Positions 1 to 64,000 of a DNA stretch of 64,000 nt are shown one piece after another. The position numbers and the translations under genes were made by a program. This DNA is from Terriglobia bacterium (GTDB taxonomy: Bacteria; Acidobacteriota; Terriglobia; 20CM-2-55-15), in contig CBDAOY010000006.1 in the NCBI GenBank assembly GCA_965198225.1, positions 416,001 to 480,000 on the forward strand, read 5' to 3'. Numbering within the stretch: position 1 is the first letter of the stretch; each line of letters starts with the position of its first letter. The notes beneath the pieces are model-generated. The model saw only the letters and a list, made by a program, of their open reading frames with translations. It was not told the origin of the DNA and ran no database searches.

Positions 1-1607
1 TTCCGCTGTTGATTGTGAAGGCGTCGATGATGTTCCAGGTGTTGTTCAGACGGTGGAATCCGCCGCCGGCTCCCAGGTTGTCGAACTGTCCGCTGAGCCG
101 GATGTCGTCGAACGAGTCGCGGTTCCGAGGAATCGCCGCCATCACCGGCGGCAACGGGATGCGCTGCTCGCCGACCAGCGACGTCAGCGAGTTGTAGACG
201 TCGGTCAATGGCTGCGCAAACCGGTTGAACCCGACCCGCACTTCATTGATCAACGTCGGCGAAATCACGCTGGTGAAGTTCATACCCGAGCTGGTCCGGA
301 ACCGCGGGTTCCACTGGCCGAAGTTCGGAAGGTTCCGTCCCGAAGACGTCTCGCTGCCGTAGGGGTTGAAGATGTCCTCGTTCGCGTAGCTGTACCGACC
401 GGAGAGACGGTGAACATCCGGGAAGGCATGATCCATTTTGATCGAGATATTGTCGAAGTTCTCGGTCTTGTTTCCGCCCGTGACCAGGTTTCGTCCGGTG
501 CCGGTCTGAGTCGGTGTCGGCCAGAAGTTCCCATCCAGCACCTCGCTAGAGAGTGCCGCCCACCGATCGCGCGGGATCACGTTGTTCGGGAACGGCTGGC
601 CGGTCAATGGATCGGTGACCGGACCGAGCTCGGAGAGGTCTCCGGCGCGCATCGCCAGGGTCGGGACCGTGCCACGACGAATGATCTGCTCGCGTTGACG
701 CTGGCCTTCGTAGGCCACGAAGAAGAACGTCTTATCGCGAACGACCGGCCCGCCGATCGTCCCACCGAACTGGTTCCTCAGAAACCCTTCTTTCTCCAGC
801 CCCGCTTCCTCGGCGAACAGCGTCGCGGTGTTGAGGGCCTTGTTGCGGTGGTAATTGAAGATCGCTCCGTGGAACTCGTTGGTTCCCGAGCGCGTCGTGA
901 CGTTGATCACCGCGCCGGCGTTGCGGCCGAACTCGGCGTTGTAGCCGGAGGACTGGACCTTGAACTCTTCGATCGCGTCGATCGACGGACGGTAGGCGAA
1001 GTTCCGGATGATCGTGTCGACGTTGTCGACGCCGTCAACGTAGAAGCTCTGGTAGTGCTCGTCCATCCCGGCCACGACGAAACCGCCGCGGGCACCGAGA
1101 TGCGATCCTTGATGCGCGGTCACGGCTTCCGGAACCAGCTGCACGAGGCTCTCGAAGTTCCTTCCGTTCAACGGGAGCTGAGTCACCTTCCGCTGGTCGA
1201 TGACAGTGCCGACCGACGAGTCCTCGGTTTGGATCAGCGGCGCTTCGGCGCTGACCTCGACGACCTCAGTCACCTGGCCAACCTGGAGCACAAGATCGAT
1301 CCGGGCGCGCTCGTCAACGTTCAGGGTGATGCCGCTGCGGACCGCGGTCTGGAAACCGGGAAGCACCGCTTCCACCCGGTAGTTACCGATCGGTAGCTGC
1401 GGAGCAGTGTAGTTTCCCGACTCGTTCGTGATTAAGTTTCGAGTCAGGTTCGTTCCTTCGTTTGTTACCGTAACCTCCGACGCCTGGCAATACCGCACCG
1501 GTGACGTCGCTTACGGTTCCGGTAATCGTACCGGTCGTGGACTGTGCGATCGCGCCACCGACCATCATCAGCGCGAGGGTCACGACCAACATCATTCGTT
1601 TAAGCAT
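1..1607 (-). CDS. TonB-dependent receptor with N-terminal carboxypeptidase-regulatory-like domain (acidobacterial Oar type); runs off window start; +1 frameshift near 1477
   Basis: Signal peptide MLKRMMLVVTLALMMVGGAIAQ, then STTGTITGTVSDVTGAVLPG. Removing one base of CC at 1477-1478 restores VEVTVTNEGTNLTR...TNESGNYTAPQLPIGNYRVEA...LPLNGRNF...DAIEEFKVQSSGYNAEFGRNAGAVINVTTRSGTNEFHG. GAGGAA RBS upstream of ATG. Confidence 0.85.
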
Positions 1608-1981
1608 TTCGCATTTCCTCATATGGCCGCCCGATCAGGATTGACGGGCCGACCAGCATTCATCCCATGACGCGGACTCGCTTCTAACTTCACGATTCCG
1701 CACTCGTCCAAACATTCAGGTGCGCAACGACGGCGGGAAACAAAGGTCTCGCTCGTCTGGACCAAAGCCTTGCGCTTCAACCTTTCTGATTACGCTACCA
1801 CCCGTAGACGTACCCCTGTTGTATACCTGAACAATGCATCTCGCATCGGTCCCACTGGCCCCCTGACACGCCACACAGGGGCGTTCGAGCCCGGTTCGGT
1901 CTAACCAGTGATTCCAGAGGACGACAGGTAGTCGTGTGCGCCGTCGGAGGGATTTTGGAGAAGTTTACTTCCTTAACGGAA

Positions 1982-2050
1982 GTGTAGGTGCGGTCTATGA
2001 CCGCACAGTCTTCAAAGCGAAACCCGTGCGCTCATAGAGCGCACCTACAC
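1982..2050. repeat. REPIN-like inverted doublet of GTAG-family REP (copy 1 of 8)
   Basis: GTGTAGGTGCGGTCTATGACCGCAC ... GTGCGCTCATAGAGCGCACCTACAC. Confidence 0.9.
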
Positions 2051-2076
2051 CCAGGCCTGAAGTTTCGCCTTGCAAC

Positions 2077-2108
2077 AAAAAAAGGGGCGGCAAACTGCCG
2101 CCCCTTTT
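2077..2108. terminator. Intrinsic terminator, potentially bidirectional
   Basis: AAAAAAAGGGGCGGCA-AAC-TGCCGCCCCTTTT hairpin with A/T tracts just downstream of the minus-strand gene ending at 2127. Confidence 0.85.
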
Positions 2109-2126
2109 GCAAGCAAGCTGGATTCT

Positions 2127-3314
2127 CTAATCTGTCCCGAGACTTACCTTGAGGGCGTTCAGGATCTCGGTCTCGACCCGACTGCTCGCCGAGGCGGTCA
2201 GACGAATAGAGGATCCGTCGGCTCCGGGCCCGATTCCAGTCAGTTCATTCAGCGTGGTCCGAACAAATTCGGAACCCAGATCCAGGACCCCCATCCGGCT
2301 CAGCGTAAAGATACCCTGGATGAAGTCTTCAGCGATCGCGCCGGAGTCGGCGCTGCTGTCGAATTTGGGTCCGATTGTCAGGACCGTCTTGCTGTTGTAC
2401 TCGAGGACCAGCAGGCGGTCCATCTGTTCCTTGACCACGTCGGGCACATAGCCGGAGGTGGCGACCTTCACCCCCGTCGATTCGGCCTCCCGGAAGAAAC
2501 CGACCGTGAATCCAGGGCGCAGTCCGCTTTCGAGCTCAAACCCTGTCGCGACATCGCCCGGGCTGATGACGTTCTCGGGATTCTGGTACGACCAAATCGC
2601 CCCTGCACCGTTCGGTATCCATTCGGGGTTTTTAAGTTTGTAGGTTCTCTCCGGCTGGACGATTCCGAACCATCCCTCCGGATGTTCGATCGCGTCGCCG
2701 GCCGCCGCAAGAGGCATGGCCATCGCCCATTGATCGATCGACTGCATGGCACCGGGGCCATTGGCGAGTGTGTAGGTATACCGGTACCGGTCGGAGCCTA
2801 TCTCAGAGACGGCCAGCGTCACCGCCGGCTCGACGGCTCGCAGCAAGTCATAGTGAGTGATCTTCAGCGGAACCGGCCCGGTGTCTTCCGGCTCTTCCTC
2901 GGGCTCTTCCGGTTCTGCCGGTTGCTGCTGCCCTCCACCGCGGCCTCCTCGTCCGCGACCCCGTGCCTGCTGTTGTTGCTGCCCTCCGCGACCGCGCCCA
3001 CGGCCGCGTGCCTGCTGTCCCTGCTGCTGTTGTTGTTGTTGCTGCGCCTGTTGCTGCTCTTCTTCCTCTTCCTCCTCCTCTTCGAGGGCCACCGGGTAGG
3101 CCACAATGTATTCGTTGTTCTCCAGATCGAGGAAGACGTAGGTCTCGCTGAATTCCGGCGGCATGACACCGGGCTCCGGGTCGATTCCGCCCGCCGGCCA
3201 GGCAGGCACCGGAAAGTCGGTCAGGCCGACTGGGTCGGCTTGCTGCCCGGTGGCAAAACCTGCGAACACGAGCAGCGCAATCAGGGTAAGTAGTTGCTTC
3301 GTTCCGATTCTCAT
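2127..3314 (-). CDS. Secreted hypothetical protein with poly-E/poly-Q/GRGRGG low-complexity insert
   Basis: Signal-like N-terminus MRIGTKQLLTLIALLVFAGFATGQQ; internal EEEEEEEEEEQQQAQQQQ...ARGRGRGRGG; last gene of co-oriented cluster before terminator. Confidence 0.75.
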   Translation of the reverse strand: MRIGTKQLLTLIALLVFAGFATGQQADPVGLTDFPVPAWPAGGIDPEPGVMPPEFSETYVFLDLENNEYIVAYPVALEEEEEEEEEQQQAQQQQQQQQGQQARGRGRGRGGQQQQQARGRGRGGRGGGQQQPAEPEEPEEEPEDTGPVPLKITHYDLLRAVEPAVTLAVSEIGSDRYRYTYTLANGPGAMQSIDQWAMAMPLAAAGDAIEHPEGWFGIVQPERTYKLKNPEWIPNGAGAIWSYQNPENVISPGDVATGFELESGLRPGFTVGFFREAESTGVKVATSGYVPDVVKEQMDRLLVLEYNSKTVLTIGPKFDSSADSGAIAEDFIQGIFTLSRMGVLDLGSEFVRTTLNELTGIGPGADGSSIRLTASASSRVETEILNALKVSLGTD

Positions 3315-3418
3315 GAGAATTCTACCGAGCAAAAATGAAAAGGCGGCTGAATCTGGCCGGAGATCCTGTCCCGCGAAACTCAGCCAACTTTATAGTCTGG
3401 TTCGAGTTCATAGATTCC

Positions 3419-5149
3419 TTAGCAGGAAATGCACTTGTGGTTGTTCCTGGCGCCCAGCATATCCAGCAGAGCCAGGGTCTCCTGATACGGCTGAACCCGC
3501 TGCCGGCTGCCGTTCGCCATGTCGGCGATCGTCTGGCCGTTCTTGGCGACCGCGTCCAATCGGGCACCTTGGGACACCAGGTATAGGATCATTTCGTTGT
3601 CACCCCGCCCCGCGGCATTGTGGAGCGCGGTGCGTCCGCCGCGAGGGCCTCTTCGGCGGAACTGGTTGCCTGCCGCATTCGGATCTTCAGGCGCACCGGT
3701 ATCCGCCGCGTTGACATCCGCGCCGAGCTCCGCGACAAGGTATCTCACGGCCGGCATCCGACCCAGCGGTGTCGTGACAGAGTCGTTGCCGTGGAAGCCG
3801 GCCCCCGATGCGATCAACAGAGGCGTAATGCCCTCGATGCTGGGAATCGTCGGATCGGCACCGTGTTCGACCAACAGGCGCATCCCGTCCACATCGCCGA
3901 CGGCGGCAGCCTTCCAGAACGGCGTCGTCCCCGAGGAGTTGTTTCTCTCCAGAGCAAAGTTGTAGCCGATATACCACAGGTTCTTCCGCAGCCGGGCGTT
4001 CGGGTCGGCCCCTTTCTCCAGCATCAGCTTCATCAAGTCGAGATACTGTGTCTTCTCGTAGAAGGTGGTCGGCTGAGGACGGTTTGTTCTCAGAGTCCAC
4101 TGGATTCTCAAGGCGCCGTACAGGGGCGTCGCCCCGTCGTCGCTCGCGATCGTCACGTCTGCACCGCTCTCGACCAGATACTCAGCGATATCCAGGTTCC
4201 CGTTGATCGTCGACAATAACAGCGCGGTACTGTTGTCACCGTTAACCGAATCCAAATCCGCTCCGAGGTCGACCAAGGCGCGCACCGCCTCGTAGGCGCC
4301 ATCACGGGAGGCGTACATCAAAGGGGTCAGTTTTCCCTTGGGGTTGCGCCCCTTCTCGGTGCTCAACTCGGGCTTCTCGTCCTTCTTGGCTTCGTCTGAC
4401 TTCTCTTCCTCGTCGGGCTTCTTGGCGGCCTCCTCCTGAGCCTGCGCGGCCTGGCCGCGGCCCCGTCCACCCCGGCCGGCCTGACCCGCTTGACCGCCCC
4501 GGCCTCGGCCCTGCCCGAACGTAAAATTCTGGCCCGGTCGATTCCGCGGTGGCGGTGGTTCGATCTGCTTGCTCGCCTTGTTGATGTCCGCACCGGCGTC
4601 CGCCAGCGCTCTTATCGCCTCGGGACGATCGAACGCCGCCGCAAAAGCCAGTGCGGTCTGTCCGCGTTCGGTCTCGGTCGCATTCACATCAGCGCCCGCT
4701 TCAGTCAGCAATCGTACCGACGTGGCGTCTCCCGCGCTGGCCGCCATCATCAACGGAGTAATACCCCCCGTCGCCTCGGTATCGGGATCTGCACCTGCCT
4801 TCAGCAGCACGTCCACGATGTCGGCATGGCCGCTCTTGCTCGCCATGTACAGCGGCGTGTACCCACCGAGCCGGGTCGTGGCCCTTGTGTTCGCTCCCGC
4901 ATACAGAAGGGTCTGAGCCAGCTCCGAGTCCCCGTTGTACGCAGCCCAGTGCAGCGCCGTCATACCGTCACCCTGGGCCGAATTCACGTCGACAGCCTGC
5001 CGTATCAGAGCGTGCACAGCATCGACGTCGCGCATCATCGCAGCATCTGCGACCCGTGTGTCGGCGGGGGCGCCGAGGAGGACAAGGGTCAGGGTAAGGG
5101 CGCCAACCAGGCTGAGCGAGACCGCCCACGTGATGTTCTTGCGCAACAT
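3419..5149 (-). CDS. Secreted ankyrin-repeat protein of DUF1592/DUF1552 clusters
   Basis: Multiple ankyrin repeats (GMTALHWAA, GYTPLYMAS, GITPLMMAA, GQTALAFAA, GRTALHNAA); signal peptide from MLRKNIT; C-terminal NNHKCISC. Confidence 0.9.
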   Translation of the reverse strand: MLRKNITWAVSLSLVGALTLTLVLLGAPADTRVADAAMMRDVDAVHALIRQAVDVNSAQGDGMTALHWAAYNGDSELAQTLLYAGANTRATTRLGGYTPLYMASKSGHADIVDVLLKAGADPDTEATGGITPLMMAASAGDATSVRLLTEAGADVNATETERGQTALAFAAAFDRPEAIRALADAGADINKASKQIEPPPPRNRPGQNFTFGQGRGRGGQAGQAGRGGRGRGQAAQAQEEAAKKPDEEEKSDEAKKDEKPELSTEKGRNPKGKLTPLMYASRDGAYEAVRALVDLGADLDSVNGDNSTALLLSTINGNLDIAEYLVESGADVTIASDDGATPLYGALRIQWTLRTNRPQPTTFYEKTQYLDLMKLMLEKGADPNARLRKNLWYIGYNFALERNNSSGTTPFWKAAAVGDVDGMRLLVEHGADPTIPSIEGITPLLIASGAGFHGNDSVTTPLGRMPAVRYLVAELGADVNAADTGAPEDPNAAGNQFRRRGPRGGRTALHNAAGRGDNEMILYLVSQGARLDAVAKNGQTIADMANGSRQRVQPYQETLALLDMLGARNNHKCISC

Positions 5150-5162
5150 AAAGGTTTCCTCC

Positions 5163-6548
5163 CTAGATATCGATCTCGCCCGTGCTGTCGCCGAATTGTT
5201 CGAGTTCGTCGAAGCCAAGCCGGTGCAGCACGCTCAGGTGCAGGTTCGCAGACGGCGTCGCGTCCGGCATGATGAAGTGCTGACCACCCTTCACCCGGCC
5301 TCCGGCGTGCCCCAGGAGGAATAGCGGCACCCGCTTGTGATTGTGCAGATTCGAATCTCCCATCGGGGACCCGTAAAGGATCACGGTGTTATCCAGCAGC
5401 GAGGCGTCCCCGTCCGGCGTGTCCTTCAGCTTGTCGGCAAAGTACGCCATTGTACTGACGTGGTACTTGTTGATCTCGGAGAACTGCGTGATGCGCTGCT
5501 CGTTCTCCCCGTGGTGAGAAGCCCGGTGGAACCCGGTTTCCACACCGCTCTCCGGAAACGTCCGTCCGGATACGTCCCGGCTCAGCTTGAAGGCCGAAAC
5601 CCGCGACGTGTCGCTGGCGAAGGCGAGAACCTGCAGGTCTATCATCAGCTTGACATGTTCGTCCCAGGAATCGGGCACGCCGATCGGGGCCGAATCCAAC
5701 TCCCGGAGCTCACCGCTCGCGTTTTTCTCCTCGATGCGCGCAATCCGCCGCTCGATCTCGCGGACGTTCTCGAGATGCTGATCCAGGCGGTGGCGGTCCG
5801 CCGGGCCGAGCTTCGTCTTCAGGTCTGCGACCGTGTGCGATACCCAGTCCAGGATGCTTCGGTCCATCACCCGGCGCTCGGCCCGATCTTCGGACGTCCC
5901 GCCGACCCCGAACAGCTGGTCGAAGACCATACGGGGATCGCGCACCATGGGCAGCGGCGTGGTGGGCGATGCCCAACTGATCGAGTTCGTGTACGCACAG
6001 GAGTAGCCGTAGTCGCACCCTCCCGCATTGTCGATGTTCTCGATGTTGAGCTGGATCGACGGAAGCGGTGTGTCCAGACCGAACCGCTGCGCGTAGAGCT
6101 GGTCGAGGGAGGTGCCGGCATGGATGTCGGAACTCTGAGTCTGCTTCGGATGCGACTGTGTCAGGAACACCGCGGCCGAACGGAAATGATCGCCGCCGAT
6201 TTCTTTGACGATCCACGCCTCCGCACCCTTCATGTCGGTGTTGCTGACGATCGTAAGGTAGTCTTTCCACGGCTCGAGCGGCTGCAGGCTGCTCGGCGCG
6301 AGGTCGAACTCGCGGCCAGCCTCGGCCGGAGACCACAGGTTCTGGGTGGCGCCCCATCGGGTAGACCCCGCAGAACCGTGGACCATCTCCACACACGCCA
6401 GCCGAATGGGCCTCCCGGTCGGCGCGGCGGCTTCCTGCCTCGACGAGGGCATCGCCGGCGCCATGGCCTCCAGGAACGGTAGAGCCACCGTAGCACTCAT
6501 GCCGCGGAGCACTGCGCGCCGGGAAATGCGCTTCTTCGTGATGAACAT
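5163..6548 (-). CDS. DUF1552 domain protein (TAT-exported)
   Basis: MFITKKRISRRAVLRGMSATVALPFLEAM TAT-type start; GCDYGYSCAYTNSISW, HRASHH and GSPMGDSNLHNH motifs typical of the family. Confidence 0.9.
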   Translation of the reverse strand: MFITKKRISRRAVLRGMSATVALPFLEAMAPAMPSSRQEAAAPTGRPIRLACVEMVHGSAGSTRWGATQNLWSPAEAGREFDLAPSSLQPLEPWKDYLTIVSNTDMKGAEAWIVKEIGGDHFRSAAVFLTQSHPKQTQSSDIHAGTSLDQLYAQRFGLDTPLPSIQLNIENIDNAGGCDYGYSCAYTNSISWASPTTPLPMVRDPRMVFDQLFGVGGTSEDRAERRVMDRSILDWVSHTVADLKTKLGPADRHRLDQHLENVREIERRIARIEEKNASGELRELDSAPIGVPDSWDEHVKLMIDLQVLAFASDTSRVSAFKLSRDVSGRTFPESGVETGFHRASHHGENEQRITQFSEINKYHVSTMAYFADKLKDTPDGDASLLDNTVILYGSPMGDSNLHNHKRVPLFLLGHAGGRVKGGQHFIMPDATPSANLHLSVLHRLGFDELEQFGDSTGEIDI

Positions 6549-6626
6549 CCTTCCTCCCTACTGAAACCGAGCGTAGCTAAGTACTTCGATTCTTATTAAT
6601 AATTACGATTGTGTATTCGTCCAGCT

Positions 6627-6669
6627 GCGATTTCGAATCTTGGAATTTCAAATTTGCGATTTCGCAATC
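6627..6669. repeat. Degenerate heptamer tandem array
   Basis: GCGATTT CGAATCT t GGAATTT CAAATTT GCGATTT CGCAATC between the DUF1592 and DUF1552 genes. Confidence 0.45.
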
Positions 6670-6671
6670 GA

Positions 6672-9140
6672 TTACCTCTCCCTTGCTTCGGTGACAGGCT
6701 CCGCCTCCGTGTTCATCTGAAAAGGCGGGCTGTCCACGATGCCCAGAATCAGGGAAGAAAAGCGATTGTCGTTCAGGGCTGCTTCCCTCGTGATCGTCCG
6801 AATCGCCGGCATATCGAAATATTCGATCCTCCGGCCGATCGCAAACGACATCAGTTTTTGCGTCAGCCCCTGGATGAACGTGTCGGAATATTTGAGTATT
6901 CCCTGTCGCAGCGTGGCCGGACCGTCCAGCGGCGTTCCGTCGTACAACTCAGTGGTCGAGTCGATCGGAATGCCTGCCGAGTGAATCCGGAGCCCCTCGG
7001 CGTCGAGCGCGAAAGTCTTGTCCCAGGTCCGCCACCTGCCGGTCACATCGAAGTTTTCCAGGGCCAGACCCAACGGGTCGATCATCCGGTGACATGAGCT
7101 GCACGCGGGGTTCGCCCGGTGCGACTGCATCCGCTCACGCACGGTCAGAACTTTGCCCGAATCGACCGCCTCGGTCTCTTCCAGCGAAGGCACCACGGGC
7201 GGCGGTGGCGGTGGATCCGTGCCGAGCAGCACCTGCAGTACCCACTTGCCCCGGAGCACCGGAGACGTCCGATCGGCGTTGGACGTCATCGTCAGGATGG
7301 CGCCTTTGCCGAGCAGCCCGCGGCGGTAATCGTCGGCGACCGTAACGCGGCGGAACTGCCCCCCACGAACGTTCGGGATGCCGTAGTGGTCGGCGAGGCG
7401 CTCGTTGACGAACGTGTCGTCCGCGGTAATCAGGTCGAGCACGTTTCGATCCTCACGCACGACGCTGTCGAAAAACAGCTCCGCTTCCCTCTCCAGCGCC
7501 AGCGCGAGCGTGTGGTCGTAAAAGGGGAAGTAGAAAGGATCCGGCTCGATATTCATAAGGTCCGGCAGATGAAGCCACAGGTTCGCAAACTTCTCGGACA
7601 GCCAGATCGATCGCGGATCGGCCAGCATGCTTCGGACCTGAGCCTCGAGCACTACCGGATCCTGGAGCCTACCCTGGTCGGCCAGGTCTACCAGCTCGTC
7701 GTCAGGAGGTGTACCCCAGACGAAGTAGGAAAGGCGAGAAGCCAGGGCCAGATCCCCAACGTAGTAGCTCTGGCCAGCCGCAACATCGGTCGGGGGAACC
7801 TCGAACTTGAAGACGAAGTAGGGGCTGGTCAGCATGGCGTGAAGAGCCGACCGGATGCCCGATTCGAAGTCTCCGCCCTTTTCACGGCCCTGGCCGTAGA
7901 AGAGCATGAGGCCTTCCATGTCCTCGTCCGTCACCGGTCTCCGGTACGCCTTCCGGGCGAGCGCTCGGATGATCTCCCTCGCGCAGGGGGTTTCCTCGGC
8001 CGGACTCAGCGGACGGCAGTTGAAAACCGCGCGCCGCGGTGCCGAGTCGGAAACACCCGAAACGTTGAACGGGCCGCTGATCTCGAACTCGCGAAGGTGC
8101 GCGTAGATGGTGAGATCGTTCGTGTTCGGGGCGTCGCTGTCGACCATCGTCTGAGCGATTTCCCGGATGTCGTCTTCGACGATGGGTGAGTGCTTGTTCA
8201 CGAATGCGACCGCGACCCGGTGGGGGCCTGCCTTCACGAAAAGCCGTCCTGTCGTGAGGTTCAGGCCGGTTTCATCCGCTTCCGTCATTTCGGGGTCGAC
8301 TTCGAGCAACGCGATGCGTTCTCCGTCGAGCGAAACCTCGACCTCCTCGTCTTCGACGTTGGCAAAGAATCGGCCCGTCGCGGTGGCAAACAGCAAGACC
8401 CGGATGTCGTACTCACCGTCGGCAGGAAAGTTGTGCATGACCGACATGCCGCCACGAGTACCGAACGGTGTGCCGGGCACATGTTCCAGCTGCGACGCCA
8501 ATCGCGTGGCCTTGAACATCACCGACGTTGGAGTTGCGTTGGGATCGCCCAACGCCTGGTTGGTGATCTCGCCGGCAGCCCTCATGTAGCCTTCCATCAG
8601 GGACGCCGACAGCGGTTGCGAGTCCGCGATGTTGTCCATACCTTCGCTGAGCATGTCGGCGGGCAGGTACTTGGCAACGTCCACCTCGACGCCGAGAAGG
8701 TGTTTGATCGAGTTCGCATATTCGTCCCGGGTGAGTCGCTGGAACCCTCGGGTGCCGGGATTTGGTCCCTCAGCCGCCGCCTCGTCGAGCCGTATCTCGA
8801 TCGCGCTGGCGAAAGCATCCAGGGGCCCTTTCTCCGGGCGGTATTCGCCGGCCGGGGGCATCAAACCTGCCTTCACCTTCCCGACGACTTTCTCGGCAAG
8901 CTCGGCGTTCTGCTCCGGATGGGCAAAGTCCAAGTTTGTCAGCGTCATTCCACCGAACAGGTCGACCGGGTTATGGCAGTGTGAGCAGTACTCGGCGATG
9001 AACTCACCCTGCGCTTCGAGCGACATCGGCGCAGTCTGCTCCCCCGCCCCCGGCGCCTGCTCCACAGCCAGATTCATACCACCGAGTGCGAGCATGCAAA
9101 CCAGCGCGCCGCCCACAACTCCAAGAATGTATCGCGTCAT
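6672..9140 (-). CDS. DUF1592/DUF1588/DUF1587/DUF1595/DUF1585 protein with c-type haem motifs (planctomycete-type cytochrome)
   Basis: CSHCH and CSSCH motifs; RLTRDEYANSIKHLLG, LASRLSYFVW, RTSPVLRGKWVL, IDPLGLALENFD. Confidence 0.92.
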   Translation of the reverse strand: MTRYILGVVGGALVCMLALGGMNLAVEQAPGAGEQTAPMSLEAQGEFIAEYCSHCHNPVDLFGGMTLTNLDFAHPEQNAELAEKVVGKVKAGLMPPAGEYRPEKGPLDAFASAIEIRLDEAAAEGPNPGTRGFQRLTRDEYANSIKHLLGVEVDVAKYLPADMLSEGMDNIADSQPLSASLMEGYMRAAGEITNQALGDPNATPTSVMFKATRLASQLEHVPGTPFGTRGGMSVMHNFPADGEYDIRVLLFATATGRFFANVEDEEVEVSLDGERIALLEVDPEMTEADETGLNLTTGRLFVKAGPHRVAVAFVNKHSPIVEDDIREIAQTMVDSDAPNTNDLTIYAHLREFEISGPFNVSGVSDSAPRRAVFNCRPLSPAEETPCAREIIRALARKAYRRPVTDEDMEGLMLFYGQGREKGGDFESGIRSALHAMLTSPYFVFKFEVPPTDVAAGQSYYVGDLALASRLSYFVWGTPPDDELVDLADQGRLQDPVVLEAQVRSMLADPRSIWLSEKFANLWLHLPDLMNIEPDPFYFPFYDHTLALALEREAELFFDSVVREDRNVLDLITADDTFVNERLADHYGIPNVRGGQFRRVTVADDYRRGLLGKGAILTMTSNADRTSPVLRGKWVLQVLLGTDPPPPPPVVPSLEETEAVDSGKVLTVRERMQSHRANPACSSCHRMIDPLGLALENFDVTGRWRTWDKTFALDAEGLRIHSAGIPIDSTTELYDGTPLDGPATLRQGILKYSDTFIQGLTQKLMSFAIGRRIEYFDMPAIRTITREAALNDNRFSSLILGIVDSPPFQMNTEAEPVTEARER

Positions 9141-9141
9141 T

Positions 9142-9169
9142 TATCTAGTATCCCGTATCTAGTATCCCG
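9142..9169. repeat. Alternating heptamer tandem repeat in the translation-initiation region of the DUF1592 gene
   Basis: TATCTAG TATCCCG TATCTAG TATCCCG. Confidence 0.7.
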
Positions 9170-9362
9170 CCTTTAGTCCACTCCGGCCCCTTCCAGAGCC
9201 TATTATGAATCCAAATGTTTTATCATTTTCCGTTAAGGAAGTTCAACAAAAACAAGGGGTTTGAGCGCGGATCCGAGCATCCTGAACGGTGGGGCGCACC
9301 CCTACCTGGGACTCATCAATAGTATACGGTCTGGCGGGGGGTCGGGATACACGGAAATCCCG

Positions 9363-9397
9363 AGTTGTCAGTAGTCAGTTGTCAGTAGTCAGTTGTT
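9363..9397. repeat. Alternating heptamer tandem repeat
   Basis: AGTTGTC AGTAGTC AGTTGTC AGTAGTC AGTTGTT. Confidence 0.75.
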
Positions 9398-9459
9398 TTT
9401 GGTGCGGCGGTCGCTGACCGCCGGATCTTCGGGTTTTAGGACGGCGAAGACCTGCGGAA

Positions 9460-9532
9460 GTGTAGGTGCGGTCTATGACCGCACAAATGCCCGCGGAACC
9501 ACCAGTCGTGCGGTCATAGACCGCACCTACAC
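9460..9532. repeat. REPIN-like doublet (copy 2)
   Basis: GTGTAGGTGCGGTCTATGACCGCAC ... GTGCGGTCATAGACCGCACCTACAC. Confidence 0.9.
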
Positions 9533-9546
9533 CTGGAGTTACACAT

Positions 9547-9576
9547 AAAAAGGGGCGGCCAGTGGCCGCCCCTTTT
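9547..9576. terminator. Intrinsic terminator
   Basis: AAAAAGGGGCGGCC-AGT-GGCCGCCCCTTTT downstream of the minus-strand gene ending at 9597. Confidence 0.85.
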
Positions 9577-9596
9577 GAGTGTCTTAGCCTCGGATC

Positions 9597-10772
9597 CTAT
9601 CCAACAACCCAGGGCTTGTATTTCGGTACGTCTCCGACGTGCGAGGCGAAGAGATGGTCCCTCATCTGGCCGATCGCATACGGCGCTTTCACGCCGAACA
9701 TCCCGGTCAGGGTCGGAACCATGTCCTTCCGGTCGACCAGCAGGTCCGTACTTCCCTTCTTGAAGTCCGGTCCCCAGAAGATAGATGCCGAGCGATGGCA
9801 CTGGTAGTACCCCGTGCTGTGGTTCACCGCACCGTACATGTTCACCTCATCGTCCCGTCCGAACTCCGGCCGTATCACGATCGCGGTGTTCTGGGAGAAG
9901 TACGGATCGTTCTCGACGAAGTCGATGAGCTTGCCTAACTGCTCGTCGGTCGTCTTGTGGACCTTCTCGTACTCGAAGTAGCCCGTCTGCTGACGCAGGT
10001 ATCCACCATTGCCGTGGCCCGTGTCATGCCCGACCTGCTGATACAGGATCATCTTCGGTTTGAATGTCTGCAGCACATCCGGTAGCACCGCCAACCCCAG
10101 CGCATCCCCGATGAACGGATCGCGCGGTATGGGCTGGAACTTCAGGTCGAACTCCCAGTACCGCTTCGCATAGGTCGCTTCGATGAACTCTTCAAGCTGT
10201 TTCTTCTCTGCCGCCGTCACGCCCATGTCCGGGAACTCATCCGCGACCACCTGGGCCGGCGTCCGTTTCATGTCCGGCCAATACACGTGTGTGGCCGTCA
10301 GCGATACCGGACGCGCATCTTCGCGAAAGTCCGGATGCGCCGTCCAGTACTTCTGGTTGTAACGCCACTGCCGGTAGTAGCTGACGCCGTTGACGTACCA
10401 GTAGTTGGTCGCCGCGTCGCCATGCGCTTTCCGGACGTAGTGCGGTGGTGTCGGATGCAACGGAATACCGTTCTGTATCCGGTTCCCCGTCAGCAGCTCC
10501 GTCCATGAATGCCCGTGGTCCGAGACCGTCTCGTTGTGGTCTTCCTCGTAGACGAACCCCGCGTTGACCAGCCGCTGGTAGTTCGGCGACAGGTCTTTCT
10601 TCTCATACCACTCCGACTTCCGGGATCCGTTCCCGTTGATGATCCAGATGATGTGCTTGGTCTTGAGGTTCAGACTCGATTCCTGGGCCAACGCCTCGGG
10701 CGTCATCCGGCCACCGACTGCCATCGCGCCGCCGGCCATTCCCAGGGACTTTGCAAAATCACGTCTATTCAT
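9597..10772 (-). CDS. TAT-exported divergent alkaline phosphatase/sulfatase-superfamily (DUF1501-like) protein
   Basis: MNRRDFAKSLG TAT motif; KHIIWII first strand, ELLTG, HDTGH, IVIRPEFGRD and DMVPTL segments follow the AP-fold order with non-canonical catalytic residues. Confidence 0.6.
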   Translation of the reverse strand: MNRRDFAKSLGMAGGAMAVGGRMTPEALAQESSLNLKTKHIIWIINGNGSRKSEWYEKKDLSPNYQRLVNAGFVYEEDHNETVSDHGHSWTELLTGNRIQNGIPLHPTPPHYVRKAHGDAATNYWYVNGVSYYRQWRYNQKYWTAHPDFREDARPVSLTATHVYWPDMKRTPAQVVADEFPDMGVTAAEKKQLEEFIEATYAKRYWEFDLKFQPIPRDPFIGDALGLAVLPDVLQTFKPKMILYQQVGHDTGHGNGGYLRQQTGYFEYEKVHKTTDEQLGKLIDFVENDPYFSQNTAIVIRPEFGRDDEVNMYGAVNHSTGYYQCHRSASIFWGPDFKKGSTDLLVDRKDMVPTLTGMFGVKAPYAIGQMRDHLFASHVGDVPKYKPWVVG

Positions 10773-10805
10773 GAATCTCTCCCTTTAAAAAGAATGTTTT
10801 ACTTC

Positions 10806-12512
10806 CTACGGTTCATGGCAATTCAGGCATGCGCCACGCGGGGGGTGCGGTGGAATCATATCCACTCTGCGGATCTTTCCCGCCCGGGCCGGCTGAGCGG
10901 TCGGAGCTGCCATTGCACCCGACCCGGCAGTCGCCTGCCCTTCACGGTTCTTTTTCATCGCGTCACGCAGCTGATGACCACCGGTGTAGGTGATGCGCAC
11001 CGTGTCGATCTCGGGGATGTACTCCGGCAACAGGTCCAGATAGTTGTCGGCGTTGTCCCGAGCCATGATGCGGTCGATCTTCCACTCACCGGGCTCCATC
11101 CATTCGTCGGTTTCAACCTGTCCCCTCCAGAGATTCTGGGAGACATCGAGACCCGCTTTCTGGATGACGTCCGGCCGTGCGACCGGTTTCAGGTGGACGC
11201 GCGAGCGGTTGATGTAGCTGGGCACCGGCGTGAAGTTCACCGCCAGCGTGCCCACACCCGACATGTCGTCGGTGATGATCGCGTTCACCGTGACCGGCTC
11301 TCCCAGCCGCGCTTCGGTTTGATCGACCCACACCGAAAACAGGGTCGGTGGCTGCGTGTCGTGGTTGGCATCATCCTGGGTCATGTTGATGACGGCGTCC
11401 TCGAGCAGCGGATGGGTCGTGCGGAACATGTGCACGGTCTTGCCCGCCTTGTCGGACGCCCACATCGACAGGAGTTCATACTCGCCGGCCCCCCACCATT
11501 CCGGAATCGACAGCATCGCGCCATAGACGTCCTGCTGGCCGACGACCTTGTTCAGCTTGGCTTCGATGAATTTGCCTTCCGGTGTGTTGAAGCGCACCGT
11601 TACCGTGTCCACACCCGACTTGTTGTCGGTCACCTTCGCAAACACCGGAAGCGGCTGACTCACGGCCTGGGTCCGAGTTTCGCCATCCTCGGCGTTCAGC
11701 GTATTCACCTTCACCCAGTGCACGGTCGGCGCAATCACGTCGGCGTTGGGATTAGGCAGAACCTCGATCTCCATACCGCGGAGTCCGGGATGGTGGTCCG
11801 AGTGGTAGATCTTCGAACTGCGGGACGAATTTCCCGGCGACGCATAAGTCAGGTAATAGACGCCCGGTTCCGTCCACTCGTTGGTCTTGAGCGCGCCGCG
11901 CATGATCGGCGAACCCGGCGAAACCGGCGTCAGGCTGGCGCCCATCACGGTCCGGCGACCATGGGGACCGAAATATCGCATGCTCAGGCGGCCCTGGGTA
12001 CCTGTCAAATCCTCGACGACCGCTTCGAAAGCGACCGACTCTCCAGCCTGGATTCGGCGTTTGCCCAGGATCTTGGCGCTCTTGACGACCGGCACGTAGT
12101 GCCAGCTTTTCAAGTCGCGCCAGTCGAACTCGCGGTCCGGGTTCGAGATGAACTCGTCGACCGGCCAATCCATCGGATCCATGATCGGATCGACAGCGTC
12201 AGTCGAATAATACGTGTCCGTACCTGGCGCCATCGGGAAGCCGGGGCCACGCACGTCACGCACTTCGTCGGTCGGCCCCATGATCATACCAAGCGGGCCG
12301 GCCACCTTGGGCAGTCCCGCTGTATTGACCCCGGACGGGTTGTTGCCAGACGCATAACGATTCGCGATCCGCTGCGGCGTGTTCTGCTGCTGAGCGGCCG
12401 CTTGCTGTTGTTGTCCGCCTCGACGCTGTTGCGCGCTGATATCCGACGTGGTGGATACCACAAGTAGAGCGATCACAAAGACGGCGAGGAAGACTAAGGA
12501 AAGTCTCTTCAT
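10806..12512 (-). CDS. Secreted protein with three beta-rich repeats and a C-terminal magnetochrome-like haem c motif
   Basis: Signal peptide; repeats FEAVVEDLTGT / VFAKVTDNKSGVDTV / VNAIITDDMSGVGTL, each followed by EWxEPG-like or EWWGAG motifs; ends IRRVDMIPPHPPRGACLNCHEP. Confidence 0.7.
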   Translation of the reverse strand: MKRLSLVFLAVFVIALLVVSTTSDISAQQRRGGQQQQAAAQQQNTPQRIANRYASGNNPSGVNTAGLPKVAGPLGMIMGPTDEVRDVRGPGFPMAPGTDTYYSTDAVDPIMDPMDWPVDEFISNPDREFDWRDLKSWHYVPVVKSAKILGKRRIQAGESVAFEAVVEDLTGTQGRLSMRYFGPHGRRTVMGASLTPVSPGSPIMRGALKTNEWTEPGVYYLTYASPGNSSRSSKIYHSDHHPGLRGMEIEVLPNPNADVIAPTVHWVKVNTLNAEDGETRTQAVSQPLPVFAKVTDNKSGVDTVTVRFNTPEGKFIEAKLNKVVGQQDVYGAMLSIPEWWGAGEYELLSMWASDKAGKTVHMFRTTHPLLEDAVINMTQDDANHDTQPPTLFSVWVDQTEARLGEPVTVNAIITDDMSGVGTLAVNFTPVPSYINRSRVHLKPVARPDVIQKAGLDVSQNLWRGQVETDEWMEPGEWKIDRIMARDNADNYLDLLPEYIPEIDTVRITYTGGHQLRDAMKKNREGQATAGSGAMAAPTAQPARAGKIRRVDMIPPHPPRGACLNCHEP

Positions 12513-12693
12513 AGCACTTGGTTTCCTCCGTCGCTGATCTATGTATACAGATGCAGGAAAATGTTGGCTTGACTCAAGAGCAATATACTCCCATAGTCCT
12601 GCAACCTCAATGTTTTAATAACAGCTTATCGACGGGACGAGGTGGGGGAAATCGTTCCGGAAAGCGTCCCTGAAATTACATTGGAACGAGGCC

Positions 12694-13791
12694 CTAGCGG
12701 AGCGATTCCATGACGAACAGGCCGACCGGCCCGGGGCGAGCCGTCGTGACGATCAGGAAGTAAGAACCAGCGTCCTCGAAGGTGTGGTTTATCTCCGAAA
12801 AGTACGAGCTGCGGATGTCGGGCACATTCACCAATTCACCGGCGGACGAGACCAGGAAGGCGAGGGGCGTAAACTCGGATGAATCGATCCGGACATGCAG
12901 CCTCTCGCCGCTCTCGCCAGACAGTTCATAGGCCCTGAAGCGGGTCCCCCCGACGAGTAAGCCATCGGTGATCCGGAGCGACGACTCACCCGGAGCAAAC
13001 GGGACGCTGCCCGACATGCGCAGGCCCTGTTCCGCGATGGCAACATTCCTGCGGATCGGGCCGTAGGACGGCTCGAGGGCCAGCGCTTCCCGCCATGTCT
13101 CCATCGCCGCATCCCTCCTACCCTGCTGGAAAAGGAAAAGGCCGAGATAGTCGTAGAGCATCAGATCGGCATGCGTAGCACTGACCCCGAGCCTGAGCGA
13201 CTCCTCCACCCCCTCTTGCTTATTCTGCGATTTCAGAATCTGGGCCAGGAGAAGGTATTGCCGCCCCTTGGCAGTTTCAGCAGCGGTTCGTTCCAGGCTC
13301 TGGCGGACAGCGGTTTCCGCTTCCGTCAGGCGCTCCGCGTCCAGGTAGAGGGCCCCCAGCGCGGCATAAGGCCGAGCCCAGTGCGGCCACAATTCCAACG
13401 CCTCGAGAAATTCGTCTTCGGCCTTGTCGAGCTCGCGGTTGAACGAGTGCGCCAGCGCTATTCCGTATCGCGCCAGGGCCGCTTCGTTCGGGTCGATTTG
13501 GGCGGAGCGAGTGAAGTCCGATATCGCCGTTTCGAGGTCACCTTCATGGAGCAGATTCATGCCCGAGAAGAACAGGTATCGGCCTTCGATAAGGCGGGAG
13601 GGCTCGAAATCCAGAACCATGTCGCCGGCCAGCATGGCAGCCTCCCAGTGAGACTTCGGTGGCATGGCGATGGAGGAATCCGGGTCCACAAATGCCCGGA
13701 CGGCGAGCTCGACCTCTTCCTTGGCGATCTCATAAGCTCGTTCGTCGTCCTGGAAGAAGAAAAATGCGAAGAAGAGGAGCAGGTACGTCAT
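12694..13791 (-). CDS. Tetratricopeptide repeat protein with C-terminal PPC-like beta domain
   Basis: TPR-like helices (AISDFTRSAQIDPN, AEDEFLEALELWP, AMETWREALALEP); C-terminal GESGERLHVRIDSSEFTP...AGSYFLIVT. Confidence 0.75.
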   Translation of the reverse strand: MTYLLLFFAFFFFQDDERAYEIAKEEVELAVRAFVDPDSSIAMPPKSHWEAAMLAGDMVLDFEPSRLIEGRYLFFSGMNLLHEGDLETAISDFTRSAQIDPNEAALARYGIALAHSFNRELDKAEDEFLEALELWPHWARPYAALGALYLDAERLTEAETAVRQSLERTAAETAKGRQYLLLAQILKSQNKQEGVEESLRLGVSATHADLMLYDYLGLFLFQQGRRDAAMETWREALALEPSYGPIRRNVAIAEQGLRMSGSVPFAPGESSLRITDGLLVGGTRFRAYELSGESGERLHVRIDSSEFTPLAFLVSSAGELVNVPDIRSSYFSEINHTFEDAGSYFLIVTTARPGPVGLFVMESLR

Positions 13792-13884
13792 CTGTGTTCA
13801 GGCCCCGTGGAAGCTCAGTTTACGGGCTGGCTCACACCCAACGCTTCTTGTTCTCAATATACCAGAGGGGGACGAGCGCGAGGG

Positions 13885-14055
13885 AGTTCGGGGACGGAGA
13901 CCGAATTGGACGTCGACGGCAGTTCGGGGACGGAGACCGAATTCCACTGGACGCTAAGTCCAAGATTCCTGGTCCTCAGAAATCGGTCTCCGTCCCCGAA
14001 CTGACACATTTCCGGAATTCGGTCTCCGTCCCCGAATTAACAGTCCCCGAATTAA
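13885..14055. repeat. Second REP-like family: cluster of about 23-bp palindromic units, two direct, two inverted and one partial
   Basis: AGTTCGGGGACGGAGACCGAATT at 13885 and 13921; inverted AATCGGTCTCCGTCCCCGAACT at 13981 and AATTCGGTCTCCGTCCCCGAATT at about 14016; partial GTCCCCGAATT overlaps the murB stop. Confidence 0.8.
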
Positions 14056-15167
14056 CATGCGTCGGAGCCGCACGCCTGGAATCGCTCTCGGATATCTGCG
14101 GGAAGGCCGACGAACGCCGGTTCTGCACGTAAACGGACGCCGAAAGCCTCCTCGACCCCTTCCTGTATTTCGCCTGCAAAAGCCAAAACCTCGTCGGCGG
14201 TGGCGCCGCCGAGGTTTACGAGGGCGAGGGTGTGTTTCGTCGACAGCCCGACTCGCCCTCGGTCGCAGCCCTTCGTGAAGCCCGCGCGTTCGATCAACCA
14301 GGCTGCGGGCACCTTGACCCCCTGTCCCGGAGCCGGAAAACGAGGAAGCGATTCCCCGGCCCCGAGCACGTCGCGGCGTCTGGCGGCATTGTCGATTTCG
14401 ATGTACTGCTCTTCGGAGACGATCGGGTTCTTGAAGAACGATCCGGCGCTGCGACAGTCCGGATCGCCTTCGACGAGGAGCATGGCCTTGCTCGCCCGAA
14501 TTTCGCGGACGGCCTCCCGAACCTCTCGCAGGCTCGGTCTGTCCCTCGTGCTCGCGAAGAACCGGTCCAGATCGGGGTAATCCACCGTCGGAGCGCCGCC
14601 ACGCTCGAGTTCGTACTCGACCCCCAGCACGATGTAGCGGTCACGCGCGATGGTGTTGAAAACACTGGTACGGTACGTGAAACCACACTCCGGACGCGAA
14701 AGTTCAACGACCGAAGCGCTGTGACGGTCGTAGGCTCGAACGCTGGAAATCACCCGGCCCACTTCCTGACCGTACGCACCGACGTTCTGGATTGGCGTGC
14801 CTCCGACCCAGCCCGGAATTCCGCTCAAGCATTCGATACCGGCCAGGTTCTTCTCCACGCATGCTGCGACGAGTGGATCCCAATCCACACCGGCGCCCGC
14901 ACGAACGGACACACTACCGCCGGATTCCGTGAAGGACGAGTGCCGGATCGCGATCTGAAGGACCAATCCGGGGAAACCGGCATCGGATACCAGGAGGTTA
15001 CTGCCACCTCCAAGGATGAAGAGAGGCAACTCTTTCCGCCGCGCAAAATCGATAGCATCGAAAACTGTATTTTCCGAGAGAGCCTGAGTAAAATAACGTG
15101 CCGGCCCGCCTATTGCCAGGGTCGTAAACGAAGAGAGATCTACGTTTTCCTGAAGGGAAGGTATCAC
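14052..15167 (-). CDS. murB: UDP-N-acetylenolpyruvoylglucosamine reductase
   Basis: FTTLAIGGPA, LGGGSNLL, LSGIPGWVGGTPIQNVGAYG, SAGSFFKNP, KHTLALVN, EP motifs. Confidence 0.97.
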   Translation of the reverse strand: MIPSLQENVDLSSFTTLAIGGPARYFTQALSENTVFDAIDFARRKELPLFILGGGSNLLVSDAGFPGLVLQIAIRHSSFTESGGSVSVRAGAGVDWDPLVAACVEKNLAGIECLSGIPGWVGGTPIQNVGAYGQEVGRVISSVRAYDRHSASVVELSRPECGFTYRTSVFNTIARDRYIVLGVEYELERGGAPTVDYPDLDRFFASTRDRPSLREVREAVREIRASKAMLLVEGDPDCRSAGSFFKNPIVSEEQYIEIDNAARRRDVLGAGESLPRFPAPGQGVKVPAAWLIERAGFTKGCDRGRVGLSTKHTLALVNLGGATADEVLAFAGEIQEGVEEAFGVRLRAEPAFVGLPADIRERFQACGSDAC

Positions 15168-15226
15168 TGCGGGTTCAGTCTAACATTCAAGCTCATAAGC
15201 TGATTCAGCGGTCAAGGAGTTCTAAT

Positions 15227-15619
15227 ATGAAACGGACAATGCTGGTACTGATCGCCATGATTCTGGCGGTGGGTATCGTTTACGCGCAAAAAGAGCCACA
15301 GGGTGACGACTACAAGCAATGGATGCAGGATGTCCGCCAGAGCATCCGTGGCTTCACCAACGCTTACAACGACATGAACATGGCCAACGCGACCGAAGCC
15401 GTGGACGTCCTGGTCGACAGGTTCGGCAAGATGGAGACGCACTGGGAAGCCAAAGGTATCGAGGATGCGGCGGCAATGTCTAAAGAGTCCAAAGAATTCA
15501 TGGTCGATGCGCAGGGCAAGATGAAACTCAACGATGTCGCCTACGCGCTGAACCTGCTGGAACTGGCACGTAAGAATTGCAGCAGCTGCCACCAGAAGTA
15601 TCGTCCGCCGTCACCTTAG
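15227..15619 (+). CDS. Cytochrome c'-like periplasmic four-helix cytochrome
   Basis: AAGGAG RBS; signal peptide; helical body; C-terminal CSSCHQKYR. Confidence 0.8.
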   Translation: MKRTMLVLIAMILAVGIVYAQKEPQGDDYKQWMQDVRQSIRGFTNAYNDMNMANATEAVDVLVDRFGKMETHWEAKGIEDAAAMSKESKEFMVDAQGKMKLNDVAYALNLLELARKNCSSCHQKYRPPSP

Positions 15620-15642
15620 GTCTGACGTCGAGGCAAGCACAT

Positions 15643-15669
15643 TGGGGCGGCGCTTCGCCGCCCCATTTT
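15643..15669 (+). terminator. Intrinsic terminator
   Basis: TGGGGCGGCG-CTT-CGCCGCCCCATTTT after the cytochrome gene. Confidence 0.8.
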
Positions 15670-15705
15670 CATTACGGGGGGAAATTTGAAAAACACGAGG
15701 ACCGG

Positions 15706-15775
15706 GTGTAGGTGCGCTCTATGAGCGCACGTTGTCGTGGGACCGAGGGATGTGCGGTCATAGACCGCACCTACA
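15706..15775. repeat. REPIN-like doublet (copy 3), overlapping the 5' end of the methyltransferase gene
   Basis: GTGTAGGTGCGCTCTATGAGCGCAC ... GTGCGGTCATAGACCGCACCTACA. Confidence 0.9.
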
Positions 15776-16458
15776 ATTGGTTTCGACGATTTCGCATCAC
15801 ACTGATACTGCTCGCCTGCCTCGCGACGCTGGCCTGCGCGGCCGCGCCCCAGGCTTCATCCGAAAACCAGGAACGGACGCCAGCCGGGGTGATGAGCGTC
15901 CGGGGTGCCGACTGGCTGGTGCGCCCGGAACGAATCGTCGAAGAACGGCCCGACGAAATGTTGGCCGCGCTGGAGATCGAGCCCGGTTCCGTCGTAGCCG
16001 ATGTCGGAGCCGGTGTGGGCTATCACACGTGGCGCCTGTCAGAAATCGTCGGTCCGGGCGGACGGGTCATCGCTGAAGACATCCAGCCGGGAATGCTGGA
16101 GCTCCTGCGCGGAAACATCGAGGACCGCAATCTCTCCAACGTCGACATCGTTCTGGGGACACCGACCGATCCACGCTTGCCGGAAGGCTCGATCGACCTG
16201 GTCCTCATGGTCGACGTCTACCATGAGTTCTCCGACTACCGGGCGGTGATGGGCGCTGTCCGGACGGCGCTCAAACCGGAAGGCCGCATAGTTCTTGTGG
16301 AGTTCCGCAAAGAGGATCCGGAGGTGCCGATCCTGCCACTCCACAAGATGAGCGAAGCGGAGGTCCGGGCGGAACTGGAGCCGCTGGGGTTCCGTTTCGT
16401 TGAAAACATTGATTTCCTGCCGTGGCAGCACATCCTGGTCTTCGGTCTCGATAACTGA
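15721..16458 (+). CDS. Class I SAM-dependent methyltransferase, probably exported; start uncertain
   Basis: VVADVGAGVGY motif I, EDIQ, DLVLMVDVYHEF, LKPEGRIVLVEF, HKM, LPWQH; hydrophobic ITLILLACLATLACA segment. Confidence 0.88.
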   Translation: MSARCRGTEGCAVIDRTYNWFRRFRITLILLACLATLACAAAPQASSENQERTPAGVMSVRGADWLVRPERIVEERPDEMLAALEIEPGSVVADVGAGVGYHTWRLSEIVGPGGRVIAEDIQPGMLELLRGNIEDRNLSNVDIVLGTPTDPRLPEGSIDLVLMVDVYHEFSDYRAVMGAVRTALKPEGRIVLVEFRKEDPEVPILPLHKMSEAEVRAELEPLGFRFVENIDFLPWQHILVFGLDN

Positions 16459-16470
16459 GACCTTCCTTCG

Positions 16471-17871
16471 ATGAACCTTCAGCTGTGGCTTCTCGCCCTC
16501 TATTCCGTCGGGATCATTGCGCTTGGATTGTTCGTCTCACGGAGGGTCCGGAGCGCTTCCGACTTCCTGGTTGCGGGACGCAACCTGGGGCCCGGCTTGA
16601 TGTTCACGACGTTTCTGGCCGCAAACCTCGGGGCCGGCACGACGGTCGGGGCTGCCAGCATCGGGTTCGAACTGGGTCTGTCAGCCTGGTGGTGGGTGGG
16701 CTCGGCGGGCCTCGGATCTTTGATCCTGGCGAACCTGGTAGGGCCCAGGATATGGAGGCTGGCGAAACTGCACGACCTCCAGACGATGGGCGACTATCTC
16801 GACCTCCGCTACAGTCGTGCGGTCCGGGGTACCGTCGCGGCGCTGTTGTGGGTGGGCACCCTGGCGATTCTGGCCGGGCAGTTGATTGCCATCGCAACCA
16901 TCCTGGAGATCGTCGCAGGGCTTCCGCGCTGGCAGAGCTGCTTCGCCGGAGGCGCGGTCGTGATGGCGTACTTCTCCGCGGGCGGTCTCCTGGGCGCAGC
17001 CCGCGTAAACGCGGTTCAACTCGTCATAATGCTGGCCGGTTTCCTGCTGGCGATACCGTTCGCTCTCGGTGCAAGCGGGGGATGGGGAGCGGTTCAGGAT
17101 GCGGTCGTAACATCGCGCGAACCGGGCTATGGGAGCATCACGGGTGTGGGAGTTTCAGGCATACTCCGGTACCTGGTGATTCTCGTGCCGTCGTTCATCG
17201 TCTCGCCCGGCTTGATACAAAAGCTCTACGGCGGGCGGGACGAACGTGCCGTCCGTCTGGGGATCAATCTGAACGCGGTATGCCTGCTGGGGTTCGCGTT
17301 CGTCCCGGCCGTGTTCGGGATGATTGCCGCGGCCAACTTCCCCGACCTCGCCAACCCGGACCACGCGATGGGCACCGTCCTGGTCGAACTCCTGCCCACG
17401 GGGGTCGGGCTGCTCGCGCTGGCGGCGATTCTTTCGGCGGAGATCAGTACCTGCGACGCGATTCTGCTGATGCTCTCCAGCTCCCTGAGCATCGATCTCT
17501 ACAAGAGCTTCCTGCGCCCGGAAGCGAGTCCGAAACGCCTGCTGAGGGTGAGCCGCCTCGCGGCAATTGCGGGCGCGGCGTTCGCAATCCTGCTCGCGAT
17601 CGTGCTGCCTTCGATCATTTCGGCCCTGGAGATTTTCTACGGCCTCATGGCGGTCGCCCTGTTCGTCCCCACGATCGCGGGCCTCTACTCGACCAGGCCC
17701 GGCGCCAGGACGGCGATGTGGAGTGTCGTCGGTTCGGTCCTAGCGACCGTCGCGGTCTACGCCGGCACAGGCGGTGCGGGAATCGGCATCCTGACTCCTT
17801 ATGCGATCGGGATCATTTGTGCGTTAGCATTGACGTTGGGCATGATGTGGATCGCCGACACCGGGTCGTGA
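16471..17871 (+). CDS. Sodium:solute symporter family protein
   Basis: DFLVAGRNLG, TMGDYLDLRY, ILSAEISTCDA motifs; about 13 hydrophobic segments. Confidence 0.92.
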   Translation: MNLQLWLLALYSVGIIALGLFVSRRVRSASDFLVAGRNLGPGLMFTTFLAANLGAGTTVGAASIGFELGLSAWWWVGSAGLGSLILANLVGPRIWRLAKLHDLQTMGDYLDLRYSRAVRGTVAALLWVGTLAILAGQLIAIATILEIVAGLPRWQSCFAGGAVVMAYFSAGGLLGAARVNAVQLVIMLAGFLLAIPFALGASGGWGAVQDAVVTSREPGYGSITGVGVSGILRYLVILVPSFIVSPGLIQKLYGGRDERAVRLGINLNAVCLLGFAFVPAVFGMIAAANFPDLANPDHAMGTVLVELLPTGVGLLALAAILSAEISTCDAILLMLSSSLSIDLYKSFLRPEASPKRLLRVSRLAAIAGAAFAILLAIVLPSIISALEIFYGLMAVALFVPTIAGLYSTRPGARTAMWSVVGSVLATVAVYAGTGGAGIGILTPYAIGIICALALTLGMMWIADTGS

Positions 17872-17878
17872 ACATCGC

Positions 17879-18925
17879 ATGATGGATCGCAGAGTATTCG
17901 GAAATACATTACTGGGAGGAGCGGCATACCTGATGGTTCCCAAATCCCCGAAACAAGCCGCCGAAGGCGGTATCACCGATGTCGCGGGCATCAAGGTCGG
18001 GCATTTCACGCTTTCTGAACGTCCGACCGGTTGCACGGTCGTGATCACCGAGGGCGGCGCCGTGGCCGGCGTCGACGTACGGGGATCCGCACCGGGCACC
18101 CGGGAGACCGATCTACTGGATCCGGTAAAGACCGTTCAGGAAGTCCACGCCGTGATGCTGTCGGGAGGGAGCGCGTTCGGGCTGGACGCGGCGAGCGGCG
18201 CCGTCCGCTACCTGAGCGAACGCAGCATCGGCTTCCCGATGGGCGCGTCGCACGTTCCGATCGTGCCCGCAGCCGTGATCTTCGATCTCGGCGTCGGCGA
18301 CGGGACCATCCGTCCGGATGCCGAAGCGGGATACGCGGCTTGCGAAGCCGCCGGCACAGGAAGCGTCGCGGAGGGAAACGTCGGAGCCGGAACAGGCGCG
18401 ACAGTTGGGAAAATGCTGGGCTCTTCACGGGCCATGAAGGGTGGACTGGGCACGGCCGGTATCCGGATCGATCCCGATCTGGTAGTTGGGGCGATCGTCG
18501 CGGTCAACTGTGTCGGCGACGTTGTTGATCCGTCTACCGGCAAGATCGTCGCCGGCGCTCGCAGCGCAGACGGCAAGGGCTTCGAGGACATGAGAGCGGT
18601 GATCCGGGCGGGAGGCCGGACTCGAGGAGGGGAAGGAAACACAACCATCGGAATCGTCGCGACGAACGCCCGCTTCAACCAGGCCCAGATGACCAAAGTC
18701 GCACAGATGGCGCAGGACGCCCTGGCGCGAACAATCTATCCCGCCCACACCCCGTTCGACGGCGACACCGTTTTCGCACTATCGACGGGAACGACGGAAA
18801 CAGAAGCCAATCTTGGCACGATCGGTGCTCTGGCCGCCGACGCCCTCGCCGGGGCGATCCTCCGTGGCGTTAAACGCGCAACCTCAATCCCCGGCTACCC
18901 CGCCTACAGGGACATTGTTGAGTAG
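17879..18925 (+). CDS. P1/S58 family peptidase (DmpA/NylC-like Ntn-type hydrolase) with TAT-like N-terminus
   Basis: ITDVAGIKVGH, DVRGSAPGTRETDLL, LSGGSAFGL, EGNVGAGTGA, GNTTIG autoprocessing site, HTPFDGDTVFALSTG; N-terminal DRRVF. Confidence 0.92.
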   Translation: MMDRRVFGNTLLGGAAYLMVPKSPKQAAEGGITDVAGIKVGHFTLSERPTGCTVVITEGGAVAGVDVRGSAPGTRETDLLDPVKTVQEVHAVMLSGGSAFGLDAASGAVRYLSERSIGFPMGASHVPIVPAAVIFDLGVGDGTIRPDAEAGYAACEAAGTGSVAEGNVGAGTGATVGKMLGSSRAMKGGLGTAGIRIDPDLVVGAIVAVNCVGDVVDPSTGKIVAGARSADGKGFEDMRAVIRAGGRTRGGEGNTTIGIVATNARFNQAQMTKVAQMAQDALARTIYPAHTPFDGDTVFALSTGTTETEANLGTIGALAADALAGAILRGVKRATSIPGYPAYRDIVE

Positions 18926-18994
18926 GTGTAGGTGCGGTCTATGACCGCACATTGTTGCTGTCTGAGGGATGTGCGGTCATAGACCGCACCTACA
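18926..18994. repeat. REPIN-like doublet (copy 4) directly after the peptidase stop codon
   Basis: GTGTAGGTGCGGTCTATGACCGCAC ... GTGCGGTCATAGACCGCACCTACA. Confidence 0.9.
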
Positions 18995-19026
18995 GTCGCC
19001 CATCACCAAACGTCGCGGTGGTCTTG

Positions 19027-21162
19027 TCAAAACGCCAGCAGGTATGTGAGTTTCACGACGCCGGCCCTCGCGTCGGGGGGTGCATCGAAGGGGCGGGGAC
19101 CGTCGAAGAAACGGTGTGCGGTGTTGAAAACGACGAACAGGTCGCTTCCCGGCGTGTGAATCCAGTTCACCCGAATGTTGGCCTGGAGGTCGCGAGAGAC
19201 CGTGTCGTATTGGATCAGGGCGCTCGAGAAAAGGCCCCGGTTGGCGGCCGCTCCCACGTTGAACCCCAGCAGGGTCGTCGAAATATCCTGGTCCTGGTCG
19301 GGAAACCTGAAGACGTCGTGGGACACGTTGGCGCCAAGGGACAGGTACTCGGAGAATTTGTAAAAGGTGTTGGCGCCGTAGCTGGTCCGGTTTCCGTTGA
19401 AGAACCCGCCTTTCCTCAGGCTGGCGCCGCCCTGGAGGCGCCGGCTGACGTTGGAGCGGAACCAGAGCCGGGCGTCGGAGAAGGTGTAGTCACCCGCCGG
19501 GATCGTTACTGTGTCGAACAGCTGGAACGTTGTTGCAGGACGGTCGAACTCCCGATTCACGTCGACACCCATCTGTTCCCCGGATTCGAATCGTGCGCTC
19601 ACCGAACCCCAGTGGCTCGTCGTCTGCTTCCGGTGGTCCTGTCCTTCGATGTAGTTGACACCGGCATTGAAGAGCAGCTGGCGAACGAGGCTGTCACCCG
19701 ACCCGAGTCGCGGGGTGTACGCCGCGTTGGTATGGTAGCGAATCATGTCCCGGCGCCGGACGAAGCCGATACCGGGATCAAAGTGCTCGCCGACGTTGAG
19801 ATAGCCCGCCTCGTATGCAAAGAGATCGTTCGCGAGGAAGAGGTTGACGCTACCGGCGCTTGAAGATGCCAACCGTTCCGGCGTCCACACTTTCGAAACC
19901 CAGGCGTTCAACTCGGAACTCCGGAAGAAGCGGAATGCCACGTCCCCGCCCGCAACCCGGTTGTACTCACCGCCTCCCTGTACGTTGGTGAAGATAGCTC
20001 CCACCGTCGCGCGAGCGCGCACGTCGGCACGCACCCGCGCCACGCTGAAATTCTGGCCTTCCAGATCGCCTTCATCCTCGGTCTGGATGTTCAACAGCCC
20101 GAGGGAGAAGGCGCCCGACTGCCCTGCGAGTCGCGCTCCTCCCAGAATGCCTTGCGTGAGACCGATTCGTCGGCTGAAGAAGGTCGCCGCTTCCCTTGGG
20201 TTTCCGAACGAGAAGAGACCGGCACGTTCCAGAAAGAACTCGCGCTTTTCGGGAAAGAACAGGTTGAACCGGTTCAGGTTTATCTGGACGTTGTCGGCCT
20301 CGACCTGCGCGAAGTCCGTGTTCGCGGTCAGATCGAGCGTGAAGTTAGGGGTCAAGCCCCATTTGACATCCAGGCCGACGTCCTTGACGGCTGCGGACTC
20401 GGGACCATCCGGACCCGGCCTTGTCGCGCCGACCAGGCCGTACGGCTTTACCTCCACGTGATGCTGACGTTTCAGGTTCCGAAGGCCCTGCAGTTCCGCA
20501 TACTGGGACACCTGGAAAATCTGCCGCCGGAAGTCGACGCCGATCAGGGGCCAGAAGACCTCCTCTTCCTTCCGTCGGATTGAGCGGTAGAAGGCGATGC
20601 CCATCCGAGGTTGGGCCGCTTCGTCGTAACGCAGCGTCGTAAACGGGATGGCAACCTCCAGAACCCAGCCGAAGTCGGTGACCCGGCCTTCGCTGCGGTA
20701 CACACCTTCCCAGTTCCAGTTGACCGGACCCTCGTCGGTCACCAGCGCATCACCCTGGGTGCCGAAGGCGTTCAGCTCGAAGATGTAGGCGTTGAGGCGA
20801 TCGAAGTAGGTGTCGAGGCCGATGATGACGCGATCATCCTGATCGATGCGTCCTTCACGCTGCAGGATGGTACGCCGAATCCGATCCGGTTCGGAATCGA
20901 ACATCGTGAAAGCGAAGTAGATGGAATCGTCGTCGTATGCGATTCGGACCTCGGTCCGTTCGCTCGGTGCCGCACCCTCGTTCGGCTCGCGTTGTTTGAA
21001 ATCCGTGATCGGGGCGATCCGTTGCCAGAAGGGTTCATCGAGGACGCCGTCGATCGCCGGCGCCTGGTCGATTGGAACAGCCGTGGCGACATCTTGCGGT
21101 GCGGCCGAAACCCGCGACGTCGACAGCGCCAACAGGACGACTACAAGGATCGATCGACGCAC
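19027..21162 (-). CDS. DUF5916 outer-membrane protein with N-terminal CBM9-like sugar-binding domain
   Basis: APAIDGVLDEPFW, ERTEVRIAYD, LDLTANTDFAQVEAD, NRFNLFFPEKREFFLE, FFSRRIGL; C-terminal VKLTYLLAF barrel signature. Confidence 0.88.
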   Translation of the reverse strand: MRRSILVVVLLALSTSRVSAAPQDVATAVPIDQAPAIDGVLDEPFWQRIAPITDFKQREPNEGAAPSERTEVRIAYDDDSIYFAFTMFDSEPDRIRRTILQREGRIDQDDRVIIGLDTYFDRLNAYIFELNAFGTQGDALVTDEGPVNWNWEGVYRSEGRVTDFGWVLEVAIPFTTLRYDEAAQPRMGIAFYRSIRRKEEEVFWPLIGVDFRRQIFQVSQYAELQGLRNLKRQHHVEVKPYGLVGATRPGPDGPESAAVKDVGLDVKWGLTPNFTLDLTANTDFAQVEADNVQINLNRFNLFFPEKREFFLERAGLFSFGNPREAATFFSRRIGLTQGILGGARLAGQSGAFSLGLLNIQTEDEGDLEGQNFSVARVRADVRARATVGAIFTNVQGGGEYNRVAGGDVAFRFFRSSELNAWVSKVWTPERLASSSAGSVNLFLANDLFAYEAGYLNVGEHFDPGIGFVRRRDMIRYHTNAAYTPRLGSGDSLVRQLLFNAGVNYIEGQDHRKQTTSHWGSVSARFESGEQMGVDVNREFDRPATTFQLFDTVTIPAGDYTFSDARLWFRSNVSRRLQGGASLRKGGFFNGNRTSYGANTFYKFSEYLSLGANVSHDVFRFPDQDQDISTTLLGFNVGAAANRGLFSSALIQYDTVSRDLQANIRVNWIHTPGSDLFVVFNTAHRFFDGPRPFDAPPDARAGVVKLTYLLAF

Positions 21163-21395
21163 GAACTTGTCATGACAGAGACGCCCAGGCACGTAGGCCA
21201 GACTTGCATCCGTCAACGACAAACACTCCTCCGTGCCTCAGCGTCTCCGTAGTTATTCTTCTCGCAAGGCCTAGTGACCTGTGCTCACGGACGGGGACAG
21301 GATCCTTCTCGGACCGAGCGCCCCAGAGGTCATCGCAGAGTTTGTGGGTTATGAGGTGGGTTGAATCTGCCGCAGCAGCGGCGGTCCAAACAGAG

Positions 21396-21465
21396 GTGTA
21401 GGTGCGGTCTATGACCGCACACTCTTCGATCCGAAACGTATGCGCTCATAGAAGCACACCTACAC
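21396..21465. repeat. REPIN-like doublet (copy 5, right arm degenerate)
   Basis: GTGTAGGTGCGGTCTATGACCGCAC ... ATGCGCTCATAGAAGCACACCTACAC. Confidence 0.85.
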
Positions 21466-21608
21466 TAAAGATGGAGTCGGGGCAAGTCATCGCGCGCGAA
21501 AACGCGGGAGCCCAGACTTCTTATGAGAAATCCTCGTTAGTTCTTCAAACCCGTTCGAGACAGGATCCCGGTTGACGGGAATGTCGGCTTCGTCTTCACG
21601 AGGAGTAG

Positions 21609-23027
21609 CTAGTCCGCCTCCGCTTCCCCGATGTTGACCTCGATGTGCACCCAGCGACCCTGCTCGAAGCGCGCAACCGAGAGGACACATCGCAGGATGT
21701 GGCCCACCAGGATCGCGCCCCAAACGTCCGCGCTTTCCAGGCCCCCGCTCATCTGCGCAACGGTCAGGTAGCCGATCGGTACGGCGAGCTGAGAAATGAG
21801 AGTGATGACCAGCGGGCTCCGCGTGTCGCCGGCTCCCTGGAGGGCGCCGGTGTAGTTGAGGGCGACGGTGACGAAGAGGGCCGAAACGCTGAGATAACTG
21901 AGAAGCTCGGTCCCAAGTTCCAGCACGATTGGCTGCTCGAGACCGAAGACGCCGAGAAGCCGTTGGGGCATCAACACAAAAAGAGCCCCGACGCCTGCGG
22001 CGAGGAGCAAGCCGAACATCGCGCTGGTCCGTGCGGCCTTCTTGGTGCGTTCTGGAAAACCCGCGCCCAGGTTCTGCCCGGCGACCGTCGAAGTGGCCGC
22101 CATCAATCCGACCGACGTCCACGTGACGAGGGAAAACAGCTGGGTGTAGCCGACGGCGTAGGCCGCCTGAGCCTCCCCGCTGTGAGGAAGCGAGCCTACG
22201 AAGCCTACGAGCGCCGCCCCACCGAGATTCATCGCAATCCCTTGGAAACCCGTGGGTAACCCGAATCGAAAGAGCTCGCGGATGATTCCCCAGTCGGGAC
22301 GAAACGAGACTGTTTCGGGGAGCCGGACTATGAGTCGGTTCGTCACCAGAAGATAAACGGCATAGCCTCCGACCAGGCCCGACGCGATGACGGTGCCGAG
22401 TGCGGCGCCGAGCGTTCCGAACGCGGGGATGGGGCCCAGACCACGGATCAGCACAAGACTCCCCACGAAATTGAGCGCAGTCATCGCTATTCCGAGACGG
22501 AGGGGGGTTCTCGCGTCGCCCGCCGCTCGCAGAACTCCCGCCATCATGTAGTACAGCAGCATGCCGAGGCAGAAAACGAACAGCGTCCTGAGGTAAGGCA
22601 GGGCCTCGGCACGAACTTCCGGCGACGCGTTCAACAAGCCGAGCAGCTGTGGCGCAAAGAAGATCCCAACCGGCGCCAGGAACAAGACGACCATCAAAAT
22701 GGCCGTCAAGATACCCTGGAGGACGACGCGGTTGACCTTCTCGGGTTCGCCGGCGCCGGCGAACCGGGCGACGAGGATACTCATGCCGGTAAACACAGAA
22801 ACCACAAAGACGATCACCACGAGGAAAATCTGCCAGCTCACACCGATCGCGGCGTTACCGGTAAAGCCGACGTAGCGCCCGACGAGGGTGTGGTCGACAA
22901 TGCCCTGGAAGCCGGCGATCACGTTTTGCAACATCGTCGGCCACGCGAGCTTCCAGACGGCTTTGGAAAGCGGGCCCTGGACGATCTGGGGGTCGAACTC
23001 TTGAGATCTCGAATCGCGGTCTGCCAT
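21609..23027 (-). CDS. MATE family efflux transporter
   Basis: KLAWPTML, VDHTLVGR, LRAAGDARTPL, GQNLGAG, LQGAGDTRSPL; about 12 TM segments. Confidence 0.93.
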   Translation of the reverse strand: MADRDSRSQEFDPQIVQGPLSKAVWKLAWPTMLQNVIAGFQGIVDHTLVGRYVGFTGNAAIGVSWQIFLVVIVFVVSVFTGMSILVARFAGAGEPEKVNRVVLQGILTAILMVVLFLAPVGIFFAPQLLGLLNASPEVRAEALPYLRTLFVFCLGMLLYYMMAGVLRAAGDARTPLRLGIAMTALNFVGSLVLIRGLGPIPAFGTLGAALGTVIASGLVGGYAVYLLVTNRLIVRLPETVSFRPDWGIIRELFRFGLPTGFQGIAMNLGGAALVGFVGSLPHSGEAQAAYAVGYTQLFSLVTWTSVGLMAATSTVAGQNLGAGFPERTKKAARTSAMFGLLLAAGVGALFVLMPQRLLGVFGLEQPIVLELGTELLSYLSVSALFVTVALNYTGALQGAGDTRSPLVITLISQLAVPIGYLTVAQMSGGLESADVWGAILVGHILRCVLSVARFEQGRWVHIEVNIGEAEAD

Positions 23028-23318
23028 TGTCTGTCGCGGAGCATTGTACAGGCTCGTACCGGGCAGGCGACAAACCGGCCAGGCCCGACTGAGGTTGCGG
23101 TCGCGACGTGAAGATCCGACCGTCGCCCGAGGCACCGCCCGGTTGTGGGCCAAAAACGTGCGCGATATGATCCGTGCGTCTCGTTTCGCCAGATCCCAGG
23201 GGACGTTCGATTTCCATGCGAGCCGAAGTCGGGAGTCGCACAGAATTCAAGAATTGCTCTCATCCGGTAGTGGGAGTTCGGGTCGGTCGAAGCGCATGCA
23301 TCCGCGCCTGTTGAGACG

Positions 23319-24833
23319 ATGAACCTTGCCAACCACCTCCTCCGCGCTGGGCTTTACCGTGGCGCGTTTCCGGCCATCGCCTTCGGAACGAGCGTCCTGC
23401 GGAGCTACAGCGAGCTCGCGTCCCGTGCGTCGCGGATTGCCGGTGCGTTGCGCGGACGTCTCGGCCTCGAGCCCGGTGACCGCGTCGCGCTAACGCTCAA
23501 GAATTGCCCGGAGTACCTGGAGCTGATCTATGGCTGCTGGCACGCCGGGCTTGTCGCGGTACCGATGAACTCCAAGCTGCATCCGAGCGAGTTCGCGTAC
23601 ATGTTCGAGCACAGCGGCGCGAGGCTCGGCTTCGCGACCCCAGAGCTTGCGGAGGCGGTCGCCGCCACACGAATCTTGCAGAGAATCATCGAGGTCGGCG
23701 GCGCGGAGTATGCCGGGCTCTTCCAGAGCCCGGCGCTCCCAGTCGAAACGCGTGCGCCGGACGATCCGGCCTGGCTGTTCTACACCAGTGGCACTACCGG
23801 ACGCCCGAAAGGCGCGACCCTCACTCATCGTAATCTGGCCGCGATGAGCTTCTGCTACGTCTCGGACGTCGATCCCGGCAGCCCATGGGGCGCCATTCTG
23901 CATGCAGCGCCGATGAGTCACGGTTCCGGTCTCTACGGCGTGCCGAACGTGATGCAAGCCGCCTGTCACGTCATCCCCGAGAGCGGGGGCTTCGACCCGG
24001 CCGAAATCTACGAACTGATCCGGACCTACGCCGACAGCTCGTTCTTTGCGGCGCCGACCATGGTCAAGCGCCTCCTGGACCATCCGCGCGACGCGGACAC
24101 GCGCAATCTGAAGACCCTCATGTACGGCGGTGGGCCGATGTACGTCGAGGACTGCCGCGCGGCGCTGGAACGATTCGGTCCCAAGCTTTCGCAGCTCTAC
24201 GGTCAGGGTGAGAGCCCGATGACGATCACCGCGCTGGGGCGAAGCGTGCATGCAGAAAGCGACCACCCGCGCTGGCTGGCCCGGCTGGCATCGGTCGGCG
24301 TTGCCCAGAGCGTGGTGGAGGTTCGCGTCGCCGGCGAGGACGATCAAACCCTACCCGTCGGCGAGATCGGCGAAGTCCTCGTGCGCGGCGACTCGGTGAT
24401 GCTGGGCTACTGGGAGGATCCCGACGCGACCGCTCGCACCCTGCGCGGCGGTTGGCTGCACACCGGCGACGTCGGGGTGCTGGACGAGGAAGGCTTCCTG
24501 ACTCTCAAAGATCGCTCCAAGGACGTCATCATCTCAGGCGGTGCCAATATCTATCCGCGAGAGATCGAGGAAGTGCTCAGCGGTCACCCCGCCCTCGCCG
24601 AGGTTTCGGTCATCGGCCGTCCCGACCGGGAGTGGGGCGAAGCGGTCGTCGCCTATGTCGTCGCACGCGAGAACGCGGCGGTTCGCGCCGAGGACCTCGA
24701 CGCCTTCTGCCTGGAGAGAATCGCGCGCTTCAAGCGCCCCAGGGATTATCGCTTCATCGACGAGCTGCCGAAAAACGAGTACGGCAAAGTGCTCAAGACC
24801 GATCTTCGAGAGCGTGAAGCGAACCGGCGGTAG
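23319..24833 (+). CDS. AMP-binding acyl-CoA synthetase (long-chain fatty acid--CoA ligase family)
   Basis: YTSGTTGRPKG, YGQGE, WLHTGDVG, DRSKDVIISGGANIYPREIE, LPKNEYGKVLK. Confidence 0.93.
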   Translation: MNLANHLLRAGLYRGAFPAIAFGTSVLRSYSELASRASRIAGALRGRLGLEPGDRVALTLKNCPEYLELIYGCWHAGLVAVPMNSKLHPSEFAYMFEHSGARLGFATPELAEAVAATRILQRIIEVGGAEYAGLFQSPALPVETRAPDDPAWLFYTSGTTGRPKGATLTHRNLAAMSFCYVSDVDPGSPWGAILHAAPMSHGSGLYGVPNVMQAACHVIPESGGFDPAEIYELIRTYADSSFFAAPTMVKRLLDHPRDADTRNLKTLMYGGGPMYVEDCRAALERFGPKLSQLYGQGESPMTITALGRSVHAESDHPRWLARLASVGVAQSVVEVRVAGEDDQTLPVGEIGEVLVRGDSVMLGYWEDPDATARTLRGGWLHTGDVGVLDEEGFLTLKDRSKDVIISGGANIYPREIEEVLSGHPALAEVSVIGRPDREWGEAVVAYVVARENAAVRAEDLDAFCLERIARFKRPRDYRFIDELPKNEYGKVLKTDLREREANRR

Positions 24834-25034
24834 GCCGGGGCGAGCGTAACCGGGGAGGAAGTACCTATCGGCTCGCGGGCCCGCCGATCGAAGAGTGTTG
24901 GCGTGACGGCCCCAAGAAGCTTACGCTGGAAGAATCACCCTGCCCGGAAAGTTTCGTTCGGAATCCCGGAATGCTGTTAACCGATCAGGGGCGGAACCGG
25001 TATTAAGGTAGTGAGATTGTTAATGGAGAACCTG

Positions 25035-25895
25035 ATGCGAAAAACATTCTGGACGATCCCGGTTCTGACGGCCCTGCTGGCCATCGACGCTGCCGCGCAG
25101 ACGACGACTTCGTCGCCCCCTGTGCAAACACCTCCAGCGCGCCAGGCGGCGCCGTCCGCGGACCAGAGGGCGACCACCGTGCGTGAACAGCTCCGAAGAG
25201 TTCTGGCGCAGTATCCTTCGACACTGCAGGAGGTCCTTCGGATTGACCCCGCGCTGATGACCGACGCCGATTACCTGGCGACGTATCCGGCTCTGGCCGC
25301 GTTCCTGGCCGAGTATCCCGAGGTCGCACACAACCCCGGCTATTTCGTCGGTACTTCTCGGTACCAGGACGGCAGTGACATCATGGAAGCCTTCATAGCG
25401 TTCCTGGTATTCGCGACGATGGTCGGCGTGGTCGTTTGGCTCATCCGAACCATTATCGACTACCGGCGCTGGAACCGCCTGTCCCGCGTCCAGACGGAGG
25501 TGCATTCGAAGCTGTTGGATCGTTTCACAGCCAGCGAAGACCTCCTCGCCTACATCGGCACGCCCGCCGGCCGTCGATTCCTGGAATCGGCCCCGATTTC
25601 CCTCGACAGCGGCAGCCCGGCGCTGGGCGCGCCAACCAACCGGATAATGTGGTCCATCCAGGCCGGCCTGGTGCTCACGCTGGGGGGGACGGGCATCCAT
25701 TTTGCGATCCCGCGCCTGACGGACCAGAGCGCTGCCGATCCACTTTATGTGGTCGGGGTGATCGCGATTGCTCTCGGAATCGGGTTCGTGCTGTCGGGCG
25801 TGGCCGCAATGTTCCTTTCCCGAAAACTCGGTCTGATCGAACAATGGCAGCCCGGGTCGGCATCCGACGAGGCACCCGCGGCGCCGCCGTCATGA
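25035..25895 (+). CDS. Membrane protein co-transcribed with an ECF sigma/anti-sigma pair
   Basis: Signal peptide after GGAG RBS; YPALAAFLAEYPEVAHNPGYF; three TM helices; first gene of a three-gene unit. Confidence 0.75.
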   Translation: MRKTFWTIPVLTALLAIDAAAQTTTSSPPVQTPPARQAAPSADQRATTVREQLRRVLAQYPSTLQEVLRIDPALMTDADYLATYPALAAFLAEYPEVAHNPGYFVGTSRYQDGSDIMEAFIAFLVFATMVGVVVWLIRTIIDYRRWNRLSRVQTEVHSKLLDRFTASEDLLAYIGTPAGRRFLESAPISLDSGSPALGAPTNRIMWSIQAGLVLTLGGTGIHFAIPRLTDQSAADPLYVVGVIAIALGIGFVLSGVAAMFLSRKLGLIEQWQPGSASDEAPAAPPS

Positions 25896-25909
25896 CGATT
25901 GGTTGAGAC

Positions 25910-26491
25910 TTGATGATACCTAACCCAGCTCTGCTCGAAATCGAGGCTCTCGCGGCGCAGCCGGCGGAAGCGGAAAACACACTGCAGATGGATCAGGACC
26001 AATTCTGCTCCCTGTATGAAAGGACTGCGCGGCCGCTATGGGTCTTCCTTCTCCGGCGAACCAGCGATGAGCATCTCGCCGACGATTTGCTTCAGGAGAC
26101 CTACTACCGGTTCCTGCGAACGCGCCGCGAGTACAACAACGAAGCCCACCGGCGGAACTACCTGTTTCGGATCGCTTCCAACGTGGCAAATGACGCGCTG
26201 CGACAAAGGCGGGACCGCTCCTTTTTCGCACTGGCCGACGAGGGGGGCGTGGCCGCGGCCACCGACGTCGCCGGCCAGAGTCAGAAACGGACCGACCTGG
26301 CCCGCGCTATGCAGCAGTTGAACGCCCGCCAGCAGGAGGCCCTGTGGCTCGCCTACGCCGAAGGGTCTTCGCACGAGGAGATCGCCGGGGTACTGGGCAT
26401 GAAGACAAACAGCGTCAAACTGCTGCTGTTCCGCGCCAGGCGAAAGCTCGCGGCTCTGCTGCGTGGCTCGGACGGGAGAACCGCACGATGA
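25910..26491 (+). CDS. ECF sigma-70 factor
   Basis: Region 2 ADDLLQETYYRFL...YLFRIASN; region 4 LNARQQEALWLAYAEGSSHEEIAGVLG...VKLLLFRARRKL. Confidence 0.93.
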   Translation: MMIPNPALLEIEALAAQPAEAENTLQMDQDQFCSLYERTARPLWVFLLRRTSDEHLADDLLQETYYRFLRTRREYNNEAHRRNYLFRIASNVANDALRQRRDRSFFALADEGGVAAATDVAGQSQKRTDLARAMQQLNARQQEALWLAYAEGSSHEEIAGVLGMKTNSVKLLLFRARRKLAALLRGSDGRTAR

Positions 26492-26997
26492 GACTGACCG
26501 AATGCAGTCGGGAACCGGAACTGGTCGAGGCCTTCGCCGAGGGCCGCTGGCCGGATGCGTGCGACGAAGACCTGCGACGGCACGCCGACCAATGTGCCGT
26601 TTGTGCGGACGTCCTGGAAGTAGCCTCTTCGATGCAGGACGACTATCGTTCGGCGATCGCCGAGGTGCAGGTGCCCTCGGCTTCCCTCGTCTGGTGGCGT
26701 GCGGAACTGCGAGCGCGCCACGAAGCTGCCCGAACCGCGGCTCGTCCGATCACTGTCGTACACGCCTTTGCCGCAGCGGCTGCCGTCGGAGTCATCCTGG
26801 CGCTGGGGGGGCTTCTCGTCCCCGTGATTCAGGGTTGGTTCGGCGGGCTATCGACGATTCTACCGCCGACGGTTGGCGCCGAAGCCAGCTTCCTGCCGAT
26901 GGCGGGAGTGCCTTTTGCCCTGCCCGCTATCCTCGGAATCGGCTGCTGCCTCTTACTGGCCCCTCTCGCCGTCTACTTCATTCTTTCGGAAAAGTAG
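26488..26997 (+). CDS. Putative membrane anti-sigma factor (zinc-binding HxxxCxxC)
   Basis: ATGA overlap with sigma stop; RHADQCAVC motif; WWRAELRAR; two TM helices. Confidence 0.8.
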   Translation: MRLTECSREPELVEAFAEGRWPDACDEDLRRHADQCAVCADVLEVASSMQDDYRSAIAEVQVPSASLVWWRAELRARHEAARTAARPITVVHAFAAAAAVGVILALGGLLVPVIQGWFGGLSTILPPTVGAEASFLPMAGVPFALPAILGIGCCLLLAPLAVYFILSEK

Positions 26998-27039
26998 CAC
27001 TCGTCGCTCAGTAGGTTGTCGCAGGAATGCTGGGTTTGT

Positions 27040-28986
27040 TCAAGGCTCGGGCTCGCGCAGTTGCCCAAGCACGCCATGATGTCCCATCTTCTCCGCCCAC
27101 GCCCGGGGTTTCGCCCAGGGCTCGGCGTTGGCCTCCACCGGGTCGGCTCCCCGCTCCAGCAGCAGCTTCACCAGCTCGAGCCGACCCCACCGGCAGGCCC
27201 AGCCCAGCGGCGTGCTCTGGAGCAGATCGTCGCGTACATCCAGCCGGGCACCCGCATCCAGGAGCAGAGTCGCGAAAGCGACAACCTCCTCTCCGGTCAC
27301 GTGAGCGCCCATCGCGGCGACCTCGTGCAGGATCGTCTGGCCACCCCGTTCGGGTCGCACGTCAGGGCCACACCGCTCCAGGATGAGACGGAAGCACGTG
27401 AGGTAGGTGCCCCGGTCCAACTTCGGGTTCGCCGTGGGTATTCGCGCTATGTGATTCCAGAAGACCAAGGGTGACCATAGGATCCGGTACCATCGCGGAT
27501 CATCGGCCGGCCAGTCGATCCCGTCGAGCGCCATACGCACGATCTCGGGATCGCCGCCGCTCGCCGCGCTGTCGAGCAGGGTCTCGGCCAGCGTCTTCCC
27601 AGGCCCTGCCGCCCCGTTGGGGAGGCGACCAGCCGCCTCCTCGGCGAGCATCTGCCGCGCCAGATCAGTGTCCCGATAGTATCCGGCGTTCGCCGCATAC
27701 ACCACGCCACCATACCGCGCCAGCAGCTGGACCATCGTCGGGTCCCGCTCGCCATACGCCCTGCCGACCGGTGTGCCCGAGGTAAACACCTGGCCGTTGG
27801 GGTCTGCCCCCCGCTCGAGCAGCATTTCGGCCATGGCAAGCTTGCCGACGCCGGCACAACTGTAGAGCGGCATGCCCCACGAGTAGCCCACCTCCTCGGT
27901 TCCGGCCAGGCGCACCCGCTCGTCCGGGTCCAGCTCGAGATCCAGCAGCAGTTCCAACATCTCGGGCCGATCGTGCTTCACTGCAATCGTGAGTAAGCCG
28001 CTGAATGGGCCGAACACATCGAAGACGGTAGCGTTGGCCAGCCTGCCTTCAGCGTGCCGCGTTCGCACCCAGGCCGCGTCGCCCAGGGCCACGGCTGAAA
28101 CGGACGTCAGCTCGGCGCCATGCCGTAGAAGAAGCCTCGCGACGGATTTGAACCGCTCCGGGCCACCGGTCTTCTTCCTCCATCCCGTTTGGGAGGCCGC
28201 CAGGCCCAGCGGCGTCCAATCGTCCTTGCCGGTCCGATTCGCGTCTGCGCCGTGCGCCAGCAGCCAGGCTACTGTGTTTTCCTGGAGCATCGCCGCCGCT
28301 CGATGGAGCGGCGTCCATCCGGCAGGGTCGCTGGCCTGGATCAGCGCTGGATCAGCCTCCATCATCGCGACTGCCCGATCTTCGTCGTCCCGCCTCATCG
28401 CTTCCTCCAGCTCTGGAACCGGGGATGCGCTCGAGTTCGAACCGCGGCGAAGCGTCTCTGCTTCGTCGATGATGGAAACGATATCGTCATAGCTGCGCTC
28501 GCGGGCCAGGCGGAGCGCGCTCGTGGCTTCGCGGTGCGGCCAGATCCCGACTCGGGCGTCTGCCCCGTGTTCCATCAAGAGCCGGGCCATCGCCGCATCG
28601 CGACGCAGAACCGCTAAGTGCAACGCCCGGTACTCCCCGTGCCCTGGCCGCTCGAGATTGACGATTTCCGGCCGCCGGCGCAGCATGTCCCCGACCGCGA
28701 GCGCATCGCCGCGCTCGACCGCATCGCAGAGCCGGCCTGCCGTCACACCATCCACGAAGGCCTTGAGCTTCGGCCAGCTCTCTAAGCCATACGACCGCGC
28801 CAGCACGAGCTGTGCGTCATGCAGGGCGAAGCTCGATGCGTCCGCTTCGTGGTAATGGGCGTTCACCTCGGCAAAGGCGTCGGCCTCACCGGCAAGGAAC
28901 GTCTTCAACAGCTCCTTCGCTTGACGCTTGAGTTGAGGGAGGTTCGGTCGTTCCGGTAGTGAGCGGGTGGGCGGGTGTCTCTTCAC
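27040..28986 (-). CDS. Cytoplasmic ankyrin-repeat protein with N-terminal LPERPNLPQLKRQAKELL helical domain
   Basis: N-terminal LPERPNLPQLKRQAKELL...LHDAQLVLARSYGLESWPKLK; ankyrin repeats (ALHLAV, GWTPLHRAA, WTPLGLAA, STPLGWACRWG); AAGGAG RBS before GTG. Confidence 0.88.
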   Translation of the reverse strand: MKRHPPTRSLPERPNLPQLKRQAKELLKTFLAGEADAFAEVNAHYHEADASSFALHDAQLVLARSYGLESWPKLKAFVDGVTAGRLCDAVERGDALAVGDMLRRRPEIVNLERPGHGEYRALHLAVLRRDAAMARLLMEHGADARVGIWPHREATSALRLARERSYDDIVSIIDEAETLRRGSNSSASPVPELEEAMRRDDEDRAVAMMEADPALIQASDPAGWTPLHRAAAMLQENTVAWLLAHGADANRTGKDDWTPLGLAASQTGWRKKTGGPERFKSVARLLLRHGAELTSVSAVALGDAAWVRTRHAEGRLANATVFDVFGPFSGLLTIAVKHDRPEMLELLLDLELDPDERVRLAGTEEVGYSWGMPLYSCAGVGKLAMAEMLLERGADPNGQVFTSGTPVGRAYGERDPTMVQLLARYGGVVYAANAGYYRDTDLARQMLAEEAAGRLPNGAAGPGKTLAETLLDSAASGGDPEIVRMALDGIDWPADDPRWYRILWSPLVFWNHIARIPTANPKLDRGTYLTCFRLILERCGPDVRPERGGQTILHEVAAMGAHVTGEEVVAFATLLLDAGARLDVRDDLLQSTPLGWACRWGRLELVKLLLERGADPVEANAEPWAKPRAWAEKMGHHGVLGQLREPEP

Positions 28987-28992
28987 AATGAA

Positions 28993-29143
28993 CTCCTTCC
29001 CCGGCTGCGCGTATCCCGTCAGCCATGGCGCCCGGTGCCCGCTCGCTCGGACGGAAAAGAGATCATCGAAAACAGATGTGACTCTCGCTCAGTTCAGGAG
29101 GACGCAGTCCTTCCCGCGGACACGGCGGCGCCCTGACGCGCCG
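28993..29143 (-). promoter_or_regulatory. Putative structured cis-regulatory 5' leader RNA
   Basis: Starts about 7 nt after TATAAT (29149-29154, minus strand); nested stems CGUCAG/CUGACG, GGCGCC/GGCGCC, GUGUCCGC/GCGGGCAC, GGGAAGGA/UCUUUUCC; ends at the SD. Confidence 0.55.
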
Positions 29144-29223
29144 AGCGTATTATAAACCGCACGGGTGCATGTTGAAGCCCGTTCACCCGGCCGAATTGTC
29201 TGGACACCCTCGTTCAAGGTGTC

Positions 29224-29439
29224 GTGGAATCAATTCGTGGGAGGTTTCCGATGGGTGGCCGCGCGCCGAGACTCGAACGACAGGGTCCTGCAAAGAATCC
29301 GGTTGAGAGACAAGACGAATCTTCGAGAGGCGCGAACGATGTCGAAGAACCAACTTCCTCGAACACCGATGTCCTCGAGATCGACGATGAGTTCGACGCC
29401 CTCGCGCTAATGCGGTGGAGCGAGGAAGGCGGCCCGTAA
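29224..29439 (+). CDS. Small acidic hypothetical protein ending in RWSEEGGP
   Basis: 71-aa ORF filling an intergenic gap; a GGAGG precedes the internal ATG at about 29251; C-terminal RWxxEGG resembles a widespread small-protein motif (from recall). Confidence 0.4.
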   Translation: MESIRGRFPMGGRAPRLERQGPAKNPVERQDESSRGANDVEEPTSSNTDVLEIDDEFDALALMRWSEEGGP

Positions 29440-29507
29440 GACGCCGCCATCGGCCCGAAACGTAGCTGTCTTTCCGGACGTCCGCCCTGAACCGGCAAGA
29501 AGGACTC

Positions 29508-31106
29508 TCACTCGCGGGGCCCAGTGTCGAAATCTCGGGCCACAAGGGTGATCGCCTGACGCGCCAGGCGACGGACGTGCTTCATCTTGATCGGTGAGTG
29601 CAGGAATCGGTTCAGACCCGCCAGCAACGCATCCGCGCACGAATCTGAAACGTAAGGCAGCTCGGCCTGGACAGCGGCACTGGTCTTGAGCAGGTGCGCC
29701 GAAAAGATCGGGTCGCGGAGACCGTGGTCCAGCAGCCGGTCGCGTGCCTCGACAAAGAACGACGAAGGCTCTTCGACGCGCCACTCTTCCTGATCGATCG
29801 TTCGATCGACAAACCTGCGGTTGCGGCCCAGGAAACACGCCATCTGAACCAGTGCCTGCGGCCACAGGTGGGGATATTTCGTGCAGAGCGTGCGGGCCGC
29901 GTTGGAAAAAGTCAGGCCGTGAGTAAAGTCCAGCCATCCGATGTTCTGGCTGACAGGCCGGTCGTGGGCCGTCCCGTAACCGGTGTCGAAGTGCAGGAGG
30001 TTCAGGGCGAGGGCTTCCAGCAACGCGTCGTACACCGCCTCGTTTCCGAAGGTGCCGATGTTGTCACGGAGCCAGCCTAGAGCCTGCGACGTGGTTTTCG
30101 GAAAAGGGATATCGAGTCTGGTTCCGTCGGCGTGTTTGGTCCCAGGCCAGGGAAGGCTCTCCAGAGCCGGACCGTGGTCCTTGAACTCCGGTATCAGGTC
30201 TTCACGAGTCGCGTATCTGATGTGCCGCGCGAGTGCAGGCAACAGGAACGGGGCGGCCTCCGCTCCCAGCGATTCCAGCAACTGCCCGGTCTTCGCGACG
30301 TAGATGAGGCTGTGTCCGAAATCGTTGTAGTGCGCCAGCGCAGCGGCGGTGAACGCCTCCTCCATGTCGTTCCAGTGCAGCCCATCGGCCAACCCCCGGG
30401 ACACCATCCCTTCGGCAACATCATTCTGCTCAGACTCGATTGCTGCGCCGAAGGCCGTGGCCTCGAATGGTTCTCCGGCTGCAGCGTAGGGGTATTCGGA
30501 ATGCCGGAGTCTGTCGAACGCGAGGTGGTCGACGGCCTCCGCCAGGCAGATGAGGCGATCTTCGAATCGCCCAGGTAAGGTATCGGCTAGCGCCAGCCAG
30601 TCCGCGGTGGCCGCCATCGCGTGAGTGGTCCCGAATTCCAATCGCGCGTGCGTCCACTTCAACGCGGCCAGGACGGCATCCTTGGGATCGAGCTCATGGT
30701 AGTGGAGCCTTGCGATCTCGCGACAGATGCGGCCGAAATCACGGTCCTTGACCGCAACCTTCAACCCGCGGAGAACCTGACGCCGAATCTCGTCGGGCGG
30801 CGGATCCGAGATATCGACCCAGACGTGCCCGTCCTGCCGCCTAGTAGGGTAGCTTCGAACGTTATCCCCTCCGAGCAGACACTCCCCATCGGAGAGTCGA
30901 AACTTCCAGTTGTGCCAGTTGCAGGTTAGAACGCAATCGTCGGTGACGCTGCCCTCGGCCAGTGGGTATCCCTCATGGGGGCAGCGGTTATCGACAGCGA
31001 AAACGCGATCGTCGATCGCGAACACCGCAATCTGTCGCGGCGGATGGTTGAAGACGAAAGGCTTATCGCCGAGGTCGCTCAGGGAGACGGCTTGAGTCCA
31101 GGCCAT
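29508..31106 (-). CDS. Rieske [2Fe-2S] domain protein fused to a large helical His-motif domain
   Basis: DNRCPHEGYPL...LTCNWHNWKF Rieske ligands; C-terminal region with TTHAMAA, FGHSLIY, FTHGLTF, SAHLLK. Confidence 0.88.
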   Translation of the reverse strand: MAWTQAVSLSDLGDKPFVFNHPPRQIAVFAIDDRVFAVDNRCPHEGYPLAEGSVTDDCVLTCNWHNWKFRLSDGECLLGGDNVRSYPTRRQDGHVWVDISDPPPDEIRRQVLRGLKVAVKDRDFGRICREIARLHYHELDPKDAVLAALKWTHARLEFGTTHAMAATADWLALADTLPGRFEDRLICLAEAVDHLAFDRLRHSEYPYAAAGEPFEATAFGAAIESEQNDVAEGMVSRGLADGLHWNDMEEAFTAAALAHYNDFGHSLIYVAKTGQLLESLGAEAAPFLLPALARHIRYATREDLIPEFKDHGPALESLPWPGTKHADGTRLDIPFPKTTSQALGWLRDNIGTFGNEAVYDALLEALALNLLHFDTGYGTAHDRPVSQNIGWLDFTHGLTFSNAARTLCTKYPHLWPQALVQMACFLGRNRRFVDRTIDQEEWRVEEPSSFFVEARDRLLDHGLRDPIFSAHLLKTSAAVQAELPYVSDSCADALLAGLNRFLHSPIKMKHVRRLARQAITLVARDFDTGPRE

Positions 31107-31121
31107 GTTCGTTTCCCAACG

Positions 31122-31194
31122 TTTCTAAAGTATTTCCTATAGAAACTATAGGCTAGTCTCGCCTCTTGAATTTGTAAAGTATTTTCTTTATAAA
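31122..31194. promoter_or_regulatory. Twin 24-bp palindromic operators between divergent Rieske and SufR-like genes
   Basis: TTTCTAAAGTATTTCCTATAGAAA (31122-31145) and TTTGTAAAGTATTTTCTTTATAAA (31171-31194). Confidence 0.75.
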
Positions 31195-31200
31195 CAAAGC

Positions 31201-31866
31201 GTGCCCGTGCCTGCCAAGTCTCAAACGCGCCGAGAGATCCTGAAGTGGCTCAAACACAAAGGTCCCCAGGACGCGACCGCTCTGGCCGATCGCCTGGACG
31301 TTTCGGCCATGGCGGTGAGGCAACATCTGTACGCCCTGCACCAAGAGCAGCTCGTAGAGAGCGAGCCGCAGCCACGGCCCGTCGGGAGGCCGGCGAAACT
31401 CTGGAAACTGACGGCCGAAGCCGAGGGTTTCTTTCCCGACGGACATTCGGATCTGACCCTCGATCTCCTCGCGGGCCTGCGCCAGGCCTTCGGCAACGAA
31501 GGTATAACGAAACTGCTGGAAGTCCGTGCCCGCCGGCAGGCGTCTGCCTATCGCGAACGGATACCACAGCGGGGTGCATTGCGAAAACGACTGGAAGCCC
31601 TGGCCCGGGTCCGAACGGGCGAGGGCTACATGGCCGAAGTCGTCGCCGAACGCGACGGCTCGTTCCTGTTCGTGGAAAATCACTGCTCCATCTGTGCCGC
31701 CGCTACGGCGTGCAGCGGATTGTGCGCCGGCGAACTGGACGTATTTCGCGCTGTGCTGGGCCCGGAAACCCGGATCGAGCGCGACGAGCATATCCTCGCC
31801 GGTGATCGGAGGTGCACATACCGGGTCCGACCGACCGGAAGGCGATCGCGGGCGAAGAGCTCCTGA
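31201..31866 (+). CDS. SufR-like HTH metalloregulator (ArsR/DeoR-type HTH plus Cys-containing sensor domain)
   Basis: LADRLDVSAMAVRQHL HTH, VGRPAKLWKLT, EGYMA, ENHCSICAAATACSGLCAGEL, GDRRCTY. Confidence 0.88.
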   Translation: MPVPAKSQTRREILKWLKHKGPQDATALADRLDVSAMAVRQHLYALHQEQLVESEPQPRPVGRPAKLWKLTAEAEGFFPDGHSDLTLDLLAGLRQAFGNEGITKLLEVRARRQASAYRERIPQRGALRKRLEALARVRTGEGYMAEVVAERDGSFLFVENHCSICAAATACSGLCAGELDVFRAVLGPETRIERDEHILAGDRRCTYRVRPTGRRSRAKSS

Positions 31867-31982
31867 AGCCGGAGCCATCCCGACTCGAAATCCGCGTCAC
31901 CCATATTCACTGCCGGTTCGGCTTCTACTATAATGATGGTGCTGTGAAGGAAGGTAGTATCTTAGGTATCTTGAAACTTCTG

Positions 31983-33314
31983 ATGGGCATCGTGCTTCGC
32001 ACAGATCCGGGCCGGGATAGTCGAACCCGGCGACTCGCTGCGGTGGCCTGCGCGACCGTCCTCATCCCAGCCGGTCTGCTGGCCGGGTTGCAACTCCGTT
32101 ACGACACGGAATACCCCGCCATCCCATACTCGACCGGCACACCAGAGGACGACGTCAGCCGACTGCGGCAGAGGATCGAAAGCGGGGACGCGCAGCTCCA
32201 ACATGACGGCGACAATGGATATCTGGCCTCCTTGCTTCGCGAGTTGGAAATAGACGTGGCCTCGCAGGTGCTCGTCTTTACCAAGACCAGCAACCAGATC
32301 GGTCGGATACTGCCAGAGAGACCACGGGCCCTCTACTTCAAGGACGACGCTTACGTCGGCTGGGTGCAGGGCGGCCGCGTCATCGAGGTCTCCGCACTGG
32401 ATCCAGAGCTGGGCCCGATCTTCTATAGTCTCGATCAGCAGACAGAATCCCCGCCCGAGTTCCGGCGCGAGACGTTTCGTTGTCTCCGATGCCACGACAG
32501 CTATTCGCTGACCGGCGGAGGGGTACCCCGCTACCTGATGGGCTCGATGTTCCCCGACGCCAATGGCGAGGCCGTTTCCCACGAAGGCTGGTTTCTGACA
32601 AACGACCAGAGCCCGATCCGGGAACGATGGGGCGGATGGTACGTCACCGGCACGCACGGCGACCAACGCCACATGGGCAACCTGGTCGTCGCGGACCCCA
32701 CCGACAGGAGCCAGTTCGATCTGGATCGAGGCGCGAATGTGACCGCACTCGATTCGCTCATCGACACCGCGCCCTACCTGAGCAAGCACAGCGACATCGT
32801 CGCGCTCCTCATCCTCGAACACCAGGTCTACGTCCAGAATCTGATCATCGGGTTGAACTGGCAGGCGCGGTCCGCTCTCTATGAGCCGGGGGCCGGAGGA
32901 TCGGAAGACGATGACAGCGCCACGATGAAGCGGATCGAAGATGCGGCCGAACCGCTCGTGCGGGCCATGGTCTTCGTCGGCGAAGCTCCGCTCGCCGGAC
33001 CGATCTCTGGCACGTCCGGCTTCTCGTCCGTATTCATGAGCCGGGGCCGGAGCGATCCCGAGGGCCGCTCCCTACGCGAGTTGGATCTCACCGACCGGCT
33101 GTTCCGCTACCCGATGAGCTACCTCATCTACTCCGACGCTTTCGACGCCTTGCCGGACCCGGCCAAAGACTACGTTTACTGGCGGCTGCGCGAGGTTCTC
33201 GGCGGAACGGATAGGAGCGAAGACTTCACCCACCTCTCCGACACGGACCGGACAGCGATCCTGGAGATTCTGGAAGCCACCAAGCCCGACTTCGCCGCGT
33301 CTCTGGGAGGCTGA
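31983..33314 (+). CDS. Exported conserved hypothetical c-type cytochrome protein
   Basis: SQVLVFTKTS, PRALYFKDDAYVGWV, CLRCH, ERWGGWYVTG, SDIVALLILEHQ, GRSLRELDL, LFRYPMSYLIYS; start uncertain. Confidence 0.78.
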   Translation: MGIVLRTDPGRDSRTRRLAAVACATVLIPAGLLAGLQLRYDTEYPAIPYSTGTPEDDVSRLRQRIESGDAQLQHDGDNGYLASLLRELEIDVASQVLVFTKTSNQIGRILPERPRALYFKDDAYVGWVQGGRVIEVSALDPELGPIFYSLDQQTESPPEFRRETFRCLRCHDSYSLTGGGVPRYLMGSMFPDANGEAVSHEGWFLTNDQSPIRERWGGWYVTGTHGDQRHMGNLVVADPTDRSQFDLDRGANVTALDSLIDTAPYLSKHSDIVALLILEHQVYVQNLIIGLNWQARSALYEPGAGGSEDDDSATMKRIEDAAEPLVRAMVFVGEAPLAGPISGTSGFSSVFMSRGRSDPEGRSLRELDLTDRLFRYPMSYLIYSDAFDALPDPAKDYVYWRLREVLGGTDRSEDFTHLSDTDRTAILEILEATKPDFAASLGG

Positions 33315-33485
33315 AGAAGGCCCGCGTGGCAGGAACAGATTCCGACTCGTAACTTGTCGCTCGTCACTTCGGCGTTACACGCGGGGAATAGACGCGGCGG
33401 TGTTTTTCCTTTCAAAATGTGCCCGTCGGGGCATTTTCCCGGTAATGCGGACTTTCGATTGGACGCTATCGGTAAATTGTCCGGC

Positions 33486-33639
33486 GATCGAGGCGGGGCT
33501 CGACGCGGACCTCCTCGCGTTCGACAGGAACCCACTCGAGCAGCCGTCGGTGCTGCATAACCCACTGCTGGTGATGAGCAACGGCCGGGTCGGTGTGAAC
33601 CGCCAGGTGGGGTTGAGGAAGGTTCTGCCGAATCATTGA
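33486..33639 (+). pseudogene. C-terminal remnant of an amidohydrolase family gene
   Basis: IEAGLDADLLAFDRNPLEQPSVLHNPLLVMSNGRV matches the amidohydrolase C-terminal strand motif; no upstream body. Confidence 0.6.
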
Positions 33640-33707
33640 ATCTGAATGCCGGGAGGCAGGATAAATAGCTTTGCCAAAACTCTGCCCGCCGGCTCTGCTC
33701 GAGCGCA

Positions 33708-34121
33708 ATGGATTCGACAGCAGGGCATAAGCCTCTCATTCTGTTCGACGGCGTATGCCATCTGTGCAGCGGGGCGGTGGTTTTCATCCTGAGACGAGAC
33801 CGGTCCCGGCGGTTCGCGTTCGCGCCGCTGCAATCGGAGGTCGGACAGAAGATTCTCGGCCGGCTCGGGATGCCCCTCCATGAAAACGAAACGCTGGTCC
33901 TGGTCGAAGGGAACAGTTACAGGATCAAGAGCTCGGCAGCGCTCCGTATTGCCCGGCGGCTCTCCGGTTTCTGGCCTCTCCTCTACGTTCTTCTGATCGT
34001 GCCGAGGCCGTTGCGCGACTTCTGCTACGACGTCGTCGCGCGAAATCGATACCGCTGGTTCGGTCGCCGAAACGAATGCTATGTCCCGACAGAAGAGCAG
34101 CGGGACCGTTTCCTGGCTTGA
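33708..34121 (+). CDS. Thiol-disulfide oxidoreductase DCC family (DUF393)
   Basis: LFDGVCHLC, FAPLQS, YDVVARNRYRWFG...C. Confidence 0.93.
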   Translation: MDSTAGHKPLILFDGVCHLCSGAVVFILRRDRSRRFAFAPLQSEVGQKILGRLGMPLHENETLVLVEGNSYRIKSSAALRIARRLSGFWPLLYVLLIVPRPLRDFCYDVVARNRYRWFGRRNECYVPTEEQRDRFLA

Positions 34122-34200
34122 CGGTGATCCTCTCCTGAGACCCAGCCTGCGCCGTTCTTCGGAGAATCTCGGGCGTGAGAGGGCCGAACTTCAGGATCGG

Positions 34201-34270
34201 GTGTAGGGGCGCTCTATGAGCGCACATCGTTTCGGCTCGAAGAATGTGCGGTCATAGACCGCACCTACAC
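34201..34270. repeat. REPIN-like doublet (copy 6)
   Basis: GTGTAGGGGCGCTCTATGAGCGCAC ... GTGCGGTCATAGACCGCACCTACAC. Confidence 0.9.
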
Positions 34271-34327
34271 CTCCGGGTTGGAACTCGGTGCTAGAATCTG
34301 CCGTGCAAGAACGAATACCTCGCCTGG

Positions 34328-35969
34328 ATGAAGAACCTCGGTTGCATCGGTTGTCATCAACTGGGTCAACTCTCGACGCGAACCATCCCTGAGGGCCTGG
34401 GCGAGTTCGAGTCCTCCGAGAAGGCCTGGCTGCGCCGTATTCAGTCCGGCCAGGCCGGCGGACAGATGCTTCGACAGGTTACCGGACTGCTGCAGGGCCT
34501 TCCCGCCAAATACCTCGCCGACTGGACCGACCGTCTCGCCGCCGGCGAGCTTCCGTCAACCCAACCGGAACGCCCGTCCGGTCTCGAACGCAATATCGTA
34601 GCCACCGTCCGGGACTGGTCAACCAACTCGGCCTACCTGCACGACCTGATATCCACCGACCGGCGCGACCCGACCGTCAACGGCTACGGCCCCATCTATG
34701 GAGCGCCAGAACTCAGCACCGACGACTTTCCGATCCTCGATCCGGTGGCCAACTCGGCAACCGATTTCAGGGCCACCGTCCTAGAGGCCGACACCCCGAC
34801 GACCGGCAGCACTCCGCCGACCGCGCCATCGCCCTACTGGGGCGATGAGGTCATCTGGAACAGCCAGGCGAACGCTCATAACCCCATGATCGATCAAGAG
34901 GGTCGGGTCTGGTATACGGCGAGAGTCCGCCCTGCCCAGACCCCCGACTTCTGCCAGGAAGGCTCCGACCATCCGTCTGCGAAACTGTTTCCCAGTGTCA
35001 GGGCGGGACGGCACCTGTCGCTCTACGACCCGGAAAACGGGCGAGTACACGCCCATTCCGACCTGTTTCGGAACGCATCACCTGCAGTTTGCCGAGGACG
35101 AAAACCACACGCTGTGGACCAGCGGCGGCGGCCCGGTCGTCGGCTGGCTCAACACGAAGATGTACGACGAGACCGGGGACCCGGCCGCGTCTCAAGGTTG
35201 GGCGCCGTTCATCCTGGATACCAACGGAAACGGCAAACAGGATGCCTGGGTGGAGCCGAACGAACCGGTGGATCCAGCGCGCGACAAACGCATCAACGCC
35301 GGCTTCTACGCCGTGATGCCCAACCCGGCCGACGGCTCGATCTGGGGATCGAACAGCTTTCGCTATCCCGGCTCCATCGTCAGGCTGGATCCCGGTCCCA
35401 ACCCCCCGGAAACCGCACTCGGCGAGATCTACAACGTGCCCTTGCCCGGGTTCGGTGTCCGCGGCGCCGACATCGACCGTAACGGCGTCGTCTGGGTGTC
35501 TCTAGGGAGCGGCCACCTCGGTGAATTCGACCGGCGGAAGTGCGCAGGCTCTCTCAACGGTCCCATCGCTACCGGCGACCACTGCCCGGAGGGCTGGACT
35601 TTCCACAGGTTGCCGGGACCGGGGTTCGACGACCTGCCGGAGTTCAGCATCGAGTCGAGCTACTACACCTGGGTCGATCAGCGCAACGCCTCGGGGCTTG
35701 GCGCTAACGTACCGATCGCCACAGGCAACCTGATGGACGGGGTCCACGCGCTTGTGGACGGCGCGTTCGTCACGCTTCGCATCCCGTATCCCCTCGGTTT
35801 TTACAGCAAGGGTTTCGACGGCCGCATCGACGACCCCGAAGCCGGCTGGAAAGGCCGGGGACTGTGGGTCTCGGAAGGCGACCGAACGCCCTGGCTCATG
35901 GAAGGCGGCAAGGCCAACAAACCCCGGGTCGTTCACTTCCAGGTCCGGCCGGACCCGCTCGCAAACTAA
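34328..35969 (+). pseudogene. 5'-truncated, frameshifted CxxCH/beta-propeller protein (carboxypeptidase-regulatory-like domain family)
   Basis: Begins abruptly at MKNLGCIGCHQLG with no signal peptide; extra A in the run at 35034-35037 joins ORFs 34328-35482 and 34995-35969 (YDPETGEYTPIPTCFGTHHLQF); ends GRIDDPEAGWKGRGLW...FQVRPDPLAN. Confidence 0.7.
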
Positions 35970-36058
35970 GGGGCTTTGTGCGGCCACCCTCGGCTTCCTT
36001 CAGGCCCGACCGCATGTGGGAGGCGGCGCGAATGGCTGTGTCTTCTCCCGTCGTCTCC

Positions 36059-36526
36059 CTACTTTGCGGCGATTTTCATTGCAGCCGCAGGGATGGCGCG
36101 AATACCACGTCTCGGAGAGCCATCACCGTTCAGAAAGACGCCGGGCTCGACATTGAAGTATTTTGCCAGCTTCTGAATGTGCGTGCGGTTGATCGGCCGC
36201 TTTCCGGACACGAGCTCGGACATCGTTGACACGGCGATGCCCGACTCGAGGGCGACCTGGCGCTTGCTCGCGCCACGGGCCTCGATCAGATGCTGGAGCA
36301 TTTCACGATCGGAGACCGGCTCGATCTCATGGTGCTCTGTTTCATACTGCTCGATCAGCGTGCCCAGTACATCGAGGTAGGCATCTTCGTCCTTCTTCAG
36401 CTTGCGATCAACCAGCTCATCAACCAGTTTGCTTGCCATTTTCAGCTCTCGGTCCGATCGAATCGGGCGGAGCGGAAACCTCCCTATCAATCCCAGGTAT
36501 TCGCCGGATGCGGTCCTCGAAGCCAC
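36059..36526 (-). CDS. higA: HigA-like HTH antitoxin
   Basis: FPLRPIRSD, YLDVLGTLIEQYETEH, Cro-like HTH SELVSGKRPINRTHIQKLAKYFNV; downstream of toxin. Confidence 0.85.
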   Translation of the reverse strand: MASRTASGEYLGLIGRFPLRPIRSDRELKMASKLVDELVDRKLKKDEDAYLDVLGTLIEQYETEHHEIEPVSDREMLQHLIEARGASKRQVALESGIAVSTMSELVSGKRPINRTHIQKLAKYFNVEPGVFLNGDGSPRRGIRAIPAAAMKIAAK

Positions 36527-36573
36527 GTCTCTCTCCCTCCCAAAAGTGGATACAGCATCAGGAACGACCGATA

Positions 36574-36861
36574 CTACTTCCTCCAGTCGCCCTGATCGTA
36601 TTCGGCATGGGTGAGCACATGGCGGATGAAGATCCTGCCTTTCTTGTAGCGGATGGTGACGATGAGGCGGTATTTGTTGCCGCTGATATTGAACACCGTC
36701 AGCCCGTCCACGTAGTCGGCGGAAGGGTAGGTTTTTCGAACATCCACCAGACTAGTCCAGCTGGCCTGCTTTGCCACGCGGTACCACGCTCTCAATGGCG
36801 TTTCCGCGTCCTGATGCTTCTCCCAGAATCCTTTCAGTCGTTTGAGGGAAACTATGTGCAT
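36574..36861 (-). CDS. higB: Type II toxin-antitoxin HigB-family mRNA interferase
   Basis: MHIVSLKRLKGFWEKH, TYPSADYV, VFNISGNKYRLI, VLTHAEYDQGDW; toxin-first order. Confidence 0.92.
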   Translation of the reverse strand: MHIVSLKRLKGFWEKHQDAETPLRAWYRVAKQASWTSLVDVRKTYPSADYVDGLTVFNISGNKYRLIVTIRYKKGRIFIRHVLTHAEYDQGDWRK

Positions 36862-36889
36862 CAGGTTTTGTGCGACCGAATACAAACCC

Positions 36890-36941
36890 AGAATATTCGC
36901 ATTCTGCGATAATGTCAATCGGGATGTTCGCGAATTGCGAA
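36890..36941 (-). promoter_or_regulatory. sigma70 promoter of higBA with two palindromic operators
   Basis: Minus strand TTGACA (36918-36913), 17-bp spacer, TATTCT (36895-36890); palindromes TTCGCATTCTGCGAT (36896-36910) and TTCGCGAATTGCGAA (36927-36941). Confidence 0.75.
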
Positions 36942-37030
36942 ACATGCGAAGAAGGATAGCAGACCAGGAGGGGCGTCGAACGTTGAAAGAGAATTCCCTC
37001 ATCCTCCAACTTTTCTGCTTGACGCGATAA

Positions 37031-37053
37031 GTGTCCTAGGCGTACTAGTACAC
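37031..37053. promoter_or_regulatory. YtrA-type GntR operator
   Basis: GTGTCCTAG-GCGTA-CTAGTACAC palindrome 2 nt before the ATG; TTGACG at 37019; no SD, so possibly leaderless. Confidence 0.7.
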
Positions 37054-37055
37054 AT

Positions 37056-37463
37056 ATGATCCCGTTCCGACTGACATTCCAACCTGGTGTCGCCATCTAC
37101 GAGCAGGTTGTCTACGCGGCCAAGAAGGCTTTCATTTCCGGCCAGATGCGACCCGGTGAAGCCTTTCCGTCAGTTCGGGCCCTGAGCAAGGCGCTCAAGA
37201 TCAACCCCAACACGGCACACAAGGTCGTTGCCCAGCTCGTGGACGAAGGGCTGATCGAGGTCCGGCCCGGGCGCGGCACCGTCGTGACGGCGCGGCCGCC
37301 ATCGACCGCCGCCGAACGGGGCAACCTGCTCCAGAAAGAATTGGAGCAGCTCGTCGTCGAGGCCAAGCGGCTCGGTCTCGAGCGAGAGGATGTGAACGGG
37401 GCGATCGAGGCACACTGGTACCGGCTGGACGGAGCGAACACAGCGACGAGGAGGAAGCCGTGA
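37056..37463 (+). CDS. GntR family regulator, YtrA subfamily
   Basis: AIYEQV, FPSVRALSKALKINPNTAHKV, RPGRGTVV; short C-terminal helix. Confidence 0.92.
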   Translation: MIPFRLTFQPGVAIYEQVVYAAKKAFISGQMRPGEAFPSVRALSKALKINPNTAHKVVAQLVDEGLIEVRPGRGTVVTARPPSTAAERGNLLQKELEQLVVEAKRLGLEREDVNGAIEAHWYRLDGANTATRRKP

Positions 37464-37938
37464 CACTCGTCATCCACACCGAAGACCTGGCGAAACTTCT
37501 TTCGCGGGGGCGTCGACGCCCTCAACGGTCTGAATCTGGACGTCTCGGAAGGCAGCGTCTTCTGGCTAGCCCGTGGATCTTCGACGCTGTCTGCAGTGTT
37601 TCTCACAGCAACTTCGGTTCATATCTGAGATAGGTGTCACGTGTCGTCTGCCTTTCCGCACTCCATCATTTCAGATGTCCCTTCGGCTCGACGACGAAGA
37701 GATTGGGGACATGGAGGGCGCGTCCACCTATTCGCCGTTTCCAGCAGGCATTGATCTCAACCGCGTCTGGAGGCGCCCGGTTCTCGGTTACAGGCGAATT
37801 GTCGACGGCGAACTGGTCAGCTACGGTCTGAGAGACGGCCAGCAGATCACGGTGATATACCGGGAGCCGGTCGCGCACATCCGGCGGGATTTCACGATGA
37901 CCATCGACCTGGACGACTTCGTGGTGAGCAGTTACTGA
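37460..37938 (+). pseudogene. Deleted remnants of the YtrA-associated ABC transporter (ATPase N-terminus plus probable permease C-terminus)
   Basis: GTG overlapping the GntR stop gives MTLVIHTEDLAK, then after a frameshift GVDALNGLNLDVSEGSVF, breaking before Walker A; downstream fragment ends ITVIYREPVAHIRRDF. Confidence 0.6.
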
Positions 37939-37962
37939 GCGGGCGCAGTCGCGGGGCACCGA

Positions 37963-38112
37963 TCAATTCGACCTGGACCCAGCGCCCGTTGACCCTGGCG
38001 GACGCGTTTCGGTTTCGGTTGTCTCGGAGTGCGACGCCATCAACGGAGCGAGGATCGAGGGGATCACTGCAGCCAGGAGGGCCAGCCACAGAATCGTCTT
38101 CGCGTTGCTCAT
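37963..38112 (-). CDS. Short ORF with signal-peptide-like N-terminus (possible gene remnant)
   Basis: MSNAKTILWLALLAAVIPSILAPLMASHSETTETETRPPGSTGAGSRSN, 49 aa. Confidence 0.3.
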   Translation of the reverse strand: MSNAKTILWLALLAAVIPSILAPLMASHSETTETETRPPGSTGAGSRSN

Positions 38113-38325
38113 GCTCTCTTAGACAATCGGTCGTCGTTGAGATAGTTCCGTCGAGTTGCGGGCCGGATTCATGATGTACCCTCCATAGCGAGAACATGTC
38201 CCAGTCGGAAATTCCGGTGGAGTTAACTAAATGAATCACGCGCTGAAGTTGGCGCAAACCCGCATAAACGAAACAATTTGACAAGTTGACTGAGTTAACT
38301 CAGTCTTTCACAACATTCGTAAAGC

Positions 38326-38382
38326 GACTCAAAATCTGGCGGGGGGTGACTCCCGTGGGGGTTCAAGTCCCCCCCTCCGGCA
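38326..38382 (+). mobile_element. 3' half of tRNA-Leu(CAA): probable att-site duplication of an integrative element
   Basis: GACTCAAAATC anticodon loop, long variable arm, GGGGGTTCAAGTCCCCC T-arm, CTCCGGCA acceptor 3' strand; no D-arm or 5' acceptor strand upstream. Confidence 0.75.
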
Positions 38383-38470
38383 TTGATAGCTACTGTAAGG
38401 ACCGAACCTTGAGCCGGCTGCTCGAGCGGTACAGCGTGCCGAGGTCGTCCGCGCTTCCCGAGGAGGTCCG

Positions 38471-40813
38471 ATGTCCCCCATTCGATGGCTCGCCAATTCC
38501 GTCATTCCGACTTTGTTTCTTATCGCGACCGGCTGCGCAGGACTCACCGATGAGTCGTCCGTTCCGGCCACACTGGACGAGCTCGCGCGGCAATCCCTGG
38601 CTCGGATCGACGGGGATCTCACCGTGCCAGGGTTGCGGCAGCCCGTCGAGGTCATCCGAGACCAGTGGGGCATGCCGCACATCTACGCCCAGAACACGGA
38701 CGACCTCTTCTTCGCGCAGGGGTACGTCATGGCTCAGGATCGGCTCTGGCAGATGGAGCTGTGGCGTCGTTGGCATGAAGGGCGCCTCTCCGAGATTTTC
38801 GGCCCGGAGGCCTTCGAGTACGACCGGCGGACGCGGCTCATGATGTTCCGGGGTCCCTGGGACGTGGAGGAGTGGTCGCGCTACCACCCCGAGGCGGAAC
38901 AAATCTTCACTGCTTACGCCAACGGGGTGAATGCGTTCATCGAACAGAACGCCGATAACCTGCCTTTGGAGTTCAAGCTCACTGGAGTTCGCCCGGATCC
39001 CTGGACAGCGCAAACGGTGGTCCTTCGCTGGGCCCAGATCGGCTTGTCGAGCGTTCGCGGGCACGCCATAAGCGAAATCCAACTCGCGATGAACGTGGCC
39101 CGTTACGGCGCGGAGGAAGCCAACCGACGCGCGTCACCCGATCCCTACGCGGACCTGGTCGTGCCCGACGGCCTCGACGTGAACCTGATCACGCAGGAGG
39201 TTCTGAGCGTCGCGCGCGCGGGTGACGGAGATCCGTTCGCGGGGTCGAACCTTCCCGCGCTCGAGGTCGTCGAGCCCTATCGATCTCTTCTCTCGGAGGT
39301 CCGCACGGCGATGGTTTCGGCCCCGTGGGACCCGGCGGACGCGGGGAGCAACAACTGGGTGGTGAGCGGTGAGCGGAGCTCGACCGGGGTGCCGATCCTG
39401 TCGAACGACCCACATAGGCGCATCGAGATGCCAGCGCTCCGCTACTTCGTGCATCTGAACGCTCCCGGCTGGAGCCTGATCGGGGGCGGTGAGCCCCCCT
39501 TCGTGGGCACGATGGCTGGGAACAACGAGAATGTGGCGTGGGGGTTTACCTTTGCCGGTACCGACATGGTGGACCTCTACGTGGAAGAGTTGAACCCGGA
39601 CGATCCGACCCGGGTGCGGTGGCAGGACGGATGGGAGCCCATCCGCGAGATCGAGGAAGAGATCCGGGTCAAGGGCGAAGTCGAGCCGCGCACGGTTGTC
39701 CTCAAGTTCAGCCGCCACGGCCCGATCTTCCACGAGGATATTGAGAATGACCTGGCGTACGCCGCGCGCTCCGTGAACCAGGAGCACGGGACGGCTCCCT
39801 ACCTGGGCAGCTTCAAGCTCGCCCAGGCGACCAGCTGTGAGGACTTCTTCGAACGGGCTATGTACTGGGTGGTGCCCACCCACAACCTGATTTGCGGAGA
39901 CAGCGAGGGAAACATCGCCCTCCAGGTGACGGGGCTTACCCCCGATCGGGATGGCTGGAACGGCCGTCTGCCCGTGCCCGGAAACGGTCAATACGAGTGG
40001 AGGGGCTTCAGGGACGACCTCCCGCGCGAATTCAATCCGGCTCGGGGTTACATCGCGACGGCGAACAACAATACGCATCCTGATGGCTACCAGGGCCGCC
40101 CTGTGTTCTACCACTCGACCCGGGGCGTGGAGACCTCGCGCATCACGCGACTCCATCAGATCTTCGCATCGCAAGAGATCCTTTCCGTCGAGGATCACAA
40201 GCGGATCCAGATGGACGCATACATCCTCCGGACCGCGCGGGACATCCCCTACTTTCAGGGCTGGACTTCCCAGGACCCACAAGTAGAGCGGGCGCGCGCC
40301 ATGATCGCGGACTGGGATGGCGTGTTGGGTCGCGAGAGCGTTCCCGCCGCGGTTTACAGACGCTGGACGAGCGAGGCCGACGAGGCAATCCAGGCCCCAC
40401 AGACCCCGGCTGCCCAGAAGCAGGCGATGGTCGAGGACGGCCTCCGAACGGCCCTCGCCAGACTTACGAGCGATTATGGGGAGGATTGGTCCGAGTGGCG
40501 CTACGGAAGGATCAACCAGAGCAACCTCGGGCACACGTTCATTCCGGAGTTCGATTTGCCTCCGGTCGAGCGGCCCGGCGCCTTTGGATCCCTGAACGCC
40601 AGCGGGGCGAACTTCAGGCGCATCATCGATCTGTCGAATCTCGACAACTCCGTCTGGACGAACGCCCCCGGACAATCGGGTCAGCCGGGAAGCCCATACT
40701 ACGGCGACATGCGCGAGTACCTTGGAAACGGAGAGCATGCCCCGCTCCTGTTCACGAGGGGCGCGGTGGAAGGAGCGGCAGCCCACCGGTTGAACCTTCT
40801 TCCCGGGAGCTAG
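38471..40813 (+). CDS. Penicillin acylase family (S45) Ntn hydrolase, lipoprotein-like
   Basis: VEVIRDQWGMPHIYA, AQGYVMAQDRLWQM, GSNNWVV nucleophile, SNDPH, ATANN, PGQSGQPGSPYY; LIATGC lipobox-like. Confidence 0.95.
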   Translation: MSPIRWLANSVIPTLFLIATGCAGLTDESSVPATLDELARQSLARIDGDLTVPGLRQPVEVIRDQWGMPHIYAQNTDDLFFAQGYVMAQDRLWQMELWRRWHEGRLSEIFGPEAFEYDRRTRLMMFRGPWDVEEWSRYHPEAEQIFTAYANGVNAFIEQNADNLPLEFKLTGVRPDPWTAQTVVLRWAQIGLSSVRGHAISEIQLAMNVARYGAEEANRRASPDPYADLVVPDGLDVNLITQEVLSVARAGDGDPFAGSNLPALEVVEPYRSLLSEVRTAMVSAPWDPADAGSNNWVVSGERSSTGVPILSNDPHRRIEMPALRYFVHLNAPGWSLIGGGEPPFVGTMAGNNENVAWGFTFAGTDMVDLYVEELNPDDPTRVRWQDGWEPIREIEEEIRVKGEVEPRTVVLKFSRHGPIFHEDIENDLAYAARSVNQEHGTAPYLGSFKLAQATSCEDFFERAMYWVVPTHNLICGDSEGNIALQVTGLTPDRDGWNGRLPVPGNGQYEWRGFRDDLPREFNPARGYIATANNNTHPDGYQGRPVFYHSTRGVETSRITRLHQIFASQEILSVEDHKRIQMDAYILRTARDIPYFQGWTSQDPQVERARAMIADWDGVLGRESVPAAVYRRWTSEADEAIQAPQTPAAQKQAMVEDGLRTALARLTSDYGEDWSEWRYGRINQSNLGHTFIPEFDLPPVERPGAFGSLNASGANFRRIIDLSNLDNSVWTNAPGQSGQPGSPYYGDMREYLGNGEHAPLLFTRGAVEGAAAHRLNLLPGS

Positions 40814-40826
40814 TAGCCTGTAACAG
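40810..40826. repeat. Third repeat family: CTAG-terminated inverted-repeat end
   Basis: CTAGTAGCCTGTAACAG, matching 44412-44430 in inverted orientation. Confidence 0.55.
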
Positions 40827-41045
40827 AGATAGTGACAGCGTCGCAAGAACTGCCCCACATTCTCGCCGATTGCCCGCGGATCACCGATCTGGTCGTAGAA
40901 TATGGTCCACTTCTGTACCTGTACTTGAAGAGCTTTTCCCTCACAACCTGGGTTGCCCACAGACATAACTTGCGAGCCACGAGCTTATAGTTCACTCTGA
41001 GTCGAGATTCCTCATCGATTCTTGCCAATAGGAATTGAGTGCCCT

Positions 41046-42530
41046 ATGCACGTGATCTCGGAAGACCCATCGCTCGGACCGGCTGCAGCGAATCGTAAAT
41101 CGTTCCTACTCCTGCGCTGGCTGCTGATCATACTTGCCGGGTATCTCACGATGTTTACGAATATCAACGAGGAGGCTCTGGTCGGCAATTTCCTTCTGGT
41201 CACCGCTTTCGCGTTATCGAATGTTCTGATAAGCCTTTCACCTTTACCACTAGTTGTGGCGCTCAAGTCGCGGCATATACTGGCAGCCATCGACGCGGTT
41301 TTTGTCTGCGCATTCCTCTACTACCTCCGCGTGGATCAGGCGTCGTTGCATCTGCCATTTATGGGTGTGGTCGTGCTGGCTATCCTCTGGCCAGACTTGC
41401 GAGTCGTTCTCTTCGCGTTGTTTGTCGTCAGCCTTCTGTTCGGACTGCTAACCAATTTCCAGCTGTTTGGTGCCGGCATCAATGTCCAGCTCGACGAGTT
41501 TCTGGCGCTGGCCCTTCTGTTTGTCGTCTCCATTTTCTATATCTTCATGGTCGACCGATTTGATCGCGACAGTGAGATTTCGGAAGCGTTGATCCAGGAA
41601 AAGCGCAACGCCGAGAACATCTCGGACATTACGCGAAAGTTATCGACTTCTCTGGAAGCCAAGGAAATCCTGACCATGCTGGTCGAGCGGTTCGCGGAAA
41701 TGATCCCCGCAGCAAAATGTTCGATTGTCAGGATGAGTCCCGCAGAAGATGCGGTGATCGTGGCGAGTTCCGACCCGGACATGGCGCCCAGGGTCTCTCT
41801 CGACGATGCTCCAGCGCTCCGAGAGGCCTTGGAAGGCAAAAAGAGGACCAGCGCCCCGCTGAAACCCGGAACGGACACGCTTGCAGTGCCCATGGTCAGT
41901 CGGGATGAAGTCATTGCATCGGTCTACTTCGAAAAGATTGTTGATCAAGATAGCCCGTGGGAAGGCAGTCTCAGTCTCATTGAGATCGTCGTCAGTACAG
42001 CGGCGAATGCCCTGGCTAACGCCGAGCGCTTCGACGAGCTGAAACTTCTGGCGAACACGGATTCTATGACGAAGCTTGCAAACTACGATTTCTTCAAGAC
42101 ACAGCTTTCCTACGAAATAGATCGAGCGAAAAGACATGACCGCACGGTCTCGCTACTTATGGTTGATTTGGATTGGCTCAAAAATATCAACGACGAGCTC
42201 GGTCACCCTGTCGGCGACCGCGTGATTCGATCGGTTGCAGATGCTATTCGTTCCAATTGCAGAGATATCGACGTGGGCGCCCGCTGCGGAGGAGAAGAGT
42301 TTGCCGTCATTCTTCCCGAAACAGACTTGGACGACGGAATGAAGGCAGCGGAGAGGCTGCGCCAACATATTGAGAAAATCGAGCGGTTCGACACCAAGAT
42401 TACCGTGTCAATCGGGGTTGCCAATTTTCCGGCCAACGCTGAAACCGGGGAAGATTTAGTCGCGGCTGCGGATGAGGCCCTGTATGCGGCTAAGCGTGGA
42501 GGTCGCAATCAAGTCGCTGCCCTTAACTAG
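41046..42530 (+). CDS. Membrane sensor diguanylate cyclase (TM-GAF-GGDEF)
   Basis: About 6 N-terminal TM helices; TDSMTKLAN, DLDWLKNINDELGHPVGD, RDID I-site, GGEEF, ITVSIGVA, ADEALYAAKRGGRN. Confidence 0.93.
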   Translation: MHVISEDPSLGPAAANRKSFLLLRWLLIILAGYLTMFTNINEEALVGNFLLVTAFALSNVLISLSPLPLVVALKSRHILAAIDAVFVCAFLYYLRVDQASLHLPFMGVVVLAILWPDLRVVLFALFVVSLLFGLLTNFQLFGAGINVQLDEFLALALLFVVSIFYIFMVDRFDRDSEISEALIQEKRNAENISDITRKLSTSLEAKEILTMLVERFAEMIPAAKCSIVRMSPAEDAVIVASSDPDMAPRVSLDDAPALREALEGKKRTSAPLKPGTDTLAVPMVSRDEVIASVYFEKIVDQDSPWEGSLSLIEIVVSTAANALANAERFDELKLLANTDSMTKLANYDFFKTQLSYEIDRAKRHDRTVSLLMVDLDWLKNINDELGHPVGDRVIRSVADAIRSNCRDIDVGARCGGEEFAVILPETDLDDGMKAAERLRQHIEKIERFDTKITVSIGVANFPANAETGEDLVAAADEALYAAKRGGRNQVAALN

Positions 42531-42564
42531 CCCATCACCCTGGGCTACGGCGCACAAATCACAC

Positions 42565-44334
42565 CTACACAGACTTCAATCGCGCCAACTCTTCCTGTAC
42601 CACGCTTGGCTCAAGTTTTCGAAAGAGCGGTTTGGGTTCCTCGAGCCCCTGCCCTACGGCAAGTCGCCGGGGTTTCCAACGACAAGTGGAATCGTTGGAA
42701 CCATACTCGCCCCCAAGCACACTTCGCTCACCAAATGCGTCATGAACCCTTTCAACGGCTGGCTCGACGAGAGTGTCTCTGTAGCCCAACAGCCTGCTGA
42801 CCTGGTGGCTGCTGTGGGGCAAGAAGGGCGAGAGGACCACGCTGAGATGGTCGAGGGTTTGCAGAGCCGCGTATTGCACAGTGGCGGCTCGATCCGGATC
42901 AGTCTTCAGGAGCTTCCAGGGTTGTTGTTGAGTGAGATACAGGTTAGCCCGGTGCGCGAGAGCGAGCGCCTCCTGCAAAGCGGCTCGAATCTCGACCCTT
43001 TCGAGGCGAGACCCGACGGCCTGGAACGCTCTTTCGCCGGCCAGTAGAAGTTCCCGATCGCCGGGTTCCAGCGACCCCGGTTCAGGGACTCGACCGTATG
43101 AGCGCCAGGCCAGGCCGAGAATGCGATTGGCGAGGTTGCCCCACACACCAACCAACTCGTTGTTGTTGCGTTCAACGAAGTCCTTCCAGGACCAGTTCGC
43201 GTCTCGCGTCTCCGGCGCGTTTGCCGCAAGGTAGTACCGTAGCTGATCGGCCTGGTAACGATCCTCAATGTCAGAGAGGCTGAGGCCCCAGCCTTCGCTC
43301 GTACTCATTTTCTTGCCCTCGAGATTGAGGAACTCGTTCGCCGGCACGTCATAAGGCAGGACGAGACCGCCGTGACCCATCAGCAGGGCTGGCCAGATGA
43401 TCGTGTGGAACGGGATGTTGTCCTTGCCGATGAAGTAGTACGACCGAACCTGCTGTGCTTGCGCTTCGCCCGGATTCCACCAGGCGTGCCACTGATCGGC
43501 GTGTTGCCGTCCTTGCGCCCACTCGATGGACGCCGAAAGGTATCCGATCACCGCGTCGAACCAAACGTACAGTCTCTTCCGTTCAAAGCCCGTCTCAGTG
43601 ACCGGAACAGGGATTCCCCATTCGATATCCCGCGTGATCGCACGTTCCTCCAGGCCGCTGCTCAACCAGTTCCGGGTGAATGCGAGTGTGTTCTTGCGCC
43701 AATGGGATCGATCGATGCCGTTCAGCCATCCCGAGATGTCTGGTTCGATCCCCGGAAGATCGAGGAGAAAATGCTCTGTGTCGCGAAACGTAACAGGGGC
43801 ACCGTCCAGCGTTGACATTGGCCCGATCAAGTTCTCTGGATCGTGGACACGCCCACAGTTGTCACACTGGTCTCCCCGCGCCCGTTCGAAGCCGCAATTG
43901 GCACAGCGACCTTCGACGTAACGGTCGGGAAGGAACCGGCCCAGGGTCTCGGAATAGGAACCAGTGACGCTCCTTTTCGTCACGAAACCCTTTTCTGACA
44001 GGCGCAGGAAAAACTCCGAGGTGACCTGATAGTGATTCTCGGAATACGTCTGCGTGAAAAGATCGAAAGAGACCCCCAGCTTCGAAAAGGTAGTCAGAAA
44101 GGATTCGTGATATCTGCGGACCAAGTCACCGGGCGCCACTCCCTCCCGTTCAGCCCGGAGCGTGATGGGCGTTCCGTGACAGTCCGACCCGGAAACCATC
44201 AGGACTTCGTTCCCACAGAGCCGATGGAATCGGGCGAAAATATCGGCCGGCAAGTACGCCCCGGCAAGGTGTCCAACGTGCAACGGGCCATTTGCGTATG
44301 GCCAGGCTACACCCACGAAGATTCGGTCGGCCAT
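42565..44334 (-). CDS. metG: Methionine--tRNA ligase (short form, no C-terminal tRNA-binding domain)
   Basis: VAWPYANGPLHVGH, SGSDCHGTPI, knuckle CANC/ARGDQCDNCG, YVWFDAVIGYLS, FIGKDNIPFH, KMSTS; GAGGAGG RBS. Confidence 0.95.
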   Translation of the reverse strand: MADRIFVGVAWPYANGPLHVGHLAGAYLPADIFARFHRLCGNEVLMVSGSDCHGTPITLRAEREGVAPGDLVRRYHESFLTTFSKLGVSFDLFTQTYSENHYQVTSEFFLRLSEKGFVTKRSVTGSYSETLGRFLPDRYVEGRCANCGFERARGDQCDNCGRVHDPENLIGPMSTLDGAPVTFRDTEHFLLDLPGIEPDISGWLNGIDRSHWRKNTLAFTRNWLSSGLEERAITRDIEWGIPVPVTETGFERKRLYVWFDAVIGYLSASIEWAQGRQHADQWHAWWNPGEAQAQQVRSYYFIGKDNIPFHTIIWPALLMGHGGLVLPYDVPANEFLNLEGKKMSTSEGWGLSLSDIEDRYQADQLRYYLAANAPETRDANWSWKDFVERNNNELVGVWGNLANRILGLAWRSYGRVPEPGSLEPGDRELLLAGERAFQAVGSRLERVEIRAALQEALALAHRANLYLTQQQPWKLLKTDPDRAATVQYAALQTLDHLSVVLSPFLPHSSHQVSRLLGYRDTLVEPAVERVHDAFGERSVLGGEYGSNDSTCRWKPRRLAVGQGLEEPKPLFRKLEPSVVQEELARLKSV

Positions 44335-44376
44335 TGCGGCCTCCTCACAATTAGAACTGATTCTGTAAACGGACAA

Positions 44377-44430
44377 TAGTGACCTGTAACAGTGCTATCG
44401 GTACCAGCGTTCACTGTTACAGGCCACTAG
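44377..44430. repeat. Miniature inverted-repeat element of the third family
   Basis: TAGTGACCTGTAACAGTG-17 nt-CACTGTTACAGGCCACTAG. Confidence 0.7.
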
Positions 44431-44578
44431 ATTGGGCGCAGAAAGTCTATAAGGCGGCGGGGGCCGCCATACTGAAGATACGGTGCGGGATGGGTTGGAC
44501 TCTGAGCATCACCTTGGATTTTAGCAGGGTAGGCCAACCTTGAACAACGGCGCGGGTAGCCCGATGGAGACAAACGAT

Positions 44579-46444
44579 TCAGTTGGTTTTCATCATTTCC
44601 GCCGCAGATCCGAGTGCCCTGGTCTCCGCGTCGCGGTGAAACTGCCGGGAGTACAATCGCGCGTAGGTGCCCTGACGCGCCAGCAGCGTGGCGTGGTCTC
44701 CTTCCTCGACCACACGACCCCGATCTATTACCAGGATGCGGTCCGCTGCGCGGATCGTCGAGAGCCGGTGCGCGATGATCAGGCTGATCCGGCCCTGGAG
44801 CACGGCTTCGATTCCCTTCTGGATCCGCCTTTCGCTTTCTGTATCCACCGATGATGTTGCCTCGTCGAGCACCAGGATCTGCGGATCGGCCAGCACCGCC
44901 CGTGCGAGAGATACGAACTGCTTCTGACCGGTAGACAACCGACTGCCACCCTCGCCGACCTCCGTCCCGTATCGGTCCCGAAGATCACCAATGAAAGTGT
45001 GGGCTCCGACGTGACGTGCTGCGGCGCGCACTTCCTCGTCCGTGGCGTCCAACCGTCCGTACCGAATGTTCTCGTGGATCGTCCCGCTGAACAGATGGGG
45101 TTCCTGCAAGACCATTCCCAGGTTCGATTGCAACCAGTGCAGGCTCCGCTGTCGGTAGTCGATGCCGTCGATCCGGATGGCGCCCAAAGTCGGTTCGTAG
45201 AAACGACACATGAGGCTCGCGATCGTGCTCTTGCCGCTTCCGGTCTCTCCGACCAGGGCAACGCTCTCACCCGCATGAATCTTGAAATCGATATCTCTAA
45301 GCACCGGCTCCTCATCGATGTAAGCGAAGTGGACGTGATCGAAGGCGATCTGACGGATGATCTCTTCTCCACCATCGAGGGCCCGACCGGGTCGAGGCTC
45401 GGCCCTCTGACGCTCCAGCGCCGCCTGCACTTCGGGAGCATCGTCGATCTCCGGCTCGGTGTCCAACAGCCCCTGCAACCGCTCCGCCGATGCCTGTGCC
45501 TCCTGCAGACCGGTGAAACGCTCTGCCATTTCCTGGATCGGCATGTGGAACAGGCCGGCGTACTGTATGAACGCCACCAGTTCACCGAGGCCGATGGCAC
45601 TGCCGACGACGAGGCCCCCACGCCACAGCGCCAGCCCTAAGCCGGCCGCACCCAGTGTCATGACGATCGGCAGGTACACCGCCGACTGGAGGGCACTCCG
45701 CAACGAATACCGGAACATCTGACGCGTCAGGACCTCGAACTCCTCCAGGTTCTCCTCCTCACGGACCAGTGCCCGGGTTGTTCGCACACCGACGATTCCT
45801 TCGTTGAAACCAGCGGTGATCCTGGAGTTCGCGCGCCGCGCCTGACGCTGCGCGCGAATGAGTTTCCTCTGATATACGACCGTCACCACCGACAGCGGTG
45901 GGACGATCACCAACACGAACAACGCCAGCCGCCAGTTCATCCAGAACATCATGGCCGTGACCCCCGACAGCAGGAACACGCCCCAAACGACGTCGAGCAG
46001 AGTCCAGGGAAGGATGCCCGAGATGCGGGCGCAATCCGATGTCATGCGTGCCATCAGCCATCCCACCGACCGTTTATCGTAGAAGGAGAACGACAGCTCC
46101 TGGAGCCGCGTGAACCCGGCGTGACGCAGGTCGTGTGCAACTCCCGTGGCCGCAATGCCGGCAAGGACGATGAACACCCAGACCATCGACGCCATGATGG
46201 CGGCCAGCGCGACGTAGACGCTTCCATAGATCCAGATTCGCCCTCCTCCGGCAGTGACGGCGTCATCGATGACGGCGGCGGTGATTCGCGGCAACAGGAC
46301 GTCGATCACGGCCACCACCATCCCGGCGAGCGCGAGTCCAGCCAGCGACCAGCGGTAGGGGCGGGCACGGGCGACGATTCGTTTCCACAGCTTTGGATCG
46401 ATCGGGTGATCGTAGTAGTCGTGTTCGTCCTGATAGGCGTTCAT
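44579..46444 (-). CDS. ABC exporter half-transporter (TMD+NBD), heterodimer partner
   Basis: GETGSGKS, degenerate signature LSTGQKQ, LDEATSSVD, IAHRLST. Confidence 0.93.
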   Translation of the reverse strand: MNAYQDEHDYYDHPIDPKLWKRIVARARPYRWSLAGLALAGMVVAVIDVLLPRITAAVIDDAVTAGGGRIWIYGSVYVALAAIMASMVWVFIVLAGIAATGVAHDLRHAGFTRLQELSFSFYDKRSVGWLMARMTSDCARISGILPWTLLDVVWGVFLLSGVTAMMFWMNWRLALFVLVIVPPLSVVTVVYQRKLIRAQRQARRANSRITAGFNEGIVGVRTTRALVREEENLEEFEVLTRQMFRYSLRSALQSAVYLPIVMTLGAAGLGLALWRGGLVVGSAIGLGELVAFIQYAGLFHMPIQEMAERFTGLQEAQASAERLQGLLDTEPEIDDAPEVQAALERQRAEPRPGRALDGGEEIIRQIAFDHVHFAYIDEEPVLRDIDFKIHAGESVALVGETGSGKSTIASLMCRFYEPTLGAIRIDGIDYRQRSLHWLQSNLGMVLQEPHLFSGTIHENIRYGRLDATDEEVRAAARHVGAHTFIGDLRDRYGTEVGEGGSRLSTGQKQFVSLARAVLADPQILVLDEATSSVDTESERRIQKGIEAVLQGRISLIIAHRLSTIRAADRILVIDRGRVVEEGDHATLLARQGTYARLYSRQFHRDAETRALGSAAEMMKTN

Positions 46445-48306
46445 GCTCCCCCCTGCTTGGTCGACCCTGCAGCCGCGTCAACATCACGCTGGAGTTCGTC
46501 TTCGAGCGCGTTCTGGATTTCCCAGATGCGTCGGTACATACCCGGACCGGCCACGAGCGTGCTGTGATCGCCCTGCTGGATCACACGCCCCTGGTCGAGC
46601 ACGAGGATGTGGTCGGCATTCATCAACGTGGACAGTCGGTGTGCGATTACGATAGTGGTTTGCCGCCCGCGCCGCTTGTCGAGCGCTTCGAGGATCAGGG
46701 CCTCGGTTTCAGTGTCCACCGCGCTCAGGGCATCGTCGAGAATGAGCAGTACCGGTTCCCTCACCAGCGCACGGGCCAAAGCCACCCTCTGGCGCTGACC
46801 TCCGGACAGGGTGACGCCGCGCTCTCCGACGAGGGTCTCGTAGCCCTTGTCAAATCGGACGATCGTGTCGTGAACGCACGCGGTCAAGGCGGCGTCGGCG
46901 ACCTCCTCCTTGGTGGCCGTCGTGCGGCCCAGCCGGATATTCTCACGCAGAGTCTTTGAAAACAGGAACGGCTCCTGCATGACGGCGGAGATCTGTGCGC
47001 GCACGTCCTTGCGGTCCATGGCAGTGATGTCCTGACCGTCGATCTCGATCGTTCCCTCGTCGGGATCGTAGAAACGGAGCAGGAGGTTGACGATCGTGGA
47101 CTTTCCCGAACCGGAAGGCCCGAGCAGCGCCAGCGTGCTGCCGGCCGCTGTTTGGAACGAAACTGCCGACAGGGCCGCTATCCCTGAGTCGTGCGAGTAG
47201 GTGACGTTTCGGAACACGATCTGGCCTGGTGTTTGAACCGTCGACGGCCTGACGCTCTCGACAGGATCCTTCTCTCTCGGATGTCCCAGGATCTCATTGA
47301 TGCGTCCGATGGCGACGGTCGCTTTTCCGAGTTCGGTCAGGATCCTGCCCATCATCCGGACCGGCCATATGAACATGTTTACGACCATCAAGAAGAAGAA
47401 GAACGCCCCGAGTCCCATGCTACCCGAGGCCAAACGCACGGCGCCGGTGAGGATAACGACCGCCACCTGTCCCATGCACAACACATCCGAGGCTGACCAG
47501 AACCCGGCCATCAGCCGATAGAGGCCGTAGTTCAGATCGCGATGCTCGCCGTTCCGCGCCGCGAACTTCTTGATCTCGTAGTCCTGCCGGGCGAACGCGC
47601 GTACGACCCGAATTCCGGTCAGGTTCTCCTGCAGGGTGCTGGTCATGCGTCCTTCGGCCTCGTCCACGGCCAGGAAGCGGGTCCGCACCCGCCGGAAGAA
47701 CGTCACCGAGAAACCAACGATCGGAAGCACCAGCACCAGCGAAACCAAAGTCATTCGGGCATCGATGGCGAACATCAGCGGAAGCGGGATCACCAGCATC
47801 ATCGATGCCCGTCCGATCTCGACGACCTGGCTCGCGAGGAACTGCCGGAGCGTGTCGACGTCGGATGTGCAACGCTGGATCAGATCCCCGGTCCGTGCCT
47901 CGTCATAGAAAGAACAAGGCAAATGCTGCAGCTGATCGTACAGACGGTCGCGGACTCGCCGCGTGATCTGTTCGCTCGCCAGAGCCGACCAGCGGCCGCG
48001 CAGGTAGGTGAAGACCCCGGCCAGCATGGTCAGCACAACTATGGCAACAGCCGACAGCCACAAGTTCGCGCCGAGGAAGTCCGCCCCACCCGACCACTCG
48101 AGGGCGCGCAGGACGAACGGGGACGCCGCAGCCGGGTCGGAGGCGAGCACGCCGTCGAGCACCATCGCCGGCACGAGAGGCACGAGGTAGAGAAAGCAGG
48201 ACGCCACCACCATCGCTGCAATCGCAGCTCCGTACCGAAGGCGTTCGCCTTCGCTGAGCTGCCATATCAATCTGTATCTTCTGTATTTCGAAGTCATCCC
48301 GTTCAC
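46441..48306 (-). CDS. ABC exporter half-transporter (TMD+NBD), degenerate Walker B
   Basis: GPSGSGKS, LSGGQRQ, LDDALSAVD, IAHRLST; 4-bp overlap with partner; pattern of a heterodimeric exporter with one degenerate ATP site. Confidence 0.93.
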   Translation of the reverse strand: MNGMTSKYRRYRLIWQLSEGERLRYGAAIAAMVVASCFLYLVPLVPAMVLDGVLASDPAAASPFVLRALEWSGGADFLGANLWLSAVAIVVLTMLAGVFTYLRGRWSALASEQITRRVRDRLYDQLQHLPCSFYDEARTGDLIQRCTSDVDTLRQFLASQVVEIGRASMMLVIPLPLMFAIDARMTLVSLVLVLPIVGFSVTFFRRVRTRFLAVDEAEGRMTSTLQENLTGIRVVRAFARQDYEIKKFAARNGEHRDLNYGLYRLMAGFWSASDVLCMGQVAVVILTGAVRLASGSMGLGAFFFFLMVVNMFIWPVRMMGRILTELGKATVAIGRINEILGHPREKDPVESVRPSTVQTPGQIVFRNVTYSHDSGIAALSAVSFQTAAGSTLALLGPSGSGKSTIVNLLLRFYDPDEGTIEIDGQDITAMDRKDVRAQISAVMQEPFLFSKTLRENIRLGRTTATKEEVADAALTACVHDTIVRFDKGYETLVGERGVTLSGGQRQRVALARALVREPVLLILDDALSAVDTETEALILEALDKRRGRQTTIVIAHRLSTLMNADHILVLDQGRVIQQGDHSTLVAGPGMYRRIWEIQNALEDELQRDVDAAAGSTKQGGA

Positions 48307-48630
48307 AAGACGTCGCTATGCCTGAACGACCAGGCGCTTGCAGAACACTCAACGAACGGGATTATCTCGGAATCGAAGGCCGGGATGGATGCCCGCTCGT
48401 CCTCGAGCGGGCAGATGGATCAGACTCCTCTACGCACCCGCTCGGGCTGCCATCGGCTGATCGCCGACCGCACCGACAAATGGGAATTTGATAGTGTGGA
48501 TGCGCATCGAATTTGCTCCTGACCCACCGGTCAAAAAGATATTTAACCGCGCTGTCGCGATCTAAATAATATAAGCCGATTCCCGAAGGAAGGCAAAACC
48601 TTTGAGGAGTGCGTATCCGGATCGAATCGC

Positions 48631-48714
48631 GTGGACTACGGCCTCGAACGCCTCGCGATTCTGCGCTACGACATCGACGACATCCGCAACGTCGAGGAGG
48701 CCGGCGTGGGTTAG
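48631..48714 (+). pseudogene. Remnant encoding a PheS-like class II aaRS motif 3
   Basis: Translates VDYGLERLAILRYDIDDIRNVEEAGVG-stop with no upstream body. Confidence 0.5.
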
Positions 48715-48773
48715 GAATCGTCCTTTCGGCCTCGCTCCAGAGCCGCCCAAGCCAAACGAAACTTCGGGATCGG

Positions 48774-48861
48774 GTGTAGGTGCGCTCTATGAGCGCACGT
48801 GTTTCGGTTGGAAGAGAGTGTTTCGGTTCGGAAAGAGTGCGGTCATAGACCGCACCTACAC
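48774..48861. repeat. REPIN-like doublet (copy 7, spacer with internal duplication)
   Basis: GTGTAGGTGCGCTCTATGAGCGCAC, GTGTTTCGGTT x2, GTGCGGTCATAGACCGCACCTACAC. Confidence 0.9.
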
Positions 48862-49120
48862 CGTCGCCTCGAGCAGAATTGACCCTGAGAAGTCCCCATG
48901 AACCAGTCCATGATTCCGCTGCCACAACGGCTCAGAAGTCAGCTGGCGACCGACATGAAGAAACGACGGCCGAACCGGATGTAACCACCGCTCGGATTCT
49001 CGCCGCTAAGAAAGTCCCAGGACGGACCTTAGAGACCGAGAACTCGACAACAATTGCTAGCCGCGTATCCCATCAGTTGATAAGCTTTTCTCATATATCC
49101 TTTCCATTCGAGGGAGAAGC

Positions 49121-49681
49121 ATGCTTCGGATACTCGCGATCGTCGCATTGTTGGCAGCGCCGCTCCTTTCCCAGGAACGGCAGGAGGCGGGCGCGCCGGA
49201 ACTGGTCGACATCGGCCGCATCACGAAGATCAATGCCAGGGACCAGTGGTTTGAACTCCGGGTCCGGGCATCCGAACCGGCACAGGCTCGCAGGACCGGG
49301 TCTGGAGGATAGGGTGGAGAGGTTCATGTCGGACTCGGGCGTCGCCTTCCGCGCGAACGTGGTGTTCCCATCCCGAACGATCCCAGTACCGGTGAACCCG
49401 TACCCGACCCCCGCAATGACCCTCGGACCGGTTTGCCCGACCCACGCCTCGATCCCCGGGCTCCATCTCCTGTTCCGATACCCCTGCCGTCTGCACCATC
49501 GGAGCGTACGCGTTACGTCACCTCCCGCGTTTTCGTTACCGACGATACGGTCATCGAGCACGACGGCAAGGCAATTAGTTTCCGCCGCCTCAAAGTCGGC
49601 TTTACAGTTGCCGTGACGGGGTTGATCAGGGGGACGCTGACAGAAGCGAGAAAGATCGAAGTCCAGTTCACAAACCAGTAG
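49121..49681 (+). pseudogene. Secreted DUF5666-like protein interrupted by one in-frame TAG (49310-49312)
   Basis: Signal peptide MLRILAIVALLAAPLLSQ after GGGAG; same frame continues past the TAG through a Pro-rich linker to VTDDTVIEHDGKAISFRRLKVGFTVAVTG...EARKIEV. Confidence 0.6.
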
Positions 49682-49746
49682 CGGATTCTCGCGGGGAACT
49701 CCGCTCTGGACGACCACGTCAAGCGCGCTTTGGGGCGGACGGAAGG

Positions 49747-52700
49747 CTAGGGGGTCGCGCGATCCGTCGCCTCGGCTTTGCGGGGTTGGACCGATCCCTC
49801 CATCAACAGCACCGACGGAATTGACGCGGGATCCGCGAGCCTCAACAACTGATAGCCGATACCCGACGCGCCCTGGAAGAGACCGGGGGAATACGCACCT
49901 TTCGGGAGTGCCGTAACCAGGTGATAGCCGCCGGACTCCCGGGCCCTGCTCATCAACCGGGCCGCCTGCCCGAGCGCTTGATCCATCAGGTCCTGCCGGT
50001 CGAGCCGTTGCCCCGCCGTCCACAGGAACTCGATCCGTCCGAAACTCCCACAACAGAGGTTGTCCGCCCCCTGCAGGCCGAAATCCCGGGTTGTTTGTAA
50101 GGCGATCTCGATCTCGGTCCGGATCGCCGTGAGTCGCGTGAGCGGTGTTCCCGCCAGGCGGGCCAGGCCGATTCCTGGGGCACCGTGGCACCAGGTGGTC
50201 ATGAAGGTCGGTTCAGGCCGGCTATCATCGAATTGACGGAGATCCTCCCAATTCCCTTTCTCCGGAGAGAAAAGGGTTCGCTCGTAGGCCAGAAGGTCCT
50301 CGGCGGTCTCGAGAAACAGAGCGCTCCCGCTTGCGTTATGGAGTTGAGCCAGCGCATAGGCCATGCCCGCTGCGCCGTGGGATAGACCGCTCAACAGCAC
50401 GCCGTCTCTTCTACCTGCCACATTCCCGGCGAAGTCGTCGCGCCTGAGAAGCTGCGCACGCAGGTGCTCGCCACAGACGACAGATTGTCGCAAGAACTCT
50501 TCCTCATCCGTAGCGTCGTACAGGGCAAGCAACGCCAGGACAGCGCCGGCGGCTCCGGAGACGATATCGAGTGCGCTGTCGTTCTCTATCCGGTCTGGTG
50601 TCATCAGGGAGGCCGCTCGACAGGCGTCTCCGAGCAGGGAAGGGTCTCCCAGGAACCGTCCCGTCTGCACCAGAGTGAAGATCAACGCACCGAGGCCGGT
50701 CAACCCGCCGATGAGCGCGCCCCTGGCAAGAGCCTGGGCCTGCTCGGCGTCATGCAGCCGCTCGCGTACCGGCTGCAGAGCCGCTAGGGATAATTCCCGA
50801 AATCCCGCCCCGCTTGTCGTCTTCTCCAGGGCGGCAAGAAAAAGGGCCACACCGCAGACGCCGCCGTAGAGATCGACTCCCATGGGTTGAATCCGAAACT
50901 TGCCCGCGGGGGGGACGGGAGCCGAAGTAATCCAGGTCGCGCTGCCGTCGGGCGCCACGATCGCCCTTTCCTGCAGGTCCGAGGCGATGGCAACGGCTTC
51001 CGCGATCGCCTTCTCCGGAGTCAGGTTGACGATCTGCCGGGACAGTTCCGTGCTGAGCTCAGACGAGACAGCTCCAACCCGGGCCCGCGTATGGAAGGAA
51101 AGACGGATGACATCAATCTGGCGCTTCATGTCCCGCTCGTCGAGATCACCGATTCGGGCCGTCACGCGTTCAAGGCCCGATTCCTCGAACCAGTCATCGA
51201 TGGTCCGCCCGGCAGAGACCTTCAGGGACCTGCTTTCTGGCAAGACCGAGAAATAGGGGATATCCAGGTTTTCCAGGTCACGGATTTCCGTGTCGAGAAT
51301 AGGCCAGAAGGACGGCTTTGAACCTCCTCTCAAAAGATCGGCGGCGAGAGATTCCAACTCGATACTGCGATCAGCGCCATCCCGCATGTATTCGGGACGG
51401 AGGGTTTTCATGAAGAGCGCCCCGTAGGTCTTCGTCGGCCTGAAGATGAACCGCACCTCATGCTGGGCGAGGCCGCTCATGCATCGTTCGAAATCCGGCG
51501 CCGCACGGTGCTCGAGAATCAACCCGTACACCGTCTGAAACCCCAGCACGATGTCGTCGACGAACCGATCGGGAGAATGGCCCGTGCCGGAGATAAAAGG
51601 CACGTTCTGCGCTGCGGTGCGCTTGAGTTTCTGGTGCTCCAGCGTCATGGCGTCGGTGTTGATATGCTGCCAGTCAAGGTGCGCGAAATCGGTCTCCTGA
51701 TCCGACACGCCCCCCAAACCGCTGACGTCGAAACTTTCGCCTCTTGCGCCGACATGCCATAACGGCAGGAGACCGGTGTCGAGAACTGACTCGGAGAGCA
51801 TTCGATTCGCCAGAGCTTCCGCCCCGGACCGGACTCCCTCGTTCGGTCCTGCCGCGGGAAGGGGGCGCATCAACGTCTCCACGTCGATGAGGACCGGATG
51901 CTCACCGCTGGCGATCATGTTCTCGAAATGCAGGTCGTAGCCGTGAAGGGCGTGTGCCATCGCCAACAGCATCCCGGAGCGCCGATAGTAGCGTTCGAGC
52001 TCCTGCCGGTCGTCGGTGGGTTCGTGGACAACGTACTCGGCCCAGCCGTAGCCGGAGCAACTGAGAACTTTGAGACGCCTTAGTGGGGGCGCGGCGCCCC
52101 TGGCGTTCAGGCAATCGATCAAATCGCCGAAGGCCTGCTCGGAACCCATGTCTCTGGGCTTGTAGATTAACTGCAGCCCGCAAGAGAACACCAAGCCGAT
52201 CACGGCGTTCCCGCCCCGGTGCCGGTCGGAGAGAAAGGGTCCGAGTTCATCGATCACTCCAAGACCGGTGTCTTCACGTCCAAAGGTCTCCGCTATCAGC
52301 GGCCAGTCTTTCTCGAGACGAAGCAAGAACACGCTCATCGCCTCGATCCAGGTTTCGGTCAAGACAACAGAGAGACGGGCCAGAACAGCGTATTCCAGAA
52401 AGAACTCAATGAGGCCGCCTTCGACCATTCGAGACACGTAGGCGCGATAGAGAGTCCGCGATGATTCTTCCTCGGAAGATGACAAACGGTCAAAAACCGA
52501 AGACCGTCGCTGCGACAGGAAGATCGAGAACTCCAGTTGCAGGGAAGGGGCGGCGAAGTAAGACAGCCACTTCAAAAGACCCCGTTCCAGATCGGAACGG
52601 GCCCCGTGGCTTAGATGGGGATAACTGGAACCTGCTCGTTCCCGTAATCGCCTTCGGGCAACAGCGATGAAAGGCAGGAAAAGATCCTGGAAAGGGACAG

Positions 52701-53055
52701 GATCGTCGAATGGCAGGAGGCGGGACACTGCGGTTTCGTCGCCGTCCGGGGAAGCATCCGCCGCTTCCAGGACTTCCCGCAAGGTCGCCGGCCAGGAAAG
52801 TTTCGAACCGTCGGCCGGTTGGACGACGCCTAATACTTCTCGGGCTCGGATTTGGTCGAAGCCGTCCCAGGCAAGCCTTTTCTGCCATCGTTCGCGATCG
52901 CCGGTGGCCGCGTTCCTCGTCCACCGCTCCAGGCGAGCCCGGACGGTGTCGGCTCCGGTACTGCCACGGTCTGGCGTGTATTCAGGACCGAAGCGCTCCA
53001 GCAGCGTGCTGGCCCGGCCAGCGATGGTTCGCAGATCCGCCGCGGAGATTTTCAT
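49747..53055 (-). CDS. lanM: Class II lanthipeptide synthetase
   Basis: Dehydratase motifs SDRHRGG, IYKPR, YGWAEYV, DLHFENM, PVLIDVET, RFIFRPTKTY; LanC cyclase motifs DLYGGVCG, DIVSGAAG, GLSHGAAG, WCHGAPG, LCCGSFG, GLFQGASGIGY. Confidence 0.96.
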   Translation of the reverse strand: MKISAADLRTIAGRASTLLERFGPEYTPDRGSTGADTVRARLERWTRNAATGDRERWQKRLAWDGFDQIRAREVLGVVQPADGSKLSWPATLREVLEAADASPDGDETAVSRLLPFDDPVPFQDLFLPFIAVARRRLRERAGSSYPHLSHGARSDLERGLLKWLSYFAAPSLQLEFSIFLSQRRSSVFDRLSSSEEESSRTLYRAYVSRMVEGGLIEFFLEYAVLARLSVVLTETWIEAMSVFLLRLEKDWPLIAETFGREDTGLGVIDELGPFLSDRHRGGNAVIGLVFSCGLQLIYKPRDMGSEQAFGDLIDCLNARGAAPPLRRLKVLSCSGYGWAEYVVHEPTDDRQELERYYRRSGMLLAMAHALHGYDLHFENMIASGEHPVLIDVETLMRPLPAAGPNEGVRSGAEALANRMLSESVLDTGLLPLWHVGARGESFDVSGLGGVSDQETDFAHLDWQHINTDAMTLEHQKLKRTAAQNVPFISGTGHSPDRFVDDIVLGFQTVYGLILEHRAAPDFERCMSGLAQHEVRFIFRPTKTYGALFMKTLRPEYMRDGADRSIELESLAADLLRGGSKPSFWPILDTEIRDLENLDIPYFSVLPESRSLKVSAGRTIDDWFEESGLERVTARIGDLDERDMKRQIDVIRLSFHTRARVGAVSSELSTELSRQIVNLTPEKAIAEAVAIASDLQERAIVAPDGSATWITSAPVPPAGKFRIQPMGVDLYGGVCGVALFLAALEKTTSGAGFRELSLAALQPVRERLHDAEQAQALARGALIGGLTGLGALIFTLVQTGRFLGDPSLLGDACRAASLMTPDRIENDSALDIVSGAAGAVLALLALYDATDEEEFLRQSVVCGEHLRAQLLRRDDFAGNVAGRRDGVLLSGLSHGAAGMAYALAQLHNASGSALFLETAEDLLAYERTLFSPEKGNWEDLRQFDDSRPEPTFMTTWCHGAPGIGLARLAGTPLTRLTAIRTEIEIALQTTRDFGLQGADNLCCGSFGRIEFLWTAGQRLDRQDLMDQALGQAARLMSRARESGGYHLVTALPKGAYSPGLFQGASGIGYQLLRLADPASIPSVLLMEGSVQPRKAEATDRATP

Positions 53056-53222
53056 GAACGGTCAGGTGGGCTTGCGGTTGCATCAGACGGGAAAGACTTC
53101 TCGCCGCGGCGTGCCGGCCGACGTCCGCCCCCGTGTCTTTCATTCGGATGACGTTCGTCCGGCCGACCGGCGCGCCTTAGAGTCGTTGCGGACCCTCAGG
53201 CGACGCCATTCTTGCCGGGCAT

Positions 53223-53642
53223 CTACCCGCGGAAATCGTCGCAACCAAACACGGTGCATCCACCGCCGTACGCGCTGTAGCAAAAGGCGCTGTCGGTGAT
53301 GGCGCTATTGGTACCCGCTGCTTGGATCCTATCCACATCGATGCCCGGGCCGGGAATGCCGGATTGGCCAATGCCCCCCCTCCTAAAAGTCGGGTCTCCT
53401 CCTCCTCCGGCAACGGCATCGAGCGCATCGTCGCTCAAGAGGCCGCTCGGTATCTGCGGAAGCACAAAGTAGGCGATATTCTCCGCCTCCTCGACAACCT
53501 TGATCTCCAGACTGTCCGGAATCTGGGCCCCGGTCTCGCGGGCAATAACTCCCTTCGGGTCGTTGATCAACTCCTTCCTGAACGCCTCGTCCTTTAACGC
53601 TTTCGCGATGATATGCAGTCTTTGCTCCATCGTAGAAGCCAT
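53223..53642 (-). CDS. NHLP-leader RiPP precursor (LanA)
   Basis: IIAKALKDEAFRKELINDPK...IKVVEE...YFVLP...LSDDALDAVAGG leader; 59-aa core with 8 Ser/Thr and 3 Cys; AAGGAGG RBS; directly upstream of lanM. Confidence 0.93.
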   Translation of the reverse strand: MASTMEQRLHIIAKALKDEAFRKELINDPKGVIARETGAQIPDSLEIKVVEEAENIAYFVLPQIPSGLLSDDALDAVAGGGGDPTFRRGGIGQSGIPGPGIDVDRIQAAGTNSAITDSAFCYSAYGGGCTVFGCDDFRG

Positions 53643-53830
53643 ATTGTATCCTCCTTGTTGAGATGAATCCTCCCCATCGATATTCGAGTTTCCGAGAAGG
53701 TCATGTGCGGTTCAAGTAGAATCGGATACCGGCATTCAAAGCTCGGGAGTAAGCCTGAACGGGGACGCTGGACTCCCGTTGCGGGTAGAGGGATCCGGCC
53801 GACAAGCGAGCTCTCGATTCAGGAGGAGAT

Positions 53831-54661
53831 GTGACACCGACGAAGGCACCGGCGCCATCATTCATTTATGGAACGGCGTGGAAGAAGGAGGCCACGGCGG
53901 AGCTGGCCGGAACTGCGACGCGCGTCGGTTTCAAGGCGATCGACACGGCCAACCAGCCCAGGCACTACCAGGAGCCGCTGGTGGGCGAAGCACTGGAGTC
54001 GCTCGCCTCAGCCGGCACTCCGAGGGAGTCCCTGTGGGTGCAGACTAAATTCACTCCGTTTAACGGCCATGATCACCGGGTGCCTTATGACCCTGGCGTA
54101 GATCTGACGACGCAGGTGAGCCAGTCTTTCGAGTCCTCTCTTCGAAACCTGAGGACCGACTACGTCGATTCCTATCTCCTGCACGGTCCCTATTCCTATC
54201 CAGGGCTCGGAGACGACGACTGGGAGGTCTGGAGAGCCATCGAAGAAATACACAGGTCGGGTCACGCGGACATGATCGGTGTCAGCAACGTCATGCCCGG
54301 GCAGCTTCGCACGCTCGTGGAACAGGCTGAAGTCAAACCCATGGTCGTACAGAACCGGTGTTTTGCGGACCGCGGGTGGGATCGACAGGTCCGCGAGATC
54401 TGCCGAGCGAAGGGAATAATGTACCAGGGATTCTCCCTCCTGACGGCGAATCCCGACCTGCTCCGCCACCCGGAGGTGGTGTCTATCGCCGGAAGGCTCG
54501 GGGTCGAGCCCCAGCAGGTAATCTTCCGCTTCGCAATGCAGGCAGGAATGGTGCCGTTGACGGGAACCACTTCCGAACAGCACATGAGAGAGGACCTCAG
54601 CGTCTACGAGATCGAGCTGAGCGCCGATGAAGTCGGCCTTATTGAGTCCATCGCGGGATGA
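53831..54661 (+). CDS. Aldo/keto reductase
   Basis: IYGTAWK, IDTA, QTKFT, SLRNLRTDYVDSYLLHGP, IGVSN, VVQNR, YQGFS. Confidence 0.93.
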   Translation: MTPTKAPAPSFIYGTAWKKEATAELAGTATRVGFKAIDTANQPRHYQEPLVGEALESLASAGTPRESLWVQTKFTPFNGHDHRVPYDPGVDLTTQVSQSFESSLRNLRTDYVDSYLLHGPYSYPGLGDDDWEVWRAIEEIHRSGHADMIGVSNVMPGQLRTLVEQAEVKPMVVQNRCFADRGWDRQVREICRAKGIMYQGFSLLTANPDLLRHPEVVSIAGRLGVEPQQVIFRFAMQAGMVPLTGTTSEQHMREDLSVYEIELSADEVGLIESIAG

Positions 54662-54703
54662 GAGTGGAACGTTTCGAATCGGGCATAGGACAGGGCAACC
54701 TTC

Positions 54704-56122
54704 GTGGATGAAACCAATACCATCGAAAGACAGAGTCGTTTCGAGCTTCCCGACATCTATGTGATCCTGTTCAGCTTCATCGTTTTCGTTTCGATTCTGA
54801 CCTGGATTATTCCCGCCGGCGCCTACGAGCGAACCTTGCTGCCCAACGGCCGGGAAACGGTCGTGGCCGGTTCCTACCGCGTTATAGAGCAGACGCCCGT
54901 CGGCATCATGGATGTCGTGACGTCGATTCCGGACGGGCTGAGGGACGCGTCGAGCATCGTATTCCTGGTGCTGCTCGTCGGAGGGGCGGTCGGCGTCGTT
55001 CGCCGTACCGGCGTCATCGATCTGGGGATTCAGCGCTTGATGGCGCTCATGGGCTCCCGCGTGGAGCTGCTGATTCCAACTCTGATGGGCGGGTTCGCGT
55101 TGATAGCGGCCTTCATCGGAACACCGGAGCTGTCCCTGGCCTACCTGCCGATCATCCTCCCCCTGATGCTTCGCCTGGGATACGACACGTTGACCGCGAC
55201 GGCGATGGTTTTGTTGTCGACAACCCTTGGATTTGCTTTCGGGATCTCGGTGCCGGCCACGATTGGGATCGGCCACCTGTTGGCAGAGCTGCCGATGTTC
55301 TCCGGGGCATCGTATCGGACCGTGTTCTTCCTGGTGATCCAGGTTTCTTCTGCAGCGTTCGTGTTTCGGTACGCACGAGGGGTGAAGGCCAATCCGGAGA
55401 TCGCGCTGAACGCCGACGAAGACGCGAGACTCCGGGAGGAGTTGAGTGACGACGGCGACGCCCCCCAGACCTTTACCGCACGGCAGCGGGTGGCGGGGAT
55501 CGCGGCGCTGGGCATGTTCGTTGCTTTCGTCGTAGGTGTCCTGAGGCTCGGCCTGGGATTCGAAGAGATTTCCGGGTTGTTCGTTGCGATGGCCGTCATC
55601 ACCTCCCTGATTGCAGGCCACCGGCTCAACCAGATCTGCAGCAACTTCAACTTCGCGTTCAGAGAGATCCTTGTTGGAGCCCTGATCTGCGGCGTGGCTC
55701 GCGGGGTGTCGGTGGTCATGGTCCAGGGAAACATCATGGACACCGTGGTCTTTTACCTGAGCGGCCTGGTGGGATCGCTACCGGACGCGCTTACTGCTGT
55801 GGGGATTCTGCTGACCCAGGCGGTCTTCAACTTCCTGGTGCCTTCCGGCAGTGGCCAGAGTCTGATCACTCTCCCGATTCTCATCCCGCTGGCGGACCTG
55901 GTAGGGTTGACGCGTCAGGTCGTCGTGCTGGCGACTCACTGGGGTGATGGCATCACGAATATTGTTTTCCCGACGTCCGGCTATTTCATAGCCACACTCG
56001 TCATGGGTCGAGTCAGCCTCGGCAGGTGGCTCAAGTTCTATCTTCCGTTTTTCTGGTTTGTCCTGGTGGTCGCTGTAGTCGGATTGATCGTTGCGCAGAA
56101 CATCGCGCTCGGTCCTTTCTGA
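54704..56122 (+). CDS. YfcC/DcuC-like (C4-dicarboxylate anaerobic carrier family) transporter
   Basis: LTWIIPAGAYER, FNFLVPSGSGQ, PLADLVG, GDGITNIVFPTSG. Confidence 0.88.
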   Translation: MDETNTIERQSRFELPDIYVILFSFIVFVSILTWIIPAGAYERTLLPNGRETVVAGSYRVIEQTPVGIMDVVTSIPDGLRDASSIVFLVLLVGGAVGVVRRTGVIDLGIQRLMALMGSRVELLIPTLMGGFALIAAFIGTPELSLAYLPIILPLMLRLGYDTLTATAMVLLSTTLGFAFGISVPATIGIGHLLAELPMFSGASYRTVFFLVIQVSSAAFVFRYARGVKANPEIALNADEDARLREELSDDGDAPQTFTARQRVAGIAALGMFVAFVVGVLRLGLGFEEISGLFVAMAVITSLIAGHRLNQICSNFNFAFREILVGALICGVARGVSVVMVQGNIMDTVVFYLSGLVGSLPDALTAVGILLTQAVFNFLVPSGSGQSLITLPILIPLADLVGLTRQVVVLATHWGDGITNIVFPTSGYFIATLVMGRVSLGRWLKFYLPFFWFVLVVAVVGLIVAQNIALGPF

Positions 56123-56160
56123 TCGGCAGATCGCCGCTTCACATAAAAGAGGAGGGTGCG

Positions 56161-56655
56161 TTGGCAAAGGTGCACAAACTGAAAGTCGAGCTGATGACGG
56201 CGGAGGCGTTCGCGCCATTCGGGGAAGTCATGGAAGCGAAGGAGCGGCCTTCGGACGAACGTCGGTTCTTTCCCATAACCTTCGATATCGACGGCAAGAC
56301 GACGGTGGACGTCATCTGGCAGCCCTATGAGGAACGTACGTTCACCACGCTGGAACGCCACTTCAACGTGACCCAGAGCTTCATCCCCCTGGAAGGATCG
56401 TTGGCCGTCGTCGCAGTGGCCCCACCGACGGATCTTGGCGACCGGGAAGCTGTTCCTGAACCAGACGAGGTGCGCGCTTTCATGATCGACCCCACCAAAG
56501 GCTTCGCCTACAAAACGGGAACCTGGCACTCTCTGAATCGATACATCCTCTCTCCGCCGGGGGCCAGTTTCATCATCCTGAACGTCGACCCCAATCCGAG
56601 CCAGGTGGTGGACTACGAGAAGGATTTCGGCGTCATCTTCGAGGTGGATATCTAG
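56161..56655 (+). CDS. allA: Ureidoglycolate lyase family protein
   Basis: MTAEAFAPFGEV, LERHFNVTQSFIPL, VRAF, GTWH; GAGGAGGG RBS before TTG. Confidence 0.8.
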   Translation: MAKVHKLKVELMTAEAFAPFGEVMEAKERPSDERRFFPITFDIDGKTTVDVIWQPYEERTFTTLERHFNVTQSFIPLEGSLAVVAVAPPTDLGDREAVPEPDEVRAFMIDPTKGFAYKTGTWHSLNRYILSPPGASFIILNVDPNPSQVVDYEKDFGVIFEVDI

Positions 56656-56763
56656 CAACCCATTGGAGCTCGTTCGATCGCCGCCCCGGTCTGGATTGCT
56701 TGTCGGCAGACACCACACCGTCTAGAATACCGGCACTGGAGCAACCCTTTTGGAGGCAGCAAT

Positions 56764-57699
56764 ATGAAGTTAGTCAAGGTGTTGATTCTCTCGGTCATCG
56801 TTGTCCTGACCGCGTCTGCCCTCGCACCCGATTCCCTGGGACAGCGTGGCCGACGGGGACGTGGCCCCCTTACACCCGAACAGGAGGCCGCTCAGGCCGC
56901 TCGTCGGGCGGCTTCGGCACCGGACGCCCCGCGCCCGATCGACATGCTGGACACGGTCTGGATCGAGGAGATGTCCTGGATGGAAGTCCGCGATGCGATC
57001 GCTGCGGGCAAGACCACCGCCATCATCGGCAGCGGCGGACTCGAGCAGAACGGTCCGTATTCCCCGACAGGCAAGCACAACTACGTACTGCAGACGACCA
57101 CCGAGGCCATCGCCCGAAAACTGGGCAACGCCCTGATCGCCCCGATCGTGACGATGGAACCGGGCAACCCCGAGCGTGAGGACCTCTATCCCGGCAGCGT
57201 GTATATCACCCAGGACACGTTCAGGGCGGTTCTTACCGACATGTCGACCAGCCTGAAGACCATGGGATTCAAGAACATCATCATGGTCGCCGACAGCGGT
57301 AGCAACACAAGAGGAATGACGGAGGTCACGGCGGCGCTCAACGATAAGTGGAAGGGGAACCCGACACGGGTTTTCTACATCACGGAGTACTACACCGAAG
57401 ACCGCTGGAGCTACGACTACCTGAAAGAGATCGGCATCCACCAGCAGCCGGATGTCCAGTCCGCGACACGCTACGACATCCACGACGACTACCACTACGA
57501 GTCGCTGATCGCCGTCGTCGCCCCCGACCTGATCCACCCCGAGCAGCGCAAGAAGGCCGGGAAGTTCGTCATCAACGGTGTGGAAATGGAATCGATCGAG
57601 AAAGTCATCGAAAACGGAAAGAAACTCGCCGCCTACCGTGCCGAGATCACCGTCAGAGCGATCGAGAAAGCGATGGCGGATTGGGGGGCGCCGCAGTAG
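56764..57699 (+). CDS. Exported creatininase family protein
   Basis: Signal peptide; EEMSWMEVRDAI, GGLEQNGPY, KHN, DSGSN, DIHDD. Confidence 0.85.
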   Translation: MKLVKVLILSVIVVLTASALAPDSLGQRGRRGRGPLTPEQEAAQAARRAASAPDAPRPIDMLDTVWIEEMSWMEVRDAIAAGKTTAIIGSGGLEQNGPYSPTGKHNYVLQTTTEAIARKLGNALIAPIVTMEPGNPEREDLYPGSVYITQDTFRAVLTDMSTSLKTMGFKNIIMVADSGSNTRGMTEVTAALNDKWKGNPTRVFYITEYYTEDRWSYDYLKEIGIHQQPDVQSATRYDIHDDYHYESLIAVVAPDLIHPEQRKKAGKFVINGVEMESIEKVIENGKKLAAYRAEITVRAIEKAMADWGAPQ

Positions 57700-57801
57700 C
57701 AGGATCCGTCAACCGGAACACCCTTAGTCGAGGCGACCCCGCGATCATGTGGGGTCGTCCCCACAGCCTGGAACCTTCACCGATCATCCTTGTCCAAATC
57801 C

Positions 57802-57871
57802 GTGTAGGTGCGGTCTATGACCGCACATTCTTCGATCCGACACAACGTGCGCTCATAGAGCGCACCTACAC
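57802..57871. repeat. REPIN-like doublet (copy 8)
   Basis: GTGTAGGTGCGGTCTATGACCGCAC ... GTGCGCTCATAGAGCGCACCTACAC. Confidence 0.9.
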
Positions 57872-57883
57872 CCGATCACCACC

Positions 57884-58003
57884 TCATTGTGCTCTGCCAG
57901 CGAGCTGACCTGCCGGGCGCGTGTGATTGATCCACACTTCCGCTACGAGCAGGTTGACGCCGAAGCCCAGCCAGAAGGAGACACCGAATATCTCCTCGAT
58001 CAA
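57884..58003 (-). pseudogene. C-terminal remnant of a membrane protein (DUF2306-like)
   Basis: LIEEIFGVSFWLGFGVNLLVAEVWINHTRP...stop; truncated at the tRNA-like repeat starting at 58005. Confidence 0.45.
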
Positions 58004-58164
58004 GGGTCGCGGGTTCAAATCCCTCCTTCGCGATCGGCAGCTAACAAATGGAAGGTCACCGATGGTGGCCTTTTTGTGCCTCTTACCACCTCCGCGGACC
58101 GTGTTATTCTCTGAAATTCCACGAGGCCGCGCACAACTAATGAGCCGGCCTGGCTGGGAGGCCT

Positions 58165-59109
58165 GTGAGCGGAAGGAACTTGGTTTTCACAAAGTCATTT
58201 GTCCAGAACGCGGAAGGGTTGGTGCGGAACATTGCACAGGCGGTCGTGGCCCCACCGGAAGTGATCCGTCTGAGCGTGGTGAGTCTGCTTGCAGGAGGAC
58301 ATCTGCTGCTGAACGATCTCCCGGGCTCGGGTAAGACGCTCCTGGCACGGTCTCTTGCGCGGTCGCTCGGCGGAAGCTTCAAGCGCATTCAGTTCAATCC
58401 GGACCTGTTGCCGACCGACATCACGGGGTCTTCGGTATTCAACCAGGCAGAGAATCGTTTCGAGTTCGAGGAGGGGCCGGTTTTCGCCAACGTCGTCCTG
58501 GCCGACGAAGTCAACCGCGGCAGTCCGCGGACTCAATCGGCGCTGTTGGAAGCCATGGCCGAAGGGCAGGTGACGGCGGATGGCACGAGCTATCCTTTGC
58601 CCGACCCATTCTGGGTCGTCGCCACGCAGAACGAGGTAGACGCGTACGGCACATTTCCGTTGCCCCAGGCCCAGCTCGACCGATTCATAATGTCGCTGAG
58701 CATCGGCTATGCAGACGCAGACCAGCAAGTGGAGATTCTGGAGCGCAACCAGCGCGGTGACCCTGTTGTCGGACAGCAAATCGATGGCGAAAGCATACGC
58801 GAGATGCAGGCACAGGTTCGAGAGGTGGAGGTCTCTCGTCCCGTCAGGGAATACCTCGCCAGAATCCTCGTATCTACCAGAAACCACCCCGCGATAGTCC
58901 TTGGCGTCAGTTCCCGCGGCGGCGTCCACCTTCAGCGCGCCGCGCAGGCGTTCGCCGCCATGCGAAGCGATGGGTTTGTCGCGCCGGAACACATCAAGGC
59001 TGTGGCGGGACAGGTCATGGCTCACCGCGTCATTGCCGCTCCCGGAACAGCCACTTCGCCCACGGAGGCTATCCATGAGGTGGTTGCCGGCGTCCCTGTG
59101 CCGATCTAG
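58165..59109 (+). CDS. moxR: MoxR family AAA+ ATPase
   Basis: GHLLLNDLPGSGKT, RIQFNPDLLPTDITG, LADEVNR, TQSALLEAM, ATQN, PQAQLDRF. Confidence 0.93.
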   Translation: MSGRNLVFTKSFVQNAEGLVRNIAQAVVAPPEVIRLSVVSLLAGGHLLLNDLPGSGKTLLARSLARSLGGSFKRIQFNPDLLPTDITGSSVFNQAENRFEFEEGPVFANVVLADEVNRGSPRTQSALLEAMAEGQVTADGTSYPLPDPFWVVATQNEVDAYGTFPLPQAQLDRFIMSLSIGYADADQQVEILERNQRGDPVVGQQIDGESIREMQAQVREVEVSRPVREYLARILVSTRNHPAIVLGVSSRGGVHLQRAAQAFAAMRSDGFVAPEHIKAVAGQVMAHRVIAAPGTATSPTEAIHEVVAGVPVPI

Positions 59110-59118
59110 GCGGACATC

Positions 59119-60357
59119 GTGTTGATCACCAAGCGCGGTGTTGCATTCCTAGCCGTAACCGGTACGCTTTACGGCCTGGCCTGGCTCACCCACATCGGCT
59201 GGTTCTACGTCGCCGTGTCTCCGGTACTGGCTGCCTTACTGGTGAACCTTCTGCTCCCCCCCCTCACGATTCGCGGCCTGGTCGCCGAGCGTCAGCTCAA
59301 GGGCGACAGGGATGGAAGGCATCAGCAGATATTCGAAGACGACACCGTGACTGTCGAGATTCGTTTATCGAACCGGTCTCTACTGCCAAAGATTGTCCTC
59401 ACGCTACACGACGATTGCCCCCTCGCCGCGCCCGGTGAGGAGCCGCGGGGATTCCTCATCGGCGCTCTGCGGCCCGGAGGCCGCACCGTGGCGAGCTACG
59501 AGGTCCAGTCTTATCGTCGGGGGCTTTATTCCTTCGCACCGCTCCGCGTAGAGACCGCGGCTCCTTTCGGCCTGTTTCGCTCAACGCGTAGTATCGCCGC
59601 ACCGCTGGAGGCGACGGTCTATCCCAAGGTGCTGCCCGTGGAGGCCTCCCCCTACCAGGGTGCTCTCCAGGGAGAATCAGCCGACCTACAAGTGCCGGGC
59701 CCCACTGGTGAGTTTCGAGGTTCCCGGGAGTTCCAGCATTCCGACTCTCTCCGGAATATCCACTGGAGGAACTCGGCAAGACGGGGAAGCCTTATGGTCC
59801 GGGAGTTCGACAAGACGCCTGAGGGGGAGTTGAGGATCGCCTTCAACCCTGGAGTCGATCTTGGCAAGGGTAGGGATACGACCCTGGAATATGCGATAAA
59901 GATTGCGGCCAGCATGGCCCGGCGGTCCTTCAGGGAAGGACGGCCGTTTCGTATCTGGCCGGGCTGGAGCCGGGCAAACCGGATCACGTGGCATGGCGTC
60001 CTCGAGCACCTGGCGCGGCTCCAGGCCGAGCCCGAACCAGCGGTCGCTGAACTCATTGCCTCCAAAGGCCTGCCCGGGAGCTCGGTGATCGTCGTTTCAG
60101 CCGCCGATGAAGACAGCATCAGGCAGCTTCGCCAGCTTGGATCCTCCGACTACGTCACGGTGGTGATGATGGAGGGATTTGACTCGTCGAGAGAGCACGC
60201 CGGGACGCGTGAGAGGCTGGCGAGTCGGGGCCTGAGGGTAGTGTCGTGCCGGGCCAACGGTCTTGAGAAGGCGTTGGCAGCTCTCGGCGCGGCCTTGGAA
60301 GCGCCGACTCTTCGAGCGCAACAACTGCCCGTGGCCCGGGCGTCAACAATGCGGTAG
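59119..60357 (+). CDS. DUF58 domain protein
   Basis: RRGLY, APFGLF, VYP, EFRGSREFQHSDSLRNIHWRNSARRGSLMVREF. Confidence 0.9.
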   Translation: MLITKRGVAFLAVTGTLYGLAWLTHIGWFYVAVSPVLAALLVNLLLPPLTIRGLVAERQLKGDRDGRHQQIFEDDTVTVEIRLSNRSLLPKIVLTLHDDCPLAAPGEEPRGFLIGALRPGGRTVASYEVQSYRRGLYSFAPLRVETAAPFGLFRSTRSIAAPLEATVYPKVLPVEASPYQGALQGESADLQVPGPTGEFRGSREFQHSDSLRNIHWRNSARRGSLMVREFDKTPEGELRIAFNPGVDLGKGRDTTLEYAIKIAASMARRSFREGRPFRIWPGWSRANRITWHGVLEHLARLQAEPEPAVAELIASKGLPGSSVIVVSAADEDSIRQLRQLGSSDYVTVVMMEGFDSSREHAGTRERLASRGLRVVSCRANGLEKALAALGAALEAPTLRAQQLPVARASTMR

Positions 60358-60360
60358 CGG

Positions 60361-62580
60361 ATGAACGAACCCTTGAAGTCAACCATCCTCAAATGGATCA
60401 CCGTGCCCTCCCGGGGCGACGCCTGGGAACGCAGCGGTTGGCGGGCCCGGTTCCTCCTGCACGCGCTCGCGTTCGCGGGAACGGCGGTGTCGCTGTGGGC
60501 CGTTTCGTGGGCGTCAGGCGGGCACCCGCTCTATCTTGTCTTAATAGCTGTCGTGGGCCTGGGACACCTCGTCTCCGCCAGGCGGGGCCAGCGGACGCTT
60601 CGCCTCACGATTGCTGTATACCCGGCCCTCGTGCTGGTTGTCTGGGCGATGCGGGCCGACGTCATAACCATCATCAGCGGGGGGTCCCTGTTCTTGATGG
60701 CGAGACTGCTGGCTGTGGTCCAGACGATTCTCAGCTTCAACATCCGCGACCTGCGCAGTCTCTACGATTCCTTTCTCCTCAGCTTGACGGTGATCCTGCT
60801 GGCAAGCGAAGCAGCGCTGTCTCCCTCTTTTGCTGTTTTCATAATCGCGTTTGGAGTCGTAGCACTGACCTTTTTGGCCGTGGCGCATCCCATCTGCGAA
60901 TCGACTGAAACTCGGGGATCGGGCTCGACTCGAATCGCGGGTCTTGCAGTCTCGGTTCCGGGCATCGTTCTGCTCATTCTGGTCGCTACGGTCGGCGTCT
61001 TTATCGCCGTTCCGCAGGCCTACCGAGTGCGCAATGCGGCGCCGCTGCCGAGCAGGTCGGACCTCACCATCGGCCGTCCCGTTGCGCCCGTGCCCCTCCC
61101 GCGCGGCGATGCCGTTTCGGGCAGCGGGTTCCTCCCTTCACGCGAAGGAGAAGGCGCCGGGGCCACACCCGAGGGCACAGGATCGATCGGCGAAGAGCTC
61201 TTGGATCCCGACGACTACGCCAGATTGGGGTATACCGGAGAGGGTGAGAACGACGTTGTGATGCAGGTCCGGAGTCCGCTGGCCAGCTTCTGGCGCGGCC
61301 AGATCCTGGAGGAATACGACGGACGAGGCTGGAAGACGACCGACAGCTCGGCCCAGATCGAATTGGATCGGTCAGGCACGCTGAAGTTCAAAGACGCTCC
61401 GGCGCTGGGACAAGGCACCGGGCGCTACGTACAGACCTTCTTCCCACGTGTCACACAACCCGAAGCGTTGTTCACGGGGTACAGCCCGGGCTACATTGCC
61501 GTGCTACACACGCCTGGCGATGGCATCGAGTATCTGCATGAAGCCGACAGCTACAGAGTCGTGTCGGCCGTGCCGGGTCTGGGGCCGGAGGACCTGATTC
61601 CTGACAACATCGATGGGAGCTACCTGCGAGGATATCCGGTTCCCGACGGACCGCAGCGAGTTCAAGACCTCGCCAACGCTATCATCGCTGGGGCCACGTC
61701 GGACTTCCAGAAGGCGAGTCGTCTGGAGCAGTATCTTCCCGTCAACTATGAGTACGACCTGCGCGTGCCACCCCTCTCCCCCTCCGGCGACGTCGTGGAC
61801 CAGTTTCTTTTTGAGCGGCAGGCCGGCTACTGCGCTCAGTTCGCCACTGCAATGGCGGTTATGGCGAGACTGGTCGGATTGCCGGCTCGGGTCGCCACGG
61901 GTTATGTGCCAGGCGTCTACGATAGCCTGACCGGTGCCCATACCGTGAGACTTCAGGACGCCCACGCGTGGGTCGAAATAAAGTTCATGGAGCATGGGTG
62001 GGTGGCCTTTGACCCTACTCCACGACCGGACTCACCCTGGGCTCTGGACGCGGGCTATACGCGTACCACGAGGACTCTTCAGGATGTCATGCGGGGCGCG
62101 CTCGGCGAGGGGGTGATGGGCGTACGCCTTGCGGCAGCCGACGCCGTCGCCGCACTGACGACCTTCACCGGCCTGCCGGCGGCTGCCTTCGCGCTTGTCG
62201 TGACCCTGGCAGTGGTTGCGTTGTGCATCTCGATGGCCCGGCTGGGCCTCCTCAACCGGGCACGCGCGAAAAACCGCGCGGGCTACTCCTTACTCCGCGG
62301 TGTCACGCGCGGCGAGGTGATGCGGGCTTACCATACAGCTCTGCATCTCATGGGGCGAAACGGGTATCCCCTCAGGCGGGAACACGAGAGCCCGGCCGAT
62401 TACCTCGCCATGCTCGGGTCGCAGGCTCTCCCTGTGCCACGAGCCTTCCGCCGCATCAGCAGCCTGGCCGCGCACGCCCTGTACGATCCGGCCCCACTCG
62501 ACTCCGGCCTAGCCCGTGAAGGTTGGGCCCACCTCAAGACCCTGCGGACGGTCCCCTTGGGCGCAAGGCAATCCGGGTAA
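60361..62580 (+). CDS. Transglutaminase-like membrane protein (DUF3488/TgpA type with DUF4129)
   Basis: N-terminal TM region; FWRGQILEEYDGRGW; catalytic GYCAQFA, DAHAWVE, FDPTP; C-terminal HESPADY. Confidence 0.92.
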   Translation: MNEPLKSTILKWITVPSRGDAWERSGWRARFLLHALAFAGTAVSLWAVSWASGGHPLYLVLIAVVGLGHLVSARRGQRTLRLTIAVYPALVLVVWAMRADVITIISGGSLFLMARLLAVVQTILSFNIRDLRSLYDSFLLSLTVILLASEAALSPSFAVFIIAFGVVALTFLAVAHPICESTETRGSGSTRIAGLAVSVPGIVLLILVATVGVFIAVPQAYRVRNAAPLPSRSDLTIGRPVAPVPLPRGDAVSGSGFLPSREGEGAGATPEGTGSIGEELLDPDDYARLGYTGEGENDVVMQVRSPLASFWRGQILEEYDGRGWKTTDSSAQIELDRSGTLKFKDAPALGQGTGRYVQTFFPRVTQPEALFTGYSPGYIAVLHTPGDGIEYLHEADSYRVVSAVPGLGPEDLIPDNIDGSYLRGYPVPDGPQRVQDLANAIIAGATSDFQKASRLEQYLPVNYEYDLRVPPLSPSGDVVDQFLFERQAGYCAQFATAMAVMARLVGLPARVATGYVPGVYDSLTGAHTVRLQDAHAWVEIKFMEHGWVAFDPTPRPDSPWALDAGYTRTTRTLQDVMRGALGEGVMGVRLAAADAVAALTTFTGLPAAAFALVVTLAVVALCISMARLGLLNRARAKNRAGYSLLRGVTRGEVMRAYHTALHLMGRNGYPLRREHESPADYLAMLGSQALPVPRAFRRISSLAAHALYDPAPLDSGLAREGWAHLKTLRTVPLGARQSG

Positions 62581-62716
62581 AGGTTTCGGGAATTCAAATC
62601 CTCCCCCGCAATCCGCTGGAGATTGCGGGCCGGCAACCTTTTTCCGATATCATGCTTGAGCACGGAACGTTTCTACTTGGTGCAACTTGAGGGGTGTCGA
62701 GGTTCGTCAGATCAGG

Positions 62717-64000
62717 ATGTCGTCTATCTATCAGGATTTGAGATACGCAATCCGGATGCTGCACGAACATCCGGGATTCAGCGCTACGGTCGTCCTGACG
62801 CTCGCTCTGGGCATCGGTGCCAACATCGCGATGTTCGGGGTCGTCAACGGCCTTCTCTTCTCGGCCCTGCCCTATCGCGATGCAGACCGTCTGGTGATGG
62901 TCTGGAATCGGCACACCAGCACGGGTGCGGAAAACGTCCAGATCTCGGGCCTCGACTTCCTGGATTACAAGGAGTTCACGTCTTCATTCGAAACATTCGT
63001 TGCGGTTCACGCCGCATCGGACAGATCGCTCTCCGATCAGGGGCCGGCTGAACAGATCGACGTCGGTGGCGTCTCCCCCGATTTCTTCCAATTCATCGGT
63101 CGGGAACCTTTTCTCGGACGGAGTTTCACCAGCGAAGACGAAGTGACCAGCAGCGGCACTGGTTCGGTGATCATAAGCCACGGCTTGTGGACGCGGCGCT
63201 TCGGCGCGGACCCGGCGTTGTTAGGTCGGACCATCCACATCAGCGGTCTCCCCGCAGTTGTTATCGGTGTGCTGCCGGCGGATTTCGACCTGGTCATGCC
63301 GGACCACGGGGTGGGTCCCCAGGGAGATGGCATGCCCCAGGTCATCGACGCTTGGCAACTCCTGTCCGAGGGCGTTTTCAGGTACAGCCGGACCATGGGG
63401 CTGTTCCGGGTGATCGGCCGGTTGCGTGAAGGTGTGACGATCCCAGAAGGACAAGAGGAAATGGATGGCCTGGCCGCCCGGCTGCGGGAAGAGTACCCGG
63501 TGCACGCGGACCGGGGTATGGAAATAGACCTGATTCCCATGCAAACCGACGTGGTTCGGGAGGTTCGACCCATCGTTCTCTCCCTCTTCGGTGCGGTGGG
63601 GTTCGTGCTGTTGATCGCGTGCGCCAACGTCGCCAACCTGATTCTCGTCAGGGCCGCGCACAGGCAGCGCGAAGTGGCGGTGCGGGCAGCGATGGGCGCG
63701 TCTCGCCTGCGACTCGTGCAGCAGCTAGTCACAGAGAACGCACTGCTCGCCTCGATCGGAACAGTCCTCGGGCTCCTCCTGGCGCGGGCGGGAACCGAAG
63801 CTATCAAACTGCTGGCGCCGGCAAACGTGCCCTTCCTGCATCAGATCGCCGTGGACGGTCCCGTGCTGGGGTTCGCCGTCGCTCTGGGAGGGTTCACCAT
63901 ACTGCTCTTCGGCATCGTACCAGCGCTGCGGGCTGCACATCCCGACCTCCGTGGCCAGCTCGCCGACGGCCCCGGGCCCATCGCGGGACGCACCCACCAC
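62717..64000 (+). CDS. ADOP/MacB-like ABC permease (acidobacterial duplicated orphan permease), runs off window end
   Basis: [15 protein letters not shown]...[87 protein letters not shown]. Confidence 0.92.

What the first reader, a model, noticed from the sequence alone, without database searches (positions are those of the whole stretch)
28987..29154. Switch-like structured 5' leader RNA ahead of an LPxRPNLxQLKRQAK-domain ankyrin gene
Seen (minus strand): a perfect TATAAT, then a ~150-nt leader with nested long-range stems (CGUCAG/CUGACG, GGCGCC/GGCGCC, GUGUCCGC/GCGGGCAC, GGGAAGGA/UCUUUUCC) and inner hairpins (GGAC-UGC-GUCC; GAGAGUCA...UGAUCUC). Mutually exclusive alternatives exist: a GGCUG/CAGCC hairpin next to the SD, and two anti-SD tracts (CUCCU, UCUUUUCC) complementary to the SD GGAAGGAG. 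I cannot match it to a named riboswitch. From recall and unverified: this N-terminal helical domain occurs fused to diverse C-terminal domains, often behind similar leaders. Inference: an RNA element plus cognate RNA-binding domain forming an autoregulatory or stress-sensing module.
Basis: partly seen in the sequence, partly recalled or inferred. Interest (0 to 1): 0.7.

Follow-up and report, generated by a model that had tools for sequence, protein, structure and literature searches.

The report
New pseudoknotted leader RNA before ankyrin genes
The stretch is a real, strongly conserved folded RNA at the start of a messenger RNA that hides the ribosome-binding site, it occurs in at least ten bacterial phyla, almost always in front of genes whose proteins begin with one uncharacterised helical domain, and it matched no catalogued RNA family.

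Summary
Window 29140..29026 (- strand) is one member of a conserved ~105-115-nt 5'-leader RNA.

- **Catalogue status:** it matches nothing in Rfam 15.
- **Structure:** comparative analysis supports five helices, P0, PK, P1, P2 and Pb. They form a nested double pseudoknot: about 95% of cells pair, against 34-47% in slid controls, and 0 of 500 shuffles reach the observed values.
- **SD sequestration:** a helix of mean 11.2 bp buries the Shine-Dalgarno site. Mean duplex energy is -14.5 kcal/mol against -7.5 when the anti-SD strand is shuffled.
- **Promoter:** a -10-like hexamer sits at a fixed distance in 93 of 118 copies, so the motif starts at the transcript's 5' end.
- **Distribution:** All 80 loci fetched matched the covariance model; by their record titles I place them in 10 phyla.
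- **Gene association:** 76 of those 80 are followed at once by an ORF starting with the same basic ~75-aa helical domain. The C-termini vary: ankyrin, LRR, Clp_N, glyoxalase.
only some hold. Its RNA-plus-domain module is strongly supported as an association, but binding is untested.
- **Best guess:** translational autoregulation by the N-domain (about 0.4).

The parts
29149..29154 (-). -10 promoter hexamer TATAAT; predicted transcription start about 29142 (inferred, not mapped)
   Evidence: Sequence. A TAnnnT hexamer starts 18-22 nt upstream of the PK 5' strand in 93 of 118 copies; here it starts 19 nt upstream. A TTGAC-like -35 lies at -45..-42 in 32 of 118. The window's own -35 is weak, and the simple scan found no full promoter.
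29026..29140 (-). Conserved leader RNA motif, the covariance-model match
   Evidence: R1 103.9 bits, E 1.3e-19; R2 91.1 bits. It is the only copy in the 6.4-Mb genome. No Rfam match.
29129..29140 (-). P0: 5'-terminal 3-bp hairpin (CGC 29140-29138 / GCG 29131-29129). Its loop holds the PK 5' strand CAGG (29135-29132).
   Evidence: All 3 pairs show changes on both sides (CG/UA/AU/GC types) in A7 and A4.
29095..29098 (-). PK 3' strand CCUG, pairing with CAGG 29135-29132 (pseudoknot)
   Evidence: Column 8-53: AU 43, GC 24, GU 4. Column 7-54: CG 32, UA 8, AU 6 and others. 3 of 4 pairs have double changes in A4.
29116..29123 (-). P1 5' strand GUGUCCGC, preceded by the conserved C-rich joiner CCGCC (29128-29124)
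   Evidence: P1 has double changes in 4 of 7 pairs in the model-found set A4, for example GUCUGC/GCAGAC and GUUCGC/GCGAAC. It is invariant in A7 because the search pattern fixed it.
29100..29115 (-). Joiner GGGAA (29115-29111; consensus GG-R-AA, always 5 nt) and P2 hairpin GGAC-UGC-GUCC (29110-29100)
   Evidence: P2 pairs in 99-100% of cells. The inner pairs covary: GC 62 / AU 17, and CG 55 / AU 16 / UG 5 / UA 2. Joiner length is 5 nt in 80 of 80.
29067..29094 (-). Variable region (P3; different hairpins in different lineages)
   Evidence: The alignments show no conservation here. The stretch from PK 3' to Pb 5' is 29-45 nt long.
29053..29066 (-). Anti-SD strand AUGAUCUCUUUUCC
   Evidence: By my hand pairing of the sequence it pairs with 29001-28988 at 13 of 14 positions. 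The MFE fold also pairs this tract with the SD tract. Family-wide duplex statistics.
29030..29052 (-). Pb helix (GUCCG 29052-29048 / CGGGC 29034-29030). Its loop carries the P1 3' strand GCGGGCAC (29042-29035).
   Evidence: Pb column 106-129: CG 37, UA 34, UG 4, GC 3. 97.4% of cells pair. Loop lengths: 3-7 nt before the P1 3' strand and 1-3 nt after it.
29003..29024 (-). Linker hairpin GGCUG..CAGCC; lineage-specific, not part of the core motif
   Evidence: Sequence. A hairpin of different sequence at the same place in the 72%-identical orthologues is my reading by eye. Most other lineages have a short linker instead.
28988..29001 (-). SD strand GGGAAGGAGUUCAU, paired with the anti-SD. It ends 1 nt before the GTG start codon (28986-28984).
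28732..28986 (-). Codons 1-85 of the 648-aa gene (27040-28986): the N-terminal helical domain (LPxRPxLxQLKRQAK ... AQLVLARSYGxxSWxKLK)
   Evidence: No Pfam hit for residues 1-85 of this protein; ankyrin repeats from about residue 110. Alignment A5. AlphaFold2 gives 4 helices, pLDDT 79.5. 10,829 representative clusters at E <= 0.001.

Best explanation
The region is the promoter-proximal 5' leader of the ankyrin gene's mRNA. It belongs to a large RNA family that matched nothing in Rfam.

**Fold, from about +1 of the transcript.**
- A short terminal hairpin, P0. Its loop (CAGG) pairs with CCUG downstream of hairpin P2; this is pseudoknot PK.
- A long-range helix, P1 (GUCCGC/GCGGAC), which closes the domain.
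- The 3' strand of P1 lies in the loop of a further helix, Pb (GCCYG/CRGGC).
- Pb continues into a helix of about 11 bp that pairs a pyrimidine-rich strand with the Shine-Dalgarno site and the bases up to the start codon.

**Consequence.** The conserved fold is a ribosome-binding-site-occluded (OFF) state. The element acts on translation initiation.

**How far each step goes.**
- Shown: the helices and the SD pairing, through covariation and duplex statistics.
- Inferred: that the effect is on translation.
- Guessed: the trigger.

**Trigger I think most likely.** It is the encoded protein's own basic N-terminal domain. It would bind the pseudoknot core and stabilise the occluded fold, giving negative feedback. 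It might do so co-translationally and in cis, which would fit its nearly always N-terminal position.

**Confidence.** About 0.9 that this is a genuine conserved cis-acting leader RNA that sequesters the SD. About 0.4 for autoregulation by the N-domain. The figure in the confidence field is for the full statement.
For: **Structure.**
- Unselected set A4 (39 model-found copies): 94.6% of 889 cells pair, 15 of 23 pairs have double changes, 0 of 500 shuffles reach the observed values, and slid controls give 37-47%.
- Set A7 (80 copies): 94.8% pair, 11 pairs have double changes, 0 of 500, slid controls 34-47.5%.
- An all-against-all column scan ranks the proposed pairs first (106-129, 8-53, 36-46, 35-47) and finds no further helix.
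- G-U pairs occur on the sense strand.

**SD helix.**
- 64 of 64 loci beat their own shuffled anti-SD: mean -14.5 against -7.5 kcal/mol.
- Cognate against non-cognate tails: -14.5 against -9.7 kcal/mol. The cognate tail is in the top 10% for 45 of 64. Mean length 11.2 bp.
- The MFE fold of the window's leader contains this helix.

**Promoter.** A -10-like hexamer lies at a fixed distance in 93 of 118 copies.

**Coupling to the domain.**
- 76 of 80 loci from 10 phyla have the domain directly downstream.
- 16 RNA hits for 16 domain genes in five Acidobacteriota genomes.
- 8 RNA hits, each beside one of 9 domain genes, in Streptomyces, Burkholderia, Gemmatimonas, Nonomuraea and Rugosimonospora.
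- One RNA and one domain gene in the window's own genome.

**C-terminal domains differ.** Of 32 proteins scanned: 26 ankyrin only, 1 ankyrin plus glyoxalase, 1 ankyrin plus LRR, 2 LRR only, 1 Clp_N, 2 with no Pfam hit.

**The domain itself.**
- It is basic while the rest of the protein is acidic.
- In most of the 150 best of 10,829 representative clusters the match starts within the first 20 residues.
Against: - No test of RNA binding was possible. The domain resembles no known RNA-binding fold: Foldseek found nothing at E <= 0.001 and the best VIA Z was 3.9.
- A mean 11-bp SD helix stacked on Pb looks too stable for a default-ON, feedback-repressed gene. It suggests a default-OFF element that needs an activator.
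- Up to four paralogues with leaders occur in one genome. They would cross-regulate unless binding is cis-preferential or specific.
- One intact RNA (L140, Phycisphaeraceae) precedes an ORF without the domain, and L109 has no recognisable domain.
- One Gemmatimonas domain gene has no RNA hit at E <= 0.1.
- Co-inheritance of leader and first exon-like module from one ancestor could explain the association without any physical contact.
- Set A7 was chosen with a pattern that fixes P1 and parts of P2 and PK. The model alignments are fitted to P1 and P2.
Confidence: 0.4

Rival explanations
1. It is an orphan riboswitch. The double-pseudoknot core is an aptamer for a small molecule or ion. Binding shifts the balance between the SD-occluded fold and an open form, and the N-domain proteins act on or respond to that ligand.
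For: - The core is compact and pseudoknotted, with strictly conserved unpaired joiners: GG-R-AA is always 5 nt, and there are a C-rich joiner and a single base between P2 and PK.
- The expression platform is uniform SD sequestration.
- There is precedent for a candidate tied almost exclusively to one gene of unknown function: the yjdF motif (abstract of PMC4793209 as listed).
Against: - Across 10 phyla the RNA almost never precedes any other gene family. The common denominator is a domain, not an enzyme or a transporter.
- The C-terminal parts are protein-interaction repeats.
- No covarying alternative structure was found.
- No ligand can be inferred.
Confidence: 0.25
2. The leader is the RNA partner of a ribonucleoprotein, or of another trans-acting factor. 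After or besides its cis role, the folded 5' domain stays bound to the N-domain as a functional subunit or anchor. Alternatively, a separate regulator, sRNA or RNase acts on it and opens the SD helix.
For: - The association with one ORF type is strict.
- The motif sits at the very 5' end of the transcript.
- The default-OFF SD helix implies an activating factor.
- Recalled precedent: the HEARO RNA upstream of IscB genes turned out to be the protein's partner RNA.
Against: No evidence of a stable separate RNA species. No RNA-seq cover of the leader was found. The SD helix is a plain regulatory feature.
Confidence: 0.17
3. It is a physical sensor or a constitutive element. Either an RNA thermometer melts the U-rich anti-SD/SD helix, or the structured 5' end only stabilises the mRNA and damps translation.
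For: The anti-SD is U-rich, with G-U pairs and mismatches. A 5'-terminal hairpin could protect the transcript.
Against: A thermometer or stabiliser needs no conserved double pseudoknot with invariant joiners. It would not stay confined to one protein domain across 10 phyla.
Confidence: 0.1
4. It is not an RNA structure at all. The conservation reflects a DNA operator and promoter, or chance stems in G+C-rich sequence.
For: The single-sequence fold is no better than shuffles. A conserved promoter lies directly upstream.
Against: Compensatory changes in five helices, with G-U pairs on the sense strand only, exceed shuffles and slid controls. Cognate-specific SD pairing is found. All 80 loci fetched match the model at full length.
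Confidence: 0.03

Closest known systems
Autoregulatory mRNA leaders bound by their own gene product, for example the pseudoknotted ribosomal-protein S15 and S4 (alpha operon) leaders and the RNase E, PNPase and ThrRS leaders (recalled, not tested here)
   Same: A 5'-UTR structure confined to one gene family. The pseudoknot includes or stacks on the ribosome-binding site. The expected outcome is control of translation initiation.
   Different: The protein here is not a known RNA-binding protein. The association is with an N-terminal domain shared by proteins with different C-termini. The spread over at least 10 phyla is wider than I recall for most such leaders. Binding is untested.
yjdF motif and other orphan riboswitch candidates tied to a single gene of unknown function (abstract of PMC4793209 seen in the listing)
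   Same: A conserved structured leader found almost exclusively before one protein family whose function is unknown. The ligand cannot be guessed from the gene context.
   Different: No sequence or model similarity: Rfam found no match. The fold is different. Here the downstream proteins are repeat scaffolds.
HDV-like self-cleaving ribozymes (fold recalled)
   Same: The same order of strands. PK 5', P1 5', P2 hairpin, PK 3', variable hairpin and P1 3' correspond to P1, P2, P3, P1', P4 and P2' of the nested double pseudoknot.
   Different: The first PK pair is a covarying Watson-Crick pair, not a conserved G-U. The joiner before the P1 3' strand is variable, with no invariant C. The extra helices P0 and Pb and the SD helix are present. 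No Rfam HDV model matched. Cleavage about 5 nt from the transcript start would serve no evident purpose.
HEARO RNA / IscB omega-RNA (recalled)
   Same: An RNA motif directly upstream of, and strictly associated with, one ORF family across distant bacteria.
   Different: No mobile-element context was seen. No nuclease domain is present. This leader buries the SD like a regulatory element. No Rfam match.
Pseudoknot riboswitches that include the SD in the aptamer (SAM-II, preQ1-II; recalled)
   Same: H-type pseudoknot logic, with the ribosome-binding site held in or stacked on the pseudoknot.
   Different: This RNA is much larger, with two interlocked pseudoknots. There is no similarity to those models. 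The gene context is unrelated to SAM or preQ1.

Membership tests
Any Rfam 15 family (4227 models) | Match to a curated covariance model | tested here: not met
   Permissive E-value scan of window 28000-30000: only two chance hits to viral pseudoknot models (E 3.4 and 8.7, far below gathering scores). Ten loci from other phyla: 0 matches at E <= 1.
HDV-like ribozyme | Nested double-pseudoknot strand order | tested here: met
   The strand order follows from the covariation-supported helices. The comparison with the HDV fold is from recall.
HDV-like ribozyme | Conserved G-U wobble at the first P1 pair beside the cleavage site, and an invariant catalytic C in the joiner before the last strand | tested here: not met
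   First PK pair: CG 32, UA 8, AU 6, UG 3, GC 2, GU 1, other 24. The joiner between Pb 5' and P1 3' is 3-7 nt, with no base conserved at 60% or more.
Riboswitch (generic) | Conserved aptamer-like fold supported by covariation | tested here: met
Riboswitch (generic) | Expression platform able to control the downstream gene | tested here: met
   Anti-SD/SD helix in 64 of 64 loci analysed.
Riboswitch (generic) | Selective binding of a small molecule or ion, with alternative conformations | not testable with these tools
No covarying alternative helix was found.
Autoregulatory protein-binding leader | RNA confined to the gene(s) encoding the binding protein | tested here: met
   76 of 80. 16 RNA hits for 16 domain genes. 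8 RNA hits, each beside one of 9 domain genes.
Autoregulatory protein-binding leader | The gene product binds the leader specifically | not testable with these tools
   Indirect only: the N-domain has pI 9.3 and net charge +3.7. No fold relative was found.
RNA thermometer (fourU/ROSE-like; features recalled) | A simple hairpin pairing the SD with a U-rich strand, with no further conserved architecture | tested here: inconclusive
   U-rich anti-SD pairing is present. It is embedded in a conserved double pseudoknot, which thermometers do not need.
Pfam PF20066 (Glyoxalase_8), for the N-domain | Score over the curated cut-off across the whole model | tested here: not met
   13 of 34 N-domains give weak hits (best E 9.3e-6). 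In the two hits whose stretch was shown, the matched part was profile positions 4/5 to 56/59 of 143, below the 23.7-bit cut-off. The window's own domain has no Pfam hit.

The most novel reading that the evidence does not exclude
The leader and the N-terminal domain form a widespread bacterial 'RNA-and-ORF' module of a new type. The nascent basic N-domain captures the double-pseudoknot at the 5' end of its own mRNA. The result is either a strictly cis-acting, co-translational dosage limiter, or a lasting ribonucleoprotein in which the RNA is a working subunit or anchor for ankyrin/LRR scaffolds. That would define both a new RNA class and a new RNA-binding domain family with more than 10,000 sequence clusters.
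Probability: 0.15. Interest if true: 0.92.

Novelty: new variant of a known kind. Interest (0 to 1): 0.8.

Why it matters
- **A large unlisted RNA class.** Structured 5'-leader RNAs that span many phyla are rare, and most are thought to be catalogued. This one matched nothing in Rfam 15. In three central discovery or review papers the search listing shows 0 occurrences of 'ankyrin' in the main text.
- **A handle on an unknown domain.** The RNA marks, and presumably controls, a protein domain of unknown function with 10,829 representative clusters. The domain heads ankyrin, LRR and other scaffolds in soil Acidobacteriota, Actinomycetota (including Streptomyces), Planctomycetota, Verrucomicrobiota, Gemmatimonadota and Proteobacteria.
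- **Testable outcomes.** If the domain binds the RNA, that defines a new RNA-binding fold and a clean model of cis autoregulation. If a metabolite binds, it is a new orphan riboswitch pointing to unknown biology. Either outcome can be tested directly with the consensus and coordinates given here.

Tried and rejected
- **Single-sequence folding.** It gives no signal (z = -0.38). The simple promoter and terminator scan found nothing.
- **My first extension of P1.** Pairing the 5' GCC with the 3' GGC was wrong. Sequences such as L075 and L100 break it, and P0 and Pb explain both strands.
- **P1 against Pb.** I first read them as mutually exclusive. Loop lengths of 3-7 nt before and 1-3 nt after the P1 3' strand allow both to form as an H-type pseudoknot. 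That is geometric reasoning, not a test, so it gives no evidence of a switch.
Anti-SD with the GG-R-AA-GG joiner is no better than shuffles.
- **The search for related loci.** It rejected N-domain alignments A5 and A6 for lack of a conserved 7-10-column stretch. I used a DNA pattern scan instead.
- **PF20066.** No match in 301 genomes of the phylum, and the control genomes gave no match either, so this is uninformative.
- **Fold and sequence look-ups of the N-domain.**
  - Foldseek PDB: nothing at E <= 0.001.
  - VIA wide: best Z 3.9.
  - PDB profile search: best E 0.14.
  - ESM Atlas: unnamed clusters only, scores 0.82-0.88.
  - PADLOC: hits only through ankyrin repeats.
- **Expression.** One run on record as RNA held a tenth of the sampled words. 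Its single 155-nt contig lies at 29316-29470, upstream of the leader. The three other runs laid nothing. This gives no evidence for or against transcription of the leader.
- **16S rRNA mimicry.** The core CCGCGG-N-AA also occurs in the genome's own 16S rRNA near position 508, but BLAST shows no wider similarity.
- **Literature.** Searches found no description of this motif or domain. Supplementary tables of the large motif surveys were not read and could list it under another name.
Full report
**1. What is at the coordinates**

The window lies at G000:C6:416001-480000.

- On the - strand a 648-aa ORF (27040..28986, GTG start) encodes ankyrin repeats from about residue 110. Its first 85 residues hit no Pfam or NCBIfam model.
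- Upstream on the same strand a 532-aa Rieske-domain gene ends at 29508. This leaves a 521-nt spacer.
- Taken alone, the leader is not special. The MFE is -69.8 kcal/mol against -68.1 +/- 4.5 for shuffles (z = -0.38). The simple promoter scan found nothing. A permissive Rfam scan gave only two chance hits.

**2. Comparative evidence changes the picture**

- Orthologues and more distant homologues of the protein in related genomes carry upstream regions with long conserved blocks.
- I built a covariance model from 11 leaders (R1).
  - It found one copy in the window's genome.
  - It found 27 hits in 14 of 34 genomes of the family.
- A second model from 29 sequences (R2) found hits in 13 of 151 genomes sampled across the phylum, under stricter filters.
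- Source names on protein homologues place the window in Acidobacteriota (Terriglobia and Blastocatellia).
- I then scanned one genome for each of 185,579 species with a narrow pattern. It matches only 14 of my 39 known copies.
  - All 80 loci fetched match R2 over its full length, at 38.8-96.2 bits.
- By record titles, with three names checked and the rest placed from my own knowledge, the 80 are:

| Phylum | Loci |
|---|---|
| Acidobacteriota | 46 |
| Actinomycetota (Streptomyces, Nonomuraea, Amycolatopsis, Pseudonocardia, Nocardiopsis, Rugosimonospora, Solirubrobacterales) | 12 |
| Gemmatimonadota | 5 |
| Pseudomonadota (a Burkholderia and Alphaproteobacteria among them) | 5 |
| Verrucomicrobiota | 4 |
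| Planctomycetota | 3 |
| Eisenbacteria | 2 |
| Chloroflexota | 1 |
| Armatimonadota | 1 |
| Vulcanimicrobiota | 1 |

- Ten of these loci from different phyla gave 0 Rfam matches at E <= 1.

**3. Structure**

Five helices are supported.

- **P0:** a 3-bp hairpin at the extreme 5' end (CGC/GCG).
- **PK:** the P0 loop CAGG pairs with CCUG just after P2.
- **P1:** GUCCGC pairs with GCGGAC about 75 nt downstream.
- **P2:** a 4-5-bp hairpin.
- **Pb:** GCCYG pairs with CRGGC, and its loop holds the P1 3' strand.

Counts on the two alignments:

| Set | Cells paired | Pairs with double changes | Shuffles reaching observed | Slid controls |
|---|---|---|---|---|
| A4, 39 model-found copies (P0, PK, Pb not in the model) | 94.6% | 15 of 23 | 0 of 500 | 37-47% |
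| A7, 80 pattern-found copies | 94.8% | 11 of 23 | 0 of 500 | 34-47.5% |

- The best single pair is Pb column 106-129: CG 37, UA 34, UG 4, GC 3.
- P1 is invariant in A7 only because the pattern fixed it. It covaries in A4.
- An all-against-all column scan puts these pairs on top and shows no further helix.
- Joiner lengths are tight. GG-R-AA is 5 nt in 80 of 80, and there is 1 nt between P2 and PK in 80 of 80.
- The strand order (PK, P1, P2 hairpin, PK', variable hairpin, P1') is that of a nested double pseudoknot.
- Loop lengths of 3-7 nt before and 1-3 nt after the P1 3' strand allow P1 and Pb to stack. This is my geometric reasoning, not a test.

**4. Expression platform**

- The 14 nt just 5' of Pb pair with the SD and the bases up to the start codon.
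- Over the 64 loci with a clear start, the duplex averages -14.5 kcal/mol against -7.5 for a shuffled anti-SD. All 64 beat their own control.
- Cognate pairs average -14.5 against -9.7 for non-cognate pairs. The cognate is in the top 10% for 45 of 64 and is the best partner for 12 of 64. Mean length is 11.2 bp.
- So the flanks of the SD covary with the anti-SD. I read examples: CGAAC with GUUCG, AAAAC with GUUUU, GCGAUC with GAUCGU.
- In the window, by my hand pairing of the sequence, 29066-29053 pairs with 29001-28988 at 13 of 14 positions. The MFE fold contains this helix.
- The conserved fold therefore hides the ribosome-binding site.

**5. Promoter**

- A TAnnnT hexamer starts 18-22 nt upstream of the PK 5' strand in 93 of 118 copies. 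In the window it starts 19 nt upstream.
- A TTGAC-like box lies at -45..-42 in 32 of 118.
- The motif therefore begins 1-3 nt after the predicted start. This is inferred. No RNA-seq cover of the leader was found.

**6. Gene association**

- Every evaluable hit in the family and phylum searches precedes an ORF that begins with the same domain.
  - That is 38 of 39. The 39th sits 28 nt from a contig end.
  - The domain profile was built from 34 of these proteins, so the independent test is the next point.
- In the 80 pattern-found loci, the profile finds the domain in the 520 nt downstream of 76. The four exceptions:
  - L134 and L142 start with the domain's first residues and then break.
  - L109 shows none.
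  - L140 has an ORF that starts with the ankyrin-like part.
- Genome-wide counts agree.
  - In G017, G045, G019, G023 and G011: 16 RNA hits and 16 domain genes, always adjacent. There is also one weak partial domain hit without an RNA.
  - In a Streptomyces, a Burkholderia, a Gemmatimonas, a Nonomuraea and a Rugosimonospora genome: 8 RNA hits, each beside one of 9 domain genes.
- The C-terminal parts differ. Of 32 proteins: 26 ankyrin only, 1 ankyrin plus glyoxalase, 1 ankyrin plus LRR, 2 LRR only, 1 Clp_N, 2 with no Pfam hit. The Streptomyces and Burkholderia proteins also carry ankyrin repeats.
- The domain:
  - It is predicted as four helices (pLDDT 79.5).
  - It is basic (net charge +3.7, pI 9.3), against pI 6.0 for the rest of the protein.
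  - It has 10,829 representative clusters at E <= 0.001. In most of the 150 listed the match starts within the first 20 residues, and many show 2-3 matched stretches.
  - It has no fold or sequence relative of known function.
  - 13 of 34 copies weakly match Pfam Glyoxalase_8. In the two hits whose stretch was shown, the match was to the N-terminal third of that model.

**7. How it most likely works**

- Shown: a conserved double-pseudoknot leader that starts near +1 and holds the SD in a long helix.
- Inferred: it controls translation initiation.
- The trigger is open. The restriction of the RNA to one N-terminal, basic domain, whatever follows it and across 10 phyla, is the signature of leaders bound by their own gene product. 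I therefore favour autoregulation by the N-domain, possibly co-translational and in cis (about 0.4).
- Against this reading:
  - The SD helix looks default-OFF.
  - Paralogues coexist in one genome.
  - Binding is untested.
  - L140 exists.
- Rivals: an orphan riboswitch (0.25), an RNP or other trans factor (0.17), a thermometer or constitutive element (0.1), and no RNA function (0.03).

**8. Comparison with known families**

- The RNA is not a member of any Rfam family.
- It shares strand topology with HDV-like ribozymes. It lacks their conserved G-U pair and catalytic C, so membership is rejected.
- Functionally it resembles pseudoknotted autoregulatory leaders and single-gene orphan riboswitch candidates such as yjdF (abstract seen in the listing).
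- Literature searches found no description.
  - In Weinberg 2017 (PMC5737381), Narunsky 2024 (PMC11109978) and Sherlock & Breaker 2020 (PMC7266159), the listing shows 0 occurrences of 'ankyrin' in the main text.
  - I saw listings and abstract openings only, and no supplements. A record under another name cannot be excluded.

**9. Verdict**

- The object is a genuine, widespread leader RNA class that I found in no catalogue or paper, coupled to an uncharacterised protein domain.

Noticed in passing
window 29224-29439 (+) and 29316-29470: A 71-aa ORF with an acidic C-terminal half lies on the opposite strand in the spacer upstream of the leader. It hits no NCBIfam model and has no counterpart in the 31 related loci held at that point. 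The only contig laid from an RNA library (155 nt, identical) covers 29316-29470.
   Followed up: partly
L140 (Phycisphaeraceae MAG), RNA at 690-804 (-): An intact copy of the leader (53.8 bits) precedes an ORF that lacks the N-terminal domain and starts directly with the ankyrin-like part. L109 likewise shows no recognisable domain downstream.
   Followed up: partly
G199:C1:4880733-4881026 (Gemmatimonas MAG): This N-domain gene (E 4.5e-10, 573-aa frame) has no leader RNA hit at E <= 0.1. It is the only one of 9 domain genes in five non-Acidobacteriota genomes without one.
   Followed up: no
G017:C32:46178-46678; G200:C7:58182-58697; G011:C646:893-2968: The N-domain occurs twice within one reading frame in some proteins: in tandem, or once again far downstream. 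Many of the 150 best representative proteins show 2-3 matched stretches.
   Followed up: no
window 29121-29111 (-) and L234 (own 16S rRNA, about position 508): The leader's invariant core CCGCGG-N-AA also occurs in the genome's own 16S rRNA. I recall that region as the conserved 530-loop. BLAST shows no similarity beyond these 9 positions, so this is probably chance.
   Followed up: partly
window 29115-29108 and 29001-28994 (-): The octamer GGGAAGGA occurs twice in the window's leader: once in the P1-P2 joiner and once as the SD. Family-wide, the joiner is SD-like (GG-R-AA-GG), but its pairing with the anti-SD is no better than shuffles.
   Followed up: yes
window 25910-26997 (+), 29508-31106 (-), 31201-31866 (+): Neighbouring genes are an ECF sigma factor with a probable anti-sigma ORF convergent with the ankyrin gene, a 532-aa protein with an N-terminal Rieske domain directly upstream, and an ArsR/MarR-like HTH protein. 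I did not test whether these neighbours are conserved.
   Followed up: no
L089 (G045:C25), L112, L144, L166, L182, L134, L142: Several leader-associated genes in MAGs carry frameshifts or early stops within or just after the N-domain. These may be assembly errors or decaying copies that still keep the leader.
   Followed up: no
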